Below, piece by piece: positions 1 through 64,000 of a stretch of DNA of 64,000 nt (its first letter is position 1; every line of letters begins with the position of its first letter). The notes under the pieces are model-generated. The model saw only the letters and a list, made by a program, of their open reading frames with translations. It ran no database searches and was not told where the DNA came from. This DNA comes from an uncultured Thermosynechococcus sp. (lineage in GTDB: Bacteria > Cyanobacteriota > Cyanobacteriia > Thermosynechococcales > Thermosynechococcaceae). The stretch is taken from NCBI RefSeq assembly GCF_938074695.1, contig NZ_CALJEM010000055.1, forward strand, positions 718-64,717, given 5' to 3'. A program made the translations under genes and the position numbers.

Positions 1-10
1 AACGCGCCCT

Positions 11-2035
11 ATGGTCAACACATCCTCATCTTCCTCTCGCAAAGCGCTGACTGTGCGCGGCAGAGCCGCCAGCCCCACAGAACGAGCTATTGTTGCCGCC
101 GGTTATGCCAGTATTGATCAGGTGCGGGAGGCCATGAATACCGCCCGCAAAACCGGTAAATCTCTGGTGACCGTGCTGCAGGAGATTACGGGCACCACCA
201 TGCCCCCCGATTTGTTGCGCCAGTACCACAAGCAACAGCTTTTTGAACTCAAAGTCATCTACGGTGTCGATTGCCTCGACCCCGAACTCAATCGCTTCCC
301 CATCGAGCAAATCGAGGAACTGATCAACACAATTGTCCCGATTGACACCTGCCGCACCTACCAAGTGATCCCTGTTGCCAAACATCTCGACGCCGACCCT
401 CCCTATCTGCTGGTGGCAATGGTGGATCCCGATAACCTGCAAGCCATTGACAACCTCAACCGCCTCCTGCGCGCTCACAACCTCACCCTCAAGCGGATGG
501 TGATCACCCTAGAGGACTACCAACGCCTCATTGACCCCATTCTCAACAAACAAGTGGCGGAAACGGCCGCCAGTAAAGCTGCCCCGGCCGCGATTGGTGA
601 AATCAACATTGAAGAAGACATCGAAGCCATAGGGGGTCTCGAAGAACTGGAAGGGGAGCAAGAGGTTGACCTGGCTGAAGCTTTAAGAGGGGCAGAAGAC
701 GCACCGATTATTGCCCTGGTGAATAAAATTTTGGCCAAAGCCCTCACTGAAGGGGTTTCTGATATTCACGTTGAACCTCAAGAGGAATACTTGCGAATTC
801 GCTTCCGCAAAGATGGGGTATTGCACCAAGCCTTTGACCCCCTGCCGAAGAAGATCGTACCCGCCGTGGTTTCCCGCTTCAAAATCTTGGCTGACCTCGA
901 CATTGCCGAGCGGCGTGCCCCCCAAGATGGTCGTATCCGCAAAATGTTCCAAGGGCGACGGGTGGACTTCCGCGTGAATACCCTCCCCAGCCGCTGGGGT
1001 GAAAAGGTCGTACTGCGGATTCTCGATAACTCCGCCACCCAACTGGGTCTGGACAAGCTGATTACCGACCCTGAGAGTCTGGCCATTGTGCGGGAGATGA
1101 TCAAGCGTCCCTTTGGCTTGATCCTCGTTACAGGACCCACTGGTTCAGGGAAAACCACCACCCTATACTCGGCGCTTGCTGAGTGTAATCATCCTGGGGT
1201 CAACATCAGCACAGCGGAAGACCCGATTGAGTACACGCTCCCCGGCCTAACACAGGTGCAGGTCATTCGTGAAAAGGGCATGGACTTCGCCTCCATTCTA
1301 CGGGCCTTTCTCCGCCAAGACCCCGATGTGATTCTGGTGGGGGAGACTCGCGACAAGGAAACAGCCAAAACCGCCATTGAAGCGGCCTTAACAGGTCACT
1401 TGGTGCTGACCACCCTGCACACGAATGATGCCGCCAGTGCCGTTGCCCGTCTCTCGGAAATGGGGATTGAACCTTTTATGGTCTCCGCCTCCTTAATTGG
1501 TGTCGTCGCCCAGCGCCTCATGCGGCGGGTATGTACTGAGTGTCGCATTCCCTATACTCCTACCCGTGAAGAATTAGCACGTTTTGGGCTGTCGGCCTCA
1601 GAGACAACCGGCATTACGTTCTACAAGGCCAACACATTAACCCCTGAACAAATTCAGACTGCTAAAGCCAGCGGGCAACCGATTTGCAGTAAGTGTGGCG
1701 GTGTTGGCTACAAAGGGCGGTGTGGGGTCTATGAAATTATGCGGGTGACGGAGCGCCTGCAAAGACTGATTACCGAGGGTGCCCCCACTGAACAGATTAA
1801 GGAAGCGGCGGTGGAAGAGGGGATGAAGACGCTGCTGGCCTACAGCTTAAATCTTGTCAAGCAGGGGTTGACTACCCTCGAAGAAGTGGAGCGCGTCACC
1901 TTTACGGACACAGGTCTCGAATCAGAACTCAAGGCCAAACGTAAGAGTTCTTTGACCTGCCGTAACTGTGGTGCCGAGGCGCAGCCCGAATGGTTAGAAT
2001 GCCCCTATTGCATGACACCCCGCTTTGTGGATTGA
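11..2035 (+). CDS. pilB: Type IV pilus assembly ATPase PilB (GspE family)
   Basis: 674 aa. It has a GspE/PilB N-terminal domain, Walker A GPTGSGKTT, an Asp box and His box, and the CTEC...CSKCGG...C tetracysteine. An extra C-terminal CxxC-N13-CxxC is present. pilT and pilC follow. Confidence 0.93.
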   Translation: MVNTSSSSSRKALTVRGRAASPTERAIVAAGYASIDQVREAMNTARKTGKSLVTVLQEITGTTMPPDLLRQYHKQQLFELKVIYGVDCLDPELNRFPIEQIEELINTIVPIDTCRTYQVIPVAKHLDADPPYLLVAMVDPDNLQAIDNLNRLLRAHNLTLKRMVITLEDYQRLIDPILNKQVAETAASKAAPAAIGEINIEEDIEAIGGLEELEGEQEVDLAEALRGAEDAPIIALVNKILAKALTEGVSDIHVEPQEEYLRIRFRKDGVLHQAFDPLPKKIVPAVVSRFKILADLDIAERRAPQDGRIRKMFQGRRVDFRVNTLPSRWGEKVVLRILDNSATQLGLDKLITDPESLAIVREMIKRPFGLILVTGPTGSGKTTTLYSALAECNHPGVNISTAEDPIEYTLPGLTQVQVIREKGMDFASILRAFLRQDPDVILVGETRDKETAKTAIEAALTGHLVLTTLHTNDAASAVARLSEMGIEPFMVSASLIGVVAQRLMRRVCTECRIPYTPTREELARFGLSASETTGITFYKANTLTPEQIQTAKASGQPICSKCGGVGYKGRCGVYEIMRVTERLQRLITEGAPTEQIKEAAVEEGMKTLLAYSLNLVKQGLTTLEEVERVTFTDTGLESELKAKRKSSLTCRNCGAEAQPEWLECPYCMTPRFVD

Positions 2036-2108
2036 CAAGATCAGGATTATCCATATCCAGTGATAACTTTCGTGTTGTTGACCAAACCACTTAGATGAGG
2101 AACACCCT

Positions 2109-3206
2109 ATGGAGCTAATGATTGAAGACCTAATGGAGCAAGTGGTGGCCAATGGCGGCTCCGATTTACATATCTCTGCTGGCTTACCCCCCTACGTTCG
2201 CATCAGTGGCAAGCTCACACCGATGGACTACGAGCCACTCACCCCAGAGCAATGCCAGCGCCTGATCTTCAGTATGCTCAACAATACCCAACGCAAACAC
2301 CTAGAGCAAAACTGGGAGTTGGACTGCTCCTATGGGGTGCGGGGTTTAGCACGGTTCCGCGTCAATGTCTATAAGGATCGGGGAACCTACGCTGCCTGCT
2401 TGCGGGCCCTGAGTTCTAAAATCCCTACATTTGAGCAGTTGGGGTTGCCCAATGTGGTTCGTGAGATGTGTGAGCGCCCCCGTGGTTTGATTCTAGTAAC
2501 CGGCCCCACGGGATCAGGAAAAACCACCACCCTTGCGGCCATGATTGACCTGATCAACAAGACCCGTGCCGAGCATATTCTGACAATTGAGGATCCCATT
2601 GAGTTTGTCTATGAACCCATCAAAAGTCTCATCCATCAACGGCAAGTAGGCGAAGACACCAAGAGTTTTGCCAATGCGCTGCGGGCAGCCTTGCGCGAAG
2701 ACCCCGACATTATTCTGGTGGGTGAGATGCGGGATTTAGAAACGATTCAATTGGCCATCTCCGCAGCGGAAACGGGGCACCTTGTCATGGGGACGCTCCA
2801 CACCAGTTCTGCGGCTCAAACTGTTGACCGCATGGTGGACGTGTTCCCACCAGAGCAGCAACAGCAAATTCGTGTCCAGCTGTCGAACTCGTTGGTGGCC
2901 GTCTTTAGCCAAACGCTCGTTCCCAAGAAAAATCCTAAGCCGGGTGAATTCGGGCGGATTATGGCCCAAGAGATTATGGTAGTGACCCCCGCGATCTCCA
3001 ACCTGATTCGTGAAGGGAAAACGTCACAAATTTATTCGGCGATTCAAACGGGAGGCAAGCTGGGGATGCAAACCCTTGAAAAGGTTCTTGCTGATTACTA
3101 TCGCGCTGGAATCATCACCTATGAAGCTGCCATGTCTAAATCCTCGCGTCAGGATGAGCTGCAACGTCTCATTGGCACGGGAACACCGGCGGCAGCCGCA
3201 CGCTAG
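2109..3206 (+). CDS. pilT: Twitching motility / pilus retraction ATPase PilT
   Basis: 365 aa. It has Walker A GPTGSGKTT, a PilT-type Walker B and His box (LVMGTLHTSSAAQT), and lies between pilB and pilC. Confidence 0.93.
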   Translation: MELMIEDLMEQVVANGGSDLHISAGLPPYVRISGKLTPMDYEPLTPEQCQRLIFSMLNNTQRKHLEQNWELDCSYGVRGLARFRVNVYKDRGTYAACLRALSSKIPTFEQLGLPNVVREMCERPRGLILVTGPTGSGKTTTLAAMIDLINKTRAEHILTIEDPIEFVYEPIKSLIHQRQVGEDTKSFANALRAALREDPDIILVGEMRDLETIQLAISAAETGHLVMGTLHTSSAAQTVDRMVDVFPPEQQQQIRVQLSNSLVAVFSQTLVPKKNPKPGEFGRIMAQEIMVVTPAISNLIREGKTSQIYSAIQTGGKLGMQTLEKVLADYYRAGIITYEAAMSKSSRQDELQRLIGTGTPAAAAR

Positions 3207-3241
3207 TTAGCAATCATTGAGAAAAGAAGGGGTATTCAGTC

Positions 3242-4462
3242 ATGGCAACCTATGAAGTGCGGATACGGGATGCCCAAGGCAAGTACAAAACCGTCCGCGA
3301 GGAAGCTGCGACACCGCGGGAAGCACGTATGGCCTTGCAATTGCAAGGGGTACAGGTTCTAGAGGTCAAGGAGGCAAAAACCCTTACCCTGAAGTCTGAT
3401 ATTGACCTCAGTTTTTTAGCAAAGATTACGGTGAAGGACAAGGCCATCTTTGCTCGGCAGTTTGCGGCACTTGTGAACGCAGGCGTGGCGTTGGTGCGCG
3501 GGATCGGTGTGTTGGCCGATCAGTGCACAAACCCAAAACTGAAAAAAATCCTCATGGCCGTCAACAACGACATTCAGCAGGGGAGCAGCCTAGCGGATGC
3601 AATGCGCCCTCATCCAGAAGCCTTTGACAATCTTTTCATTGCTATGATCCAAGCTGGGGAAACGGGGGGGGTGCTGGACGAAGTGCTCAACCGTCTTTCC
3701 AAACTACTAGAGGATCAAGCCCGACTCAACAACCAGATCAAGTCTGCCCTGACGTATCCCGTCGTGGTGGGTCTGCTGGCAGTGGGGATTTTCTTGGGGA
3801 TGGTGATTTTCCTCATCCCTGTTTTTGAGGGAATTTTCAAACAGTTGGGTGGGGAATTGCCCCCCTTTACAGCCATGATGGTGGCCCTTAGTCAGTTCCT
3901 GCGCACGCCCCAGTACATGGCTTTGTTGATTCTCTGTGTGGTTGGTTTGGTCTTAGGAATTCGCTTTTACTACAAGACCCCCAACGGTCGCCTGACGATT
4001 GACGGTTTGTTATTGAAGCTACCTCTTTTTGGTGAGTTGGTGGAAAAAACGGCGGTGGCACGCTTCTGCCGCACGTTTGGCTCACTCTCCCGTTCCGGGG
4101 TACCGATTTTGCGCTCCCTTGAGATTGTCAGTGCTACAGCGGGTAACCAAGTGATTTCCAATGCTATTGACCGCGCGGCAAAGGAAGTGCAACAGGGAGG
4201 AATGCTCAGCCTTGCCCTACAACAGGAACGGGTGTTTCCAGTTCTGGCGACCCAAATGATTAACGTGGGGGAAGAAACAGGGGAACTGGATAAGATGCTG
4301 ATGAAGGTGGCAGACTTCTATGAAGACGAGGTGGAGCAAGCGGTCAAAGCCCTCACGAGTGTGATGGAACCCTTGATGATTGCGGTGCTAGGGGGTATGG
4401 TAGGGTCAATTCTGGTGGCGATGTACCTGCCCATGTTCAAGATCTTCGATCTGGTCAAATAA
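3242..4462 (+). CDS. pilC: Type IV pilus inner-membrane platform protein PilC (GspF family)
   Basis: 406 aa with two GspF repeats and hydrophobic segments. Typical pilBTC order. Confidence 0.92.
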   Translation: MATYEVRIRDAQGKYKTVREEAATPREARMALQLQGVQVLEVKEAKTLTLKSDIDLSFLAKITVKDKAIFARQFAALVNAGVALVRGIGVLADQCTNPKLKKILMAVNNDIQQGSSLADAMRPHPEAFDNLFIAMIQAGETGGVLDEVLNRLSKLLEDQARLNNQIKSALTYPVVVGLLAVGIFLGMVIFLIPVFEGIFKQLGGELPPFTAMMVALSQFLRTPQYMALLILCVVGLVLGIRFYYKTPNGRLTIDGLLLKLPLFGELVEKTAVARFCRTFGSLSRSGVPILRSLEIVSATAGNQVISNAIDRAAKEVQQGGMLSLALQQERVFPVLATQMINVGEETGELDKMLMKVADFYEDEVEQAVKALTSVMEPLMIAVLGGMVGSILVAMYLPMFKIFDLVK

Positions 4463-4470
4463 CCCTGGTT

Positions 4471-4947
4471 ATGGTCCCTCGGTCTCCGTCGCGCACCCAT
4501 TACGATGTCCTTGAGGTGGCACCCACCGCCTCTTTAGCGGAGATCCGCCGTGCCTATCGGGAAAAGAGCAAGCTCTACCATCCGGATACGACCACGTTGC
4601 CGCTGGCGATCGCCCGTGAGGAGTTCCATCGCCTCAATGAGGCCTATGCAGTGCTGAGCAATCCGGAACAGCGGCAGTGGTATGACTTGCAATTGCGCTT
4701 GCGGTTACAATCAAAACAGGCCAGCCCGATGGGGATAGGAAGTTCCCATCGTCGCCCGCAAGAGTCTGGGCGTTCTACCGCGATGCTCTCCGAGGATCGC
4801 CCCCTCTCGCCAGGGGAGCTTTTTGCCTTGTTTATCTTAGGGATGACATTTGTCGGTTGTCTGGTGCTGGCGGTGATTGTCGGTTTGTCCCAACAGGGGC
4901 AAGAATGGATCTTGCAAATTGTCAGTTACATTTCAGAACTTGGATGA
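4471..4947 (+). CDS. J-domain (DnaJ-like) membrane protein
   Basis: The J domain has HPD (YREKSKLYHPDTT) and a C-terminal TM segment (LFALFILGMTFVGCLVLAVIVGL). It starts 8 nt after the pilC stop. Confidence 0.75.
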   Translation: MVPRSPSRTHYDVLEVAPTASLAEIRRAYREKSKLYHPDTTTLPLAIAREEFHRLNEAYAVLSNPEQRQWYDLQLRLRLQSKQASPMGIGSSHRRPQESGRSTAMLSEDRPLSPGELFALFILGMTFVGCLVLAVIVGLSQQGQEWILQIVSYISELG

Positions 4948-5216
4948 ATACCCTGCCTAATCCCCAAACGCCCCTCTACAACCACGCCTTGCCGCAAATT
5001 GAAGCATGGCTTCAACAGCAGGGCTGTGTGCGGGACGAAACAGACATTCATTGCTGGGAGTTAGAGCACCCCCAGTGGTCAGCCCGGATTTGCTTGGACA
5101 TTGAAGAGCTACAGGTAACCTATCGCGATCGCCGTGCAGGCACTGTTGTGCAACGATCTTTTAAGTACTCCTGTCCCCGCGCTGCCGTAGAGGAAGCGAT
5201 TTTTGCAGGCCCTTAA
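4944..5216 (+). CDS. Conserved small cyanobacterial protein, DUF3143-like (family name from memory)
   Basis: The start is trimmed to ATG 4944, which overlaps the upstream TGA (ATGA). MNTLPNPQTPLYNHALPQIEAWLQQQGC...SFKYSCPRAAVEEAIFAGP resembles DUF3143. Confidence 0.6.
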   Translation: MNTLPNPQTPLYNHALPQIEAWLQQQGCVRDETDIHCWELEHPQWSARICLDIEELQVTYRDRRAGTVVQRSFKYSCPRAAVEEAIFAGP

Positions 5217-5557
5217 ACCGCCATCATGACGGGCATTGCTGGAGTTTTTTGGCCGGTTTGATCCTTGATTCGCTTCAAGCCAAAAATCCAGAGAATTTGA
5301 TCTTCAATGGCTGCCGCTTGCTCTTTTGCCCCTGCTTTCAACAGCAGTTGGTAGGTCATCATCAGCTTCTCAATTTCAGCCACTTGGGTACGGACTTCTT
5401 CTTCATCTAGATAGAGACTTTCAAGAACTGCGTTCAAGTCTGCCTCGGGATCAGCCACTAAACAAGCCCCCTCCACCGCCACAGATTTGAGCTGCCCCTG
5501 GTATTGCCGCAGCAGACGGCGAATGGTGTAGGCAGTAACAGGTAATAACTTTCTCAT
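5213..5557 (-). CDS. Hypothetical protein (114 aa, acidic and helical)
   Basis: It is the only long ORF in this interval and its codon usage looks like the neighbours. No family recognised. Confidence 0.5.
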   Translation of the reverse strand: MRKLLPVTAYTIRRLLRQYQGQLKSVAVEGACLVADPEADLNAVLESLYLDEEEVRTQVAEIEKLMMTYQLLLKAGAKEQAAAIEDQILWIFGLKRIKDQTGQKTPAMPVMMAV

Positions 5558-5852
5558 GTTGTGTTCCCCCAGTTTTTATCGGCACTTTTCACAGCCAAGT
5601 TTCCCTCTGTTCACTTCCACCCGTGGGCAAATTTTGTGGGGGATCAACAGGGGAGATAACTATTCATGAAGGGCTGGTTTACCATACGTTATTATTCTAT
5701 GCACTCTGCAACTGGGGGATCATGCGTAATTCTACGGAGAAGCACTTTTAGATGTGATTTAGATCACGAAAGTCATGACATTATGGACATTTGAGGACAT
5801 TGTAAATTTATGTCAAGAAACTATAACTGTTAACAACATGTAACAAGGCCAT

Positions 5853-7004
5853 TTATCGCGGCTGGCGGAGTTCCTGAATGCTATTGCGAATCTGCTGCAG
5901 GGCAAAATCAATCTCTGTCTCTGTAGTGGTACGCAATAGGCCAAAGCGCAGTGAGGCACGGGCAAGGGCGGGCGATCGCCCTAGGGCGAGGAGGACATGG
6001 GAAGGAGTTGGTTTTTCGCTACTACAGGCAGCCCCCGTTGAGAGGGCAACGTGGGGATAAATAGAGCGCAGGAGGGTATTACCCTCAACCCCACCAATAC
6101 TGACATTGAGACAGTTGGGCAAACTCTGCTGCCAATCCCCATTGAGATAAATCTCCCCAAGGGAGGCCAGCCCCTGCCACAGCCGTTCTTTAAGACGCCA
6201 TAGATGGGGAATATCGGTGCCTTGACGTTCCTGAGCCAGTTGTACCGCCGTGCCAAAGCCGACAATCAGGGGAGTGGCCAAGGTGCCCGATCGCCAGCCC
6301 TGTTCTTGACCGCCACCGTGGAGCTGAGGGGCTAATTGGACGCGGGGGCGATCGCGCCGCACGTACAGAGCACCAATCCCCTTAGGGCCATAGAGTTTGT
6401 GGGCAGTGAGGGACATGAGATCCACTTGGAGTGCTTGCACATCCAAGGGAATTTTCCCCAAAGCCTGAGCGGCATCGGTATGGAAGAGCACCCCGCGCTC
6501 GCGACAGCGGTGCCCAATCTCCGCCAAGGGCTGGAGCACCCCAATCTCATTATTGGCGGCCATCACCGACACCAAGATGGTCTCCTTGGTAAAGGCTTGT
6601 TCTAACTCACCAAGATCAATGAACCCTTTCTCATTGACCCCCAGATAGGTGATGCGAAAGCCAAGGGACTCCAAGTAGCGGCAGGGGGCTAAGACCGCAT
6701 TGTGCTCGGTCTGCACGGTAATCACATGGCGACCCCGACTGTAGTAGGCTTCCGCCACTCCCTTAATCGCCAAGTTGTCTGCTTCGGTGGCACCGCTGGT
6801 AAAAACGATTTCTTCAGGATGGGCATGGATGGCTGCGGCAATGGTTTCGCGCGCTTGATCAATAGCTGCTGCCGCCTCCCAGCCGTAGGCATGGGCACGA
6901 TTACTGGCATTGCCGGGGCGATCGCTAAAATAGGGCAGCATGGCTGCCAGCACTTGAGGATCAACAGGCGTGGTGGTCATCCCGTCCAAATAGATTGGTT
7001 TCAT
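5853..7004 (-). CDS. Cysteine desulfurase (class V aminotransferase, NifS/IscS-like)
   Basis: 383 aa. It has a PLP-lysine context (SLTAHKLYGPKGIG) and a C-terminal active-site Cys loop (STGAACSS). Confidence 0.88.
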   Translation of the reverse strand: MKPIYLDGMTTTPVDPQVLAAMLPYFSDRPGNASNRAHAYGWEAAAAIDQARETIAAAIHAHPEEIVFTSGATEADNLAIKGVAEAYYSRGRHVITVQTEHNAVLAPCRYLESLGFRITYLGVNEKGFIDLGELEQAFTKETILVSVMAANNEIGVLQPLAEIGHRCRERGVLFHTDAAQALGKIPLDVQALQVDLMSLTAHKLYGPKGIGALYVRRDRPRVQLAPQLHGGGQEQGWRSGTLATPLIVGFGTAVQLAQERQGTDIPHLWRLKERLWQGLASLGEIYLNGDWQQSLPNCLNVSIGGVEGNTLLRSIYPHVALSTGAACSSEKPTPSHVLLALGRSPALARASLRFGLLRTTTETEIDFALQQIRNSIQELRQPR

Positions 7005-7115
7005 CCGAGCTGGCGATAGAGTATTCTATATTTCAGCCTAGCAAGCTCAACTCAGGGGCAAGTCTAGGTGCCAGCGGCACTATAGTGAAAATAGAACAAC
7101 ACGTTACCTCTCAGC

Positions 7116-7188
7116 CCAGGGTTGGCCGAGCGGATGAGGCAGCGAACTCATAATTCGCCATAGGCTGGTTCAACTCCAGCACCCTGGA
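7116..7188 (+). tRNA. tRNA with anticodon CAU (elongator Met, or Ile2 if lysidinylated)
   Basis: Hand-folded cloverleaf. Acceptor CCAGGGT/ACCCTGG. D arm GCCG-AGCGGATG-AGGC. Anticodon stem GCGAA/TTCGC with loop CTCATAA. Variable loop of 5 nt. T arm GCTGG-TTCAACT-CCAGC. Discriminator A. CCA is not encoded. Confidence 0.7.
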
Positions 7189-7264
7189 TTTTTCAATCGA
7201 ATCACCGCGAATCCCGCGATGCCTTCCGCTAAACTGAAAGAAGCTTTATATCGCAAATTTTGCC

Positions 7265-7636
7265 ATGAGTAGCCCCTATAAACCGCAACAGGCCTCCGAC
7301 AAAAACCTTGAAGCCATGCGCAAGTTTGCGGAAACCTACGCCAAGCGCACGGGAACCTATTTTTGCTCCGATTTGGGGACAACTGCCGTGGTGTTAGAGG
7401 GATTAGCCAAGCATAAGGACGATTACGGCTCTCCCCTGTGTCCCTGCCGCCACTATGAAGACAAAGAAGCAGAAGTTGCGGCCGCCTACTGGAACTGCCC
7501 CTGTGTGCCCATGCGCGAACGGCGGGAATGTCACTGTCTTCTCTTTCTAACCCCAGATCATCCCTTTGCGGGTACGGCTCAAGAGATTTCCTTTGAGCAA
7601 ATTCGCGAGGAAACCAATCGCTTTACAGTTTCTTAG
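7265..7636 (+). CDS. ftrC: Ferredoxin-thioredoxin reductase catalytic subunit
   Basis: 123 aa with the CPC...CPC...CHC cluster and disulfide motifs (LCPCRHY, WNCPCVPMRERRECHCLLF). Confidence 0.9.
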   Translation: MSSPYKPQQASDKNLEAMRKFAETYAKRTGTYFCSDLGTTAVVLEGLAKHKDDYGSPLCPCRHYEDKEAEVAAAYWNCPCVPMRERRECHCLLFLTPDHPFAGTAQEISFEQIREETNRFTVS

Positions 7637-7819
7637 TACTTTAGGATAACCATCATTGCATCCCTATAGATGCCGACAGGAACGAACTGACGGGCGGGAA
7701 TGGGACTAGAGATTTCAAGGGGTGTAGGGGCATGATTCACAGGCCCTAAGGTACGCAAACTGCTCCCGCCGATACTATCCCCCCAAATTTGTCGAGGTGT
7801 AAAATGGCTTGCATGACCA

Positions 7820-9178
7820 ATGCCAAAGCCAATCGTGACTTTGCCTCTTTCTCCTCTATTGCGGTGCCTAGGGAATCGAGCCTTTGCCCATCTTTATGCG
7901 GCGCAAACGATCAACCTAATTGGGGATGCATTCACGTGGCTCGGCCTAGGACTCCTTGCTTTTGAGTTGGCAGGCGAGAATTCGGCACTATGGCTCTCAA
8001 CCGCCTTAACCCTGCGGGTCACCCTCTTTGTGCTATTGGCTCCTATTGCCGGTGTCTTAGCAGATCAGTTGGATCGCAAGGGGTTGATGGTGACAACCCA
8101 TCTTGTGCGTATGGTTTTGGTCTCATTGTTTCCATTTGTCAGTGATAGCTGGCAATTGTATCTGCTGGTAGCCCTGCTCAGCGGATTTCACGCCCTCTTT
8201 ACCCCAACCTACACGGCCACATTACCTCTAATCACAACTGCTGAGGAGTGCCCAGCAGCGATCGCCCTCTCGAATGCCACATATCAGCTCCTAAGTGTTT
8301 TAGGCCCAGCCCTTGCGGGCAGTGTTGCGGCACTGTTTAACACTCGTTCAGTGTTCTTCTTGGATGCCTTGACGTTTTTGGGAGCAGCGGGATTAATTGC
8401 TGGGCTGCCCACGGCTTTGCTTGTCCCTAGAGAAGGAGTGGTCTCCCCCCATAGAGGATTTCTTGAGGAGCTTAGCGTCGGCAGTCAGTGCCTTTGGTGG
8501 GATGCAGCGATTCGCTATGGGTTGCTGCTGCAATTGGTGGCGGCGATCGCCGGCGCTGAAATTTTGGTGAATACTGTTGGCTCTGTTCAGGGTACGCTAC
8601 AGGCAGGAAGTCAGGCCTACGGCTCGATCATGGCGGCATTTGGTCTGGGTGCTACTCTGGCTGCGGTTATTTGGGGTTATTTCTGTCGCAGGCTCAGTGC
8701 AGTGGTGGCGATGGGTCTGGGAGGGATACTGACGGTGCTGCCGCTCCTGACTGCCGATGGTGCCAATGTTCCTAGCCTTGCTCTGCTGTGGGGGATCGCT
8801 GGTATGGGTAAAACCCTGGTCAATGTACCCATGCAGACAATGATTGCTGAGCGAGTGGCCGTGGATTTGCAGGGGCACGTTTACGGTGCCCAGTTTGCTT
8901 GGAGTCATCTTTGGTGGGTCTTGGCCTATCCCCTAGCGGGATGGTTTGGCAGTCAATTTCCCGCCCAACACTTTTTCTATGCAGGTCTCAGTGGTCTAGT
9001 GCTTTTCATCGCCTTTGCCGTTTTGAGCCAACCGTGGCAATTGCAGCATCTCCCCACCGGTTTTTGGCATAGTCATCCCCATGATCACGACAGCGAACAT
9101 GATCATCATCATCCACACCGGCTACAGGTTCATCCGCACTTGCACTTTCATACCAACCAACCCACGGCAATTAGATAA
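7820..9178 (+). CDS. MFS transporter with a His-rich C-terminal tail
   Basis: 452 aa with about 12 hydrophobic segments and an MFS-like loop (GVLADQLDRKG). The tail is HSHPHDHDSEHDHHHPHRLQVHPHLHFH. Confidence 0.82.
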   Translation: MPKPIVTLPLSPLLRCLGNRAFAHLYAAQTINLIGDAFTWLGLGLLAFELAGENSALWLSTALTLRVTLFVLLAPIAGVLADQLDRKGLMVTTHLVRMVLVSLFPFVSDSWQLYLLVALLSGFHALFTPTYTATLPLITTAEECPAAIALSNATYQLLSVLGPALAGSVAALFNTRSVFFLDALTFLGAAGLIAGLPTALLVPREGVVSPHRGFLEELSVGSQCLWWDAAIRYGLLLQLVAAIAGAEILVNTVGSVQGTLQAGSQAYGSIMAAFGLGATLAAVIWGYFCRRLSAVVAMGLGGILTVLPLLTADGANVPSLALLWGIAGMGKTLVNVPMQTMIAERVAVDLQGHVYGAQFAWSHLWWVLAYPLAGWFGSQFPAQHFFYAGLSGLVLFIAFAVLSQPWQLQHLPTGFWHSHPHDHDSEHDHHHPHRLQVHPHLHFHTNQPTAIR

Positions 9179-10028
9179 CACCATCGGCAGTCAACAGGGC
9201 TTTGTAGAGTCCGGGTCGGCGATCGCGGAAGAAGCCATAGGCGGCCCGCAGGCGCTCAATTTCCTCTAGATCGAATTTGTGAACTAGAACCGCTTCTTGG
9301 CAGCGATCGGCCTCGGCCACCAGATCTCCCCTCGGATTGGCAATAAACGAGCTGCCATAAAATACTTGCCCCCCCTCATCCCCAACGCGATTTGCCGCCA
9401 CTACGGGAATCACATTGGCCACGGCATGGCCAATCATGACCCGTTGCCACGGATCCTTGGTATCTAGCGTTGGATCCTGAGGTTCACTGCCAATGGCGGT
9501 GGGATACACCAGCACCTCTGCTCCCATGAGGGTCATCACCCGTGCTGCCTCCGGGAACCACTGATCCCAACAGATGCCGACGCCAATTTTGCCATAGCGG
9601 GTGCGCCAGACCCGAAAGCCTGTATTTCCCGGTCGGAAGTAAAACTTTTCCTCATAGCCGGGGCCATCGGGAATATGACTTTTGCGATAGACACCGAGAT
9701 TAACTCCCCCCGCATCAATCATCGCCACACTGTTGTAATAGACGGTGCCCGCCTTTTCAAAAAAGGAGACGGGAATGACCACCTCCAGTTCCCGCGCCAA
9801 GGCTTCAAAGTGGGCAATTGTTGGGTGGTTTTTTAGGGGGTGTGCCCGCTGAAAGTGAGTCTCCCGCTCTTCCTTACAAAAATAGTGCCCTTCAAATAGC
9901 TCCGGCAGGACAATGACCTGCGCTCCCTGCTGATGCGCCTGCCGTACCAAATCGCTGAGGTGCAAAATATTGGTCTCAACATCATCGGTCAGTTGAGCTT
10001 GAATGGCAGCAACAGTCAGTGTTCTCAT
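9171..10028 (-). CDS. aguB: N-carbamoylputrescine amidase (CN-hydrolase family)
   Basis: It has a nitrilase-superfamily Glu/Lys/Cys context (VLPELF, YRKSHIP, GVGICWDQWFPE). The start is trimmed to ATG 10028, which overlaps the aguA TGA (ATGA). Confidence 0.82.
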   Translation of the reverse strand: MRTLTVAAIQAQLTDDVETNILHLSDLVRQAHQQGAQVIVLPELFEGHYFCKEERETHFQRAHPLKNHPTIAHFEALARELEVVIPVSFFEKAGTVYYNSVAMIDAGGVNLGVYRKSHIPDGPGYEEKFYFRPGNTGFRVWRTRYGKIGVGICWDQWFPEAARVMTLMGAEVLVYPTAIGSEPQDPTLDTKDPWQRVMIGHAVANVIPVVAANRVGDEGGQVFYGSSFIANPRGDLVAEADRCQEAVLVHKFDLEEIERLRAAYGFFRDRRPGLYKALLTADGVI

Positions 10029-11053
10029 AATTCCTGCTGGGTAATGCAATGGAAGGCGCCTCCTCCCTCCAAAATCGTGCGGGCGGGAAGGCCAACGGTT
10101 CTGCGACTGGGAAAGAGCTTAGCGATCGCTGCAACGGCTTTGGCATCGGCTTCGACACCATAGGTGGGGACAACCACCGTGGTATTGGCAATGTAAAAGT
10201 TTAGATAGCTCGCCGGCAAAATCCCTCCTCCGCGGCTAGGGATCCGCCCCGGTGAGGGCACCGGGATCACCGTTAGGGAGCGGCCTCTGGCATCCGTCAG
10301 GGTTTGCAACTGTTCGTAAATGGTCACCAAGGTCGCATGGTTGGGATCCTCAGGACTTTCGGGCAACATACAGACCACCGTTGCGGGGGCTACAAAACGC
10401 ACGAGCGTATCAATGTGTCCATCCGTGTGGTCATTCACAAGGCCACAGGAGTCAATCCAGAGGATTTTGCTCACACCAAGGGCTGGCTTGAGGCGGGCTT
10501 CCACCTCCGCAGCGTCTAAAGAGGGGTTGCGGTTAGGGTTGAGGAGGCACTGACGAGTGGTAAGGCAGGTTCCTTCACCATCTACTTCGATGGCTCCCCC
10601 CTCTAATACTAGGGACACCGTCCTGTAGGGCACACCCATGAGCATGGCTAGGCGCATCGCTAAGTCGCTGTCGCCGGGGAAGAGGTACTTTTTCCCCCAA
10701 CCATTAAAAGGCAAACAGAGGAGGCAACGCTCCCCCGCTGCATTGATTAAGCCCACAGGAGCCGTATCCCGCAGCCAAATGTCACCAAAGGAGAGTTCAT
10801 AAAACTGGGCATTGAGACCCCCTAGGTAGGCGCGGGCAGTAGCTTCCCCTGCTTCATCCAGCACCAAAATTTTCAATTGTTCCCCGCGGCAGTGGCCCGT
10901 CAGGGGATCGGGATCAGCGATCGCCCGACATAGGGCGGCAAACTCCAAACGCACCTGCGGTAGTAGGTCACCCCACAAATCTTCATGACTGGGGAAAGCC
11001 AACCAACAGGCGCGGTGGGGCAGCCACTCGGCGGGCTGAAAAAAGGGGGACAT
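10025..11053 (-). CDS. aguA: Agmatine deiminase (peptidyl-arginine deiminase fold)
   Basis: 342 aa with N-terminal PAEWLPHRACWLAFP, DIWLRDTAP, and the C-terminal catalytic Cys context GGGAFHCITQQ. Confidence 0.86.
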   Translation of the reverse strand: MSPFFQPAEWLPHRACWLAFPSHEDLWGDLLPQVRLEFAALCRAIADPDPLTGHCRGEQLKILVLDEAGEATARAYLGGLNAQFYELSFGDIWLRDTAPVGLINAAGERCLLCLPFNGWGKKYLFPGDSDLAMRLAMLMGVPYRTVSLVLEGGAIEVDGEGTCLTTRQCLLNPNRNPSLDAAEVEARLKPALGVSKILWIDSCGLVNDHTDGHIDTLVRFVAPATVVCMLPESPEDPNHATLVTIYEQLQTLTDARGRSLTVIPVPSPGRIPSRGGGILPASYLNFYIANTTVVVPTYGVEADAKAVAAIAKLFPSRRTVGLPARTILEGGGAFHCITQQEL

Positions 11054-11062
11054 GAGGAGCGA

Positions 11063-11338
11063 TTAGCCCTTTTTGTTGGTTTTAGGCGCAGGCTTAGCAG
11101 CGGCTTTTTTCCCTTTGGGGGTTTGCTGGGGCTTGGCACCACTATATTTACGGCGGAAACGTTCCACTCGCCCTTCGGCATCAACAATTTTCTGGGTGCC
11201 TGTGAAGAAGGGGTGGTTGCCTGACCAGATGTCCACATGCAGCTCCGGTTTCGTGGAACCAACCGTCATGACCACTTCACCATCGCAATAGACTTTGGCT
11301 TCGGGATACCACTGGGGATGAATATTTGGTTTTGGCAT
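11063..11338 (-). CDS. rpmE: 50S ribosomal protein L31
   Basis: MPKPNIHPQWYPEAKVYCDGEVV... is a typical bL31 N-terminus. Confidence 0.94.
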   Translation of the reverse strand: MPKPNIHPQWYPEAKVYCDGEVVMTVGSTKPELHVDIWSGNHPFFTGTQKIVDAEGRVERFRRKYSGAKPQQTPKGKKAAAKPAPKTNKKG

Positions 11339-11377
11339 AGGAGGCTCACCACAAACGAAAAGGATAGGACAAAAGTT

Positions 11378-11791
11378 TTAGCGTTTTGAGTATTGGGGGG
11401 CTTTGCGAGCTTTGCGCAAACCGTATTTACGCCGCTCCTTGGCACGGGGATCGCGGGTGAGATAGCCTTCCGTTTTCAAAGGCTTACGGTTTTCGATATC
11501 CAGTTGACACAGGGCGCGGGCAATCCCCAAACGAATGGCATCTGCTTGCCCTGTGAGACCACCTCCCCTAGCATTGACATAGATATCGTAGCTACTTTCA
11601 AGGCCAAGGGTTTCCAGGGGGGCTTTCACCAAGTTGAGATAGGCGGGATTGTTTTGCAGGTAGTCCGCCCCATTGCGGCCATTAATCAACAGTTGACCGC
11701 TGCCGGGGATCAGGCGTACCCGTGCCACCGCCGACTTACGGCGACCGGTTCCCAAGTAAACGACTCGTTTGGACTGATCAGCAATCTGCAT
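11378..11791 (-). CDS. rpsI: 30S ribosomal protein S9
   Basis: The C-terminus [17 protein letters not shown] is typical of uS9. Confidence 0.96.
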
Positions 11792-11793
11792 CG

Positions 11794-12252
11794 TTAGGCT
11801 CCCGGAATTGTATTAATGGTTAAAGGCTGGGGTTTTTGGGCTTGGTGGGGATGCTCAGGCCCAGCATAAACTTTCAGCTTGGTAAAGAGTTTGCGGCCAA
11901 GGGAATTTTTCGGCAGCATCCCTTTGACAGCGTGCTCAATAATCCGCTCTGGAATACGGGCTTGCAGTTGATCAAAGGTTTCAATTTTCATACCGCCGGG
12001 GCGTCCCGAGTGACGACGGTAGAGCTTTTTGGAGCGTTTTTTGCCGGTGACGGTAACTTTCTCGGCATTGATGACAATCACAAAGTCACCAGTATCCATG
12101 TGGGGGGTGTAAATAGCTTTATTTTTGCCCCTAAGTATGCGGGCAATTTCTGCGGCTAGCCGACCCAGCCGTTGGTTAGCAGCATCAATAACGTACCACT
12201 GGGGAGCAAGGTCATCCACGGCGGGCAGGGGTGTCTTCATGGTATTGGTCAT
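11794..12252 (-). CDS. rplM: 50S ribosomal protein L13
   Basis: [15 protein letters not shown] is a uL13 motif. The start is trimmed to ATG 12252, 16 nt after the truA stop; ATG 12240 is also possible. Confidence 0.93.
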
Positions 12253-12268
12253 CACAAACTCCATGGTT

Positions 12269-13111
12269 CTATGCAATGGACAATTCAGGGGTAACAAACT
12301 GGGGCATCGCCTCGGTGCACAGGGTAAGGGGGAAAGGGGACTCAGGGTAACCCACCCCTAATAGACAAAGACCCGTAGGGGGGGCAGCATACTTAACGAG
12401 GTGGCGTTGCTCCTGCTGCCAAATTTCCGTAAAACTGGCGGGCGATCGCTGGCCGCGTCCCACCTGCACCAACAGCCCCACCAGCAGGCGCATCATGCCG
12501 TAGAGAAACCCCGATGCTTGGACTTCAATTTCCACAAGGGCACCGCGTCGTCGGCAGCTCACCTCCTGTATCTCTACCCAAGAATGGGCACGATTCGAGC
12601 CAGAGCGGTGAAAGGCACTCAGATGATGCCGCCCCAACAATGGCTGAAGCACTGCTGCCATCTTTTCCACATCCAAGGAATCATAGTAGTAATGCCATGT
12701 CCAAGGGCGCAGAAAGATATTGGGGCAGGGATCGGTATAGAGGGTGTAGCGATAGCGCCGCCACAGCGCTGAAAAGCGAGCATGCCAGTGACCGGGCACC
12801 GCTGCTGCTGCACGAATAACCACATCGGCGGGCAAGCGCGCGTTGAGAATACCCGGCCAACGATGCACGGGAATGGGTGAGTTGACCGTGACGTGTGCCA
12901 CTTGACCCGCGGCATGCACCCCTGTGTCGGTGCGACCTGCTGCAACCACAGAGACGGGATGCTTGACAACGCTAGCGATCGCCTGCTCAATCACCTCCTG
13001 CACCGTACGTTGTCCCACCTGCCGTTGCCAGCCGTGGAAATAGGTGCCTTGGTACTGAATGAGCAGTGCCAAGCGTTGGCCGCGCTGCGGAGGTGCGATC
13101 GCCGTCCTCAT
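12269..13111 (-). CDS. truA: tRNA pseudouridine(38-40) synthase
   Basis: It has the catalytic Asp motif [11 protein letters not shown]. The position between rplQ and rplM is as in other cyanobacteria. Confidence 0.92.
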
Positions 13112-13117
13112 GACCTG

Positions 13118-13474
13118 CTACACCAGTTCAATGACCGCCAATTCGGCATTGTCGCCCCGCCGCCGCACACTGCGGAGAATGCGCGTATATCCACCGTTGC
13201 GATCGCCATAGCGCTCTGGGGCTTGGGCAAACAGAGCATGCACCAGTTGCTTATCGTAGAGATAGCCAAGGGCACGCCGCCGTGCCGCTAAAGAGCCATC
13301 CTTTGCCAAGGTGATCATCCGCTCTGCCTCTGCACGTACAGCCTTTGCCCGCGCTTTGGTGGTGGTAATGCGGCCGTGGCGAATCAGTTCAGTGGTCAAT
13401 GCCCGCAGCAGTGCCTTTCGTTGATCCGCTGGCAGTCCTAATTTGGGAACCCGACGTTGGTGACGCATAGACAA
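13118..13474 (-). CDS. rplQ: 50S ribosomal protein L17
   Basis: [24 protein letters not shown] is a bL17 N-terminus. Confidence 0.96.
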
Positions 13475-13490
13475 ACCTCATTCAATCTCT

Positions 13491-14456
13491 CTAGTTACGG
13501 GCAGCTTTTTGGGGCGGTAGGGTAATTCCCAAGTGTTTTTGCAGTGCCTCGATCACTTCCTCGGCAGACTTTTGACCAAAGTTTTTGATCTCCAGTAGTT
13601 CTTCTTGGGAATACTCAAGGAGATCAGCCACTGTATTCACTTGCGCGCGCTTGAGACAGTTGTAGGCACGCACCGACAAATTGAGCTGCTCAATGGGGAT
13701 TTGTCCTGTTTCATCATGCTCATCGGCGGGGGTGGTCTCGGAGGTGTGCAGGGGCACTTCCTTCAAGGGGCTAAAGAGATCCACAAGAATCGTTGCCGCC
13801 TGATTGAGGGCATCTTGGGGAGTCAAGCTGCCATTTGTCCAAATTTCCAGCTTTAGGTAGTCTTGGAGCTGGCGATCGCCCTCTGCACCGCTACCGCGTA
13901 TCGAATCAACGGTATAGTTTACCCGTCGCACGGGCATAAAGACCGCGTCCAACTGGAGATAATCCAAGGCGAGGCGATCGTCCCGTACCCGTTCCACTGA
14001 GCGATAGCCACGACCCTGTTCAATCTTGAATTCCATCTCCAAGGTTGCCCCCGGCATCAGCGTGGCAATATAGTGATTTGGGTTGACCACCTCCATTTCA
14101 GCGCCCAGTTGCACCATGCCCGCAGTAACGGTCAATGGTTCATTCTCAGGGGCTTGGGCAAAAAGGCGACCCATTTGGGGTTCTGAGGTGTAGCTGCGAA
14201 TCACCAACTGCTTCATCTGCAGCAAGATGTCCATGACATCTTCGCGCACACCGGGAATCGTCGAAAATTCATGATTTACCCCCGCAATCCGCACCGCTGT
14301 CACGGCACTACCGGGTAAGTTGGAAAGGAGAACCCGCCGCAGGGCATTTCCCACCGTAATCCCTTGACCGGGGGTAAGGGGATACAGCGCAAATTTACCG
14401 TACTGCCCCTGATCTTCCTCAACCTGTGTTTCTAGACATTCAATTTGGTATGCCAT
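13491..14456 (-). CDS. rpoA: DNA-directed RNA polymerase alpha subunit
   Basis: It has the NTD motif GNALRRVLLS and the CTD motif LNLSVRAYNCLKRA. Confidence 0.97.
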   Translation of the reverse strand: MAYQIECLETQVEEDQGQYGKFALYPLTPGQGITVGNALRRVLLSNLPGSAVTAVRIAGVNHEFSTIPGVREDVMDILLQMKQLVIRSYTSEPQMGRLFAQAPENEPLTVTAGMVQLGAEMEVVNPNHYIATLMPGATLEMEFKIEQGRGYRSVERVRDDRLALDYLQLDAVFMPVRRVNYTVDSIRGSGAEGDRQLQDYLKLEIWTNGSLTPQDALNQAATILVDLFSPLKEVPLHTSETTPADEHDETGQIPIEQLNLSVRAYNCLKRAQVNTVADLLEYSQEELLEIKNFGQKSAEEVIEALQKHLGITLPPQKAARN

Positions 14457-14485
14457 AGCTGTGCTCCCAAGGGATCCAAATTAAC

Positions 14486-14878
14486 CTAAACCCGCCGCCG
14501 TTTGGGGGGACGACAACCATTGTGGGGAATAGGGGTCACATCCCGAATAAGAGTAATTTCTAGACCGGCTGCCTGCAGGGCGCGAATTGCTGTCTCCCGA
14601 CCGGCGCCAGGACCACTCACCATCACCTCTATTTGCCGCATTCCCTGATCAATGGCTCGGCGAGCTGCGTTATCAGCAGCAGTCTGAGCTGCAAAGGGGG
14701 TGCCTTTTTTGGCACCCTTGAAACCGCTGGAGCCGGCGGAGGCCCAAGCAATCACCTCACCATTGGGGTCGGTAATTGAGACAATCGTGTTATTAAATGT
14801 GGACTGAATGTGGGCAACGCCACTGGGGACATTGCGCTTTTGCTTACGGGGGCCAGAGCGTTTTGCAGAGGGTGCCAT
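14486..14878 (-). CDS. rpsK: 30S ribosomal protein S11
   Basis: [18 protein letters not shown] is a uS11 motif. Confidence 0.97.
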
Positions 14879-14920
14879 AATCTATCCAAACCGTGAATCA
14901 GGTAGCAGGAGCGGAAAAGC

Positions 14921-15301
14921 TTATTTCTTAGCAGCAGGTTTTTTCTTGCCAGCTACAGTGCGGCGAGCACCGCGACGGGTGCGAGCATTGGTACGGGTGC
15001 GCTGACCGCGAACCGGCAATCCAAGACGATGCCGACGCCCGCGATAGCAGCCAATGTCCATGAGCCGCTTGATATTCATGGCCTCGAGGCGGCGCAGATC
15101 CCCTTCCACTTGGTACTCCTCAACGGCCGCCCGCAGTGCCGCAATATCAGCATCGGTTAAATCGCGGGTACGTGTATCTGGATTCACACCCGTCTTTGCC
15201 AAAATTTCTTTGGAGCGGGTCAAACCGATGCCATAGATGTAGGTGAGGGCAATTTCAATGCGTTTGTCGCGGGGTAGATCAACACCAGCAATACGAGCCA
15301 T
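14921..15301 (-). CDS. rpsM: 30S ribosomal protein S13
   Basis: [26 protein letters not shown] is a uS13 N-terminus. Confidence 0.97.
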
Positions 15302-15334
15302 GAATCTAGTTCCTATGTATGCAACAACAGTGGG

Positions 15335-15448
15335 TTACCCTTGGCGCTGCTTGTGCTTCGGATTGGTGCAGATCACCATAACCCGACCACGTCGCCGAAT
15401 GACGCGGCATTTTTCACAAATACGCCGTACCGATGCTCTTACTTTCAT
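15335..15448 (-). CDS. rpmJ: 50S ribosomal protein L36
   Basis: It is too short for the ORF track. Minus-strand ATG 15448 to TAA 15335 translates to [37 protein letters not shown]. It lies between infA and rpsM as expected. Confidence 0.93.
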
Positions 15449-15508
15449 ATCAGTTGCTCATGTAGTCGCAAATTTTATATCTTACCAGAGTAGCTAGCAA
15501 AGATCAAA

Positions 15509-15733
15509 CTACTTTTTGCGCAGGCGATAGGTAATCCGCCCCTTTGTCAGGTCATAGGGGGTCAATTCCACCTTCACGCGATCGCCCGGCAAAATTTTGA
15601 TGTAGTTGCGGCGAATCTTACCGGAAATGTGGGCAAGGACATTAAAGCCATTGTCCAAGTCCACCCGAAACATCGCGTTAGGCAATGACTCCGTCACTGT
15701 TCCTTCAATTTCAATGGCATCCTGTTTAGACAC
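15509..15733 (-). CDS. infA: Translation initiation factor IF-1
   Basis: 74 aa S1-like protein ([15 protein letters not shown]...GRITYR). Its GTG start overlaps the adk stop (GTGTCTAA). Confidence 0.95.
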
Positions 15734-16313
15734 GGTTCACCTCCCCAATACGTGCTTGAATAGCAGCAGTCACCTCTTCGATCGTACGCGTTCCATCAAT
15801 GTGCACAAACTTGGGATGACTCATGTACTGCCGAATCATCGGTAGTGTTTCCTGCTCATAGACCTGTACCCGCTTGAGAATGGTTTCCGGGGTATCATCG
15901 GAGCGCTGCTGACCATTGGCAGCTTGCTTGGCGCGATTAAGGGCGCGTTCCTGCAGAATCGCAGCCGGCACATCCAAGAAGAGCAAGTAATCATAGTCTT
16001 GGTGAATACTTTTGAGCATCTCCTCAAAGACCGCCGCCTGTGCCCCATTGCGGGGAAAACCATCCAAGAGCCAGCCTGGAGCGGTGTCCGGCTGTTGCAA
16101 GCGATTGGCCACCATCTCCACAATCACCTGATCGGGTACCAGTTCACCGCGATCCATGTAGCTTTGAGCCTGCTGACCGAGGGGCGTGCCCGCAGCCCGC
16201 TCCGCCCGTAGGATATCCCCTGTGGAAATATGGGGAATTCCAAAGAGTGTGGTTAGAATTGCTGCCTGTGTCCCTTTGCCCGAGCCAGGGCCACCAAACA
16301 AAACTAAGCGCAT
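15726..16313 (-). CDS. adk: Adenylate kinase
   Basis: It has the P-loop [10 protein letters not shown] and GFPR. The position after secY is typical. Confidence 0.95.
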
Positions 16314-17623
16314 TACTGCTTCACCATCCCCTCATAGCGTTGTGAAATCACATAGGTTTGAATCTGTTTTGAGGTGTCAATGGCCACCCCCACCAGGATC
16401 AGTAGGGAGGTTGCTCCTAACCCTTGGAACGTGGTCACTTTGGTTGCACTCTCGACGGCTGTAGGAATAATTGCCACTAGTCCTAAAAAGATTGCCCCTA
16501 GGAACGTCAAGCGGTTGAGAACCCGCTCTAGGTAATCCGAAGTCGCTTTCCCCGGTCGGATTCCCGGAATACTGGCGCCCATTTTTTTCAAGTTTTGGGA
16601 CATGTCCACGGGGTTGACCACCAAGGAGGAGTAAAAGTAGCTAAAGAACAGAATCAGGAGCAAATAGAAAATTACGTATAGCCACGGTGTCGGCCCTGCA
16701 GGGGAAACATAGCTCGCCAGTCGTGCCACCAGTTCATTGCGGGTAAACTGCGCCAAGGTGGAAGGCAGAATCAATACCGCAGAAGCAAAAATAATCGGCA
16801 TTACCCCCCCTTGGTTTAGGCGCAGGGGCAAGTAACTGGTTTGTTCGCGGTAGAGTTTGCGCCCCACTTGGCGACGTGCAGAGATGATGGGAATGCGACG
16901 GGTACCCTCCTGAACAAAGACAATACCGACAATCATGGCTAAAAAGACAGCCACAAGAATAACGATGCCGCCAATGTTGCCGCCGCTCTCTGCAAGGGCA
17001 ATTGTCTGACCCACCGAGGAAGGTAAATAGGCAACAATGCTCAAAAAGATCAAAAGCGAAGCCCCGTTACCCACGCCCCGCTCAGTAATCAACTCGGAAA
17101 TCCACATTACCACGGTTGAGCCAGCGGTCAGGCCAAGGATAATCTCAGCCACAAACCACGCGCCGGGATGCAAAGCCGCACCGGGAATCGAACTGACAAA
17201 AATGGCAATGCCAAAACTTTGCAGAACTGCCCAGCCTACAGCGACGTAGCGAGTAATCTGGGAAATTTTGCGGCGGCCGGCCTCCCCTTCATCCTTTTGC
17301 AGCCGCTCCAAGGAGGGCAAAGCGGCAGTCAGCAATTGCATGATGATGGAGGCGTTGATGTAGGGTAAGATGCCGAGGGCAAAAATCCCAAGGGCAGAGA
17401 GTCCACCGCCTGAAAAGATGTCGAGAAAGCGAATCACGGCATTATCTTGAACGGTCTGGGCAAAAACAGCGCGATCAATCCCCGGAATGGGCAAATAAAT
17501 CCCAAGCCGTACCAAGATCAGTAGCCCAATGGTAATCAGGAGTCGCCCCCGCAGACCAGCTGCTTGAGCCATCTGCATAAATGTTTCTTGGGCAGTGGGT
17601 GCCTTGCCGCGATTCACAATCAT
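16313..17623 (-). CDS. secY: Preprotein translocase subunit SecY
   Basis: 436 aa polytopic membrane protein between rplO and adk. Confidence 0.96.
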   Translation of the reverse strand: MIVNRGKAPTAQETFMQMAQAAGLRGRLLITIGLLILVRLGIYLPIPGIDRAVFAQTVQDNAVIRFLDIFSGGGLSALGIFALGILPYINASIIMQLLTAALPSLERLQKDEGEAGRRKISQITRYVAVGWAVLQSFGIAIFVSSIPGAALHPGAWFVAEIILGLTAGSTVVMWISELITERGVGNGASLLIFLSIVAYLPSSVGQTIALAESGGNIGGIVILVAVFLAMIVGIVFVQEGTRRIPIISARRQVGRKLYREQTSYLPLRLNQGGVMPIIFASAVLILPSTLAQFTRNELVARLASYVSPAGPTPWLYVIFYLLLILFFSYFYSSLVVNPVDMSQNLKKMGASIPGIRPGKATSDYLERVLNRLTFLGAIFLGLVAIIPTAVESATKVTTFQGLGATSLLILVGVAIDTSKQIQTYVISQRYEGMVKQ

Positions 17624-17635
17624 ATGGGGGTTCCT

Positions 17636-18106
17636 CTATTTACTGTCGGCAGCAACGGAGGTCTCTACACATACCCCACCGGCAGCTTCAATCTTGCTGC
17701 GGGCACTGCCACTAAAGGCAGCGGCATGAACCTCTAGCTTGACGTTTAGCTCACCATCCCCCAACACCTTGAGGGGATATTTAGCGGTGGTGAGAATACC
17801 CGCCTCAAGGAGAGACTCAGCCGTCACGACACTATTGGCGGGTAGGGTATTGAGACGACCCACGTTGATCGTAGTGTAAACCTTCCGGTTGACGAGGGGA
17901 AAGTGCTTAAGTTTGGGAAGACGACGATAGAGGGGGTTTTGACCGCCTTCAAAGCCGGGACGGGTGGAGCGACCGGACCGGGATTTTTGTCCCCGCATCC
18001 CAAAGCCACCGCTTGCTCCTTGACCTGCGGCAATACCCCGACCAATCCGCCGTTTGCGCCGTCTTGATCCCGCTTGGGGGTGCAGATCCTGAAACCGCAT
18101 GGACAA
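17636..18106 (-). CDS. rplO: 50S ribosomal protein L15
   Basis: [23 protein letters not shown] is a uL15 motif. The start could be ATG 18100. Confidence 0.94.
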
Positions 18107-18113
18107 CTCCTAA

Positions 18114-18638
18114 CTATTTGCTATAGAGATTTTCGATGGGAATTTCCCGCTCTTCAGCAACTTCCTGGAAGGTGCGCAACGCCGCAAGGGCTTCGAGGGC
18201 AGCGCGGGCATTATTGAGGGGATTGCTAGAGCCTAGTTGTTTGGCGAGTACATTGCGTACCCCTGCCAGTTCCAGAACAGTGCGCACGGAGCCACCCGCA
18301 ATTACCCCAGTTCCTGGGGCAGCGGGGCGAATCATAACGCGGGCAGCGCCCCCTTCGCCAAACGTGGGGTGGGGAATTGAGTTGGATTTGGTGATTGGCA
18401 CGTCAATAAGGTGCTTTTTGCCATCGGCCACCCCTTTGCGCACGGCACTAATGACATCGGCAGCTTTGCCGACACCCACACCCACTTGGCCACGCTCGTT
18501 GCCAACGACAACAATGGCGCGGAAGCTGAGTTTCTTACCACCTTTGACCACTTTGGAGACGCGGCGGATCTGCACGACCCGCTCTTGCCAGTCGGTCTCT
18601 TTTTCAACTTTGCGGGGGTTTTTACGACGATTTGCCAT
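18114..18638 (-). CDS. rpsE: 30S ribosomal protein S5
   Basis: [22 protein letters not shown] is a uS5 motif. Confidence 0.97.
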
Positions 18639-18649
18639 CGGTTCATCCT

Positions 18650-19012
18650 CTAAAAGTCTAGTCCAGCTTCACGGGCAGCATCCGCCAAGGCCTTAATACG
18701 ACCATGGTAGAGATTGCCACCGCGATCAAAGACAACGCGCTCAATACCAGCAGCTTTGGCACGCTCTGCAATGAGTCGCCCCACTTCGATGGAGGCGGCA
18801 CAGGTGCTGCCATCCCCCAGTTTCTGCCGCAGTTCTGGCTCAAGACTGGAAGCAGCCACGAGGGTGTGGTGGCGAGTATCATCAATCACTTGGGCATAGA
18901 TGTGCTGATGGGAACGAAACACAGCGAGGCGGGGGCGATCGCTGGTACCTTTGACTTTGCGGCGAATGCGCTGATGCCGACTTTGGCGAGCCGCAGTACG
19001 AGTTTTCTTCAT
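18650..19012 (-). CDS. rplR: 50S ribosomal protein L18
   Basis: [20 protein letters not shown]...[21 protein letters not shown] is typical uL18. Confidence 0.97.
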
Positions 19013-19576
19013 CTATTTCTTCCCTGTCTTACCAACTTTACGACGCACAAATTCACCTATATAGCGAATACCCTTGCCCTTGTAGGGTTCAGGGGGATGT
19101 ACGGCGCGAATACGGGCAGTGGTGTTGCCCACCAGTTCTTTATCAATACCACTCACAAGGATAATCGTGCCTTGCTGTACTTTTTTACCTTGGTTGTCCT
19201 CAATTTCTAGGGTAATGCCCTCGGGTGGCACAATCTCAACGGGGTGGCTATAGCCCATGTTCAGAACAAGGGTTTTACCTTGGAGTTGGGCACGGTAACC
19301 AACTCCTTGAATCTCCAGCTTTTTTGTAAATCCTTGGGAGACGCCTTCCACCATGTTGGCCAAGAGTGTGCGGCAGAGGCCATGGCGTTCTTTGGCCGGG
19401 CGAGAGTCATCGCGGCGTTTAACCACAATGGTTTCCCCTTCTTGGGCAACACTTACCTCGGGCGGAAAAACGCGGCTAAGTTGACCCTTGGGGCCTTTGA
19501 CTGTGACCTGCTGCCCCTCTAGGGTGAGGGTGACATTTTTGGGCAGAGGGATGGGACGCTTGCCGATACGAGACAT
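19013..19576 (-). CDS. rplF: 50S ribosomal protein L6
   Basis: [31 protein letters not shown] is a uL6 N-terminus. Confidence 0.97.
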
Positions 19577-19594
19577 GTGGGACTTCCTCCGAGC

Positions 19595-19996
19595 TTACCA
19601 AACGTAACAGAGTACTTCGCCGCCAATGCCCTGCTTCCGTGCCTCGCGATCGGTCATAATGCCGCTGGAGGTGGAGATAATGGCAATGCCGATGCCACCG
19701 AGCACCCTGGGCAACTCACGGGAATTGGCATAGACGCGCAGACCGGGTTTGCTCACCCGCTTGAGCGCAGTAATAACCGGCTGGCGCTGCTTGCCGCGAT
19801 ATTTGAGGGAAACCACAAGCTGCCGTTTAACGCCGTCCCCTTGCTCTTCAAAATCGCGAATAAACCCTTCCGCTTTCAGTACCTGCGCAATACTGCGGGT
19901 CATGCGCGTGGCCGGAACTGTAGTGGTTTGATGCCGCGCAAGGTTTGCGTTGCGGATGCGAGTTAGCATATCGCCAATCGTGTCATTTACTGCCAT
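19595..19996 (-). CDS. rpsH: 30S ribosomal protein S8
   Basis: [13 protein letters not shown]...GGEVLCYVW is typical uS8. Confidence 0.97.
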
Positions 19997-20025
19997 AGTT
20001 GCTCCTTAAAAATCTGCCTGCGGCG

Positions 20026-20571
20026 TTAGTTCTCACGGAACGGCATGCCCATTGCTTTGAGCAGGGCGCGTCCCTCTTCATCAGTATTGGCAGTGGTGAT
20101 GATTGAGACATCCATGCCGCGAATTTGATCAATGTCGTCGTAGTTGACTTCGGGGAAAATCAGTTGCTCGCGCAAGCCTAGGGTGTAGTTGCCCCGCCCA
20201 TCAAAGCTTTTGGGGTTGACACCGCGAAAATCACGAATTCGTGGCAGTGCCAAGTTAATCAACCGATCCAAAAAGGCATACATGCGCTCGGAGCGCAGCG
20301 TCACCGCCACCCCTACGGGCATGCCTTTGCGAATCTTGAAGCCGGCGATCGCCTTCTTGGCACGGGTGACTACGGGCTTTTGGCCTGTAATCATGGCAAT
20401 TTCTGCCAGTGTGGCTTCAAGGGCTTTGGCATTTTGTGCTGCTTCACCAAGACCGCGGTTGACAGTTATTTTGACAATCTTGGGCACTTGGTGAATGTTT
20501 TTGTACTGGAATTGCTGCATGAGCTGAGGCACAACGGTCTTGTTATAGTGATCTTTGAGGCGTTGGGGCAT
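20026..20571 (-). CDS. rplE: 50S ribosomal protein L5
   Basis: [18 protein letters not shown]...[14 protein letters not shown] is typical uL5. Confidence 0.97.
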
Positions 20572-20629
20572 AGGGCTTCTCCTAGGGACGTTCTCTGGGC
20601 TGGGTCAGAGAGGGGGAAATATGTTAGAC

Positions 20630-20983
20630 CTAGTCAATAATTTCACCGGTTTTTTTAAGCATCCGTACCTTACGGCCATCTTCGGTGTAGGTATAGCAGA
20701 TGCGGCTGGCAACGTTGTGCTTGGTGGAGTAGAGCATCACCTTGCAACTGTAGATCGGTGCCTCTTTGGTGATAATTTGCCCGGATTCTCCCTCTTGGCG
20801 GGGCTTGACGTGTTTGGTTTTCAGGTTCACCCCTTTGACAATCACTTGACTGGTCTTGGGGAAAACAGCAAGGACTTCACCCACTTTAGCTTTGTCCCTG
20901 CCAGCAATAACTTGGACTATGTCCCCTTTTTTCACGTGCATACGATAGCGCACAGGCTTTTTGTTTGCTTTCTTGGCCGCCAT
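20630..20983 (-). CDS. rplX: 50S ribosomal protein L24
   Basis: It has the KOW motif [20 protein letters not shown]. Confidence 0.96.
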
Positions 20984-21351
20984 TAGAGTACCTCCGGTGC
21001 CAATGAAACAATTTTCGTGAAGTTTTTATCCCGCAGTTCCCGCGCCACCGGACCAAAGACACGGGTGCCGCGAGGGTTGCCATCTTGGTTAATCAAGACA
21101 GCAGCATTGTCGTCAAAGCGAATGCTCATGCCACTTTCGCGGCGAATGGTTTTGCGGGTGCGCACAATCACAGCGCGAACCACGTCGGATTTTTTCACTG
21201 CCATATTCGGGATGGCGTCTTTGACAGTGGCAATGATCACATCGCCAACACTGCCGTAGCGACGGTTGCTGCCGCCGAGGACGCGAATACAGAGGAGCTT
21301 TTTAGCGCCGCTATTATCGGCAACGTTGAGATAGGTTTCCTGTTGAATCAT
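20983..21351 (-). CDS. rplN: 50S ribosomal protein L14
   Basis: The start is trimmed to ATG 21351, giving [19 protein letters not shown] (uL14). Confidence 0.96.
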
Positions 21352-21362
21352 GCTGGCTCTCC

Positions 21363-21611
21363 TTAGGCAGTGCGACGACTGAGAATCTCGGCAATGACCC
21401 AACGCTTGGTGCGACTCAGGGGACGGGTTTCCCGAATGCGCACGCGATCGCCCACTTTAGCTTCGTTGTTTTCATCATGGGCTTTGTAGCGGCGGGTTTT
21501 GACGACAATTTTGCCGTACTTAGGATGGGGGGCGCGGTTTTCGACGGCAACGACGACGGTTTTTTGCATTTTGTCGCTGACAACAATGCCAACACGTTCT
21601 TTTACTGCCAT
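21363..21611 (-). CDS. rpsQ: 30S ribosomal protein S17
   Basis: [17 protein letters not shown]...[17 protein letters not shown] is typical uS17. Confidence 0.96.
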
Positions 21612-21823
21612 TAGCTTTGGCCTCCACTGCGGCGACGTTCATTCTCAAGGGTTAAAAGCTGTGCCAACTCATGGCGCAGATGCTTAAATTGATGGGGCTT
21701 GACCGCTTGGCGGGTAGCTTTTTTGAAGCGCAGCTCAAAGAGTTCTTTCTTAATCGCAGCAATGCGATCGCTCACCTCTTGATCACTGAGTTTTCGTAGA
21801 TCTTTCATTTTCGTCAGTGCCAT
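21611..21823 (-). CDS. rpmC: 50S ribosomal protein L29
   Basis: 70 aa containing [13 protein letters not shown] (uL29). Confidence 0.95.
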
Positions 21824-21825
21824 CT

Positions 21826-22257
21826 TTAACCCTCCTGTTGTTCCTCTTCTTGATTGCGCATCAGAAAACGGGTCTTGATCGGCATTTTGTAGGCGGCAAG
21901 ACGCAGCGCTTCACGGGCAATGGCCTCCGGCACACCGGCAATTTCATACATAATGCGACCGGGCTTAACTACCGCCACCCAGTACTCCGGTGAGCCTTTC
22001 CCTGACCCCATCCGTGTTTCCGCTGGCCGCATCGTCACGGGCTTATCGGGGAAAATGCGAATCCAGATTTTGCCACCGCGGCGGATGTAGCGGGTCATGG
22101 CGCGACGGCCTGCTTCAATTTGTCGTGAGGTGATCCACGCGGGCTCAAGGGCTTGGAGGGCATAGTCGCCAAAGTGGATGGAGTTGCCACGACTGGCAAC
22201 CCCCGTCATGCGACCCCGCTGCTGTTTGCGAAATTTTGTACGCTTTGGACTTAACAT
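21826..22257 (-). CDS. rplP: 50S ribosomal protein L16
   Basis: [17 protein letters not shown] is a uL16 N-terminus. Confidence 0.97.
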
Positions 22258-22271
22258 CGCTGGCTTTCCTA

Positions 22272-22988
22272 TTAGTTAGAGCGATTTTCAAATTGGGGTA
22301 GGCGGCGTTGGGGACTGCGGCGGCTGGGTTCCCGTGTCACTGCTTCAGTTTGTCCCGGCAGGACTTCGCCTTTGAAGAGCCACACCTTCACGCCTAAAAT
22401 GCCGTAGATGGTGCGCGCTGTGCGGTAGGCGTAGTCAATGTCTGCCCGCAGGGTATGTAGGGGGACTCGCCCTTCCCGTATCCATTCAGTGCGGGCAATT
22501 TCTGCCCCATTCAGGCGACCCGCCACTTGGACTTTAATGCCCTCAACTCCCGCTCGCTGTGCCCGCTGAATCGCTTGGCGCACGACTCGGCGGAAGGCCA
22601 CCCGCCGCTCTAGTTGCTGGGTAATATATTCTGCCAAGAGACTGGCTTCAGCATCCACGCGGTTAACTTCCACCACGTTGACTTTAATGGTGCGATTACT
22701 GGGGAGCATCTGCCGCAGTTGCTTGCGCAGTTCCTCAATCCCTTGGCCGCCTTTACCAACGACCACACCGGGACGGGCGGTGCGAATTTGCAGCTCTATT
22801 TGATCTGCTTTGCGCTCGATGCGCACTTCCGCAATGCCGGCGTTGGCCAGTTGCTTGTTAATAAACGTGCGAATGCGGTGATCCTCCTGCAGTAGCTCTG
22901 GATAGCGATCGCTATTGGCGTACCAGCAGGAGCGATGTTCTTGGGTAATGCCGAGGCGAAAGCCAATTGGGTGAATCTTCTGTCCCAC
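22272..22988 (-). CDS. rpsC: 30S ribosomal protein S3
   Basis: [18 protein letters not shown] is a uS3 N-terminus. A KH domain is present. Confidence 0.97.
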
Positions 22989-23000
22989 GGTGGTATCCTT

Positions 23001-23369
23001 CTACGATTCGTCAGCGGTGGTTTGGGGCGCCACAGCAATGGTGATGTGGCAGGTGGGCTTGCGAATTTGGTAAGCGCGGCCTTGGGCGCGAGGACGGAAC
23101 CGCTTCAGGCAAGGGCCTTGATCGGCATAGGCTTGACTAATGACCAAGGTGGCGGGATCTAAGCCTAAATTGTGGGTGGCATTGGCCGCCGCCGATCGCA
23201 AGACCTTTGTAATCGGCTCGCAGGCACGATAGGGCATAAAGCGCAGCATAATGAGGGCATCGCGGTAGGTGCGACCCCGCAGTTGATCCAGTACCCGCCG
23301 CACCTTGTGGGGTGACATGCGGACATACTTGGCGCAGGCACGGGCAGTAGGAGAAGAGGTAGAAACCAT
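23001..23369 (-). CDS. rplV: 50S ribosomal protein L22
   Basis: [19 protein letters not shown] is a uL22 motif. Confidence 0.96.
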
Positions 23370-23399
23370 AGACGGCTATCCCAGACGTGAACAAGAGAA

Positions 23400-23678
23400 T
23401 CATTGGCGGGCTTTTTTATCGCCCTTAGCATGACTGCGGAAGTTGCGGGTGGGAGCAAATTCCCCTAGTTTGTGACCCACCATCTGCTCAGTGATGTACA
23501 CCGGCACGTGCTGCTTGCCGTTGTGGACGGCAATCGTATGGCCAATCATTTCCGGCACAATCGTTGAGGCACGCGACCACGTTTTGATCACTTCTTTGGC
23601 ATTGCGCTCATTGAGGGCTTCAATCTTGCGTAGGAGATGATCTGCCACAAAAGGGCCTTTTTTTAACGAACGTCCCAT
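23400..23678 (-). CDS. rpsS: 30S ribosomal protein S19
   Basis: [16 protein letters not shown]...[17 protein letters not shown] is typical uS19. Confidence 0.97.
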
Positions 23679-23700
23679 AACCTAACTTCTCCACAAAAAC

Positions 23701-24567
23701 CTAAAACTGACGACCATCGCGACCCCGCTTAGAAGACTTCTTGCGACGGCGCACAATGAGAGCATCGCTGAGTTTTTTCTTCTTGCGAGTTTTGTAGCCA
23801 AGGGTGGGTTTACCCCAAGGAGTGACAGGTCCCGGACGACCAATGGGGGCACGCCCTTCCCCACCACCGTGGGGGTGATCCACCGGGTTCATCGCCGAAC
23901 CGCGCACCTTCGGACGACGACCTTTCCAGCGGTTACGACCCGCTTTCCCCAAGCTGATGTTGTTTGCTTCAACATTCCCCACCTGGCCAATAGTGGCGTA
24001 GCACTCCTTACGGAAGAGCCGCACTTCACCCGAGGGAAGCTTAAGGGTCACCATATCCCCTTCTTTGGCGACCACTTGAGCCATGGCACCCGCAGCACGC
24101 ACCATTTGCGCACCACGACCGGGGGTAATTTCTACATTGTGAACGCTAGTCCCAAGTGGAATTTTGCCCAAGGGCAGGGCATTACCCACCTCAATGGGGG
24201 CATCGGGACTGGCAATAATTTCGGTGCCGGGAGTCAAATCCCGAGGATGGATGATGTAGCGTTTTTCCCCATCGCGATAGTGGAGTAGGGCAATGCGGGC
24301 ATTGCGATTGGGATCGTACTCCACAGTTGCTACTTTAGCAGGAACATTGAGCTTGCTGCTGCGGCGAAAATCAATAACTCGATAGCGACGTTTGTGGCCG
24401 CCACCCCGTCGCCGACTAGTAATCACACCGCGATTGTTGCGGCCTTTGTCCCGCTTGAAACCACGGGTCAGGGACTTTTCAGGCTTGTCGGTCGTAATTT
24501 CCGCAAAGTCAGAAACAGTTTTCTGGCGAACGCCGGGGGTATAGGGTCGGTAAACACGAATGCCCAT
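23701..24567 (-). CDS. rplB: 50S ribosomal protein L2
   Basis: [19 protein letters not shown]...[14 protein letters not shown] is typical uL2. Confidence 0.97.
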
Positions 24568-24578
24568 GATCTACTCCG

Positions 24579-24881
24579 TTAAACTTCGGGGAAGAGAACG
24601 ATCTTGCTGTCGGGGGCAAGGGTGACGATCGCCCGCTTGTAACGAGGACGCTGCCCAACAAACCGACCCACGCGGCGCTCTTTTGGGGGCAGGTGATAGG
24701 TATTCACTGCCGTCACCTTGACGTTGAAGAGTTCCTCAATCGCGGCTTTGATTTGCGGCTTGGTGGCGCGCCGATCCACATCAAAGGTGTATTGGTTGTT
24801 TTCCAGTAAAACTGTGGCCTTCTCTGTGATGATGGGGCGCTTGATGAGATCCGCAAGGGCGCGGGGTTGGACTTTAGTCAC
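24579..24881 (-). CDS. rplW: 50S ribosomal protein L23
   Basis: [13 protein letters not shown] is a uL23 motif. The start is trimmed to GTG 24881, which is preceded by AGGAGG at 6-nt spacing and overlaps the rplD stop (GTGACTAA). Confidence 0.93.
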
Positions 24882-25506
24882 CGTACACCTCCTGGATTTT
24901 GGCGATCGCGCCTGTGGTAGCAACAATGCGATCGGCATAGAGTAAATCAAAAACATTCAACTGATCGGCACGCAGCAGCTTCAGGGTGGGCACATTTCGT
25001 GCCGAGAGTGCCACCATTTCGGCAACATCTTCTACCAGTAGCAGCACTTTTTGCTCTGGTTCAATGCCCCAGCGTTGCAGAGCCGTCACCAACTCCTTCG
25101 TTTTCGGACGCGGCAAATGCTCGGCAAAGTCCTGAACCACGATCAAGTCTTCAACTCGGCTCATCAGAGCTGTGCGCAGGGCAAGCCGCCGCTCCTTACG
25201 ATTCATTTTTTGGCTATAGTCGCGGGGCTTAGGACCAAAGATGACACCGCCACCCCGCCAAAGGGGAGAACGAATAGAACCGGCCCGGGCGCGCCCTGTT
25301 CCCTTTTGCCGCCAAGGCTTACGACCGCCACCGCGCACCTCTGCACGGGTTTTAGTGGAAACGGTTCCCTGACGAGCATTGGCCAACTGCCGCACAAGGG
25401 CGCGATGCACAATATGACTGGCGGTTTCAGGTTTTGCCGTCCGAAGATCAAGGGTGGCTTCGCCACTCGCGGCGCCCTGCCAGTCTTTCACTACACATAC
25501 AACCAT
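24874..25506 (-). CDS. rplD: 50S ribosomal protein L4
   Basis: The start is trimmed to ATG 25506, after the rplC stop at 25523. [20 protein letters not shown] is a uL4 motif. Confidence 0.95.
24888..24893 (-). promoter_or_regulatory. Shine-Dalgarno (AGGAGG) for rplW, inside the 3' end of rplD
   Basis: The minus strand reads AGGAGG-TGTACG-GTG. Confidence 0.6.
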
Positions 25507-25522
25507 GACTACTCTCCAGCCC

Positions 25523-26161
25523 TTACTTGCGACCAACCACCTTGGCGGGGGTAATACTCACTAAAGCTCCGGGTTTGCCCGGTAGTGCCCCTTTAATTAG
25601 AATCAAGTTGCGCTCAGGATCAACGCGAACCACCTGCAACTTGCGGATAGTAACGGCCGTATTGCCCATGCGACCTGCCATTCGCTTGCCGGGAAAGACG
25701 CGCCCTGGATTTGTTCCTGCCCCCGTGGAACCAGGCAGGCGGTGGTTTTTGGAGCCGTGAGCCATGGGACCGCGCTTAAAATTGTGGCGTTTTTGATAAC
25801 CGGCAAAACCTCGGCCAATGCTGGTGCCGCGAACATCCACCAGCTGTCCTGGACTAAAAATATCAACGGTAATGGTCTGCCCCAATTGGTAGGCAGAGGC
25901 ATCCTCAAGGCGAAACTCCCGCAGATGGCGCATGGGGGGCGTTTGTGATTTGTTGAGGTGGCCGCGCTCCGGTCGGCTCAGGTTTTTCTCCCGCACTTCG
26001 CCATAGGCAACTTGAATCGCCGTGTAGCCGTCGGTTTGGGGGGTTTTAATTTGTGTGATCGGACACGGCCCCGCTTGTACCACCGTAATGGGGACAGATC
26101 GACCCGCCTCGTCAAAGATTTGGGTCATGCCCAACTTTGTCCCTAAAATACCAACTGTCAC
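25523..26161 (-). CDS. rplC: 50S ribosomal protein L3
   Basis: The start is trimmed to GTG 26161 (AAGGA upstream), giving (M)[15 protein letters not shown] (uL3). Confidence 0.94.
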
Positions 26162-26486
26162 GATCGCGTTCCTTATAAAATACGAATCACAACAAAACAG
26201 CAAGAGGCGGCTTATAGGCTCCACCTCAGCAGATTCCTACAGTTAGGAATGGTGGATTGACCCAGCAGTTACACGGTCAAGACGATGACGCTCAGGGGGC
26301 ATCCATCGTTAATCGAGGACAGGCGCAGATAAAGGTGGCAAGGCTGTGATTGGCGGTTGCGAACACGCTGCCACCCCTGGATCCGTGGAACCATGGACTT
26401 AAGGGGATTGAGGCAATCGCACCCACTCAGTATCCGTTTTTGGTCACAAGCTCTAATCATAGATCAGTGATTGTGGGTTTGTCTAG

Positions 26487-28128
<1,642 letters not shown>

Positions 28129-28131
28129 TTA

Positions 28132-28440
28132 ATGACTATCTCCATTCCTTTCGTCGATCCCCAAACGAAAGCACCACTCGGCAAGGATGATGCTGCATAC
28201 TATCGTTGAGAGTGGCTCTGTTTATCCAATTGTCAATCACATTCCCAGATCTGTTGATTCAATGCAAAACCATACCCAAGGTTTTGGTCTGCAATGGAAT
28301 AAATCTCAAAAATACAAATAAAAATACAGATAGATGATACAGATCAAAAACAGTCTGAAACTCGATTCTTTGCAACAACAGACCGGCAGCCTGAGGAGCT
28401 TGCCGGCAAAAGTGTTTTAGCCGTCTTTAGCAATGTTCCT
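28132..28440 (+). pseudogene. 5' fragment of a SAM-dependent methyltransferase-like gene, broken by stops and a frameshift
   Basis: MTISIPFVDPQTKAPLGKDDAAYYR* is followed in another frame by ESGSVYPIVNHIPRSVDS..NHTQGFGLQWNKSQKYK*, and then by SETRFFATTDRQPEELAGKSVL. The pattern resembles the Trm112-like N-terminus plus the pre-motif-I region of class I methyltransferases. The region is AT-rich. Confidence 0.45.
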
Positions 28441-28490
28441 TTTCATGGGATAATAAAAATTGGTTGTGTCCGATCGGGAACCGAAAAGTT

Positions 28491-28922
28491 ATGAGACTAC
28501 ATCGCCTGCTCTATCTTAGTTATGCCACGGATGGTCTATCCTACCCAGACCTGCGCGACATCATGGCCAAGTCAGAGGTGAACAATGTGCGCGATGGCAT
28601 TACGGGAATCCTGTGCTACGGCAATGGGATGTTTTTGCAAACCCTAGAGGGCGATCGCCAGAAGGTGAGTGAAACCTATGCTCGCATCCTCAAAGATCCG
28701 CGCCACCACAGTGCCGAACTGATTGAATTTAAGGCAATTGAAGAGCGAACCTTTATCAACTGGTCAATGCGTCTGGTGCAATTGGGCGAAATGGACAGTG
28801 ATGCCGTTCGGCGACTGCGGTTAAAATACTCTCCAGCGGCAACCTTTCTGCCCACCTCCATGACGGCTGAACAGTGTTTCCACTTCCTAAAAGAAATCTA
28901 TCAAATGACTCAAGGAACCTAG
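28491..28922 (+). CDS. pixD: BLUF-domain blue-light photoreceptor (PixD/TePixD-like)
   Basis: The start is trimmed to ATG 28491. MRLHRLLYLSYATDGLSYPDLRDIMAKSEVNN...GMFLQTLEGD...INWSMRL is a BLUF fold with the conserved Y, Q and M/W. It is very close to my recollection of Tll0078. Confidence 0.9.
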   Translation: MRLHRLLYLSYATDGLSYPDLRDIMAKSEVNNVRDGITGILCYGNGMFLQTLEGDRQKVSETYARILKDPRHHSAELIEFKAIEERTFINWSMRLVQLGEMDSDAVRRLRLKYSPAATFLPTSMTAEQCFHFLKEIYQMTQGT

Positions 28923-28923
28923 C

Positions 28924-29421
28924 GTGACTCCTGCCCACTGGCTGGCTATTCCAGAATTGCTGCGGCTGCCTGCCCAGACCTATGCGTGGCGGGTAGATAC
29001 CGACTTTTCTGAGTTGCCAACACTCACTCCCATCCAAGGAATTGTAACCGCTACTCACCGCCACACCTACTTAGAACTGCGTGCCGATGTGCAGACAATT
29101 GTTACTCTTTGTTGCGATCGCTGTTTGCAGTACTATAACCACCGCCTTGAGTGCACGACCACAGAACTGATCTGGCTGGCGGAAACTCCAACCAGTCAGC
29201 CCGAGGATGATCTCGTGGAAACCCTGCCTGCTAACGGTCACCTTGATCTGGCCGACTGGCTCTACCAGCAACTGTGCCTTGCCCTGCCCTACCCCAAGTA
29301 CTGCGATCCCAATTGTGGCGGTATTCATCCCCCCACTCCTGCGGAAACTCCCATTGATCAACGCTGGGCGGCCTTGGCGCAACTGCAAGCGGCTCTGGAG
29401 CGGTCGGAACCATCGCCATGA
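28924..29421 (+). CDS. DUF177 / YceD-family protein
   Basis: It has a GTG start one nt after the pixD stop. CCDRCLQYY...CDPNCGG Cys pairs are typical of DUF177. Confidence 0.78.
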   Translation: MTPAHWLAIPELLRLPAQTYAWRVDTDFSELPTLTPIQGIVTATHRHTYLELRADVQTIVTLCCDRCLQYYNHRLECTTTELIWLAETPTSQPEDDLVETLPANGHLDLADWLYQQLCLALPYPKYCDPNCGGIHPPTPAETPIDQRWAALAQLQAALERSEPSP

Positions 29422-30917
29422 ATGCTCAGTCTGACCTTGAACTGTTGCTGCGGGCACGCTATCCCCTGTTGTATGTGGCCACAACAGAGGAAGAACGCCT
29501 TGAGGCGACACTGCACGCCATTAGCGATCGCCTGAATCAGCGCCCCATCTATATTTGGGATTTTGTCGAGGGGTATCAGGGCAATCCCAACGACGTGGGG
29601 GCGGCCAAGCGCAATCCCCTCAGTGCCCTTGAATTTGTTGAAAAACTACCGCCAGCAGCAGCGGCAATGGTTCTGCTGCGGGATTTTCATCGCTTTATTG
29701 AGGATGTGGCGGTCTCCCGCAAACTGCGCAACCTGGCACGGCAGCTCAAGTCCCAACCCAAAAACCTAATTCTGCTTGCGCCGACAGTGCAGTTGCCCCC
29801 AGAACTGCGGGATGTGATTACGGTGGTTGAGTTCCCCTTGCCGCAACGGGAGGAAATCCGTTGTGAACTCGTGAAGCTCTGCCAAAGCCTTGGCAATGTT
29901 CCCTCAGAACCCGTCCTCGATGAGCTAGTTCGAGCCTGTCAGGGCTTGACCCTTGAGCGAATTCGCCGCGTCATTGGTCGGATTATTGCCCTCCACGGTG
30001 TGGTGGACAACAGCCATGTGGATCTGATCTTGGAGGAGAAGCGACAAATTCTGCGGCAAACTCAAGTCCTTGAATTTTACCCCACTCAAGAGACGATTGC
30101 CGACATTGGCGGTCTGGATAATCTTAAGGAATGGTTGCTGCGGCGCGGCGGTGCCTTTTCTGAGCGGGCACGGCGCTATGGGCTACCCTATCCGCGCGGG
30201 GTGCTGCTGGTGGGAATTCAGGGCACGGGGAAGTCCCTGACAGCGAAGGCGATCGCCCACCAATGGCACTTGCCCCTGTTGCGATTGGATGTGGGCCGGC
30301 TCTTTGGGGGTCTGGTGGGGGAATCCGAAGCGCGTACCCGTGAGATGATTCAGATTGCCGAAGCCCTAGCCCCCTGTGTTCTCTGGATTGATGAGATGGA
30401 TAAAGCCTTTGCGGGCATTGATGGTCGAGGGGATGGCGGTACCAGTAGCCGCGTTTTCGGCACAATTCTCACTTGGCTGGCCGAGAAGACCTCCGCCGTT
30501 TTTGTGGTGGCGACGGCGAATAACATTCAAGTGTTGCCCCCAGAATTGCTGCGTAAGGGGCGCTTTGATGAAATCTTTTTTGTGGGGCTGCCCAATGTGG
30601 AGGAGCGGCGAGCAATTTTTGAAGTGCACCTCAGTCGCGTGCGGCGCGATCGCCTGCAAAACTACGATCTAGAGCGCCTAGCCTACGAAACCATTGACTT
30701 TTCTGGGGCTGAAATTGAGCAATGTATCATTGAAGCCATGCACCTTGCCTTTAGCCAAGATCGCGACTTTACCACCGAAGATCTCCTCCAGGCAGCCAGT
30801 GAAATTGTCCCCTTGGCACGAACCGCTCGCGAACAGGTGCAGCAGTTACAGGAATGGGCGGCCTCCGGGCGGGCACGGTTTGCCTCACGGGTCTTGTCTC
30901 CCTCCACAGGGCGTTAG
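29418..30917 (+). CDS. ycf46: AAA+ ATPase, Ycf46 family
   Basis: 499 aa with N-terminal LLLRARYPLLYVATTEEERL, Walker A GIQGTGKS, Walker B LWIDEMD and second region of homology. ATGA overlap with DUF177. Confidence 0.82.
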   Translation: MNAQSDLELLLRARYPLLYVATTEEERLEATLHAISDRLNQRPIYIWDFVEGYQGNPNDVGAAKRNPLSALEFVEKLPPAAAAMVLLRDFHRFIEDVAVSRKLRNLARQLKSQPKNLILLAPTVQLPPELRDVITVVEFPLPQREEIRCELVKLCQSLGNVPSEPVLDELVRACQGLTLERIRRVIGRIIALHGVVDNSHVDLILEEKRQILRQTQVLEFYPTQETIADIGGLDNLKEWLLRRGGAFSERARRYGLPYPRGVLLVGIQGTGKSLTAKAIAHQWHLPLLRLDVGRLFGGLVGESEARTREMIQIAEALAPCVLWIDEMDKAFAGIDGRGDGGTSSRVFGTILTWLAEKTSAVFVVATANNIQVLPPELLRKGRFDEIFFVGLPNVEERRAIFEVHLSRVRRDRLQNYDLERLAYETIDFSGAEIEQCIIEAMHLAFSQDRDFTTEDLLQAASEIVPLARTAREQVQQLQEWAASGRARFASRVLSPSTGR

Positions 30918-30928
30918 ATCATGAGATC

Positions 30929-31390
30929 ATGAAACCAGTTGTACGTGTACTGCAATGGCTTTTGGGAATCTTTTTGGGTTTCAGCTTGATTGCCCTTGTG
31001 GCCGCAGCCCTCATTACGCCCCTCGTCTTTAACTTGCTCTGGTCACCGCCGCGTCCTAATGTTGAGGCACAAAGTTCCCCAGAACCAGTAGAACCAGTGC
31101 CAAATTCAAGCAGCCCTCCCCCTGAACCGACCCCTACTCCCTCGCCGCCAACGCAGCCCGAAGGGCGGGTTATTTATGGAGACGGCTTGCGGTTGCGCGA
31201 TCGCCCCAGTCGCGAGGCCAATGCCCTAGGGGGTGTGGCCTTTGATGAAGTGGTGACCATCCTAGAGCGCAGCGAGGATGGCGAATGGCTCAAGGTTCGC
31301 ACTAAAGAGAATCTGGAAGGCTGGGTACTGGCCTTTGGGGTGCAGGAAATAACGGCTGAATCCCCTACGCCAAGCGAGACGCCCCAATAG
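30929..31390 (+). CDS. Membrane-anchored SH3 (SH3_3) domain protein
   Basis: The start is trimmed to ATG 30929. It has an N-terminal TM, a Pro-rich linker and a C-terminal bacterial SH3-like segment (LRLRDRPSREANALGGVAFDEVVTILERSEDGEWLKVR). Confidence 0.65.
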   Translation: MKPVVRVLQWLLGIFLGFSLIALVAAALITPLVFNLLWSPPRPNVEAQSSPEPVEPVPNSSSPPPEPTPTPSPPTQPEGRVIYGDGLRLRDRPSREANALGGVAFDEVVTILERSEDGEWLKVRTKENLEGWVLAFGVQEITAESPTPSETPQ

Positions 31391-31400
31391 GTCACTCTAG

Positions 31401-31835
31401 CTATTGAGAAAATTCCTGCATTTGCTGAAACGAACGGTACTCGCGATCGCCACTGAGCCATTCCACCAGGGTGATTTTCACCCGTCCGCCCACATTGGGA
31501 GTGACCAAAAACTCCGCCTCTGCCCCGCTATCAATCACCCGATTGCGCAACTGGGTGAATCCCGCTTCGAGGAGTCGTTTGCTCGGTGAGTCATAGATTT
31601 CGTAGTAGATCTGGACATTGCGTGCTGGTGTGGCCGTTTCGTTGCGCACCCGCCCCGTTAGGCGGTGGTACCAGACACCTGCAATATTCTCGCTCTGCAA
31701 TTGAACATCGGTGACTCGCACCACTTTAGGCGCTTCACGGCGGCGGGCGATCGCGGGCCTACCATCAAAAAACAAGACCCCGACACCGCTTGTCAGCAGC
31801 AGACCGCAGAGCCAAATTGCGCGTAAACCAAGCAT
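31401..31835 (-). CDS. Hypothetical secreted or anchored protein (144 aa)
   Basis: It has an N-terminal signal/anchor (LRAIWLCGLLLTSGVGVLFF). No family recognised. Confidence 0.55.
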   Translation of the reverse strand: MLGLRAIWLCGLLLTSGVGVLFFDGRPAIARRREAPKVVRVTDVQLQSENIAGVWYHRLTGRVRNETATPARNVQIYYEIYDSPSKRLLEAGFTQLRNRVIDSGAEAEFLVTPNVGGRVKITLVEWLSGDREYRSFQQMQEFSQ

Positions 31836-31987
31836 TATTCTCTACCCGATGTGACAATAATAGAGTCTAAGACGGAATATGCAGTGGGAGCGATCGCCTA
31901 GGCGGTTCCATTGACCTTGAGGATACCACCCTAGGGACTGCTGCCCGGAGTCTGTACCTGCTGGATTGGATTCACCCCACTTATCCT

Positions 31988-33352
31988 ATGCCAACTGTTC
32001 ATGTGATTGGTCTCGGTCGCTCTGGCATCGCCGCCGCCCGTTTACTGAAACGTCAAGGCTGGCAAGTGGAGGTGAGTGATAGGCGCCAAACCCCTGCCTT
32101 ACAATCCCAGCAGCAACTCCTCGAAGCCGAAGGCATTGCCGTTCAACTCAACTACGACTTTGATCTGCAAACCCTTGCTCATGTTGGCCTGCAAATACCC
32201 CATGAAATTGTCATTAGTCCCGGTGTGCCTTGGAACTCGCCCGCTTTGATTGCCGCTCGCCAAGCAGGCATCCCCGTGCGGGGGGAAGTGGCAATTGCGT
32301 GGCAGGCCCTTGGCCATCTGCCGTGGGTCTGTATTACGGGCACCAACGGCAAAACAACCACCACCGCCCTCACTGCTGCCATCTTTCAGGCAGCGGGGTA
32401 CAATGCTCCCGCCTGTGGCAACATCGGCAATAGTATTTGCGAGGTGGCTTTAACCGCCCACACCCTTGATTGGGTGATTGCCGAGATTAGTAGCTATCAA
32501 TTGGAGTCCAGCCCCCCCCTGCAACCCCAATTTGCCCTTTGGACCACCCTCACCCCGGATCACTTGGAACGCCACGGCACCCTTGAGGCCTATGTGGAAA
32601 CCAAAGCCCACCTAATGAACGGGGCTAAACAGGTGATCCTCAATGGGGATGATCCCTACCTGCGTCAGCACATGGTCAATCGCTGGCCACAAGCTTGGTG
32701 GATCACTACCCAGGGGGCGGCCGCCCTACCCAAGGGGATTGCCCAGGGCATCTATATTGCTGGGGATCAGGTGTGGGTTCAGGATCAGCCTCTGCTGCCC
32801 ACCCATGTCTTGCAGATGCCGGGTCAACACAATCAGCAAAACTTTCTGCTTGCGGTGGCAGCGGCACACCTGGCGGGGATTCCTGCGGCAACTATTGCCA
32901 AAGCGGTGGCGGGGTTTAACGGTGTGCCCCATCGTCTAGAGCGCATTCGCCAATGGCGACAGGTGGCGTGGATCAACGACAGTAAGGCCACCAATTATGA
33001 CGCCGCCGAAATTGGGTTGCGTTCTGTAACCGGCCCTGTGATTCTCATTGCCGGTGGGCAGGCGAAAAAGGGGGATGATCGCGCTTGGCTCAACTTAATT
33101 CAGGAAAAAGTTGCTTGGGTGCTCTTAATTGGTGAAGCGGCACCGCAGTTTGCGCAGCGTCTAGAAGCCATCGGCTTTACAAATTATGAGATCATAGAGA
33201 CACTGGATCGGGCAGTGGCGGCGGCTGCTGAACTGGTGACCCAGTACCCAATCAAAACTGTACTCTTTTCCCCTGCCTGTGCCAGCTTTGACCAATATCA
33301 AAATTTTGAAGAACGCGGTAATCACTTTCGTCAACTGTGCTTAGAGCTATGA
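31988..33352 (+). CDS. murD: UDP-N-acetylmuramoylalanine--D-glutamate ligase
   Basis: It has GLGRSG (Rossmann-like) and the [11 protein letters not shown] site. Confidence 0.94.
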
Positions 33353-34521
33353 GCCAATCTGCGGCCTCGGGTCACTGGTGGAATCGCCTTTCTATTCCCA
33401 GTCGGTTTCTAATTATTGGCTTGGCAGGGCCTATCCTGACGCTCAATTTTTGGGCATTTGCCACTGTTCTCAAGTTCTTCGGGCCTTTGGTTGCGGTGCT
33501 TGTTCTTGCCTCCCTATTTGCCTTTTTGCTGAACTATCCAGTGCGCTGGATGGAAGAACAGGGCAATCCGCGGGGGCCGTCGGCAGTGGTTGTCTTTCTG
33601 CTGGCACTGGTTTTGATTGCCATCATTGCCTTGGTCGTGGTGCCCAATCTCTTTAATCAGGCGCAGCAGCTCATTGCCCGCCTGCCAGAGTGGTTTAACT
33701 CTAGCCAACGCCGACTCTTGGAATTTGGGCTGTGGGTGGATTCCCTCAATTTACCGGTCACGGTAGATGTGGATGCCCTTGCCAACCAGTTGCTGGAAAA
33801 ACTCAAGGATCAACTGCAAAGCTTAGCGCGGGAGGCGCTGAATTTAATTTTGGGCACGGTGAGCAGTGTGGTGGATGTGCTGATTAATTTCATTTTGACT
33901 GTTGTTCTCACCTTCTATTTACTTCAGCACGGTGACGAACTGTGGGAGGGTCTGCTCAGTTGGTTGCCCGATACGCTGCGCCCCACAGTCTCAGAAACCA
34001 TTCGCCGTAGTTTTGAGAGCTATTTTATCGGTCAATTGGTGCTGGGGCTGTGCATGGGCATTGGCTTGACCACAATTTTTATCTTTTTGAAGGTACCCTA
34101 TGGCTTACTCTTTGGGGTGATCATTGGCGTGATGGCCTTGGTGCCCTTTGGCGGCACGGTGGGAATTATTTCCATTAGTTTACTGGTGGCACTTCAGGAT
34201 GTTTGGCTCTCCCTCAAGGTGGCGGGATTTTCGTTTCTCTTTCAGCAGTTTCTTGAAAATGTGGTGGCTCCCCGTATTATTGGCAGCTTTACGGGTCTGA
34301 ATCCGGTGTGGGTCTTTTTAGCAATTCTGACGGGGGCGCGGGCATCGGGCTTGGTGGGGGTCTTGATTGCAGTGCCGATCGCCGTGGTGATTAAAACCTT
34401 CCTTGTGAGCGTGCGATCGCGCCTTAATACCGAGGATGTGGATACCACCCTTGCGCTACCCGACAATCCGCCCCCCTTACCCCCTGTTTCTTCCTCGATG
34501 AAGCCCTCCTCGGTGGAGTAG
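33349..34521 (+). CDS. AI-2E family transporter (PerM/UPF0118)
   Basis: The start is trimmed to ATG 33349 (ATGA overlap with murD). It has multiple TM segments and the conserved ...VPFGG... region. Confidence 0.8.
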
Positions 34522-34525
34522 AACC

Positions 34526-35203
34526 ATGCGGCGTGCCCTTCATCCCGGAATTGTTACCTCCCTTGTTTTGATCGGTACAACCGCCGCCATTACCCTTGTC
34601 ACGGCTTTGATCGGCTACCATTTGGGGCGAGAGTCATTGCGCGGTGTATCCCAGCCGGTGGTGAATCCCATCCTTGGCAGTGCCGTGAATGCAAATGATC
34701 AAAGCCAAGGGGAGCGATCGCCCATTCTGGACGAAGCACAGATCATTGCCCAAACCAAGGCTCGCATTGCCGAAATGACCCAAAGCTCTGGCGATCGCGA
34801 GATTGTGCCGGCCCCCACCGCCTCCAATGAACCGCCGGCAACGGACTCAGAAGCCAGTCGGCCATTGCCCATTGTGGCTGAGGACAAGGGAGTGCGCTTG
34901 GAAATTAGCCGTGTGGACACTATTGGCCAAGATTTAGCCCTGCACGTTAGCTTGAAAAACGACAGTAGCCAAGGGGTACAGTTTATCTACACCTTCCTCG
35001 AAATCAAAAATGACAAAGGCACCCTTTTGAGCGCCCTGACCGAAGGCCTACCGACGGAATTGCCCGCCGGCAGTGATCTGGTCAAAGGCACGATTCTTAT
35101 TCCCAAAAGCCTCCTCGGTAATACAAAAACCTTGACCCTGCGCCTTGCTAGCTATCCCAATCAGGATGTGCAATTGCAAGCTGCCAATATTCCCGTGGAG
35201 TAG
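34526..35203 (+). CDS. Hypothetical membrane-anchored protein (225 aa)
   Basis: It has an N-terminal TM (IVTSLVLIGTTAAITLVTALIGY) and a beta-rich C-terminal part. No family recognised. Confidence 0.6.
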   Translation: MRRALHPGIVTSLVLIGTTAAITLVTALIGYHLGRESLRGVSQPVVNPILGSAVNANDQSQGERSPILDEAQIIAQTKARIAEMTQSSGDREIVPAPTASNEPPATDSEASRPLPIVAEDKGVRLEISRVDTIGQDLALHVSLKNDSSQGVQFIYTFLEIKNDKGTLLSALTEGLPTELPAGSDLVKGTILIPKSLLGNTKTLTLRLASYPNQDVQLQAANIPVE

Positions 35204-35205
35204 CC

Positions 35206-36006
35206 ATGCCCGCCGCTGAATTTGTTCAAAAATGCCTGAGTGCTCGCGATTGGGTGCGGGTACGGGCGGATCTGACGGGCAAGACCACGTTTATCGCGTG
35301 GCAGGGAGCCGTGTATAGCTTTGTTCCCCAAGAGCGTCACCGTCATCTATTCAACATTGTTGGCATGAGTGCCGCTCGCTGTTTGCCCCATCCGGAGGGG
35401 GGGTGGTATTTTCTCTCCCGTGAGTTGACGTTTTATCTTGATCCGGAGCGTCAATCGGTGTGTGATCGCTGACACAACCCTTGGACAGAAGAAACAGTGC
35501 CTGTCCTTCCCGTGGTTAATGATCCCGTGCAGGGGCTATTTCGCCGCGAGGTGCCTGCTCAAGTCAGTGAACACACCACTACCTTTCAGTTTGATCTGTT
35601 TCCCTATTACGACAACCCCCTTGGGGGTGAGGAACGGTTTCGGCCCTACAGCCCCCAGCCCATCTACCAAGTGGCGGAACTCTTTAAGCTCACGGTGGCT
35701 ACTGCTGATTTACAGCAGGATACGGAGACAATTGCCGATGTTCACTTGTGTTGGAGTCGAATTGGCCCTTGGCTGCCTTGGATGAAGATGGGCGATCGCC
35801 CCGGCTATCTCATTTATAGTGCCACAGGCTGCAAAGCCCTCACCGTTGAAGATTTACCCTCGCTTTTGCAAGAGCAATTAGAACGACTGCCCCGATACCG
35901 TGAAGCCCCTACCGAATATCGCGAGGGTGCCGATATGACTTCTTGGCTGTATTTTCAGGAGCACTTTGAGGCCTATTTGGAGGGGGCAGTGTTTCCAGGG
36001 ACTTGA
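35206..36006 (+). pseudogene. DUF1838-like gene interrupted by one in-frame TGA (35470-35472)
   Basis: ORFs 35206-35472 and 35497-36006 are in the same frame. The joined reading ...LDPERQSVCDR*HNPWTEETVPVLPVVNDPVQ puts the stop where the family motif W-x-NP-x-T...NDPV (from memory) has Trp. Confidence 0.6.
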
Positions 36007-36072
36007 TGAATACCAACCTGTTCCTATTCCCCTGGGGGCAGGCTATCCCCAACCGTAGTCAGCCTTTTTTGC

Positions 36073-37095
36073 TTAAATTAACCCTTGGGCAATCAGGGAT
36101 TCGGCAATTTGCACCGCATTCAAGGCTGCTCCCTTACGGATTTGATCGCCACACAGCCACAGTTCAAGGGCATTGGGTTCGGAAATATCTTGGCGCAGCC
36201 GTCCCACCAGCACGGGATCCTTGCCTGTGGCCTCTAGGGGCATGGGAAAATAGTTGCGCTGCCAATCCTCAACAAACTGGACTCCTGCCGCCTGTTGTAG
36301 GCGATCGCGCGCCTCTTGCAGCGGAAAAGGCTCAAAAAATTCCACATTCAGCGCCTCTGAATGGGCACGCAGCACTGGAACTCGAACACAGGTAGCCGTC
36401 AGCCGCAACTCTGGGGCATGGAAAATTTTGCGGGTTTCATTGACCATCTTCATCTCCTCTTGGCAGTAGCCCTGCTCATTCAAAGGAGAATTGTGGGGAA
36501 ACAGGTTAAAGGCCAAAGGGTAGGGAAAGACCTCTGTGCGCGGTGGCTGCCCCTTGAGAATATCGAGGGCTTGATCCTTGAGTTCTTGCATGGCCTTAGC
36601 TCCCGCCCCACTGGCAGACTGGTAGGTAGCCGCGACAATGCGCCGAATTGGCCGCACCCGATGCAATGGCCATAGTGCCACTGTCATCAAAATCGTGGTG
36701 CAGTTGGGATTGGCAATAATGCCTTGGTGTGTTTTTAGATCTTCAGGGTTGACTTCGGGCACCACCAAAGGCACATTGGGTTCCATGCGATAGGCACTGG
36801 AATTATCGATGGCGATCGCTCCCCCTTTGATGGCGATCGGTAGCCACTGCCGCGACACAGTTGCCCCCGCCGACGCCAAAATCAAATCCAGCCCCTTGAG
36901 GGTTTCCTCGCTCACCGCCTGTACCGGCAGCACCGTCCCACCAAAAGAGAGGGTTTGACCCGCTGAACGCGGTGAAGCCAAAAGACGCAACTCGGCTACT
37001 GGAAACGATCGCTCCGCCAAAATGGTCAAAATTTCCGTACCAACGGCACCTGTAGCCCCTAAGATGCCAACCCGTAATCCCTGTGCCAATGCCAT
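36073..37095 (-). CDS. asd: Aspartate-semialdehyde dehydrogenase
   Basis: It has GATGAVG and the active-site context IIANPNCTT. Confidence 0.94.
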   Translation of the reverse strand: MALAQGLRVGILGATGAVGTEILTILAERSFPVAELRLLASPRSAGQTLSFGGTVLPVQAVSEETLKGLDLILASAGATVSRQWLPIAIKGGAIAIDNSSAYRMEPNVPLVVPEVNPEDLKTHQGIIANPNCTTILMTVALWPLHRVRPIRRIVAATYQSASGAGAKAMQELKDQALDILKGQPPRTEVFPYPLAFNLFPHNSPLNEQGYCQEEMKMVNETRKIFHAPELRLTATCVRVPVLRAHSEALNVEFFEPFPLQEARDRLQQAAGVQFVEDWQRNYFPMPLEATGKDPVLVGRLRQDISEPNALELWLCGDQIRKGAALNAVQIAESLIAQGLI

Positions 37096-37169
37096 GCCTC
37101 CTAGGAATATAAGCCCATTTTACGCTCCTTGAGAATGGGAGAATAGCCGAACCGGTTCAGTCCTTGGTT

Positions 37170-37706
37170 TTACCCCTCGGTAAGGGCAGGTGTAGTGGGG
37201 GTCAGTTTGGCCGCAGGCGGATTGAGATTAGTGGGAAGAATTTGCATTAGGCTTGCCATCTCAAGGGCGTTGAGGGCGTATTCCCAACCTTTGTTGCTTT
37301 TGATGCCGGCCCGTTCGAGCGCCTGTTGCATGGTGTCTGTGGTAAGGATGCCGTAGATAATGGGCACCCCGGTTTGCATCGAGGCGGTGGCAATGCCTTT
37401 GGTAACTTCAGCAGCCACATAGTCAAAGTGGGGAGTTTGGCCACGGATGATAGCACCCAAGCAGATAATTGCTGCGTAGCGACGACTAGCCGCCAGTTGA
37501 GCTGCCACTAGGGGAATTTCAAAACTACCGGGTACCCAAGCATAGTCCACTTGAGAACCATGGGGATTGGGGTCAACCCCATGGCGGCGCAGGCAATCTT
37601 GGCAGCCCTCTAGGAGCTTGGTTGTAATCAAGTCATTGAAGCGGGAAATCACGATGCCAAAGCGAGGGGTTCCCCGAACTGAATAGGTGCCTTCAAAAAC
37701 AGCCAT
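37170..37706 (-). CDS. ribH: 6,7-dimethyl-8-ribityllumazine synthase
   Basis: The start is trimmed to ATG 37706. [14 protein letters not shown] and VPGSFEIP are present, with a C-terminal extension of about 25 aa. Confidence 0.9.
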
Positions 37707-37753
37707 AGGTGGAGGTGCCAAATCTTACCCCAAAGAGTATAACCTGCAACCGC

Positions 37754-38227
37754 CTAGGCGGTGCGATCGCCCTGCTCCACAAGGGAGTGTTGGGACTGCC
37801 ACCGCTGCACAATACCGGTTAATTTGGCAACGAACGGGTCAGGGGCTAAATCAGGATGAAATTCACTAATTCTTGTATCAGCACGGGGTTCTGAGGGACG
37901 GGAGGAGCCAGCTTCAGGCACACTAATCGGCAGTGACTGGCAGATGATGGCTTCAAACTCGCTGTTGAAGTGATAGATGGGTTGCTCACGCCGTTGCCAC
38001 AGTTGTAAAATCTGCTCAACAGAGATGGCTTTATAGCGCCCTAGATAAAGGGCTTCAATGAGGGCGAGGCGAATCCAACGGGGCGGGAAGTGACGCAGCC
38101 AGCGATCTAAAATGGCTTCAACCGAGGAGCCATCGAGATCAAACCCATATTGACGTAGCAGGCGATCGGCAGCCTGAATGGCGGCATTGTTGCCAATGTG
38201 TGCCATGCGCCAATGTTGCACTCCCAT
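37754..38227 (-). CDS. Hypothetical conserved protein
   Basis: The ORF is 37754-38332. The start is probably internal (ATG 38227 or 38206), because thiG starts divergently at 38364. Confidence 0.5.
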   Translation of the reverse strand: MGVQHWRMAHIGNNAAIQAADRLLRQYGFDLDGSSVEAILDRWLRHFPPRWIRLALIEALYLGRYKAISVEQILQLWQRREQPIYHFNSEFEAIICQSLPISVPEAGSSRPSEPRADTRISEFHPDLAPDPFVAKLTGIVQRWQSQHSLVEQGDRTA

Positions 38228-38363
38228 AGGTATGGTGCCTCTATCATGCCACAAGTTATCCAAGGTCGCGGCTTTACGACAGAAGCTATAGAACCCAATC
38301 GGTGTAAAAAAGGCTGTATGGTAGAAAGGCAAGCCCTCCTACTTTTCACTTCACAAGTGCATC

Positions 38364-39191
38364 ATGGTGACTGCACCTGCTCCTGAGCTGTTGATTCAAG
38401 ATACCCCGCTCACAATCGCCGGGCGGCAGTTCCATTCACGCCTGATGACCGGCACCGGCAAATACCGCTCCATTGCTGATTTACAAGCGAGTGTTGCCGC
38501 CAGTGGCTGTGAAATTGTTACGGTGGCTGTCCGTCGCGTCCAGACCAATGCGCCTGGTCATGAAGGCCTTGTGGATGCCCTAGATTGGTCGAAAATTTGG
38601 CTCCTGCCCAACACCGCAGGTTGCCAAACCGCAGAAGAGGCAATTCGCGTTGCCCGTTTAGGTCGGGAAATGGCTAAGCTCCTTGGTCAAGAGGACAACA
38701 ACTTTGTGAAGCTAGAGGTCATTCCCGACCCGAAGTACCTGCTGCCGGATCCCTTTGGCACGCTCACAGCCGCAGAGCAACTGGTCAAGGAAGGATTTGC
38801 CGTTCTTCCCTACATCAATGCGGATCCCCTGCTGGCCAAACGCCTTGAGGAAGTAGGCTGTGTCACCGTGATGCCCCTTGCCTCCCCCATTGGTTCAGGC
38901 CAAGGGCTACGCAATGCCGCCAATATTCAAATCATCATTGAGCAGGCGCATGTTCCCGTTGTCATTGATGCTGGAATTGGCACCCCCAGTGAGGCTGCCG
39001 CGGCAATGGAGTTGGGCGCCGATGCCCTTTTGATTAATACCGCGATCGCCCAAGCGGGCAATGCCCCGGCAATGGCCAAGGCTATGGCACTTGCAACCAC
39101 TGCTGGCCGTCTTGCCTACCTTGCAGGGCGCATCCCCGTAAAAGCCTACGCCAGTGCCAGTTCTCCTCTCAGCGGCAGGATTGGTGATTGA
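38364..39191 (+). CDS. thiG: Thiazole synthase
   Basis: It has [27 protein letters not shown] and IDAGIGTPS. Confidence 0.94.
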
Positions 39192-40351
39192 TGATCCGCG
39201 AACTCCTAGGCGGACTGCTCTTCCTTCTCACCCTCACTGGCAGCCTCTTCTATTGCGTAGCCTTGGGGGTAACATGGCAGTTCTTTAGCCGCAAGCGCCC
39301 TACTCCCCCTCGCGTTGCACCTTCGGTGTCGCTGCTGGTGCCGATTTGTGGCCTAGAAGCAAGGGCATGGCAGAACTGGTCTTCCCTGTGTTGCCAAGAT
39401 TATCCTACCTATGAGGTGCTCTTTGGGATTCAGCAGCCAATGGATGCTGCCGTTTCCGTCGTGGATCAGATTTGTCGGCAGTACCCTGAGCGTGCTCGCT
39501 GGTACCTTTGTTCTGAGCAGCATGGCTACAACCGCAAAGCAAACAATGTTTTTCAGTTATTCCGCCACGCCCGCTACGACATTATTGTCGAGGTGGATAG
39601 CGATGTCGCTGTGGATCCCCACTATTTGCAGACAATTACAGCTCCGTTTGCAGATCCGCAGGTGGGGGTGGTGACCTGTGGCTACATTGACCCGCATCCC
39701 CAACACCTAGGAGCTGCTTTCTTGGCTCTCGGTCGCTGCATTGACTTTATCCCTGGCGTTTTAGTTGCCCGCCTCCTCGATGGTGGCTTGCGCTTTGCCA
39801 TTGGGCCAACTGTTGCCCTGCGGCGTCAGGTTCTAGACCAAATGGGCGGATTTGCTGCCGTTTTAGACCGCATTGGCGAAGATTATCATCTCGGCTACCG
39901 CGCTTGGAAACTGGGCTATCGGGTCGAACTCTCCCCCTATATCCTGAAGAATGACTGTGGCAATGACTCTTTCTGGAAGGCGGTACAACGGGAACTGCGC
40001 TGGGCACGCTCCATTCGCGCCAATCGCGGCAATCAGTACTTTGGCATGGTGTTTATGTTTGGCACGGTCTATAGTGCTCTGCTGTGGGGACTGTTTCCAA
40101 CCCCCTGGACCCTCAGCGTATTTCTGGGAGTTCAGGGCATTCGCTGGTTGCAGGCCATTATCAGCATGGTCTTGATGGGGACGCCTCGGTTACTGTTGTG
40201 GCTGTGGCTATTGCCCCTGCGGGAGGTAATGAGCTTTCTCATTTGGCTGGGGGGCTGTTTTGGCGATCGCATCTATTGGCGGGGTCGCTGGCTGCGGGTC
40301 AGTCGCCACGGTCAATTGCAAGAAATTGTTAAGGATTCTCAAAAGTCCTAA
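39191..40351 (+). CDS. Membrane glycosyltransferase, GT2 superfamily (GT21/ceramide-glucosyltransferase-like)
   Basis: It has an N-terminal TM, VSLLVPICG, EVDSDV (DxD) and the QRELRWARS (QxxRW) motif, with C-terminal TMs. Confidence 0.75.
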   Translation: MIRELLGGLLFLLTLTGSLFYCVALGVTWQFFSRKRPTPPRVAPSVSLLVPICGLEARAWQNWSSLCCQDYPTYEVLFGIQQPMDAAVSVVDQICRQYPERARWYLCSEQHGYNRKANNVFQLFRHARYDIIVEVDSDVAVDPHYLQTITAPFADPQVGVVTCGYIDPHPQHLGAAFLALGRCIDFIPGVLVARLLDGGLRFAIGPTVALRRQVLDQMGGFAAVLDRIGEDYHLGYRAWKLGYRVELSPYILKNDCGNDSFWKAVQRELRWARSIRANRGNQYFGMVFMFGTVYSALLWGLFPTPWTLSVFLGVQGIRWLQAIISMVLMGTPRLLLWLWLLPLREVMSFLIWLGGCFGDRIYWRGRWLRVSRHGQLQEIVKDSQKS

Positions 40352-40404
40352 GGTTTGCTTGTTAGAATAGCCCCACTGAAAATCTGGAATTGAGGTGTGT
40401 TGCG

Positions 40405-40575
40405 ATGCGCTATACCATTGAGGAGGGTGGTCGCCTCAACAACTTTGCCATTGAACCCAAAGTTTATCAGGCGCAGCCTTGGACGCGACAGCAAAAAGTA
40501 CGGGCAGCTCTGGTGGTGGTGGGCGGATTGCTCTTAGTCGCCGGCTTGGTGGCGATCGCCATAGGAGTGAGCTAA
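40405..40575 (+). CDS. psb34: Psb34-like (Ssl1498 family) single-TM protein
   Basis: 56 aa: MRYTIEEGGRLNNFAIEPKVYQAQPW... plus a C-terminal TM. The gene distance from pixD is compatible with tsl0063 versus tll0078 in T. elongatus BP-1 (from memory). Confidence 0.55.
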   Translation: MRYTIEEGGRLNNFAIEPKVYQAQPWTRQQKVRAALVVVGGLLLVAGLVAIAIGVS

Positions 40576-40576
40576 T

Positions 40577-41194
40577 CTGCTCTGCCTCGGTTTTGATACA
40601 AGCGATGCCCCCCTAGTTGCCGGCCTCTATGACTTAAGGGCGCATCAATTGCTTGAGGTTAAAACTTGGTTTTTGGGTCGTGCACTGGCCAGCCAGCTAC
40701 ACCCCTGCCTGAATGAATTTATGGGTTCCTATGCTTGGGGCGAGATAGGCGCAATCGCCGTCGGTTGTGGTCCGGGTAGCTTTACGGGAACGCGCTTGGG
40801 GGTAGTGACTGCCCGCGTCTTAGCCCAGCAATTGGAGGTGCCCCTTCTGGGTCTATCTAGCCTTGGGACAATCGCCTGGCACTATCGCTATGAACTGCGA
40901 GAACAGGATGGGGTGGTGTCGCGGCGTGCCCAGCAGGGGCATCAATACCTTGGCATTTACCGTTATCAGGGGGGCAGTCTTAACTCGGTGTGGGGCGATC
41001 GCCTACTTGCTGACAGTGAAGCAGAAGCCCTCTTAGCCTCTTGGCTTTACCCCTACCGGCCCTTGGCTCCCCCCCCTCCCAGGGACTACGGCTGCGCCCT
41101 GCTGACATGGGCAGCCCACCGGTGGCACGATACACTAAGGGCAGGGAAAGAATTTCCCCATTGGTCAAGCGTGGTGCCCCTTTATGGCAAATAA
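40577..41194 (+). CDS. tsaB: tRNA t6A biosynthesis protein TsaB (YeaZ)
   Basis: GPGSFTGTRLGVVTAR is a core motif. The conserved N-terminus LLCLGFDTSD lies upstream of the first canonical start (TTG 40649). The 5' limit given here is CTG 40577 and is uncertain. Confidence 0.7.
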   Translation: MLCLGFDTSDAPLVAGLYDLRAHQLLEVKTWFLGRALASQLHPCLNEFMGSYAWGEIGAIAVGCGPGSFTGTRLGVVTARVLAQQLEVPLLGLSSLGTIAWHYRYELREQDGVVSRRAQQGHQYLGIYRYQGGSLNSVWGDRLLADSEAEALLASWLYPYRPLAPPPPRDYGCALLTWAAHRWHDTLRAGKEFPHWSSVVPLYGK

Positions 41195-42662
41195 CTGGGA
41201 ACTCGGTCGCTTTCTCGATACCCTGCGCTTTTTTCAAGCTTTGCCGCTTGTGGGAACGTTAGAGCCACTACGCCCTGTGCTGGCACCCCTTTTGCCGGAT
41301 CTCTTTGAGCCGCCCGCCTATCGCGGCAGTGGCCTAGTGGTGGTGATGGGGGCAACGGGTCGAACGGGTCAAGCGGTGGTGAAAACCCTCCTAAATCAGG
41401 GCTATGCGGTGCGGGCAGTGGTGCGCGATCGCGCCAAGGCGGAGCAGGTACTTCCCCCCGCTCCTTTTTTAGAGATTACAGTGGCCGATGTCACTCAACC
41501 CCTTCCCGCCGATCTCCTGCAGGGTAGTCGGGCGGTGATCAACTGTGTCGGGGCCAAGGTACAGCCCAATCCCAACGCGCCACCGCCGGGTCTTGAAATT
41601 GTCGGTGCTAGTCCAGAGGCCGTTGAATTCGAGGGGATGCGGCATCTGTTGGAACGCGCTCAACCCTACTTTCAAAGTCAGCCCAACACCTATCCCCTCT
41701 TTGACTACCGCTATCCCACGCCCCCGTTGAGGGAGGTTTGGGGTGCCCTTGATGATGTGGTCATGGGCGGCGTCAGTGCCAGTCAGTTTTACCTCAAGGA
41801 GCACAGTGCTCTTTTTACGGGGCTGGTTTCTACGGAAAATGCCGGCGGGTTTGTTTCCATCCGTACCCGCAACCTCAATCCCCCCCTCAACCTCCAAGGG
41901 TACACGGGCATTCAACTGCGGGTTCGCGGCGATGGTCAGCGCTATAAATTTTTCCTGCGCAGTGACCCAGCGTGGGATGGCATCGGCTATGCCCTGTCCT
42001 TTGACACGGTGGCCGATCAGTGGATCACGGTTGAATTGCCCTTCAGCCACTTTATCCCCGTGTTTCGGGCACGCACTGCCCCCAATGCGCCGCCCCTCAA
42101 TGTGGGGCAAATCTACTCGCTGCAATTGATGCTCAGCAAATTTGAGTACGACGGTGCCCTCAATCCCCACTTCCGCCGCGGCACTTTCAGCCTTGAGATT
42201 GAATCGCTCCAAGCCTATGGAAATGTGCCCTTGCCGCGCATCATTCAGGTGAGTTCGGCGGGGGTTACCCGTCCACAGCAGGCAAGTCTGAACCTCAAGG
42301 GACAGCCCTTGGCAGTGCAATACAACGAGCAACTGGGGGGCATCCTTACTTGGAAACTGGCGGCAGAAAATCTGCTGCGCCAAAGTGGCCTACCCTATAC
42401 CATTGTTCGCCCCTGTGGCCTGACGGATCAGCCCGGTGGCAAAGACCTACGCCTTGATCAAGGCGATCGCCTGACGGGGTCTCTGAGTCGCGAAGATTTA
42501 GCCGCATTTCTGGTTAGTTTGCTGAATTTGCCTGTGGCCTGCTATCGCACGGTGGAAGTGGCAGCCACAGATCAACCCGCTGCGGCGACTCCCAACTGGG
42601 CAATTCGCCTTGCGCAACTGTCTAGCGATTGCCTACGGCACGCTGAAAGCGATCGCCCCTAG
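41184..42662 (+). CDS. NAD(P)-binding (NmrA/SDR-like) protein with an inserted CIA30-like domain
   Basis: It has a Rossmann motif VVVMGATGRTGQAVV and a central region (VMGGVS.S....FTG..S....GGF.S.R) typical of the complex I intermediate-associated CIA30 domain. Confidence 0.72.
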   Translation: MANNWELGRFLDTLRFFQALPLVGTLEPLRPVLAPLLPDLFEPPAYRGSGLVVVMGATGRTGQAVVKTLLNQGYAVRAVVRDRAKAEQVLPPAPFLEITVADVTQPLPADLLQGSRAVINCVGAKVQPNPNAPPPGLEIVGASPEAVEFEGMRHLLERAQPYFQSQPNTYPLFDYRYPTPPLREVWGALDDVVMGGVSASQFYLKEHSALFTGLVSTENAGGFVSIRTRNLNPPLNLQGYTGIQLRVRGDGQRYKFFLRSDPAWDGIGYALSFDTVADQWITVELPFSHFIPVFRARTAPNAPPLNVGQIYSLQLMLSKFEYDGALNPHFRRGTFSLEIESLQAYGNVPLPRIIQVSSAGVTRPQQASLNLKGQPLAVQYNEQLGGILTWKLAAENLLRQSGLPYTIVRPCGLTDQPGGKDLRLDQGDRLTGSLSREDLAAFLVSLLNLPVACYRTVEVAATDQPAAATPNWAIRLAQLSSDCLRHAESDRP

Positions 42663-42675
42663 GAGATGCTCTCAA

Positions 42676-43983
42676 ATGGTGCGTTTTCTCCATGTTGCGG
42701 ATGTTCACCTCGGCTTTAGTAAGTATCGTCAGGAGAATCCCAGCCGTACCCTTGATTTTTTTACCGCCTTTGACAGTGCCCTGCAAACCTACGCCATTGA
42801 AGCAGGAGTGGATTTTGTGCTGATTGCCGGGGATCTGTTTGAGGAGCGCATGATTACCCCCGGCATTCTCAATCAAGCGGAGTACGTCCTCGATAAGGTG
42901 CGATCGGCAGGGATTCCAGTGCTGGCGATCGAGGGCAACCACGACAACTGCCCCTACGGCGTCAAATCCAACTGGCTCCGCTACCTCTGTGAAAAAGACT
43001 ACTTGTCTCTTCTAGAGCCTGATGAAAATGGTCTGTTGCACCCCTGGGATGTAGAGACGGCGCGGGGTGGGTACATTGATCTTCCCTGCGGGGTGCGGGT
43101 CATTGGTTCCCAGTGGTATGGCGCCAGTGCTCCCCGTGCCATTCAACAGCTTGCCAGCCAAATTCAGGCATTGCCGCCAGGACCTAGAGCCACAATTATG
43201 CTCTTTCACCATGGCCTTGAGGGGCAAGTCTCCCGCTACCAAGGGGCATTGCGCTATGAAGAACTTCTCCCCCTGCGCCAAGCGGGGGTGGACTACCTTG
43301 CCCTAGGGCATATCCATCGCCACTATGCCGTTGAGGACTGGATTTTTAACCCCGGCGCCGTTGAGGCCAACTCAATTCAGGAAAATCAACAGCAAAATCC
43401 GCGCGGGGTGCTGCTGGTTACCCTCGACAATGGCCCACCTCAGGCAGAACTCAAGCAAGACTACTGGCAGCGCCCTATCTATCGCTACAGCCTCAACCTC
43501 AGCCCCAGTGATACCGTGACCCAGGTGGAGCGCCGACTTCAGGACTTGGTGCGGCGACATCGGGAAGAGATGGCGGAGGCAATTGTGGAAGTTACCCTGC
43601 GGGGAGAAGTGGGGTTTGAGCGCAGTGAGTTGGCTGTGCGATCGCTCCAAGGGCAACTCCAGGAGGCCTCCCATGCCTTTATTTTTCGTTTGGGGTTTGC
43701 AGCAACGCCTGTGGCCTACCAAACCTACCGCAATGCAACGGCTGAGCCACCCCCGCGTGCCCTAATTGAAGAACAGGTGTTTGCGGATCTATTGGCCAGT
43801 GTTGCTGAGTATCGCGATCGCGCCGAACCCTTGGCCAAGGTTCTCATGCACCTAAAAGAAGATCTACTTCAGCCCAACGTCAACATTCCTGACCTCTATC
43901 AATGGCTGGCAGACTTCTCCTCAGCGAATGGAACGAGAGGGGTTGATTGCCCCATGGATCAACTGGCCAGCGGGAGACTGTAG
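42676..43983 (+). CDS. SbcD/Mre11-like metallophosphoesterase (DNA repair exonuclease family)
   Basis: The start is trimmed to ATG 42676. HVADVHLG, AGDLFE, GNHD and LGHIH are phosphoesterase motifs. Confidence 0.8.
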   Translation: MVRFLHVADVHLGFSKYRQENPSRTLDFFTAFDSALQTYAIEAGVDFVLIAGDLFEERMITPGILNQAEYVLDKVRSAGIPVLAIEGNHDNCPYGVKSNWLRYLCEKDYLSLLEPDENGLLHPWDVETARGGYIDLPCGVRVIGSQWYGASAPRAIQQLASQIQALPPGPRATIMLFHHGLEGQVSRYQGALRYEELLPLRQAGVDYLALGHIHRHYAVEDWIFNPGAVEANSIQENQQQNPRGVLLVTLDNGPPQAELKQDYWQRPIYRYSLNLSPSDTVTQVERRLQDLVRRHREEMAEAIVEVTLRGEVGFERSELAVRSLQGQLQEASHAFIFRLGFAATPVAYQTYRNATAEPPPRALIEEQVFADLLASVAEYRDRAEPLAKVLMHLKEDLLQPNVNIPDLYQWLADFSSANGTRGVDCPMDQLASGRL

Positions 43984-44492
43984 GAAAGCTTGCCATTTTT
44001 GCCGGACTTGGGCATTCTGCGGTTGCACCGGCCGTGGTTTGGCCAGTTATTAGGGTGTTGTACCAATAGCCCGCCATGGCAAAAGCATCCGCCCCGTCTT
44101 TGGCCTGAACAATTCGCTGCTGTTGAGCTGGCCACAAGGGCATCGCTCGAATACGCCCCCAAGGGGAACGTGACAAAAGCAATCACCTGGGCTAGCCCAG
44201 AGCCAGTTTTCAAGTTCTGGACATCCTCCTCGGCCGGAGGGCCAAAGGTGCCTTCGGTGGGTTCATATCTGCTACTCGTATCTCCAATGGCGGTGTGGAG
44301 ACATCCCCCGCTTTCAACGCCGAGAATTCATTTTGGGGAAGAAGTGGAGGGCGCACTAAAAACTGGGCATCCTCTTGGGTGTCAATATCGTTGGGGGCAC
44401 CCCTAGGCAATGGCGATCGCGCAAGGCCTTAAACGCGTCCCCAAGGAACCCATTGGTTCTACCCTGTCCACTCGCAATGCTATATCCCTCAC
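43984..44492 (-). pseudogene. Probable decayed coding region (frame-shifted ORF fragments, identity uncertain)
   Basis: Three minus-strand fragments in different frames abut each other, and there is no intact ORF. See findings. Confidence 0.3.
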
Positions 44493-44854
44493 GTGAATGC
44501 TCCGCTGATAAGCGACTTCCCAATCCTGTTACCAGAGAGGGAGGCGGCATTCTCACCTACCGCCGGGAACTTTTGCCTTTGCAGCACCCCAGGTCATTTC
44601 TGCCTGGGGGTTTTGGGTTGAAGTGGTTCATGCCAACTTTTGGCCTATTCCCTGCGTTTATAAATCGGGTGATGCCAGGACTTACAGGTTCAGTTGTACC
44701 TTGCCAAGCAGGTCTTATATCTGCCCGGATCCCCAGAAGTCTTTTCTGGCGGGCAATAGTGCCATACATGGCTAGAAAAACCATATCCTATCCGCCGCTA
44801 ACTAGGGAATAACGCTTCCCGTCCATTCGTAGGATGCGCGACGGCATTGCTCAA
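44493..44854 (-). repeat. Copy A of an unannotated element of about 360 nt (inverted relative to copy B)
   Basis: It aligns end to end with the reverse complement of 57088-57446, at roughly 90% identity by eye. The strand given is the putative RNA sense. Confidence 0.85.
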
Positions 44855-45774
44855 TCCTTCTCAATCCGATAGCCCAACTCTGCCAAGCGCAGCCGATCCT
44901 GTCGCCAGCGGGGGCGTACCTTCACAAACAGCTCTAGATAAATCTTGCCACCAATGAGGGTTTCCATTTCTTGGCGGGCAGCGGTGCCAATTTGTTTGAG
45001 CAACTGACCCCCTTGGCCGATAATGATGGCCTTTTGGCTGGGACGCTCCACGTAAATCACCGCGTGGACACGAGTCAGGTGGCGCTCCTGCTGTAGCTGT
45101 TCAATCGTCACCGCCACCGAATGGGGAACCTCCTCGCGGGTGTGGTGCAAAATTTGCTCGCGAATTAATTCCGCCATGATGAATCGCTCCGGCTGATCGG
45201 TGACCATCTCCGGCGGATAGTAATAGGGGCCAAGGGGCAACTGCTCCTCGATTGCCGATTGCAGCAGACTTACCCCCTCTCCAGTCAAAGCTGAGCAGGG
45301 ATAGGCCGGCCAAGGGCCGAGGCTTTGATAGTCCTGTTGCCGCGCTTCGCGCTCCCCTTCTGCGAGGAGGTCAATTTTATTGATGGCCACAAGAACGGGA
45401 GATTGGGTCGTTGTCAAGAGATCTGCAACGTAGCGATCGCCCCGACCGGGTGGACTGGCAGCATCCACCACAAACACAATCGCATCCACCCGATTGAGTA
45501 TTCCCTTTGCATTCTGCACCAGCACTTCACCGAGCCGATGGTGGGGCTTATGGATACCCGGCGTATCCACAAAAATAAACTGCGCCGTGGCCGTGGTTAG
45601 GATGCCCCGCAGGCGATTGCGGGTAGTTTGCGCCACAGGGGAGGTAATGGCCACCTTTTGCCCCAACAGATGGTTAAAGAGCGTTGACTTACCCACATTG
45701 GGGCGACCCACTAGGGCAATGAAGCCGGAGCGAAAGCCCGCTGGAGCAGCAGGAATGCTTGGAATCGTTTCCAC
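44851..45774 (-). CDS. era: GTPase Era
   Basis: It has G1 GRPNVGKST, DTPG and NKID, plus a C-terminal KH domain. Confidence 0.94.
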   Translation of the reverse strand: METIPSIPAAPAGFRSGFIALVGRPNVGKSTLFNHLLGQKVAITSPVAQTTRNRLRGILTTATAQFIFVDTPGIHKPHHRLGEVLVQNAKGILNRVDAIVFVVDAASPPGRGDRYVADLLTTTQSPVLVAINKIDLLAEGEREARQQDYQSLGPWPAYPCSALTGEGVSLLQSAIEEQLPLGPYYYPPEMVTDQPERFIMAELIREQILHHTREEVPHSVAVTIEQLQQERHLTRVHAVIYVERPSQKAIIIGQGGQLLKQIGTAARQEMETLIGGKIYLELFVKVRPRWRQDRLRLAELGYRIEKD

Positions 45775-45783
45775 TGTTACACC

Positions 45784-46275
45784 CTATTGGGTTGGAGTCG
45801 TCTGATTGGGAGTTGTGGCCGGTGGTGAGGGCAGAGGGCTTGGCTCCGTACTGAGAACGGGTTTTTCGACAGGTTGGGTTGCCAGGGCAACACGGCTACC
45901 CCCCACTGAGCGCAGCAGATCTAAGACTTGGATGACTTCGTTGTAGCTCACCACCTGGGACGCCCGCAAAATCACCATCCCCGCCGGATTGGTTTTCAAA
46001 TACGTGGCGAGGCGTTCGTAGAGTTGACTGCGGTTGACGGGGTCTTTGTCCACAAAGAGTTGTCCTGCCGGATCAATGCTCACCACCAGCATCTTTTGGG
46101 ACTGGGCTTGACTGGTGCTGGCTTGGGGCAAATTCAATGTAATGGCCTGCTGCCGCGTTAAACTCACCGCCGCCAAAATAAAGAACGTGAGGATACAAAA
46201 AACCACATCAATGAGGGGCAGCATCTCAATACGGGCATTTTCGCTCTCACTAGGCAAATGAATCTTCACGGCCAT
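45784..46275 (-). CDS. exbD: ExbD/TolR-family biopolymer transport protein
   Basis: It has an N-terminal TM with [13 protein letters not shown] and a periplasmic domain. It lies 9 nt upstream of era. Confidence 0.8.
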
Positions 46276-46352
46276 TCCTCAACCACGCTGCCTTTAATGA
46301 TAAAACCCTGAGCAGACAGAGTAGGATTAGAAAGTTTCTCCCCGATGGAACT

Positions 46353-46928
46353 ATGACCACTGCAACGCCCCAGCCCGGACAACTCATTGTGATTACCGGC
46401 CCCAGTGGTGTGGGCAAAGGAACGCTCCTGCGCCAACTGCGGCAGCGACACCCTGAGCTTGCCCTTTCGGTTTCAGCGACCACTCGTCCGCCGCGCCCCA
46501 CGGAGGTGGAAGGGGTGGATTACTATTTTGTGTCTATGGAAGAATTTAAGGGAATGATTGCTTCGGGTAAGCTCTTGGAATGGGCGGAGTTTGCGGGTCA
46601 CTACTACGGCACCCCACGGGATCCGCTGCTCCAGCTTATTGAAGAGGGAAAGACGGTCATCCTTGAAATTGAGCTGCAGGGGGCGCGCCAAGTTCGCCAA
46701 TCCTACCCGCAAGCGCGCCACATTTTCATTCTGCCCCCGTCCCTCACTGAACTGGAACACCGCCTGCGCAGCCGCGGTCAGGACAGTGAGGAGGCGATCG
46801 CCCGCCGCCTAGCCCAAGCGGAAACGGAAATTGCCGCTGCCTCAGAATTTGACGTGCAAATTGTCAATGATGATTTGGAAAAGAGCTTAATTGCCCTCGA
46901 AACCGCCATTTTTAGCCCTGCTGCCTAG
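46353..46928 (+). CDS. gmk: Guanylate kinase
   Basis: It has the P-loop [14 protein letters not shown] and YYGT. Confidence 0.94.
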
Positions 46929-47647
46929 GGTTCTGCCCGCACAATGCCGAGGTAGAGTTCCCCCACTTTGGGGTCATTGAGCAGTTCGCTGCCCAGTCCC
47001 TCATAGCGATCTTTGCCCATTTCTAGGACATACCCGCGATCGCACATGGCAAGGGCTTTCCGCGCATTTTGCTCCACCAGAATAATGGCCGTGCCCTGGG
47101 CATTAATCTCCTTGATTTTGGCAAAGACATCATTGACCAGCGCTGGCGAGAGGGCAGCGGAGGGTTCATCCAAGACCATTATTTGCGGATCCAGCATCAT
47201 GGCGCGACCCATGGCCAGCATTTGCCGTTCTCCCCCCGAAAGCGTCCCTGCCCGTTGCTGTCGGCGCTCAGCCAAGCGGGGAAAGGTGTCATAGACGCGT
47301 TCTTTGAGAGCCTTGAGGTTGCCGCTTTTGATAAAGGCGCCCATCTCTAAGTTTTCCTCAATGGTCAAGGAGCGAAAGACATTGGCAATCTGAGGAACGT
47401 AACCGATGCCTTTTTTGACAATTTCATTGGGGCGCAAGTAGGTAATATCTTCCCCTGCAAGCGTGATTGTGCCCAAGCGCGGCGTCAACAAACCGGCGAT
47501 TGTTTTTGCCAATGTTGATTTTCCTGCTCCATTGGGGCCAATGACTGCTACCAGCTCCCCTGCTTCGAGACGAAAATTGACGCCCCGTAAAATATCCACA
47601 TCGGGAATATAGCCAGCATAGACCTCAGTAACGTGGAGCAAACTCAT
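46925..47647 (-). CDS. ABC transporter ATP-binding protein (LivF/NatE/UrtE-like)
   Basis: It has Walker [10 protein letters not shown], the signature LSGGERQ and Walker B MVLDEPS. Confidence 0.88.
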
Positions 47648-47746
47648 GGTGTAAAGGACATCGCCGGAGGGTTGACATCTTACTAGATTAGTATAGGGAC
47701 TCTGCTGTTTTGGGCAGGGAAGACTCAGAAGACGGTGAAAGACGCC

Positions 47747-48760
47747 ATGAAAGCAATTGCCATCACAGAATTCGGTGACCCCGATGTTTTAGTCTTGCGG
47801 GAGGTGCCTGAGCCAGAGATTCAGACGCCCCATGAGGTCAAAATTCAACTGCGGGCAGCCAGCGTCAATCCCATTGATACCAAGTTGCGACAGCGGGGCA
47901 CCTTTTTTCCCGATCGCCGGCCCGCAATTCTCGGCTGCGATGGGGCAGGGGTAGTTGTGGCGGTGGGTGCAGCAGTACAGCGATTTCGAGTGGGAGACGA
48001 AGTGTATTTTTGCTACGGCGGATTGGGCGATCGCGGGGGCTGTTATGCCGAATATACCGTTGTCCCGGAAATTGCCGTTGCCCCCAAACCCAAATCCCTC
48101 TCATTTATCGAGGCCGCTGCCTTGCCCCTAGCAGTCATCACCGCCTGGGAAGCCCTGGGCGATCGCGGTGCTGTGCCCCCTTTGAATGTGCTCTCGACAG
48201 CGAAAACCGTTCTCATTCACGCCGGGGCGGGCGGGGTGGGGCATCTGGCCATTCAACTGGCACGGCGATCTGGCGCCCGCGTTGCCACGACCATTAGCTC
48301 TGCAGCCAAAGCGCGTTTTGTTGAAGGTCTGGGAGCGGCCCTTGCCATTAACTACCAAACCACGGATTGGGTACAGGCGGTCTTGGATTGGACCGAGGGC
48401 AAAGGTGTTGACCTAGCACTGGACACTGTGGGCGGCCCAACCTTTAGTGAAACGTTCAAAGCGGTGCGTCCCTATGGCACCTTGGCCACCCTCTTGGAAC
48501 CCGCAGCCGATACCCCCTGGAAAATTGCCCGCCAACGCAACCTCTTGATTCAACTCACGCTCATGCTGACCCCCCAACTCATGGAGTTGAGTGATGCCCT
48601 TGCCCATCAGGGCAAAATTCTTGAGCAGGTTGCCACCCTAGTGGATCGGGGTGAGCTGCGGGTTGTTGTGGATAAAACCTTTCCCCTTGGTGCAGCGGCG
48701 GATGCCCACCGCTATCTCAGCCAACGCCTAGTGCAGGGGAAGGTGGTTCTCGTCCCATAA
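47747..48760 (+). CDS. Zinc-type alcohol dehydrogenase / quinone oxidoreductase family protein
   Basis: It has an MDR fold with the nucleotide motif HAGAGGVGHLAIQLA. The alternative GTG start is at 47735. Confidence 0.85.
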   Translation: MKAIAITEFGDPDVLVLREVPEPEIQTPHEVKIQLRAASVNPIDTKLRQRGTFFPDRRPAILGCDGAGVVVAVGAAVQRFRVGDEVYFCYGGLGDRGGCYAEYTVVPEIAVAPKPKSLSFIEAAALPLAVITAWEALGDRGAVPPLNVLSTAKTVLIHAGAGGVGHLAIQLARRSGARVATTISSAAKARFVEGLGAALAINYQTTDWVQAVLDWTEGKGVDLALDTVGGPTFSETFKAVRPYGTLATLLEPAADTPWKIARQRNLLIQLTLMLTPQLMELSDALAHQGKILEQVATLVDRGELRVVVDKTFPLGAAADAHRYLSQRLVQGKVVLVP

Positions 48761-48929
48761 TGGGGGATTTTTTGATGGTTGCTCAGCTCCTTGCCGCCCT
48801 GTTACTCCCAACCGCTGCCAACGCTCCTTAGCGACCTCTATTGAGTTTGTTGCATTTTTAACGGACGCCTTAGCTATTGTGGTCGCCGGTTTACGGAAGA
48901 AACAGTGCTGCCAGAGGCTTGGCGCTAAC

Positions 48930-50081
48930 TTATTCTGGCTGAGAGGAGGGGTACAACTCTGGCGGCATTGGCTCCGGTTGAAGGCTAACGGTTTGCTGGC
49001 GATCGCCCCGCCGAATCTCCAAGGTTACTTTCTCTCCCAACTTGGTTTGCTCGACAACACTTTGGATTTGTTGGGGGGTAGGCTGGTTGATAGTGTTGAT
49101 CTTGACAATCCAATCGCCCGCCTGCAGGCCTGCTTTAGCTGCAGGGGAATTGGGAGCGATGCCAATGATCAGCGTGCCTTTGTTTTGTTGTAGTCGCCAC
49201 GTGGGGCGATCTTGACGGATTTTGGCCGCCAATTCCGGCGTCAATTGCACCATGCGAATTCCTAAATAGAGGTGTTGGGCGCGGCCGGTGGCGATAATCT
49301 GCTCAGCAATGCGATAGGCAGTATTAATAGGAATGGCAAAGCCCAGACCCTGCGCTTGGGAAATCACGGCAGTGTTGACGCCCACCACTTGACCGGCGGC
49401 ATTCAGGAGGGGACCCCCGGAATTCCCCGGATTAATTGCCGCATCCGTCTGAATAAAGCTCACGCGCTTATCGGCAGCGCCGATTTCATTGCTGGCACGC
49501 CCTGTGGCACTGATAATTCCGGCCGTTACCGTGTTACTCAGCCCCAAGGGGTTCCCAATGGCGATCGCCCACTCGCCGGGCACAAGGGTATCCGAATTGC
49601 CCAGTTGCACGGTGGGTAAATTTTTAGCCTGAATTTGCACCACTGCCACATCGGTCAGGGAATCAGCACCCACCACTTTGCCTGCGTACTGGCGACCATC
49701 GGGCAGTGTGACTCGCACAGCACTAGCGCCTTCTACCACGTGAGCATTGGTCATGACCTTGCCATCGGGGGTGAATATAAACCCAGAGCCTTGACCTTGG
49801 CGTACCGGCACATCGGGTATGGGAAAAGGATTGAGAAAACCATCCTCTTCACTGGGTTGCATCCGCAGCGTATCAATGCTTACCACCGCTGGCCCTGCCT
49901 CAGCAACCACCTTGGCAATGAAATTCTCACCCCCATTGGGTTGATCTGGAGGGGCAAGGGGAGGCAAAGATGCCGCAGGATTGGGAGTGGGCGGGGTGCG
50001 ATTTGGCAGACGTAGTGAACAGCTTGTCAGTGCCCCTAGGGCGATCGCCATCCCGACTCGACTCAACCGCGTAAGAATCAT
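48930..50081 (-). CDS. HtrA/DegP-family serine protease with PDZ domain
   Basis: It has a signal anchor, the catalytic triad context (TNAHVV, D, GNSGGPLL) and a C-terminal PDZ. Confidence 0.92.
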   Translation of the reverse strand: MILTRLSRVGMAIALGALTSCSLRLPNRTPPTPNPAASLPPLAPPDQPNGGENFIAKVVAEAGPAVVSIDTLRMQPSEEDGFLNPFPIPDVPVRQGQGSGFIFTPDGKVMTNAHVVEGASAVRVTLPDGRQYAGKVVGADSLTDVAVVQIQAKNLPTVQLGNSDTLVPGEWAIAIGNPLGLSNTVTAGIISATGRASNEIGAADKRVSFIQTDAAINPGNSGGPLLNAAGQVVGVNTAVISQAQGLGFAIPINTAYRIAEQIIATGRAQHLYLGIRMVQLTPELAAKIRQDRPTWRLQQNKGTLIIGIAPNSPAAKAGLQAGDWIVKINTINQPTPQQIQSVVEQTKLGEKVTLEIRRGDRQQTVSLQPEPMPPELYPSSQPE

Positions 50082-50164
50082 ACAGCACTCAACTCGGCAG
50101 TAGATCCACTGTAGCCTTATCCTGAAAGTAGAGAGTCTAGAGAGTCTGTCTAACCTCTACTGCC

Positions 50165-50356
50165 ATGCTCACTGTGATTAGCCACCTAGAACAACCCATG
50201 AGCTTTGATAGCTTTTTTGGGCCGGTAACCCTCCAGCCGGGTCGCAATGAAAATGTCGATGAACGCCGCTGGCGCAACTGCAAAACCCACAATGCTGACC
50301 TGCAAGCCCTGATCAAAAAGGGACTGATTGTTGTTGCAGAAGAGGAATCAGTCTAA
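50165..50356 (+). CDS. Hypothetical small protein (63 aa)
   Basis: It is the only ORF in the gap. No family recognised. Confidence 0.3.
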   Translation: MLTVISHLEQPMSFDSFFGPVTLQPGRNENVDERRWRNCKTHNADLQALIKKGLIVVAEEESV

Positions 50357-50561
50357 ACTGAGAGCGCAAAGCTACTTTTGCCCCTCATCTTTGCAAATTT
50401 CCCTAGGTGACCGATAGATGACCAAACCCATGCAGAAACCTATGGCGCTGTGGGTATTCCCCCTGCACCCCGGCCCTCAACTGTATCCAGCCCATCTGCA
50501 GCTGACTGACGAGTGGCTCCCCTGCTTTCCGTTTGAGCCACGGCACTGCCTTGTTTGAGCC

Positions 50562-51056
50562 ATGACGGATAGAGTAGTTGCTCTCTTACAGCAGGGACAA
50601 GAGGCCTTCGAGCGGGGCAACTATCAACAGTCCGTTGCTTTCCTCGGACAGGCGGCGGCGTTGGCGGTGGGAAACCCCAAGCAAGCGGGGGAAATTCGCC
50701 TCTGGTTAGTTGTTGCCTACAGTGCTGCTGGGGATCAAGAGGCAGCCGTGAGCCTCTGCCGTCAACTCCAACGCCATTCCGACCATTACACGCGGCAGGA
50801 AAGTCGCCGCTTGCTGGCGATTTTGGAAGCCCCCCAATTAAAACGTCGGCCTGAATGGAATAGCGAAATTCCCGACCTATCCCATGTGGGCGATCGCTCC
50901 TACACATCCCCCTACAGCCATTCCCTGAAAAAGCCATCGGCTGCCACCCCAAAACCTCAAGAACCACCGCCCCCTGCTACGCCTTTACCGAATGCCTTCA
51001 TCTGGCTTGCCCTCACGGGTTTGGGCGTGGTCACACTCTTGGCCGCTTGGTTATAG
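50562..51056 (+). CDS. TPR-like protein with C-terminal TM anchor
   Basis: It has an N-terminal TPR-like helices (QGQEAFERGNYQQSVAFLGQA) and a C-terminal TM (FIWLALTGLGVVTLLAAWL). It is preferred over the antisense ORF 50440-50967. Confidence 0.6.
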   Translation: MTDRVVALLQQGQEAFERGNYQQSVAFLGQAAALAVGNPKQAGEIRLWLVVAYSAAGDQEAAVSLCRQLQRHSDHYTRQESRRLLAILEAPQLKRRPEWNSEIPDLSHVGDRSYTSPYSHSLKKPSAATPKPQEPPPPATPLPNAFIWLALTGLGVVTLLAAWL

Positions 51057-51629
51057 TGACCTCTGCTCGAGACGAGCGAACTGACGATTGATCTCTCGCC
51101 ACAGGCGCTGATTATGGGGGTTCAGTCGTAGAGCTTTCTTGAGGTAGGTTCGCGCCGATGACGACTTGCGTTGATCAATCAATTTGACAGCCCACTGGTA
51201 GTAGGTTTCTGCTTGCCAAGCAAACACTTCTTCGTCCGCAGGCAGTTGTCGTTCTAAATTTTCCAAAAGGGCGATCGCCCGTGGAAATCGTTCTTCTGCC
51301 AAAAAAAGCTGCCACTGCTTGTGCGCTTGACGTTTTAACTGCTCCTGTTCAGGGGTCAAAGGAGATACATGAGTCCTTTTGACCGTTACACTAACCGCTG
51401 GAGTAGAAGTATCCTTGGCCACGTCACCGTTATCTGTATCCTGCCAATGTTCAAGCAAATAGCGGTAGGCCTCATGTACTGCGACAAATTGATCTTGATG
51501 CACTTCAGGATTGATATCGGGATGATATTGCCGCGCTAATTGACGGTAGGCTGTTTTAATCTCTTCCAGAGAAGCACCGATAGGAAGCCCGAGGCGGCGA
51601 TAACTTTCAATGAGTCGGTGATCAGTCAT
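51051..51629 (-). CDS. J-domain protein with C-terminal TPR-like region
   Basis: The start is trimmed to ATG 51629. It has a J domain with HPD (YRQLARQYHPDINP). Confidence 0.78.
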   Translation of the reverse strand: MTDHRLIESYRRLGLPIGASLEEIKTAYRQLARQYHPDINPEVHQDQFVAVHEAYRYLLEHWQDTDNGDVAKDTSTPAVSVTVKRTHVSPLTPEQEQLKRQAHKQWQLFLAEERFPRAIALLENLERQLPADEEVFAWQAETYYQWAVKLIDQRKSSSARTYLKKALRLNPHNQRLWREINRQFARLEQRSL

Positions 51630-51815
51630 TAAAAAAACTCGCAAAAAACTCGGAATCTAAAAAATTGTTGGATGGCTGATTGGTGGTGCCAAAGCATCAA
51701 GATTTATCACCCTAGCACAGTGATCCTGAGGCTTGAACACATTTTACCGAAAGAATAGTGTATAGCACTTTTCTTAGAATAGGGGGTACATAGAAATGAC
51801 TAGAGGATAGTCCTC

Positions 51816-52894
51816 ATGTCTGCAACCAGAAGTGTTGAACGACGGTTTGAAGGGGTAGAAAAAATCGTGCGTATGAAAAACAATATGAGAACGGCAGTAA
51901 ATCACGACAGACTGATTGATTACAAAGAGTGTGAATGGTGTCGTGAACCAGATATACATGGTACTGATTGCGTATTTAATTTTAGAGCTAGTGGATGTAC
52001 CCGAATACTTTGGGAGGAAATTATTGATGGAGAGCTATTAGTGACCCGTGCCCCCCACTGGCAACATCAAACCATTTGTGGAAACTTTTACAGCCAACTT
52101 CAGGCATGGTCACAAGCAACGGGTCTCGGTCGTGCCTGCATGGGAGTGGGTGTCATGTTTAGTGCCAGCAATGATGTGATTCCAGATGTCGTCTGGCTAA
52201 GCATGGAAAAATATACGGCCTTGATTGATGACGCGAGTCATGTCCGGGGGGCACCAGACCTTGTGATTGAGGTTTTGTCTTCGGGCGCAGAAAATGAACG
52301 GCGCGATCGCCAGATCAAACTCAAACTCTACCAAAATTCGCCGCAGTGCTCCGCCTATACCGCAAAGCGGTTAGGTAGTGGTCAAGCAGCAGTCAGTGAA
52401 TCTCAGATTGTTGCTGGATATATTGAGCTAGCACCAAAAATCGGTCGCGACTAAAAGCTATAATGCACCCATGCTACCCCTGACATACAAGTACAAACTA
52501 AAACTAACTAAGCAGCAGGCCAAGCAGATCGACCACGATCTAGATAGTGTGTCGTCAAGTTTGGAATATGTATAGGCGGTGGGGCGCATCGTGCTGAAAA
52601 TGCCCCTGGAGAGGTTCTGGCGGGGGTGTCCTTTGGGGCATCTCGTCAAGACTCGGTGAACGGGGAATCTCCTGCTATACGCGTTGGCGTGAGCCTGCCG
52701 TTAGGCATAGCGTTAGCGGGATGAGCGTCAATCTAGCCAAGGAGTACTGGATTGCCGATTGGCGACGCCAAACTGTGGAAATCTTTCGCCGTGAAGCGGA
52801 ACTGCTCAAACTTGCTCTCGCCCCTGCGTCAACAACGATTAGACATCATCCTTTAGGAACGCAAAGAGCGCCCCTTGAGACAGCCCTTTTCTGA
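51816..52894 (+). pseudogene. Uma2-family (DUF820) endonuclease gene split by a 392-bp insertion
   Basis: The upstream part carries ..EIIDGELLVT.AP...H...PDVVWL...APDLVIEVLS....D...K.KLYQNS. The downstream part (52733-52894) continues LAKEYWIADWRRQTVEIFRRE.., restoring the Y-x3-x-x-x-EYW spacing. Confidence 0.65.
52341..52732 (+). mobile_element. Internally deleted IS200/IS605-family element (TnpB N- and C-terminal remnants with left and right ends)
   Basis: ATG 52471 gives MLPLTYKYKLKLTKQQAKQI.., a TnpB/OrfB N-terminal signature. 52576-52725 gives ..GGAHRAENAPGEV....SRQDSVNGESPAIRVGV.., a typical TnpB C-terminal tail. Subterminal hairpins are CCGC-aaa-GCGG (left) and GCCT-gccgtt-AGGC (right). 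Boundaries are good to within a few nt. Confidence 0.6.
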
Positions 52895-53000
52895 ACTCTT
52901 AGGAGAGGAAGGGAGCTATGACTTTTTTAACCGTTTGTGGTCGCACCCAGCACCTTTATCCTAGGCGTGGGCAAAAGGCTGGATGGTAAACAGGAATGGA

Positions 53001-54026
53001 TTAAGCAGCCGGCAATCCCAACACTTCACCGGTTCCCGCAACAACCGTGCCAATCCGCCAGCTCTCAATGCCCCACTCAGCAAAGCAGGCCTGAGCCGCT
53101 GCCACTGCTGACGCCGGTAAAACAACGGTGTAACCAATGCCCATATTGAAGGTGTTAAAGAGTTCCCCTAGGCTGACGTTTCCCATTTCCCCTAGCCAGT
53201 GAAAGAGGGGAGGGATGGGCCAAGCCTGCGGGTCGAGTTCTGCCGATCGCCCTTCCCCCAAGCAGCGGGGCAAGTTTTCGGGCAACCCCCCACCAGTGAT
53301 GTGAGCCATGCCGTGAATGGGAATCCCTTGGCCTAAGGCAGCACGAATGGGTTGGACATAGAGGCGGGTCGGTTCTAAGCACAGGTCACCAAGGGGGGTG
53401 TTGCCAAAGGGGGGATCTTGCCAACTGAGCCGGCGATCGCTGACAATTTTGCGCACTAAACTAAAGCCATTACTGTGCAGCCCAGAACTGGCCAATCCCA
53501 AAACCACATCCCCCACCTGTACCTGTGTGCCATCCAGCACCTGATCCTGCTCAACCACGCCCACACAAAAACCCGCGAGGTCATAGACCCCCTCGGCATA
53601 AAACCCCGGCATTTCTGCTGTTTCCCCCCCCAAGAGGGCACAACCGGCTGCTTCACACCCCTGGGCAATACCCGCGACCACAGCGGTCATAATCTCCGGC
53701 GCCAGACGCCCACAGGCAATGTAGTCCAAGAAAAAGAGTGGCTCAGCGCCACAGGTAAGGACATCGTTCACGCACATGGCCACCAGATCAATGCCGACCG
53801 TATTGTGGCGATTGAGCGTCTGCGCGATTTTCAGCTTGGTGCCCACGCCATCGGTTCCTGACACTAAAAGCGGCTGCCGGTAGCCCTTGGGAATTTGACA
53901 CAGCCCAGCAAAGCCCCCCAATTGTCCCACCACTTCCGGTCGTTGCGTGCGCTGCACCAAGGGGCGAATCTGCTCGACAAAAGCGCGACCCGCGGCCACG
54001 TCCACACCGGCACTGCGATAGTCCAT
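53001..54026 (-). CDS. purM: Phosphoribosylformylglycinamidine cyclo-ligase (AIR synthetase)
   Basis: [13 protein letters not shown]... and DGVGTK are present. ATG 54026 overlaps the upstream TGA. The alternative GTG start is at 54032. Confidence 0.93.
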
Positions 54027-54520
54027 CAGCACTGCTCCTGAAGCTGGGGATAGTTGGCTTTGAGATACTCCAGTAGGCCTGCGCAGGCATCGGTGAGCAG
54101 ATCTAGCACCTTTTCAAACCCCTGGCGACCGCCGTAGTAGGGGTCAGGCACTTCCTTTGCGTCGTGGTGACGGCAAAACTCGCACATCAGCCGCACTTTG
54201 TCACGGTATTTCCCCTCAGGGTCAAGGCGTAAAATGTCATAGTAGTTTTCCCGATCCATCGCCAAAATCAGATCAAATTCTTCAAAGTCGGCAGTGTGGA
54301 ATTGGCGTGCTCGATGGGTTAGGTGCAGTCCCCGTTGCCGTGCCGTCATCACCATACGAGAATCTGGGGGATCGCCGACGTGGTAGTTGCTAGTGCCAGC
54401 GGAATCACACTGAATTTCATGCTCTAAACCAGCCTTTTTGATCAGGTCTTGCATGATTGCTTCAGCGGCAGGGGAGCGACAGATATTCCCTAAACAAACA
54501 AACAGAAGACGGATGGGCAT
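54026..54520 (-). CDS. Low-molecular-weight protein-tyrosine phosphatase
   Basis: It has the CLGNICRS P-loop (CX5R) at the N-terminus and a DPYY region. Confidence 0.9.
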
Positions 54521-54530
54521 AGCGTATTTC

Positions 54531-55601
54531 CTAGGGGGCGGGCATCAGTGTGCGAATGAGGTCAGCAACCTGCTGAGTGCTGTGGGGCATGGCCAGTTGG
54601 CGGGCCTTCTCTGCCATAGCTTGTAATTTTTGCGGCTGCCCTAGCCATTCTAAAATGATCCGTCCGAGGCGATCGCCCGTCAATGCCGATTGCGGGATCA
54701 TTTCAGCGGCACCCGCACTCACCAGCACTTTAGCATTAACTGTTTGATGATCCTCAGCCGCATGGGGATAGGGAATTAATAGCGCCGGCGTTCCTGTGAG
54801 GGTGAGTTCCGCCAGGGCACTGGCGCCGGCTCGGCTAATGGCAATATTCGCGCGGTGCAACAGTGGCCCCATGGGTTCAAAGAAGGGAAAGACCAAGTAA
54901 TGGGGATGCTGAACGCTCTGGGCTTCTGGATCATTGGTTCCCGTCAGATGCACCACCCAAGCGCCGGCCTCAAGCCACACGTGAACTGTTTCCCGCACTA
55001 AGCGATTGAGGGCCACAGCCCCCTGACTGCCCCCCATCACCAGAATCAGAGGCACCTCCTTGGGAATCGGTAACGCCAAGTTGCCGGGATGGAGAATATC
55101 GGGACGCAGCGGTGTGCCGGTGACCCGTAGGTTCAGCCGTTTGGAGTGAAGGTAGGCTAAACTCGCGGAGGTTCCCAAGGCAACCAGCGTACACCAAGGA
55201 GCCAGCCAGCGGGTAACTTTGCCCGGTAGGGCGTTGGCTTCATGGAGCAGGACAACCCGCCCTAAACTGCGAGCCGCTAGGATGGCCGGCGCCGCAATGT
55301 AGCCCCCGGTGGTAAATACCCCTTGAAAGTTTCCCTGTTTTAACAACTGGCGCGTCTGCCAAAAAGCCCCCCACAATTGCCACAAGGGGCGCAGCTTTGC
55401 CCAAGGGGTTTTGCTCTGAACACCGCTAAAGTTGACGGTATGCAGGGGATAGTGGGGTGGAATTAATTGCTGTTCGAGGCGATCGCGCACCCCCAACCAA
55501 TGGATCTCGTATTCGGGCAATTGCTCTGCCACTGCCAGCGCCGGAAAGAGATGCCCCCCGGTACCACTCGCTGCAATCAGTAATTTTCCTTGTCCAGGCA
55601 T
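54531..55601 (-). CDS. murG: UDP-N-acetylglucosamine--N-acetylmuramyl-(pentapeptide) pyrophosphoryl-undecaprenol GlcNAc transferase
   Basis: [14 protein letters not shown] is the N-terminal motif. GT28 architecture. Confidence 0.93.
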
Positions 55602-56962
55602 TAAACGTTCCAGCCCAATGTGGTCATGAACTTATCAACAAAGTTGGTATAGACAATGCCACTGCGGAACTCAGGCGTATCCAGCACTTGCTGATGAAAA
55701 GGAATGGTGGTCGGCACCCCCATAATTGCACATTCACGCAGGGCGCGCTTCATGCGGGCAATGGCAGCAGGGCGATCGCTCCCCCACACCACCAATTTAC
55801 CGATCAGCGAATCATAGTAGGGGGGGATTTCATAGTCCGTGTAAACATGGGAGTCCATCCGCACCCCAGGGCCGCCGGGCGGCAGGTAGCCGCTAATGCG
55901 ACCGGGATGGGGACGAAAATTGCGCTCGGGGTCTTCGGCATTGATGCGGCATTCAATGGCATGTCCCCGCAACTGTACCTGCTCTTGTGTCAAACTGAGG
56001 GGTTCCCCTTGGGCAATCCGAATTTGCTCAGCAATTAGATCGAGTCCCGTAATCATTTCTGTAACGGTGTGCTCCACCTGAATACGGGTATTCATCTCCA
56101 TAAAGTAAAAGTTGCCATGGCCGTCGAGGAGAAATTCAATCGTGCCGGCACCGACGTAGTTAATAGCCTTGGCAGCAGTGATAGCGGCTGCCCCCATCTG
56201 GGCGCGCAACTCTGGGGTCAGCGCAGGGCTGGGAGCTTCCTCAAGGAGCTTTTGGTGACGCCGCTGCACCGAACAATCCCGCTCGCCAAGATGGATGACA
56301 TTGCCATAGCTATCGGCAAGAATCTGAAACTCAATGTGGCGGGGATTTTCAATAAACCGCTCTAGATAGACGCCGGGATTGCCAAAGGCGGCTTCCGCTT
56401 CCCCTTGGGCAGCACTCAGGGCACGTCCCAACTCCTCTGGAGAGCGCACGAGGCGCATACCGCGCCCCCCTCCGCCAGCGGTGGCCTTGATCATCAGAGG
56501 ATAGCCAATTTTGCGGGCGATCGCCCGCGCGGTTTCCTCATCCTGCACCAAACCATCACTGCCGGGAATAGTGGGCACCCCCACCTGTTGCATGGTTTTT
56601 TTGGCGGTGGATTTATCCCCCATGGCACGCATCGCCGCAGGACTTGGCCCAATAAAGGTAATCTTGTGATCGGCGCAAATTTCCGCAAAGCGGGCATTTT
56701 CTGCCAAAAAGCCATAGCCGGGGTGAATTGCCGAAGCATGGCGGGTAAGGGCAGCGGCAATAATGTTGGGAATATTGAGATAGCTGCGGCTACTGGGGGC
56801 TTCGCCAATACATACTGCCTCATCCGCCAGTTGCACGTGCAGGGCATGGCGATCTACGGTGGAATAAACAGCCACGGTGGCAATGCCTAACTCTTCACAG
56901 GTGCGTAGAATCCGCAGGGCAATTTCGCCACGATTAGCAATCAAAATTTTCGTGAAGGCCAT
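55601..56962 (-). CDS. accC: Acetyl-CoA carboxylase biotin carboxylase subunit
   Basis: It has [14 protein letters not shown] and an ATP-grasp domain (GGGGRGMR). Confidence 0.96.
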
Positions 56963-57087
56963 GGCGGTCAGCGGTAGGGGAAGCGATCCCTAATGCTACC
57001 ATGTCAGCCGAACGCTTCTGAAAAGCGGAACCGCAATTGCATTGGTGCCACCGGCAAAAACAAGTATAGGATCAGCAGGGTTTGGTT

Positions 57088-57446
57088 TGAGCAATGCCGC
57101 CGCATATCCTACGAATGAAGGGGAAGCGTCATTCCCTAGTTAGCGGCGGGTGTGATATAGTTTCCCTAACCAAGTATGGCACTATTGCCCGCCAGAAAGA
57201 CTTCTGGGGATTCGGGCAGATATAAGGCCTGCTTGGCAAGGTACAACTGAACCTGTAAGCCCTGGCATTACCCGACTTATAACGTAGGGAACAGGCCAGA
57301 AGTTGGCATGAACCACTTCAACCCAAAACCCCCAGGCAGAAATGACCTGGGGTGCTGCAAAGGCAAAAGTTCCTGGCAGTAGGCGAGAATGCCGCCTCCC
57401 TCTCTGGTAACAGGATTGGGAAGCCGCTTATCAGCGGAGCATTCAC
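57088..57446 (+). repeat. Copy B of the element of about 360 nt, immediately upstream of speA
   Basis: It is the reverse complement of 44493-44854 with about 30 substitutions and 2 single-nt indels (alignment by eye). Confidence 0.85.
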
Positions 57447-57454
57447 AGCGCACT

Positions 57455-59389
57455 ATGGCTGCTGTGTCACCCACGATGGCATTGACCGTTACGAAAACCA
57501 GCAATTGGACAATTGAGGACAGCGAGCAGCTCTACCGCATTCAGGGCTGGGGCGAACCCTATTTTGGCATTAATGCCGCAGGCCATGTCACCGTCTCTCC
57601 CAAGGGCGATCGCGGGGGGTCGTTGGATCTCTACGAACTGGTGCAGGCGCTCCAGCAGCGCAACATTGGCCTGCCGTTGCTACTGCGATTTTCCGATATT
57701 CTCGAGGATCGGATTGAGCGGCTAAATGCCTGCTTTGCCCGCGCCATTGCCCGCTATGGTTATCAGGGCACATACAAGGGGGTTTTTCCCATCAAGTGCA
57801 ATCAACAGCGCCACATTATTGAAGCCCTCGTGCACTTTGGCCAGTCCCACCAGTTTGGTCTAGAGGCGGGTTCTAAGCCGGAACTGCTCATTGCCTTGGC
57901 AATGCTCAATACCCCCGGCGCCCTGCTCATCTGCAACGGCTATAAGGATCGCGCCTACATTGAAACGGCAATTCTTGCCCGCCGCCTTGGCCACACGGCC
58001 ATCATCGTCCTTGAACAGCCGGAAGAGGTGGCGGAAGTCATCGCCGTTAGCCAAACCTTGGGGATTGAACCCATTTTGGGCGTGCGGGCAAAACTCAGTA
58101 CCCAAGGGGTAGGACGCTGGGGCACCTCCGCTGGCGATCGCGCCAAATTTGGTTTGACCGTGCCAGAAATCCTAGCTGCCGTTGAACAACTGCGGGAAGC
58201 GGGAATGCTCCATTGCCTGCAACTGTTGCACTTTCACATTGGCTCGCAAATCTCGGCCATTAGCGTCATTAAGGATGCCATTCGCGAGGCGGGGCAAATT
58301 TATGGCGAACTGGTGCGCCTCGGCGCCAATATGCACTACCTGGATGTGGGCGGTGGCTTGGGGGTGGACTACGACGGCTCGAAAACTAACTTCCATGCCT
58401 CGAAAAACTACAGCATGCAAAACTACGCCAGTGATGTCGTCGCTGGCATTAAGGACGCCTGTCAACAGCGGGGCATTCCCGATCCCATCCTGATTAGTGA
58501 GAGTGGCCGCGCCATTGCCTCCCATCAATCGGTATTGATTTTCAATGTCTTGGGGGTCAGTGAAGTGCCCAAAATTACCCCCGAACCTGCCACGGAGGAG
58601 GAGCACCTGATTATCCGCAACCTTTACGAAACTTACCAAACGATTGACGAGAATAACTACCAAGAGGCCTACAACGATGCCCTGCAATTTAAGGGGGAAG
58701 CCATTAGCCTCTTTAACTTTGGCTACTTGAGTTTACCAGAGCGGGCACGGGCAGAGAGCCTCTTTTGGGCCTGCTGTGCCAAAATCCTCGACATTGCCCG
58801 TCAGCAGGAATACGTGCCCGATGATCTAGAAGATCTTGAGAAAATCATGGCTTCCATCTACTACATCAATCTGTCGGTGTTTCAATCGGTGCCCGATAGC
58901 TGGGCCATTGATCAACTGTTTCCCATCATGCCCATTCACCGCCTTGATGAAGAACCCACAGAGCGGGGCATCCTTGCCGATCTCACCTGCGACAGCGACG
59001 GCAAAATTGACCGGTTCATTGATCTGCGGGATGTGAAATCGGTCTTAGAACTCCATCCTTTTCGTCCTAACGAACCCTATTACCTCGGCCTTTTTCTCAA
59101 CGGTGCCTACCAAGAGATCATGGGCAATCTCCACAATCTATTTGGGGATACAAACACTGTGCATATTCGTCTGACGCCAAAGGGCTATGAAATTGAGCAT
59201 TTAGTGCGGGGGGATACAATGCAAGAAGTCCTTGGCTATGTGCAGTACCAAGGGGATGCCCTATTGGAAAAAATCCGCCGTCGAGCCGAGGCTGCCCTTG
59301 CAGAACAGCAAATTACCCTGGCGGAAGCGCAGCACCTCTTAGAAAACTACGAGCGGAGCTTGCGCAGCTACACGTACCTCTCTTCTTAG
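57455..59389 (+). CDS. speA: Biosynthetic arginine decarboxylase
   Basis: WTIEDSEQLYRIQGWGEPYF is a SpeA N-terminus, with the PLP-Lys context FPIKCNQQ and GGGLGVDYDG. The start is trimmed to ATG 57455 because the ORF-track start at 57389 lies inside the repeat. ATG 57476 is also possible. Confidence 0.93.
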   Translation: MAAVSPTMALTVTKTSNWTIEDSEQLYRIQGWGEPYFGINAAGHVTVSPKGDRGGSLDLYELVQALQQRNIGLPLLLRFSDILEDRIERLNACFARAIARYGYQGTYKGVFPIKCNQQRHIIEALVHFGQSHQFGLEAGSKPELLIALAMLNTPGALLICNGYKDRAYIETAILARRLGHTAIIVLEQPEEVAEVIAVSQTLGIEPILGVRAKLSTQGVGRWGTSAGDRAKFGLTVPEILAAVEQLREAGMLHCLQLLHFHIGSQISAISVIKDAIREAGQIYGELVRLGANMHYLDVGGGLGVDYDGSKTNFHASKNYSMQNYASDVVAGIKDACQQRGIPDPILISESGRAIASHQSVLIFNVLGVSEVPKITPEPATEEEHLIIRNLYETYQTIDENNYQEAYNDALQFKGEAISLFNFGYLSLPERARAESLFWACCAKILDIARQQEYVPDDLEDLEKIMASIYYINLSVFQSVPDSWAIDQLFPIMPIHRLDEEPTERGILADLTCDSDGKIDRFIDLRDVKSVLELHPFRPNEPYYLGLFLNGAYQEIMGNLHNLFGDTNTVHIRLTPKGYEIEHLVRGDTMQEVLGYVQYQGDALLEKIRRRAEAALAEQQITLAEAQHLLENYERSLRSYTYLSS

Positions 59390-59406
59390 GATGCTCAGGA
59401 AAAGCA

Positions 59407-59793
59407 ATGCTAGGAACATTTCAGTCCAGCCATTTGCGCATTGACGTGGCAGCCAGTGCAGACCAACTGCGGGATTACTTGACGCAGCCAGCCCAGCTAC
59501 GCCGCTGGTTGTGGCCCCTCCAGCTTCAGACAAGAGGCGATCGCCTGCAAGTGGGGGAGACCTTCACCAGTGAATTCCTGTGGTTAAAACTGGAACATCG
59601 CGTGGAACTGCTCACGGCAGAGCGACTAGTCCTAGTGCTGCGGCAGGCCATTGAGGGCTGGCAGGAGTGGTCTTGGGGTGACGGTTGGGTACAGTCCTGC
59701 ATTGAAGGGGTAACCCCCCTGCCCTTGGAGTTGGGGCAGACATTTCTCCTGTGGCGACTGAAATCAGTCCTAGGCAAAGAGGCGGCCAGTTGA
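59407..59793 (+). CDS. Hypothetical protein (128 aa), possibly SRPBCC-like
   Basis: It is an ORF with native-looking codon usage, 17 nt after speA. The family assignment is not secure. Confidence 0.5.
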   Translation: MLGTFQSSHLRIDVAASADQLRDYLTQPAQLRRWLWPLQLQTRGDRLQVGETFTSEFLWLKLEHRVELLTAERLVLVLRQAIEGWQEWSWGDGWVQSCIEGVTPLPLELGQTFLLWRLKSVLGKEAAS

Positions 59794-59806
59794 GGGTGAG
59801 AGAACG

Positions 59807-60970
59807 TTGAAGCGATCGCGCCCATTGGGATGGATGTTTCTATTCTTGAGTGCCCTGCTTCTCGGGAGTTGCCAGGGTAGTGGACTGCAAAATTGGTTTG
59901 CCGCTGATCCCAATGCGGAGCAATGGGCGGGGAATCCTCCCCCGGCCACGCCCCCTTCGGCACCGACAACAACGCTGCCGGCGAATTTGCGATTTCCCGA
60001 TGCCATCCTTGTGAGTACGCAGCCGCAAGCGGGGGCACCGCAGACCACGGAAACTCGCTGGCAAGTAAGGGCACCGGCGATCGCCATTCAGCAGTTCTAC
60101 ACACGGCAATTTCAAGAATCGGGCTGGCAACTGGTGGAGCAGCAGGTGGCCGACAATACCGTCAGCCTCAAGGGGCGCAATTCTGAACTGGAAGTGCATG
60201 TTACCATCAACACCGTGCCGGAAAATAACCTCACAACCTTCACCGTGGCCTACACCCCCCTCACCGCCGCCCCTCCTCCTCCCCAATCCCACACCACCTC
60301 ACCCCAAACCTTTACCGATTTAGAGGATACTCCTGCTCCTCTACAGCCTGCTGTTCGCGATTTAGCAGAACTGGGAGTCCTCAGCACCCCCGGCGATCGC
60401 CTGCAACCCAATACCCCTATCAGTCGCGGTCAGTTTGTCCGCTGGCTGGTGACCACCTACAACCGCTTTTATAGCGATCGCCCCGCGCGGCAAATCCGCC
60501 TTGGCAACCGCAACGATACGCCAGTCTTTCAGGATGTCCCCCCTGACCATCCCGACTTTCCCTACATTCAAGGGCTGGCAATGGCGGGATTTTTACCCAG
60601 TCCCCTCAGTGGGGAGGGGGGTGCCTTCTTTCGTCCCGAGGCTCCCCTGACCCGCGAAACCCTCTTGCAATGGAAAGTGCCCCTGGATCAGCGGGGGCGG
60701 CTCAGCCCCAGCACGATTGATCGCATTCAGCAAACCTGGGGCTTCAAGGACAGTCAACGGATTGCTCCCCCCGCCATCAATGCCGTAGCTGCTGACTACT
60801 TGGCAGGAGATCTCTCAAACATTCGTCGCGTTTGGGGAGAAACGCGCTTGCTCCAGCCCCAGAAACCCGTCACCCGTGCCGAAGCAGCGGCAGCCCTGTG
60901 GTATATCGGCAATGGCACAGAGGGACTCTCAGCAGCCATGGTGAAGCAGCTACCGCCCTCTGCCTCCTAG
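59807..60970 (+). CDS. Putative lipoprotein with SLH (S-layer homology) domain
   Basis: It has the lipobox LLLGSC and an SLH-like segment FTDLEDTPAPLQPAVRDLAELGVLS. The start is TTG 59807 or ATG 59834. Confidence 0.68.
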   Translation: MKRSRPLGWMFLFLSALLLGSCQGSGLQNWFAADPNAEQWAGNPPPATPPSAPTTTLPANLRFPDAILVSTQPQAGAPQTTETRWQVRAPAIAIQQFYTRQFQESGWQLVEQQVADNTVSLKGRNSELEVHVTINTVPENNLTTFTVAYTPLTAAPPPPQSHTTSPQTFTDLEDTPAPLQPAVRDLAELGVLSTPGDRLQPNTPISRGQFVRWLVTTYNRFYSDRPARQIRLGNRNDTPVFQDVPPDHPDFPYIQGLAMAGFLPSPLSGEGGAFFRPEAPLTRETLLQWKVPLDQRGRLSPSTIDRIQQTWGFKDSQRIAPPAINAVAADYLAGDLSNIRRVWGETRLLQPQKPVTRAEAAAALWYIGNGTEGLSAAMVKQLPPSAS

Positions 60971-61014
60971 AACCTTGCTAGATTAGAAATCTGAGCCAAT
61001 TGTCACTGAACTGA

Positions 61015-61848
61015 TTGCTGCCTATGCCTTGGCCTTTTTCCCGGGGTTACCATCGTCAAATTGCTCGCCTGGAAATTACAGGGGTGATCGCTGGAGGCAC
61101 CCGTCGCCGTGTCCTCAAGGCCTTGAAAACTATTGAACAACGGCGCTACCCGGCGCTGCTGGTGCGCATTGACAGTCCCGGTGGTACCGTGGGGGACTCC
61201 CAAGAAATCTATGCCGCCCTCAAGCGCTTGCAGCCAAAAATGAAAATCGTGGCCAGTTTTGGCAATATCTCCGCCTCTGGGGGAGTCTATATCGGTATGG
61301 GGGCACAGCACATCATGGCCAACCCCGGCACCATTACGGGCAGTATTGGTGTTATCCTGCGGGGCAACAATCTCCAGCGGCTCCTCGACAAGGTGGGGAT
61401 CTCATTCAAGGTGATCAAGTCTGGCCCCTATAAAGACATTCTTGCTTTTGATCGCGACCTGACTGAGGAAGAAATCCGCATTCTCCAAGACCTCATTGAC
61501 ACCAGCTATCACCAATTTGTCCAGACTGTGGCCGAGGGGCGCAATTTGGATGTGGAAACCGTGCGTAGTTTTGCCGATGGCCGTGTCTTTACGGGGGAGC
61601 AAGCCCTTGCCCTCGGACTTGTGGATCGTCTAGGCACCGAAGAGGATGCCCGTCGCTGGCTGGCGGAACTTGCAGGACTCGACCCGGAAAAAACCAAGGT
61701 GCAGACCATTGAAGAACCCAAGTCCCCCTTAGCTCGACTGTTTCCGCGCCAGCAGGAACAAGTTCTCTTTCCGTGGCAGGCGGCTTTAGACTGGCTGGAA
61801 TTTGAAATGGCCACCAATGGACTTCCCCTCTGGCTCTATCGCCCCTAA
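61015..61848 (+). CDS. sppA: Signal peptide peptidase SppA (36K type)
   Basis: It has IDSPGGTV, the nucleophile context GNISASGGVYI and the Lys region VIKSGPYKD. The start is TTG 61015 or ATG 61024. Confidence 0.88.
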   Translation: MLPMPWPFSRGYHRQIARLEITGVIAGGTRRRVLKALKTIEQRRYPALLVRIDSPGGTVGDSQEIYAALKRLQPKMKIVASFGNISASGGVYIGMGAQHIMANPGTITGSIGVILRGNNLQRLLDKVGISFKVIKSGPYKDILAFDRDLTEEEIRILQDLIDTSYHQFVQTVAEGRNLDVETVRSFADGRVFTGEQALALGLVDRLGTEEDARRWLAELAGLDPEKTKVQTIEEPKSPLARLFPRQQEQVLFPWQAALDWLEFEMATNGLPLWLYRP

Positions 61849-61880
61849 GCTGGATACAGTACCCTTGCGGATGTCTTAAT

Positions 61881-61887
61881 GGAGGAG
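61881..61887 (+). promoter_or_regulatory. Shine-Dalgarno (GGAGGAG) for the chorismate mutase gene
   Basis: It lies 6 nt upstream of GTG 61894. Confidence 0.55.
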
Positions 61888-61893
61888 TAACCT

Positions 61894-62310
61894 GTGGGCT
61901 GGCGCGTCCGAGCAATTCGTGGAGCAACTACCGCCACTGAAAATTCAGTTCCAGCAATCCGTGAGGCAGTTTTGGAACTCCTCGGTGAGATTGAACGGCG
62001 TAATGCCCTCGATTTTTCAGAAGTCATCAGTGTTACTTTTTCTGTAACCCGTGACCTAGACCAGATTTTTCCGGCAGCGATCGCCCGGGAATGCCCCCAT
62101 TGGCGCAACATTCCCCTTCTCGATGTCCAGCAAATGCACGTGGAGGGAGGCTTACCCCGCTGTATCCGCTGCTTGATTTATTTCAACACCCCCAACCCCG
62201 ATCAACCGATTTACCATGCCTATTTGCGCCATGCCCAGAGCCTCCGCCCCGATTTGGCAATGCATGGCGACTATCATCCTCTCGAACTGTCCTCCCATTC
62301 CCTAGGTTAA
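61894..62310 (+). CDS. aroH: Chorismate mutase, AroH class
   Basis: VRAIRGATTATENSVPAIREAV...ISVTFSVTRDL is typical of monofunctional AroH-type chorismate mutase. Confidence 0.85.
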   Translation: MGWRVRAIRGATTATENSVPAIREAVLELLGEIERRNALDFSEVISVTFSVTRDLDQIFPAAIARECPHWRNIPLLDVQQMHVEGGLPRCIRCLIYFNTPNPDQPIYHAYLRHAQSLRPDLAMHGDYHPLELSSHSLG

Positions 62311-62312
62311 CT

Positions 62313-62783
62313 ATGCCCGCTCTTGTCCGTGACTACATGACCCCCACCCCCTTTACCATTCGTGCCGATGCGCCGATTTCTGAGGCGGTTCGCCTCATGG
62401 AAGAAAAACAAGTGCGCGGCCTTCCCGTGGTGGATGACCAAGGTAAACTAGTGGGATTGGTGTCTGAAGCTGACCTGATTGTACGGGAAGCGCCCCTAGA
62501 ACCCCCCTTGTACATCACGTTCCTAGGAAGCATCATTTACTTTGAGTCACCGGAGTCTTTTCATCAACACCTCAAGAAAACCCTGGGTCAACAGGTACAG
62601 GATGTGATGACGCCCCATCCCCACACCATCCACGTGGATGCGCCGATCTCCGAAGCGGCTCGCCTCATGGTCAATCATCACATCAGTCGCCTGCCGGTGT
62701 TGGATGACCAAGGGGAGCTGGTGGGCATTATTAGCCGCCATGATTTGTTGCGAGCCTTGCATACCCAAGAAACCTCTGCGTGA
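62313..62783 (+). CDS. CBS-domain pair protein
   Basis: The start is trimmed to ATG 62313. It has two CBS repeats (VRDYMTPTPFTI...GLPVVDDQGKLVGLVSEADL and VQDVMTPHPHTI...RLPVLDDQGELVGIISRHDL). Confidence 0.85.
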   Translation: MPALVRDYMTPTPFTIRADAPISEAVRLMEEKQVRGLPVVDDQGKLVGLVSEADLIVREAPLEPPLYITFLGSIIYFESPESFHQHLKKTLGQQVQDVMTPHPHTIHVDAPISEAARLMVNHHISRLPVLDDQGELVGIISRHDLLRALHTQETSA

Positions 62784-62879
62784 CGTTTGTCAAATTGGTC
62801 TGACACTAACTTTCAAGATTGGTGACTTCCCATAGAATAACCACAGGTTTGCTCGCGATCGCCTGAGGTTTCTTTGGTC

Positions 62880-64000
62880 ATGACCGCTTCCCTTGATTTG
62901 ATTTGGCAGCAGGCACGGCAGGGTCAAGCAGAGGCCATTGCCGATTTGATGAACCGCACGCTTCAGGCCAAGGGGGTGCGTGCCCTTGTGCGACGACGGG
63001 GCGACTGTTTACAGATTATGTTTGAAGCAGCGCGATCGCTCCCACCCCACGCCTGTGCTGCCTTTGTTTCCCGCGGTCTCAAGCAGTTAGCGCCCCAAGG
63101 AATTTTGCGTGTGCGGCTCCATGCTCGGCTAGTTGGCGAAGAATGGCCAGAATGGACACAGACCATTGACCTGCGGCAGACTCTGCTCACCACCCCCCTT
63201 GTTCAACCGCGGGCAAGCACAGATCATGCACCCCCTGTCACTGCTTCCTCCCCCCACGCAGTGAATGCCTTTGTCCTCGGTGTGCTGGCGATCGCCGGCA
63301 GTGGTACTCTGGCTCTGACGCTGCAAAATCAACTAAGGGTGGATGCGCCGCCCGTTGCCGAATCTAGCCCCGCCATTGCGCCGGTTTTGATTCCCCCTGC
63401 CCCTAGCGATCGCCGTTTGCGGATTAAAGCCGTTGGCGATATTGTCCTTGGCACCAATTTTCCCAGCAACCGCTTGCCTGCGGATCCGCAAAAGCTCTTT
63501 GCTGCTGTGAAACCCTATCTGCAGGGGGCCGATCTCCTCTTCGGCAACTACGAAGGTACCCTCACCGATTATCCCCATCCCTTCAAAAACACCAGTAGCG
63601 GTCGCAGTTTTGCCTTTCGCTCGCCGCCCAGTTATGCGCAGGTGTTGCGCCAGGCCGGTTTCCATGTCCTCAACATTGCCAACAATCATAGCTACGACTT
63701 TAATGAGCAGGGATTTCGCGATACGATTCGCCACATCAACGCGGCCGGCATGACTGCCATTGGGGATTTCAATCAAATTACCTACCTTGAAGCCAATGGC
63801 CTGAAAACAGCATTTATCGGCTTTGCCACCTACCATGGCCAGAACCGCATTCAAGACCTCAAAAGCAGTGCTGCCCTCGTTCAAAAAGCCAAGCAAAACG
63901 CGGATATTGTCATTGTCAGTTTCCATGGCGGTGCCGAAGGCAGCGATCAGATTCACACCCGCGATCGCAGGGAGTACTTCTACGGCGAAGACCGCGGCAA
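62880..64000 (+). CDS. CapA-family (PGA_cap metallophosphatase-like) protein, 3'-partial at the window edge
   Basis: It is absent from the ORF track because there is no stop in the window. I read ATG 62880 through 64000 with no in-frame stop. It has a TM (AFVLGVLAIAGSGTLAL), then AVGDIVLG...GNYEG...NIANNHSYDF...VSFHGGAEG. The antisense ORF 63333-63956 is therefore spurious. Confidence 0.8.
   Translation, partial: MTASLDLIWQQARQGQAEAIADLMNRTLQAKGVRALVRRRGDCLQIMFEAARSLPPHACAAFVSRGLKQLAPQGILRVRLHARLVGEEWPEWTQTIDLRQTLLTTPLVQPRASTDHAPPVTASSPHAVNAFVLGVLAIAGSGTLALTLQNQLRVDAPPVAESSPAIAPVLIPPAPSDRRLRIKAVGDIVLGTNFPSNRLPADPQKLFAAVKPYLQGADLLFGNYEGTLTDYPHPFKNTSSGRSFAFRSPPSYAQVLRQAGFHVLNIANNHSYDFNEQGFRDTIRHINAAGMTAIGDFNQITYLEANGLKTAFIGFATYHGQNRIQDLKSSAALVQKAKQNADIVIVSFHGGAEGSDQIHTRDRREYFYGEDRG

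Follow-up and report, generated by a model that had tools for sequence, protein, structure and literature searches.

Genomic context of the repeat pair

The window, i.e. the whole stretch of 64,000 nt analysed here, comes from a Thermosynechococcus lineage. Its HtrA-like protease is 95% identical to that on a Logan contig and 84-90% identical to those of named Thermosynechococcus strains, and SpeA shares 96-98% identity with Thermosynechococcus proteins. Two copies of an unannotated repeat are found in inverted orientation. Copy A is located directly after era (44851-45774, minus strand). Copy B occupies the spacer of the divergent genes accC (55601-56962, minus strand) and speA (ATG at 57455, plus strand) and puts 355 nt between the speA start codon and its upstream region, in sense orientation.

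A preliminary description of the locus had proposed that the two segments are homologous from end to end, which was borne out by three comparisons. Positions 44493-44854 correspond to the reverse complement of 57087-57446 with ~92-93% identity. An inverted-repeat search returned the pair as three contiguous arms of 96%, 94% and 87% complementarity, blastn yielded 92.3% identity over 362 nt (E=7e-150) and the MAFFT alignment 92.8% identity with two 1-nt indels. The similarity indeed stops abruptly on both sides. A 20-mer of the element occurs at only two sites in the window, even with 3 mismatches allowed.

The start codon of ureG in relatives corresponds to a position 3 nt downstream of copy A. 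In the window ureG is reduced to a decayed remnant (44286-44492, 73% identical to the relative L009). The aligning region is 44286-44501 (73%, L009 15427-15660, the 5’ part of the ureG-like gene), of which the first ~9 nt overlap the end of copy A; 44159-44212 match the 3’ end of the ureG-like gene. The decayed gene lies in the ~500 nt (43984-44492) between copy A and a Metallophos (SbcD-like) gene. The trypsin-like and DUF928 genes of the relatives are missing beside the remnant, and ureC, which neighbours the HtrA-like gene in relatives, is not present at the corresponding place. An inversion between copies A and B was considered, but nothing speaks for it, the break in synteny with the relatives being located at another place, behind the HtrA-like gene. 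In a Logan assembly encoding an identical Era protein the contig ends exactly at the era stop codon, as expected for an assembly break at a repeat.

Further observations concern other parts of the window. The spacer between the ADH and ABC-ATPase genes (47648-47734) measures 87 nt and contains no CRISPR array. In Thermosynechococcus sp. PP45 a ~3-kb CRISPR array is found between these genes (L010 12596-15640; repeat GTTTCCATTAATTCGGCTGGGAAAGAATCCCAGCAC, 36-37 nt, ~70-nt period). A direct repeat of 119 nt with 71% identity (62337-62455 and 62607-62725, 270 nt apart) lies inside the ORF 62091-62783 and may be an internal protein repeat. Another one of 77 nt with 77% identity (1088-1164 and 2457-2533) is shared by the adjacent ORFs 11-2035 and 2109-3206. 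The latter is a T2SSE-family ATPase according to Pfam, and the shared repeat suggests a paralogous P-loop region in the former.

Insertion sites and boundaries

Both loci are found without the element in relatives. The accC-speA spacer measures 157 nt and is free of the element in all nine relatives compared, as is the era 3’ region in both relatives examined (L009 and L010). At the era 3’ end the empty site of relatives reads GAGAAGGATTAAG/GTGATGAA (slashes mark the insertion point) and the filled site of the window GAGAAGGATTGAG/insert/GTGAGGGATA. With the neighbouring bases this is ...GAGAAGGATTAAG/GTGATGAATACAGCATTGCGAG... in the two complete genomes L009 and L010 and ...GAGAAGGATTGAG/CAATGCC...GCATTCAC/GTGAGGGATATAGCATTGCGAG... 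in the window. Downstream of era both genomes have ...GGATTAAG/GTGATG..., the window insert being located at the slash. The speA 5’ site of the closest relatives (L014 and L015) reads GGGTTTGGTTTGAG/AGCGCACTATGGCTGCTG, again with the window insert exactly at the slash; upstream of speA these relatives show ...GGTTTGAG/AGCGCAC..., and nothing is duplicated or lost in the window.

The comparison of filled and empty sites hence defines the inserted DNA as 44493-44849 and 57092-57446, with TTGAG being the host target and no duplication. The resulting features are as follows.

44493..44849, minus strand: inserted DNA of copy A, 357 nt, bounded by the L009/L010 empty sites; element sense (top strand) on the window minus strand, as for era
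44850..44854, minus strand: TTGAG target or transposon-adjacent motif of copy A; host sequence, matching the TTAAG position in L009/L010
44792..44849, minus strand: left-end module of copy A; the compound hairpin CCGYCGC-N39-GCGGCGG, preceded by CAATG
44493..44611, minus strand: right-end module of copy A, ~119 nt; hairpin chain including a GUAA-loop hairpin, with TTCAC at 44493-44497
57092..57446, plus strand: inserted DNA of copy B, 355 nt, bounded by the L014/L015 empty site; element sense (top strand) on the window plus strand, as for speA, ending 8 nt before the speA ATG (57455)
57087..57091, plus strand: TTGAG target or transposon-adjacent motif of copy B; host sequence, present in the uninterrupted L014/L015 site
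57092..57149, plus strand: left-end module of copy B; built as in copy A
57328..57446, plus strand: right-end module of copy B; hairpin chain, with TTCAC at 57442-57446

At the era/accC side the last 5 nt (44850-44854 and 57087-57091) are therefore host target and not insert. The era TGA stop codon had previously been placed inside copy A. Its position (44851-44853) is correct, but the TTGAG containing it belongs to the host. A target-site duplication is present at neither of the two exactly defined insertion sites, as judged from filled versus orthologous empty sequence. The uninterrupted speA site has TTGAG in L014/L015, so that the motif predates the insertion there, and TTGGG in more distant relatives; at the era site relatives carry TTAAG, not TTGAG.

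Copies outside the window

Six copies were recovered in total, namely the pair in the window and one each on the contigs L002, L003, L007 and L023. A protein search with the bottom-strand ORF of the element returned three predicted proteins, two of which led to the full copies in L002 and L003. An exhaustive search of 1.84 billion representative proteins with the top-strand ORF returned P0283 and thereby L023; the cluster of P0283 has three more members on other contigs. A metagenome scan contributed one true relative, L007. Scanning representative genomes with a 20-mer invariant in copies A and B gave only a chance match in Proteus, this 20-mer being different in L002 and L003, and three viral-contig scans and one plasmid search did not reveal the element.

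The L002 copy (89% identical) belongs to a Thermostichus MAG and the L003 copy (86% identical) to a Gloeomargarita MAG, both in contexts unrelated to the window loci. L023 is a further full copy on an unidentified cyanobacterial contig and the L007 copy resides on an unassigned metagenome contig. The HIP1 octamer (GCGATCGC) is found 80 times in the window versus not once in L002, L003, L007 and L023, consistent with different hosts. Pairwise identity among the full copies amounts to 86-93%. Since Thermosynechococcus, Thermostichus and Gloeomargarita represent three different cyanobacterial orders, this is too high for vertically inherited non-coding DNA, and the sequences thus indicate that the element spreads horizontally among thermophilic cyanobacteria of three orders.

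L007 is a variant of 261 nt in which only the two ends, ~60 nt on the left and ~115 nt on the right, are retained around an unrelated middle of ~70 nt. Its contig has a G+C content of 44% and an ORF of 296 aa (569-1459, minus strand) with a motif resembling by eye that of PD-(D/E)XK nucleases; possible hosts are a phage, a plasmid or another organism. In L023 a tRNA-Val (GAC) gene (92-165, minus strand) is located ~55 nt from the TTGAG target of the copy.

The junctions are strictly polar. All six copies are preceded by (T/C)TGAG, with TTGAG in five and CTGAG in one, and all six terminate in TTCAC; otherwise the flanks are unrelated and represent six separate contexts. The left junction reads GAG/CA throughout, and at the right junction CAC/ is followed by AG, GT, TG, GA, TA or AT. 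The TGA within TTGAG is the stop codon of era at copy A and of a DUF3177 gene in L003. For an element with such a target, a stop codon inside TTGAG is a natural and harmless landing place.

Architecture of the ends and coding capacity

The left-end module with its predicted hairpin is conserved throughout the six copies, the short L007 among them. The right-end module (~120 nt) hardly varies between the four aligned full copies and is retained in L007 with ~115 nt. Its folding z-score is -2.1 in copy A and -2.5 in copy B. On one and the same strand, a subterminal hairpin is predicted at a distance of 5 nt from the left end and another at 9 nt from the right end; the latter is different in L007. 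AATGCCGCC forms a direct repeat, with one unit at the left end and the other ~60 nt before the right end. The right end can form a helix GAATGC/GCATTC that takes in part of the end motif and shows one compensatory change in L007. When pairing of the adjacent and end motifs with an internal DNA guide was searched by hand in parallel and antiparallel registers, only this helix was consistent, though not convincing.

An imperfect terminal inverted repeat had been proposed. This similarity does not survive a shuffle test: local alignment of the first 40 nt with the reverse complement of the last 40 nt gave p=0.06-0.70 in the five copies tested.

In agreement with the preliminary description no reading frame is conserved between copies A and B. 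Their differences are evenly distributed over codon positions without periodicity (chi-square p=0.33-0.42), and non-synonymous exceed synonymous codon changes in all six frames of the element. Translations of its longest open frames had no match in Pfam or NCBIfam at E up to 10. A coding element was considered as well, given that some copies have long open frames on both strands. In L002 (6124-6496) and L023 (226-597) a top-strand frame of 96 codons is open, with its ATG in CA/ATGCCGCC, and so is a bottom-strand frame of >120 codons. A coding role was rejected in view of the lack of codon periodicity, the neutral ratios of synonymous to non-synonymous change and the missing family match. Gene callers list such frames as hypothetical proteins (P0001-P0003, P0283 and P0285-P0287), which are probably spurious entries because of the neutral substitution patterns. 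The element is gene-less and shows no coding constraint in any frame.

Strand-specific pairing

All hairpins that had been listed for the pair at the outset are present. Within them, substitutions had been reported that retain pairing as G.U in one sense only, a claim that was suggestive as stated and holds on six copies with stems chosen in a strand-neutral manner. RNAalifold run per strand is biased toward its own strand and was replaced: the consensus was folded on both strands with G.U forbidden, and only the shared pairs were kept (99 pairs). The variant states in these pairs comprise 24 G.U in the top sense and 6 A.C over the six copies (binomial p=0.0007; 19:6 in the five-copy version). 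Moreover, 13 changes break a pair and two are compensatory. Polymorphic columns are C/T rather than G/A at a ratio of 23:5 in stems versus 13:17 outside (Fisher p=0.002), hence a general asymmetry of mutation does not account for the strand bias. The element shows this bias throughout and not just at its ends. RNAalifold shows little covariation. Fold energies are modestly better than those of shuffled sequences on both strands, and the z-scores do not separate the strands. The RNA sense proposed initially, i.e. toward speA in copy B and toward 43984 in copy A, is supported by the position of TTGAG and, independently, by the 24:6 asymmetry.

No known RNA family was recognised in any copy tested. 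The whole window gave no Rfam match at gathering thresholds. In E-value mode copies A and B (E up to 10) as well as L003 and L007 (E up to 5) matched only unrelated families at chance level, with no guide-RNA, intron or ribozyme family among them. The described guide-RNA motifs of Rfam, namely IS605-orfB, RAGATH-18 and the IscB-associated HEARO, gave no match at these E values either. Neither copy has a predicted sigma-70-like promoter, inside or next to it. On the opposite strand, at 44587-44609 (plus) and 57330-57352 (minus), the hairpin CCCCAGG-N9-CCTGGGG is followed by GTTTTGGGTT and resembles a terminator. It could stop transcription entering from the right end.

Based on the pairing pattern, the element probably encodes a structured, guide-type RNA on its top strand.

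Classification and proposed mechanism

Polar insertion 3’ of a pentanucleotide, the lack of duplication and inverted repeats, an end motif related to the target and predicted subterminal hairpins on one strand together are the combination that defines IS200/IS605 elements, which are moved by a Y1 HUH transposase. We assign copies A and B to the PATE-like, i.e. protein-less and non-autonomous, elements of this type with a probability of roughly 0.8. The preliminary description, which offered a MITE-like mobile element or a structured ncRNA or leader, is supported in part, as to mobility and non-coding nature; neither the MITE type nor a host leader held. Mobility is supported by the exact empty sites at both loci and by the copies in unrelated contexts.

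PATE-like elements have been found along with ISGst1-5 in Geobacillus stearothermophilus (Meers et al., PMC10055086). They share with our element the lack of a protein gene, insertion 3’ of a pentanucleotide without duplication, the lack of inverted repeats, subterminal hairpins on one strand and a right end long enough for a guide-RNA scaffold. The closest likeness is to ISGst2, an IS605-family element whose adjacent motif TTTAT and end motif TTCAC differ at positions 3 and 5 (PMC10055086): the end motif is identical, and TTGAG and TTCAC differ at the same two positions. In contrast, the adjacent motif is TTTAT or TTCAT in the ISGst elements and TTGAG here. Our element furthermore resembles no described element or RNA family in sequence, its hosts are thermophilic cyanobacteria of three orders, and its left-end hairpin is large, compound and only 5 nt away from the boundary. 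It represents a new family in a known class rather than a new type of system.

IS200/IS605 elements move as top-strand single-stranded DNA and depend on hairpins of that strand, and gene-less PATE-like elements often encode omegaRNAs that are acted on in trans (PMC10055086). By analogy, a Y1 (HUH) TnpA encoded elsewhere would excise the top strand as a single-stranded circle and re-insert it after TTGAG. The right-end module (~120 nt) would be transcribed in the top sense and read out into the flank, so that the flanking sequence becomes the guide of the resulting omegaRNA. A TnpB encoded elsewhere would then use this RNA, with TTGAG as adjacent motif, to cut the emptied site, upon which the element is copied back. 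The putative guide flanks predicted from the IS605/TnpB model (PMC10055086) are the following.

57447..57466, plus strand: would-be guide flank of copy B, overlapping the speA start codon (57455)
44473..44492, minus strand: would-be guide flank of copy A, in the degraded 5’ end of the ureG-like pseudogene

The favoured RNA sense coincides with the sense required by the position of the target motif, with the strand that IS200/IS605 elements excise and with the strand that serves for the read-out of TnpB guide RNAs through the right end. The right-end module is a candidate omegaRNA scaffold. It shares with TnpB omegaRNAs, the right-end RNAs of the IS605 family, the location in the last ~120 nt up to the right boundary, the strand of the adjacent motif, the architecture of multiple hairpins and the strand-specific conservation of pairing. 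It differs in that no tnpB is overlapped or located upstream, there is no Rfam match, and both the transcript and its guide portion are putative. Of the link to tnpB by which an omegaRNA is recognised, only the position at the right boundary fits, with no tnpB in the element or the window. None of the 20 ORFs scanned with Pfam, out of ~70 long non-overlapping ORFs of the window, is a transposase, TnpB or recombinase, and neither tnpA nor tnpB was found within the 64 kb. Descent from the 3’ end of a tnpB gene was also tried and dismissed, the 1.84 billion proteins yielding only a copy of the element and one spurious repeat protein but no TnpB C-terminus in the top-strand frame.

An IS200/IS605-type, PATE-like family with an omegaRNA scheme operating in trans is the explanation that we favour overall, and with good confidence. 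That the element makes a functional omegaRNA is a more tentative proposition, to which we give slightly less than even odds. Points that count against the favoured explanation are the failure to find tnpA or tnpB in the window, the missing RNA-family match and predicted promoter, the weak covariation with two compensatory versus 13 stem-breaking changes, the unconvincing pairing of the motifs with an internal guide and the TTAAG of the relatives at the era site.

Alternative explanations

The strongest competitor is an IS200/IS605 PATE of the same kind that has no RNA function. The top-strand bias could come from G.T pairing in a single-stranded DNA intermediate without any RNA, with conservation reflecting recent spread only. 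Movement as top-strand single-stranded DNA with a need for hairpins (PMC10055086), the absence of a predicted promoter and of an RNA-family match, and a divergence of the copies of just 7-14% all fit this explanation. However, the pairing bias extends across the whole element, PATEs are reported to come often with omegaRNAs (PMC10055086), and the ~115-nt right module conserved in L007 looks, in our own judgement, longer than the binding of a transposase to the end alone would need. We consider a purely DNA-based PATE possible but clearly the less probable version.

An RNA of ~125 nt from the bottom strand, starting outside TTCAC and ending with the CCCCAGG hairpin and GUUUUGGGUU, would be an IscB-type omegaRNA or an sRNA. 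Both copies indeed carry the terminator-like hairpin with a T-run on that strand, and its fold z-score of -1.6 to -2.7 is similar to that of the top strand. Yet the asymmetry favours the other strand, by 24:6 overall and by about 6:2 in the right module according to our own count. Moreover the stem has a mismatch in L002 and L003, the T-run is absent from L007, and no HEARO match was obtained at E up to 10. We thus regard a bottom-strand RNA as unlikely.

Alternatively, the whole top-strand transcript of ~355 nt, beyond the right end, would represent a new class of transposon RNA, either an unusually large stand-alone omegaRNA recruiting TnpB in trans or an IStron-like RNA that removes or neutralises itself in host transcripts. 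This is quite unlikely in our view. A self-removing or self-neutralising RNA, if true, would account for the tolerance of sense-oriented copies both at the era/ureG junction and 8 nt upstream of the speA ATG.

Mobilisation by a site-specific recombinase instead of a Y1 transposase, i.e. a serine recombinase as in IS607 or a bridge-RNA system as in IS110/IS1111, appears very unlikely. Elements of the IS607 and IS110/IS1111 families do not have classical inverted repeats or long target duplications either, and IS110 elements carry a structured non-coding RNA, so both properties of our element would be accommodated. Such a recombinase predicts an identical 2-nt core at both junctions though, and none is shared in the six copies, while the TTGAG/TTCAC pair fits the IS605 pattern.

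A resident gene for a structured ncRNA, or a speA leader, that was duplicated in the genome but is immobile would agree with the structure, the lack of an ORF and the location of one copy in the speA 5’ region. It is highly improbable: the element is not a host leader, since all close relatives examined lack it at the corresponding intergenic position (nine of nine for accC-speA, two of two for the era 3’ region), and two other cyanobacterial orders carry it in unrelated contexts.

Finally, MITE families are known from cyanobacteria, and a classical MITE derived from a DDE transposon would likewise be small (~360 nt), non-coding, dispersed in multiple copies and intergenic with ends alike by eye. 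Yet the inverted similarity of the ends does not exceed chance, the two exactly defined sites show no target-site duplication and the element is strictly polar to a 5-nt target, and we practically dismiss a MITE.

Implications

Our data, none of which would surprise a specialist, explain a so far unannotated repeat and, in this strain, the 355-nt insertion between the promoter region and the start codon of speA. The gene-less IS200/IS605 elements gain a family from thermophilic cyanobacteria with the adjacent motif TTGAG and the end motif TTCAC. Furthermore Thermosynechococcus, Thermostichus and Gloeomargarita are seen to have exchanged mobile DNA recently. If the right-end module is a working omegaRNA, it would point to a thermostable TnpB with the adjacent motif TTGAG in such genomes.
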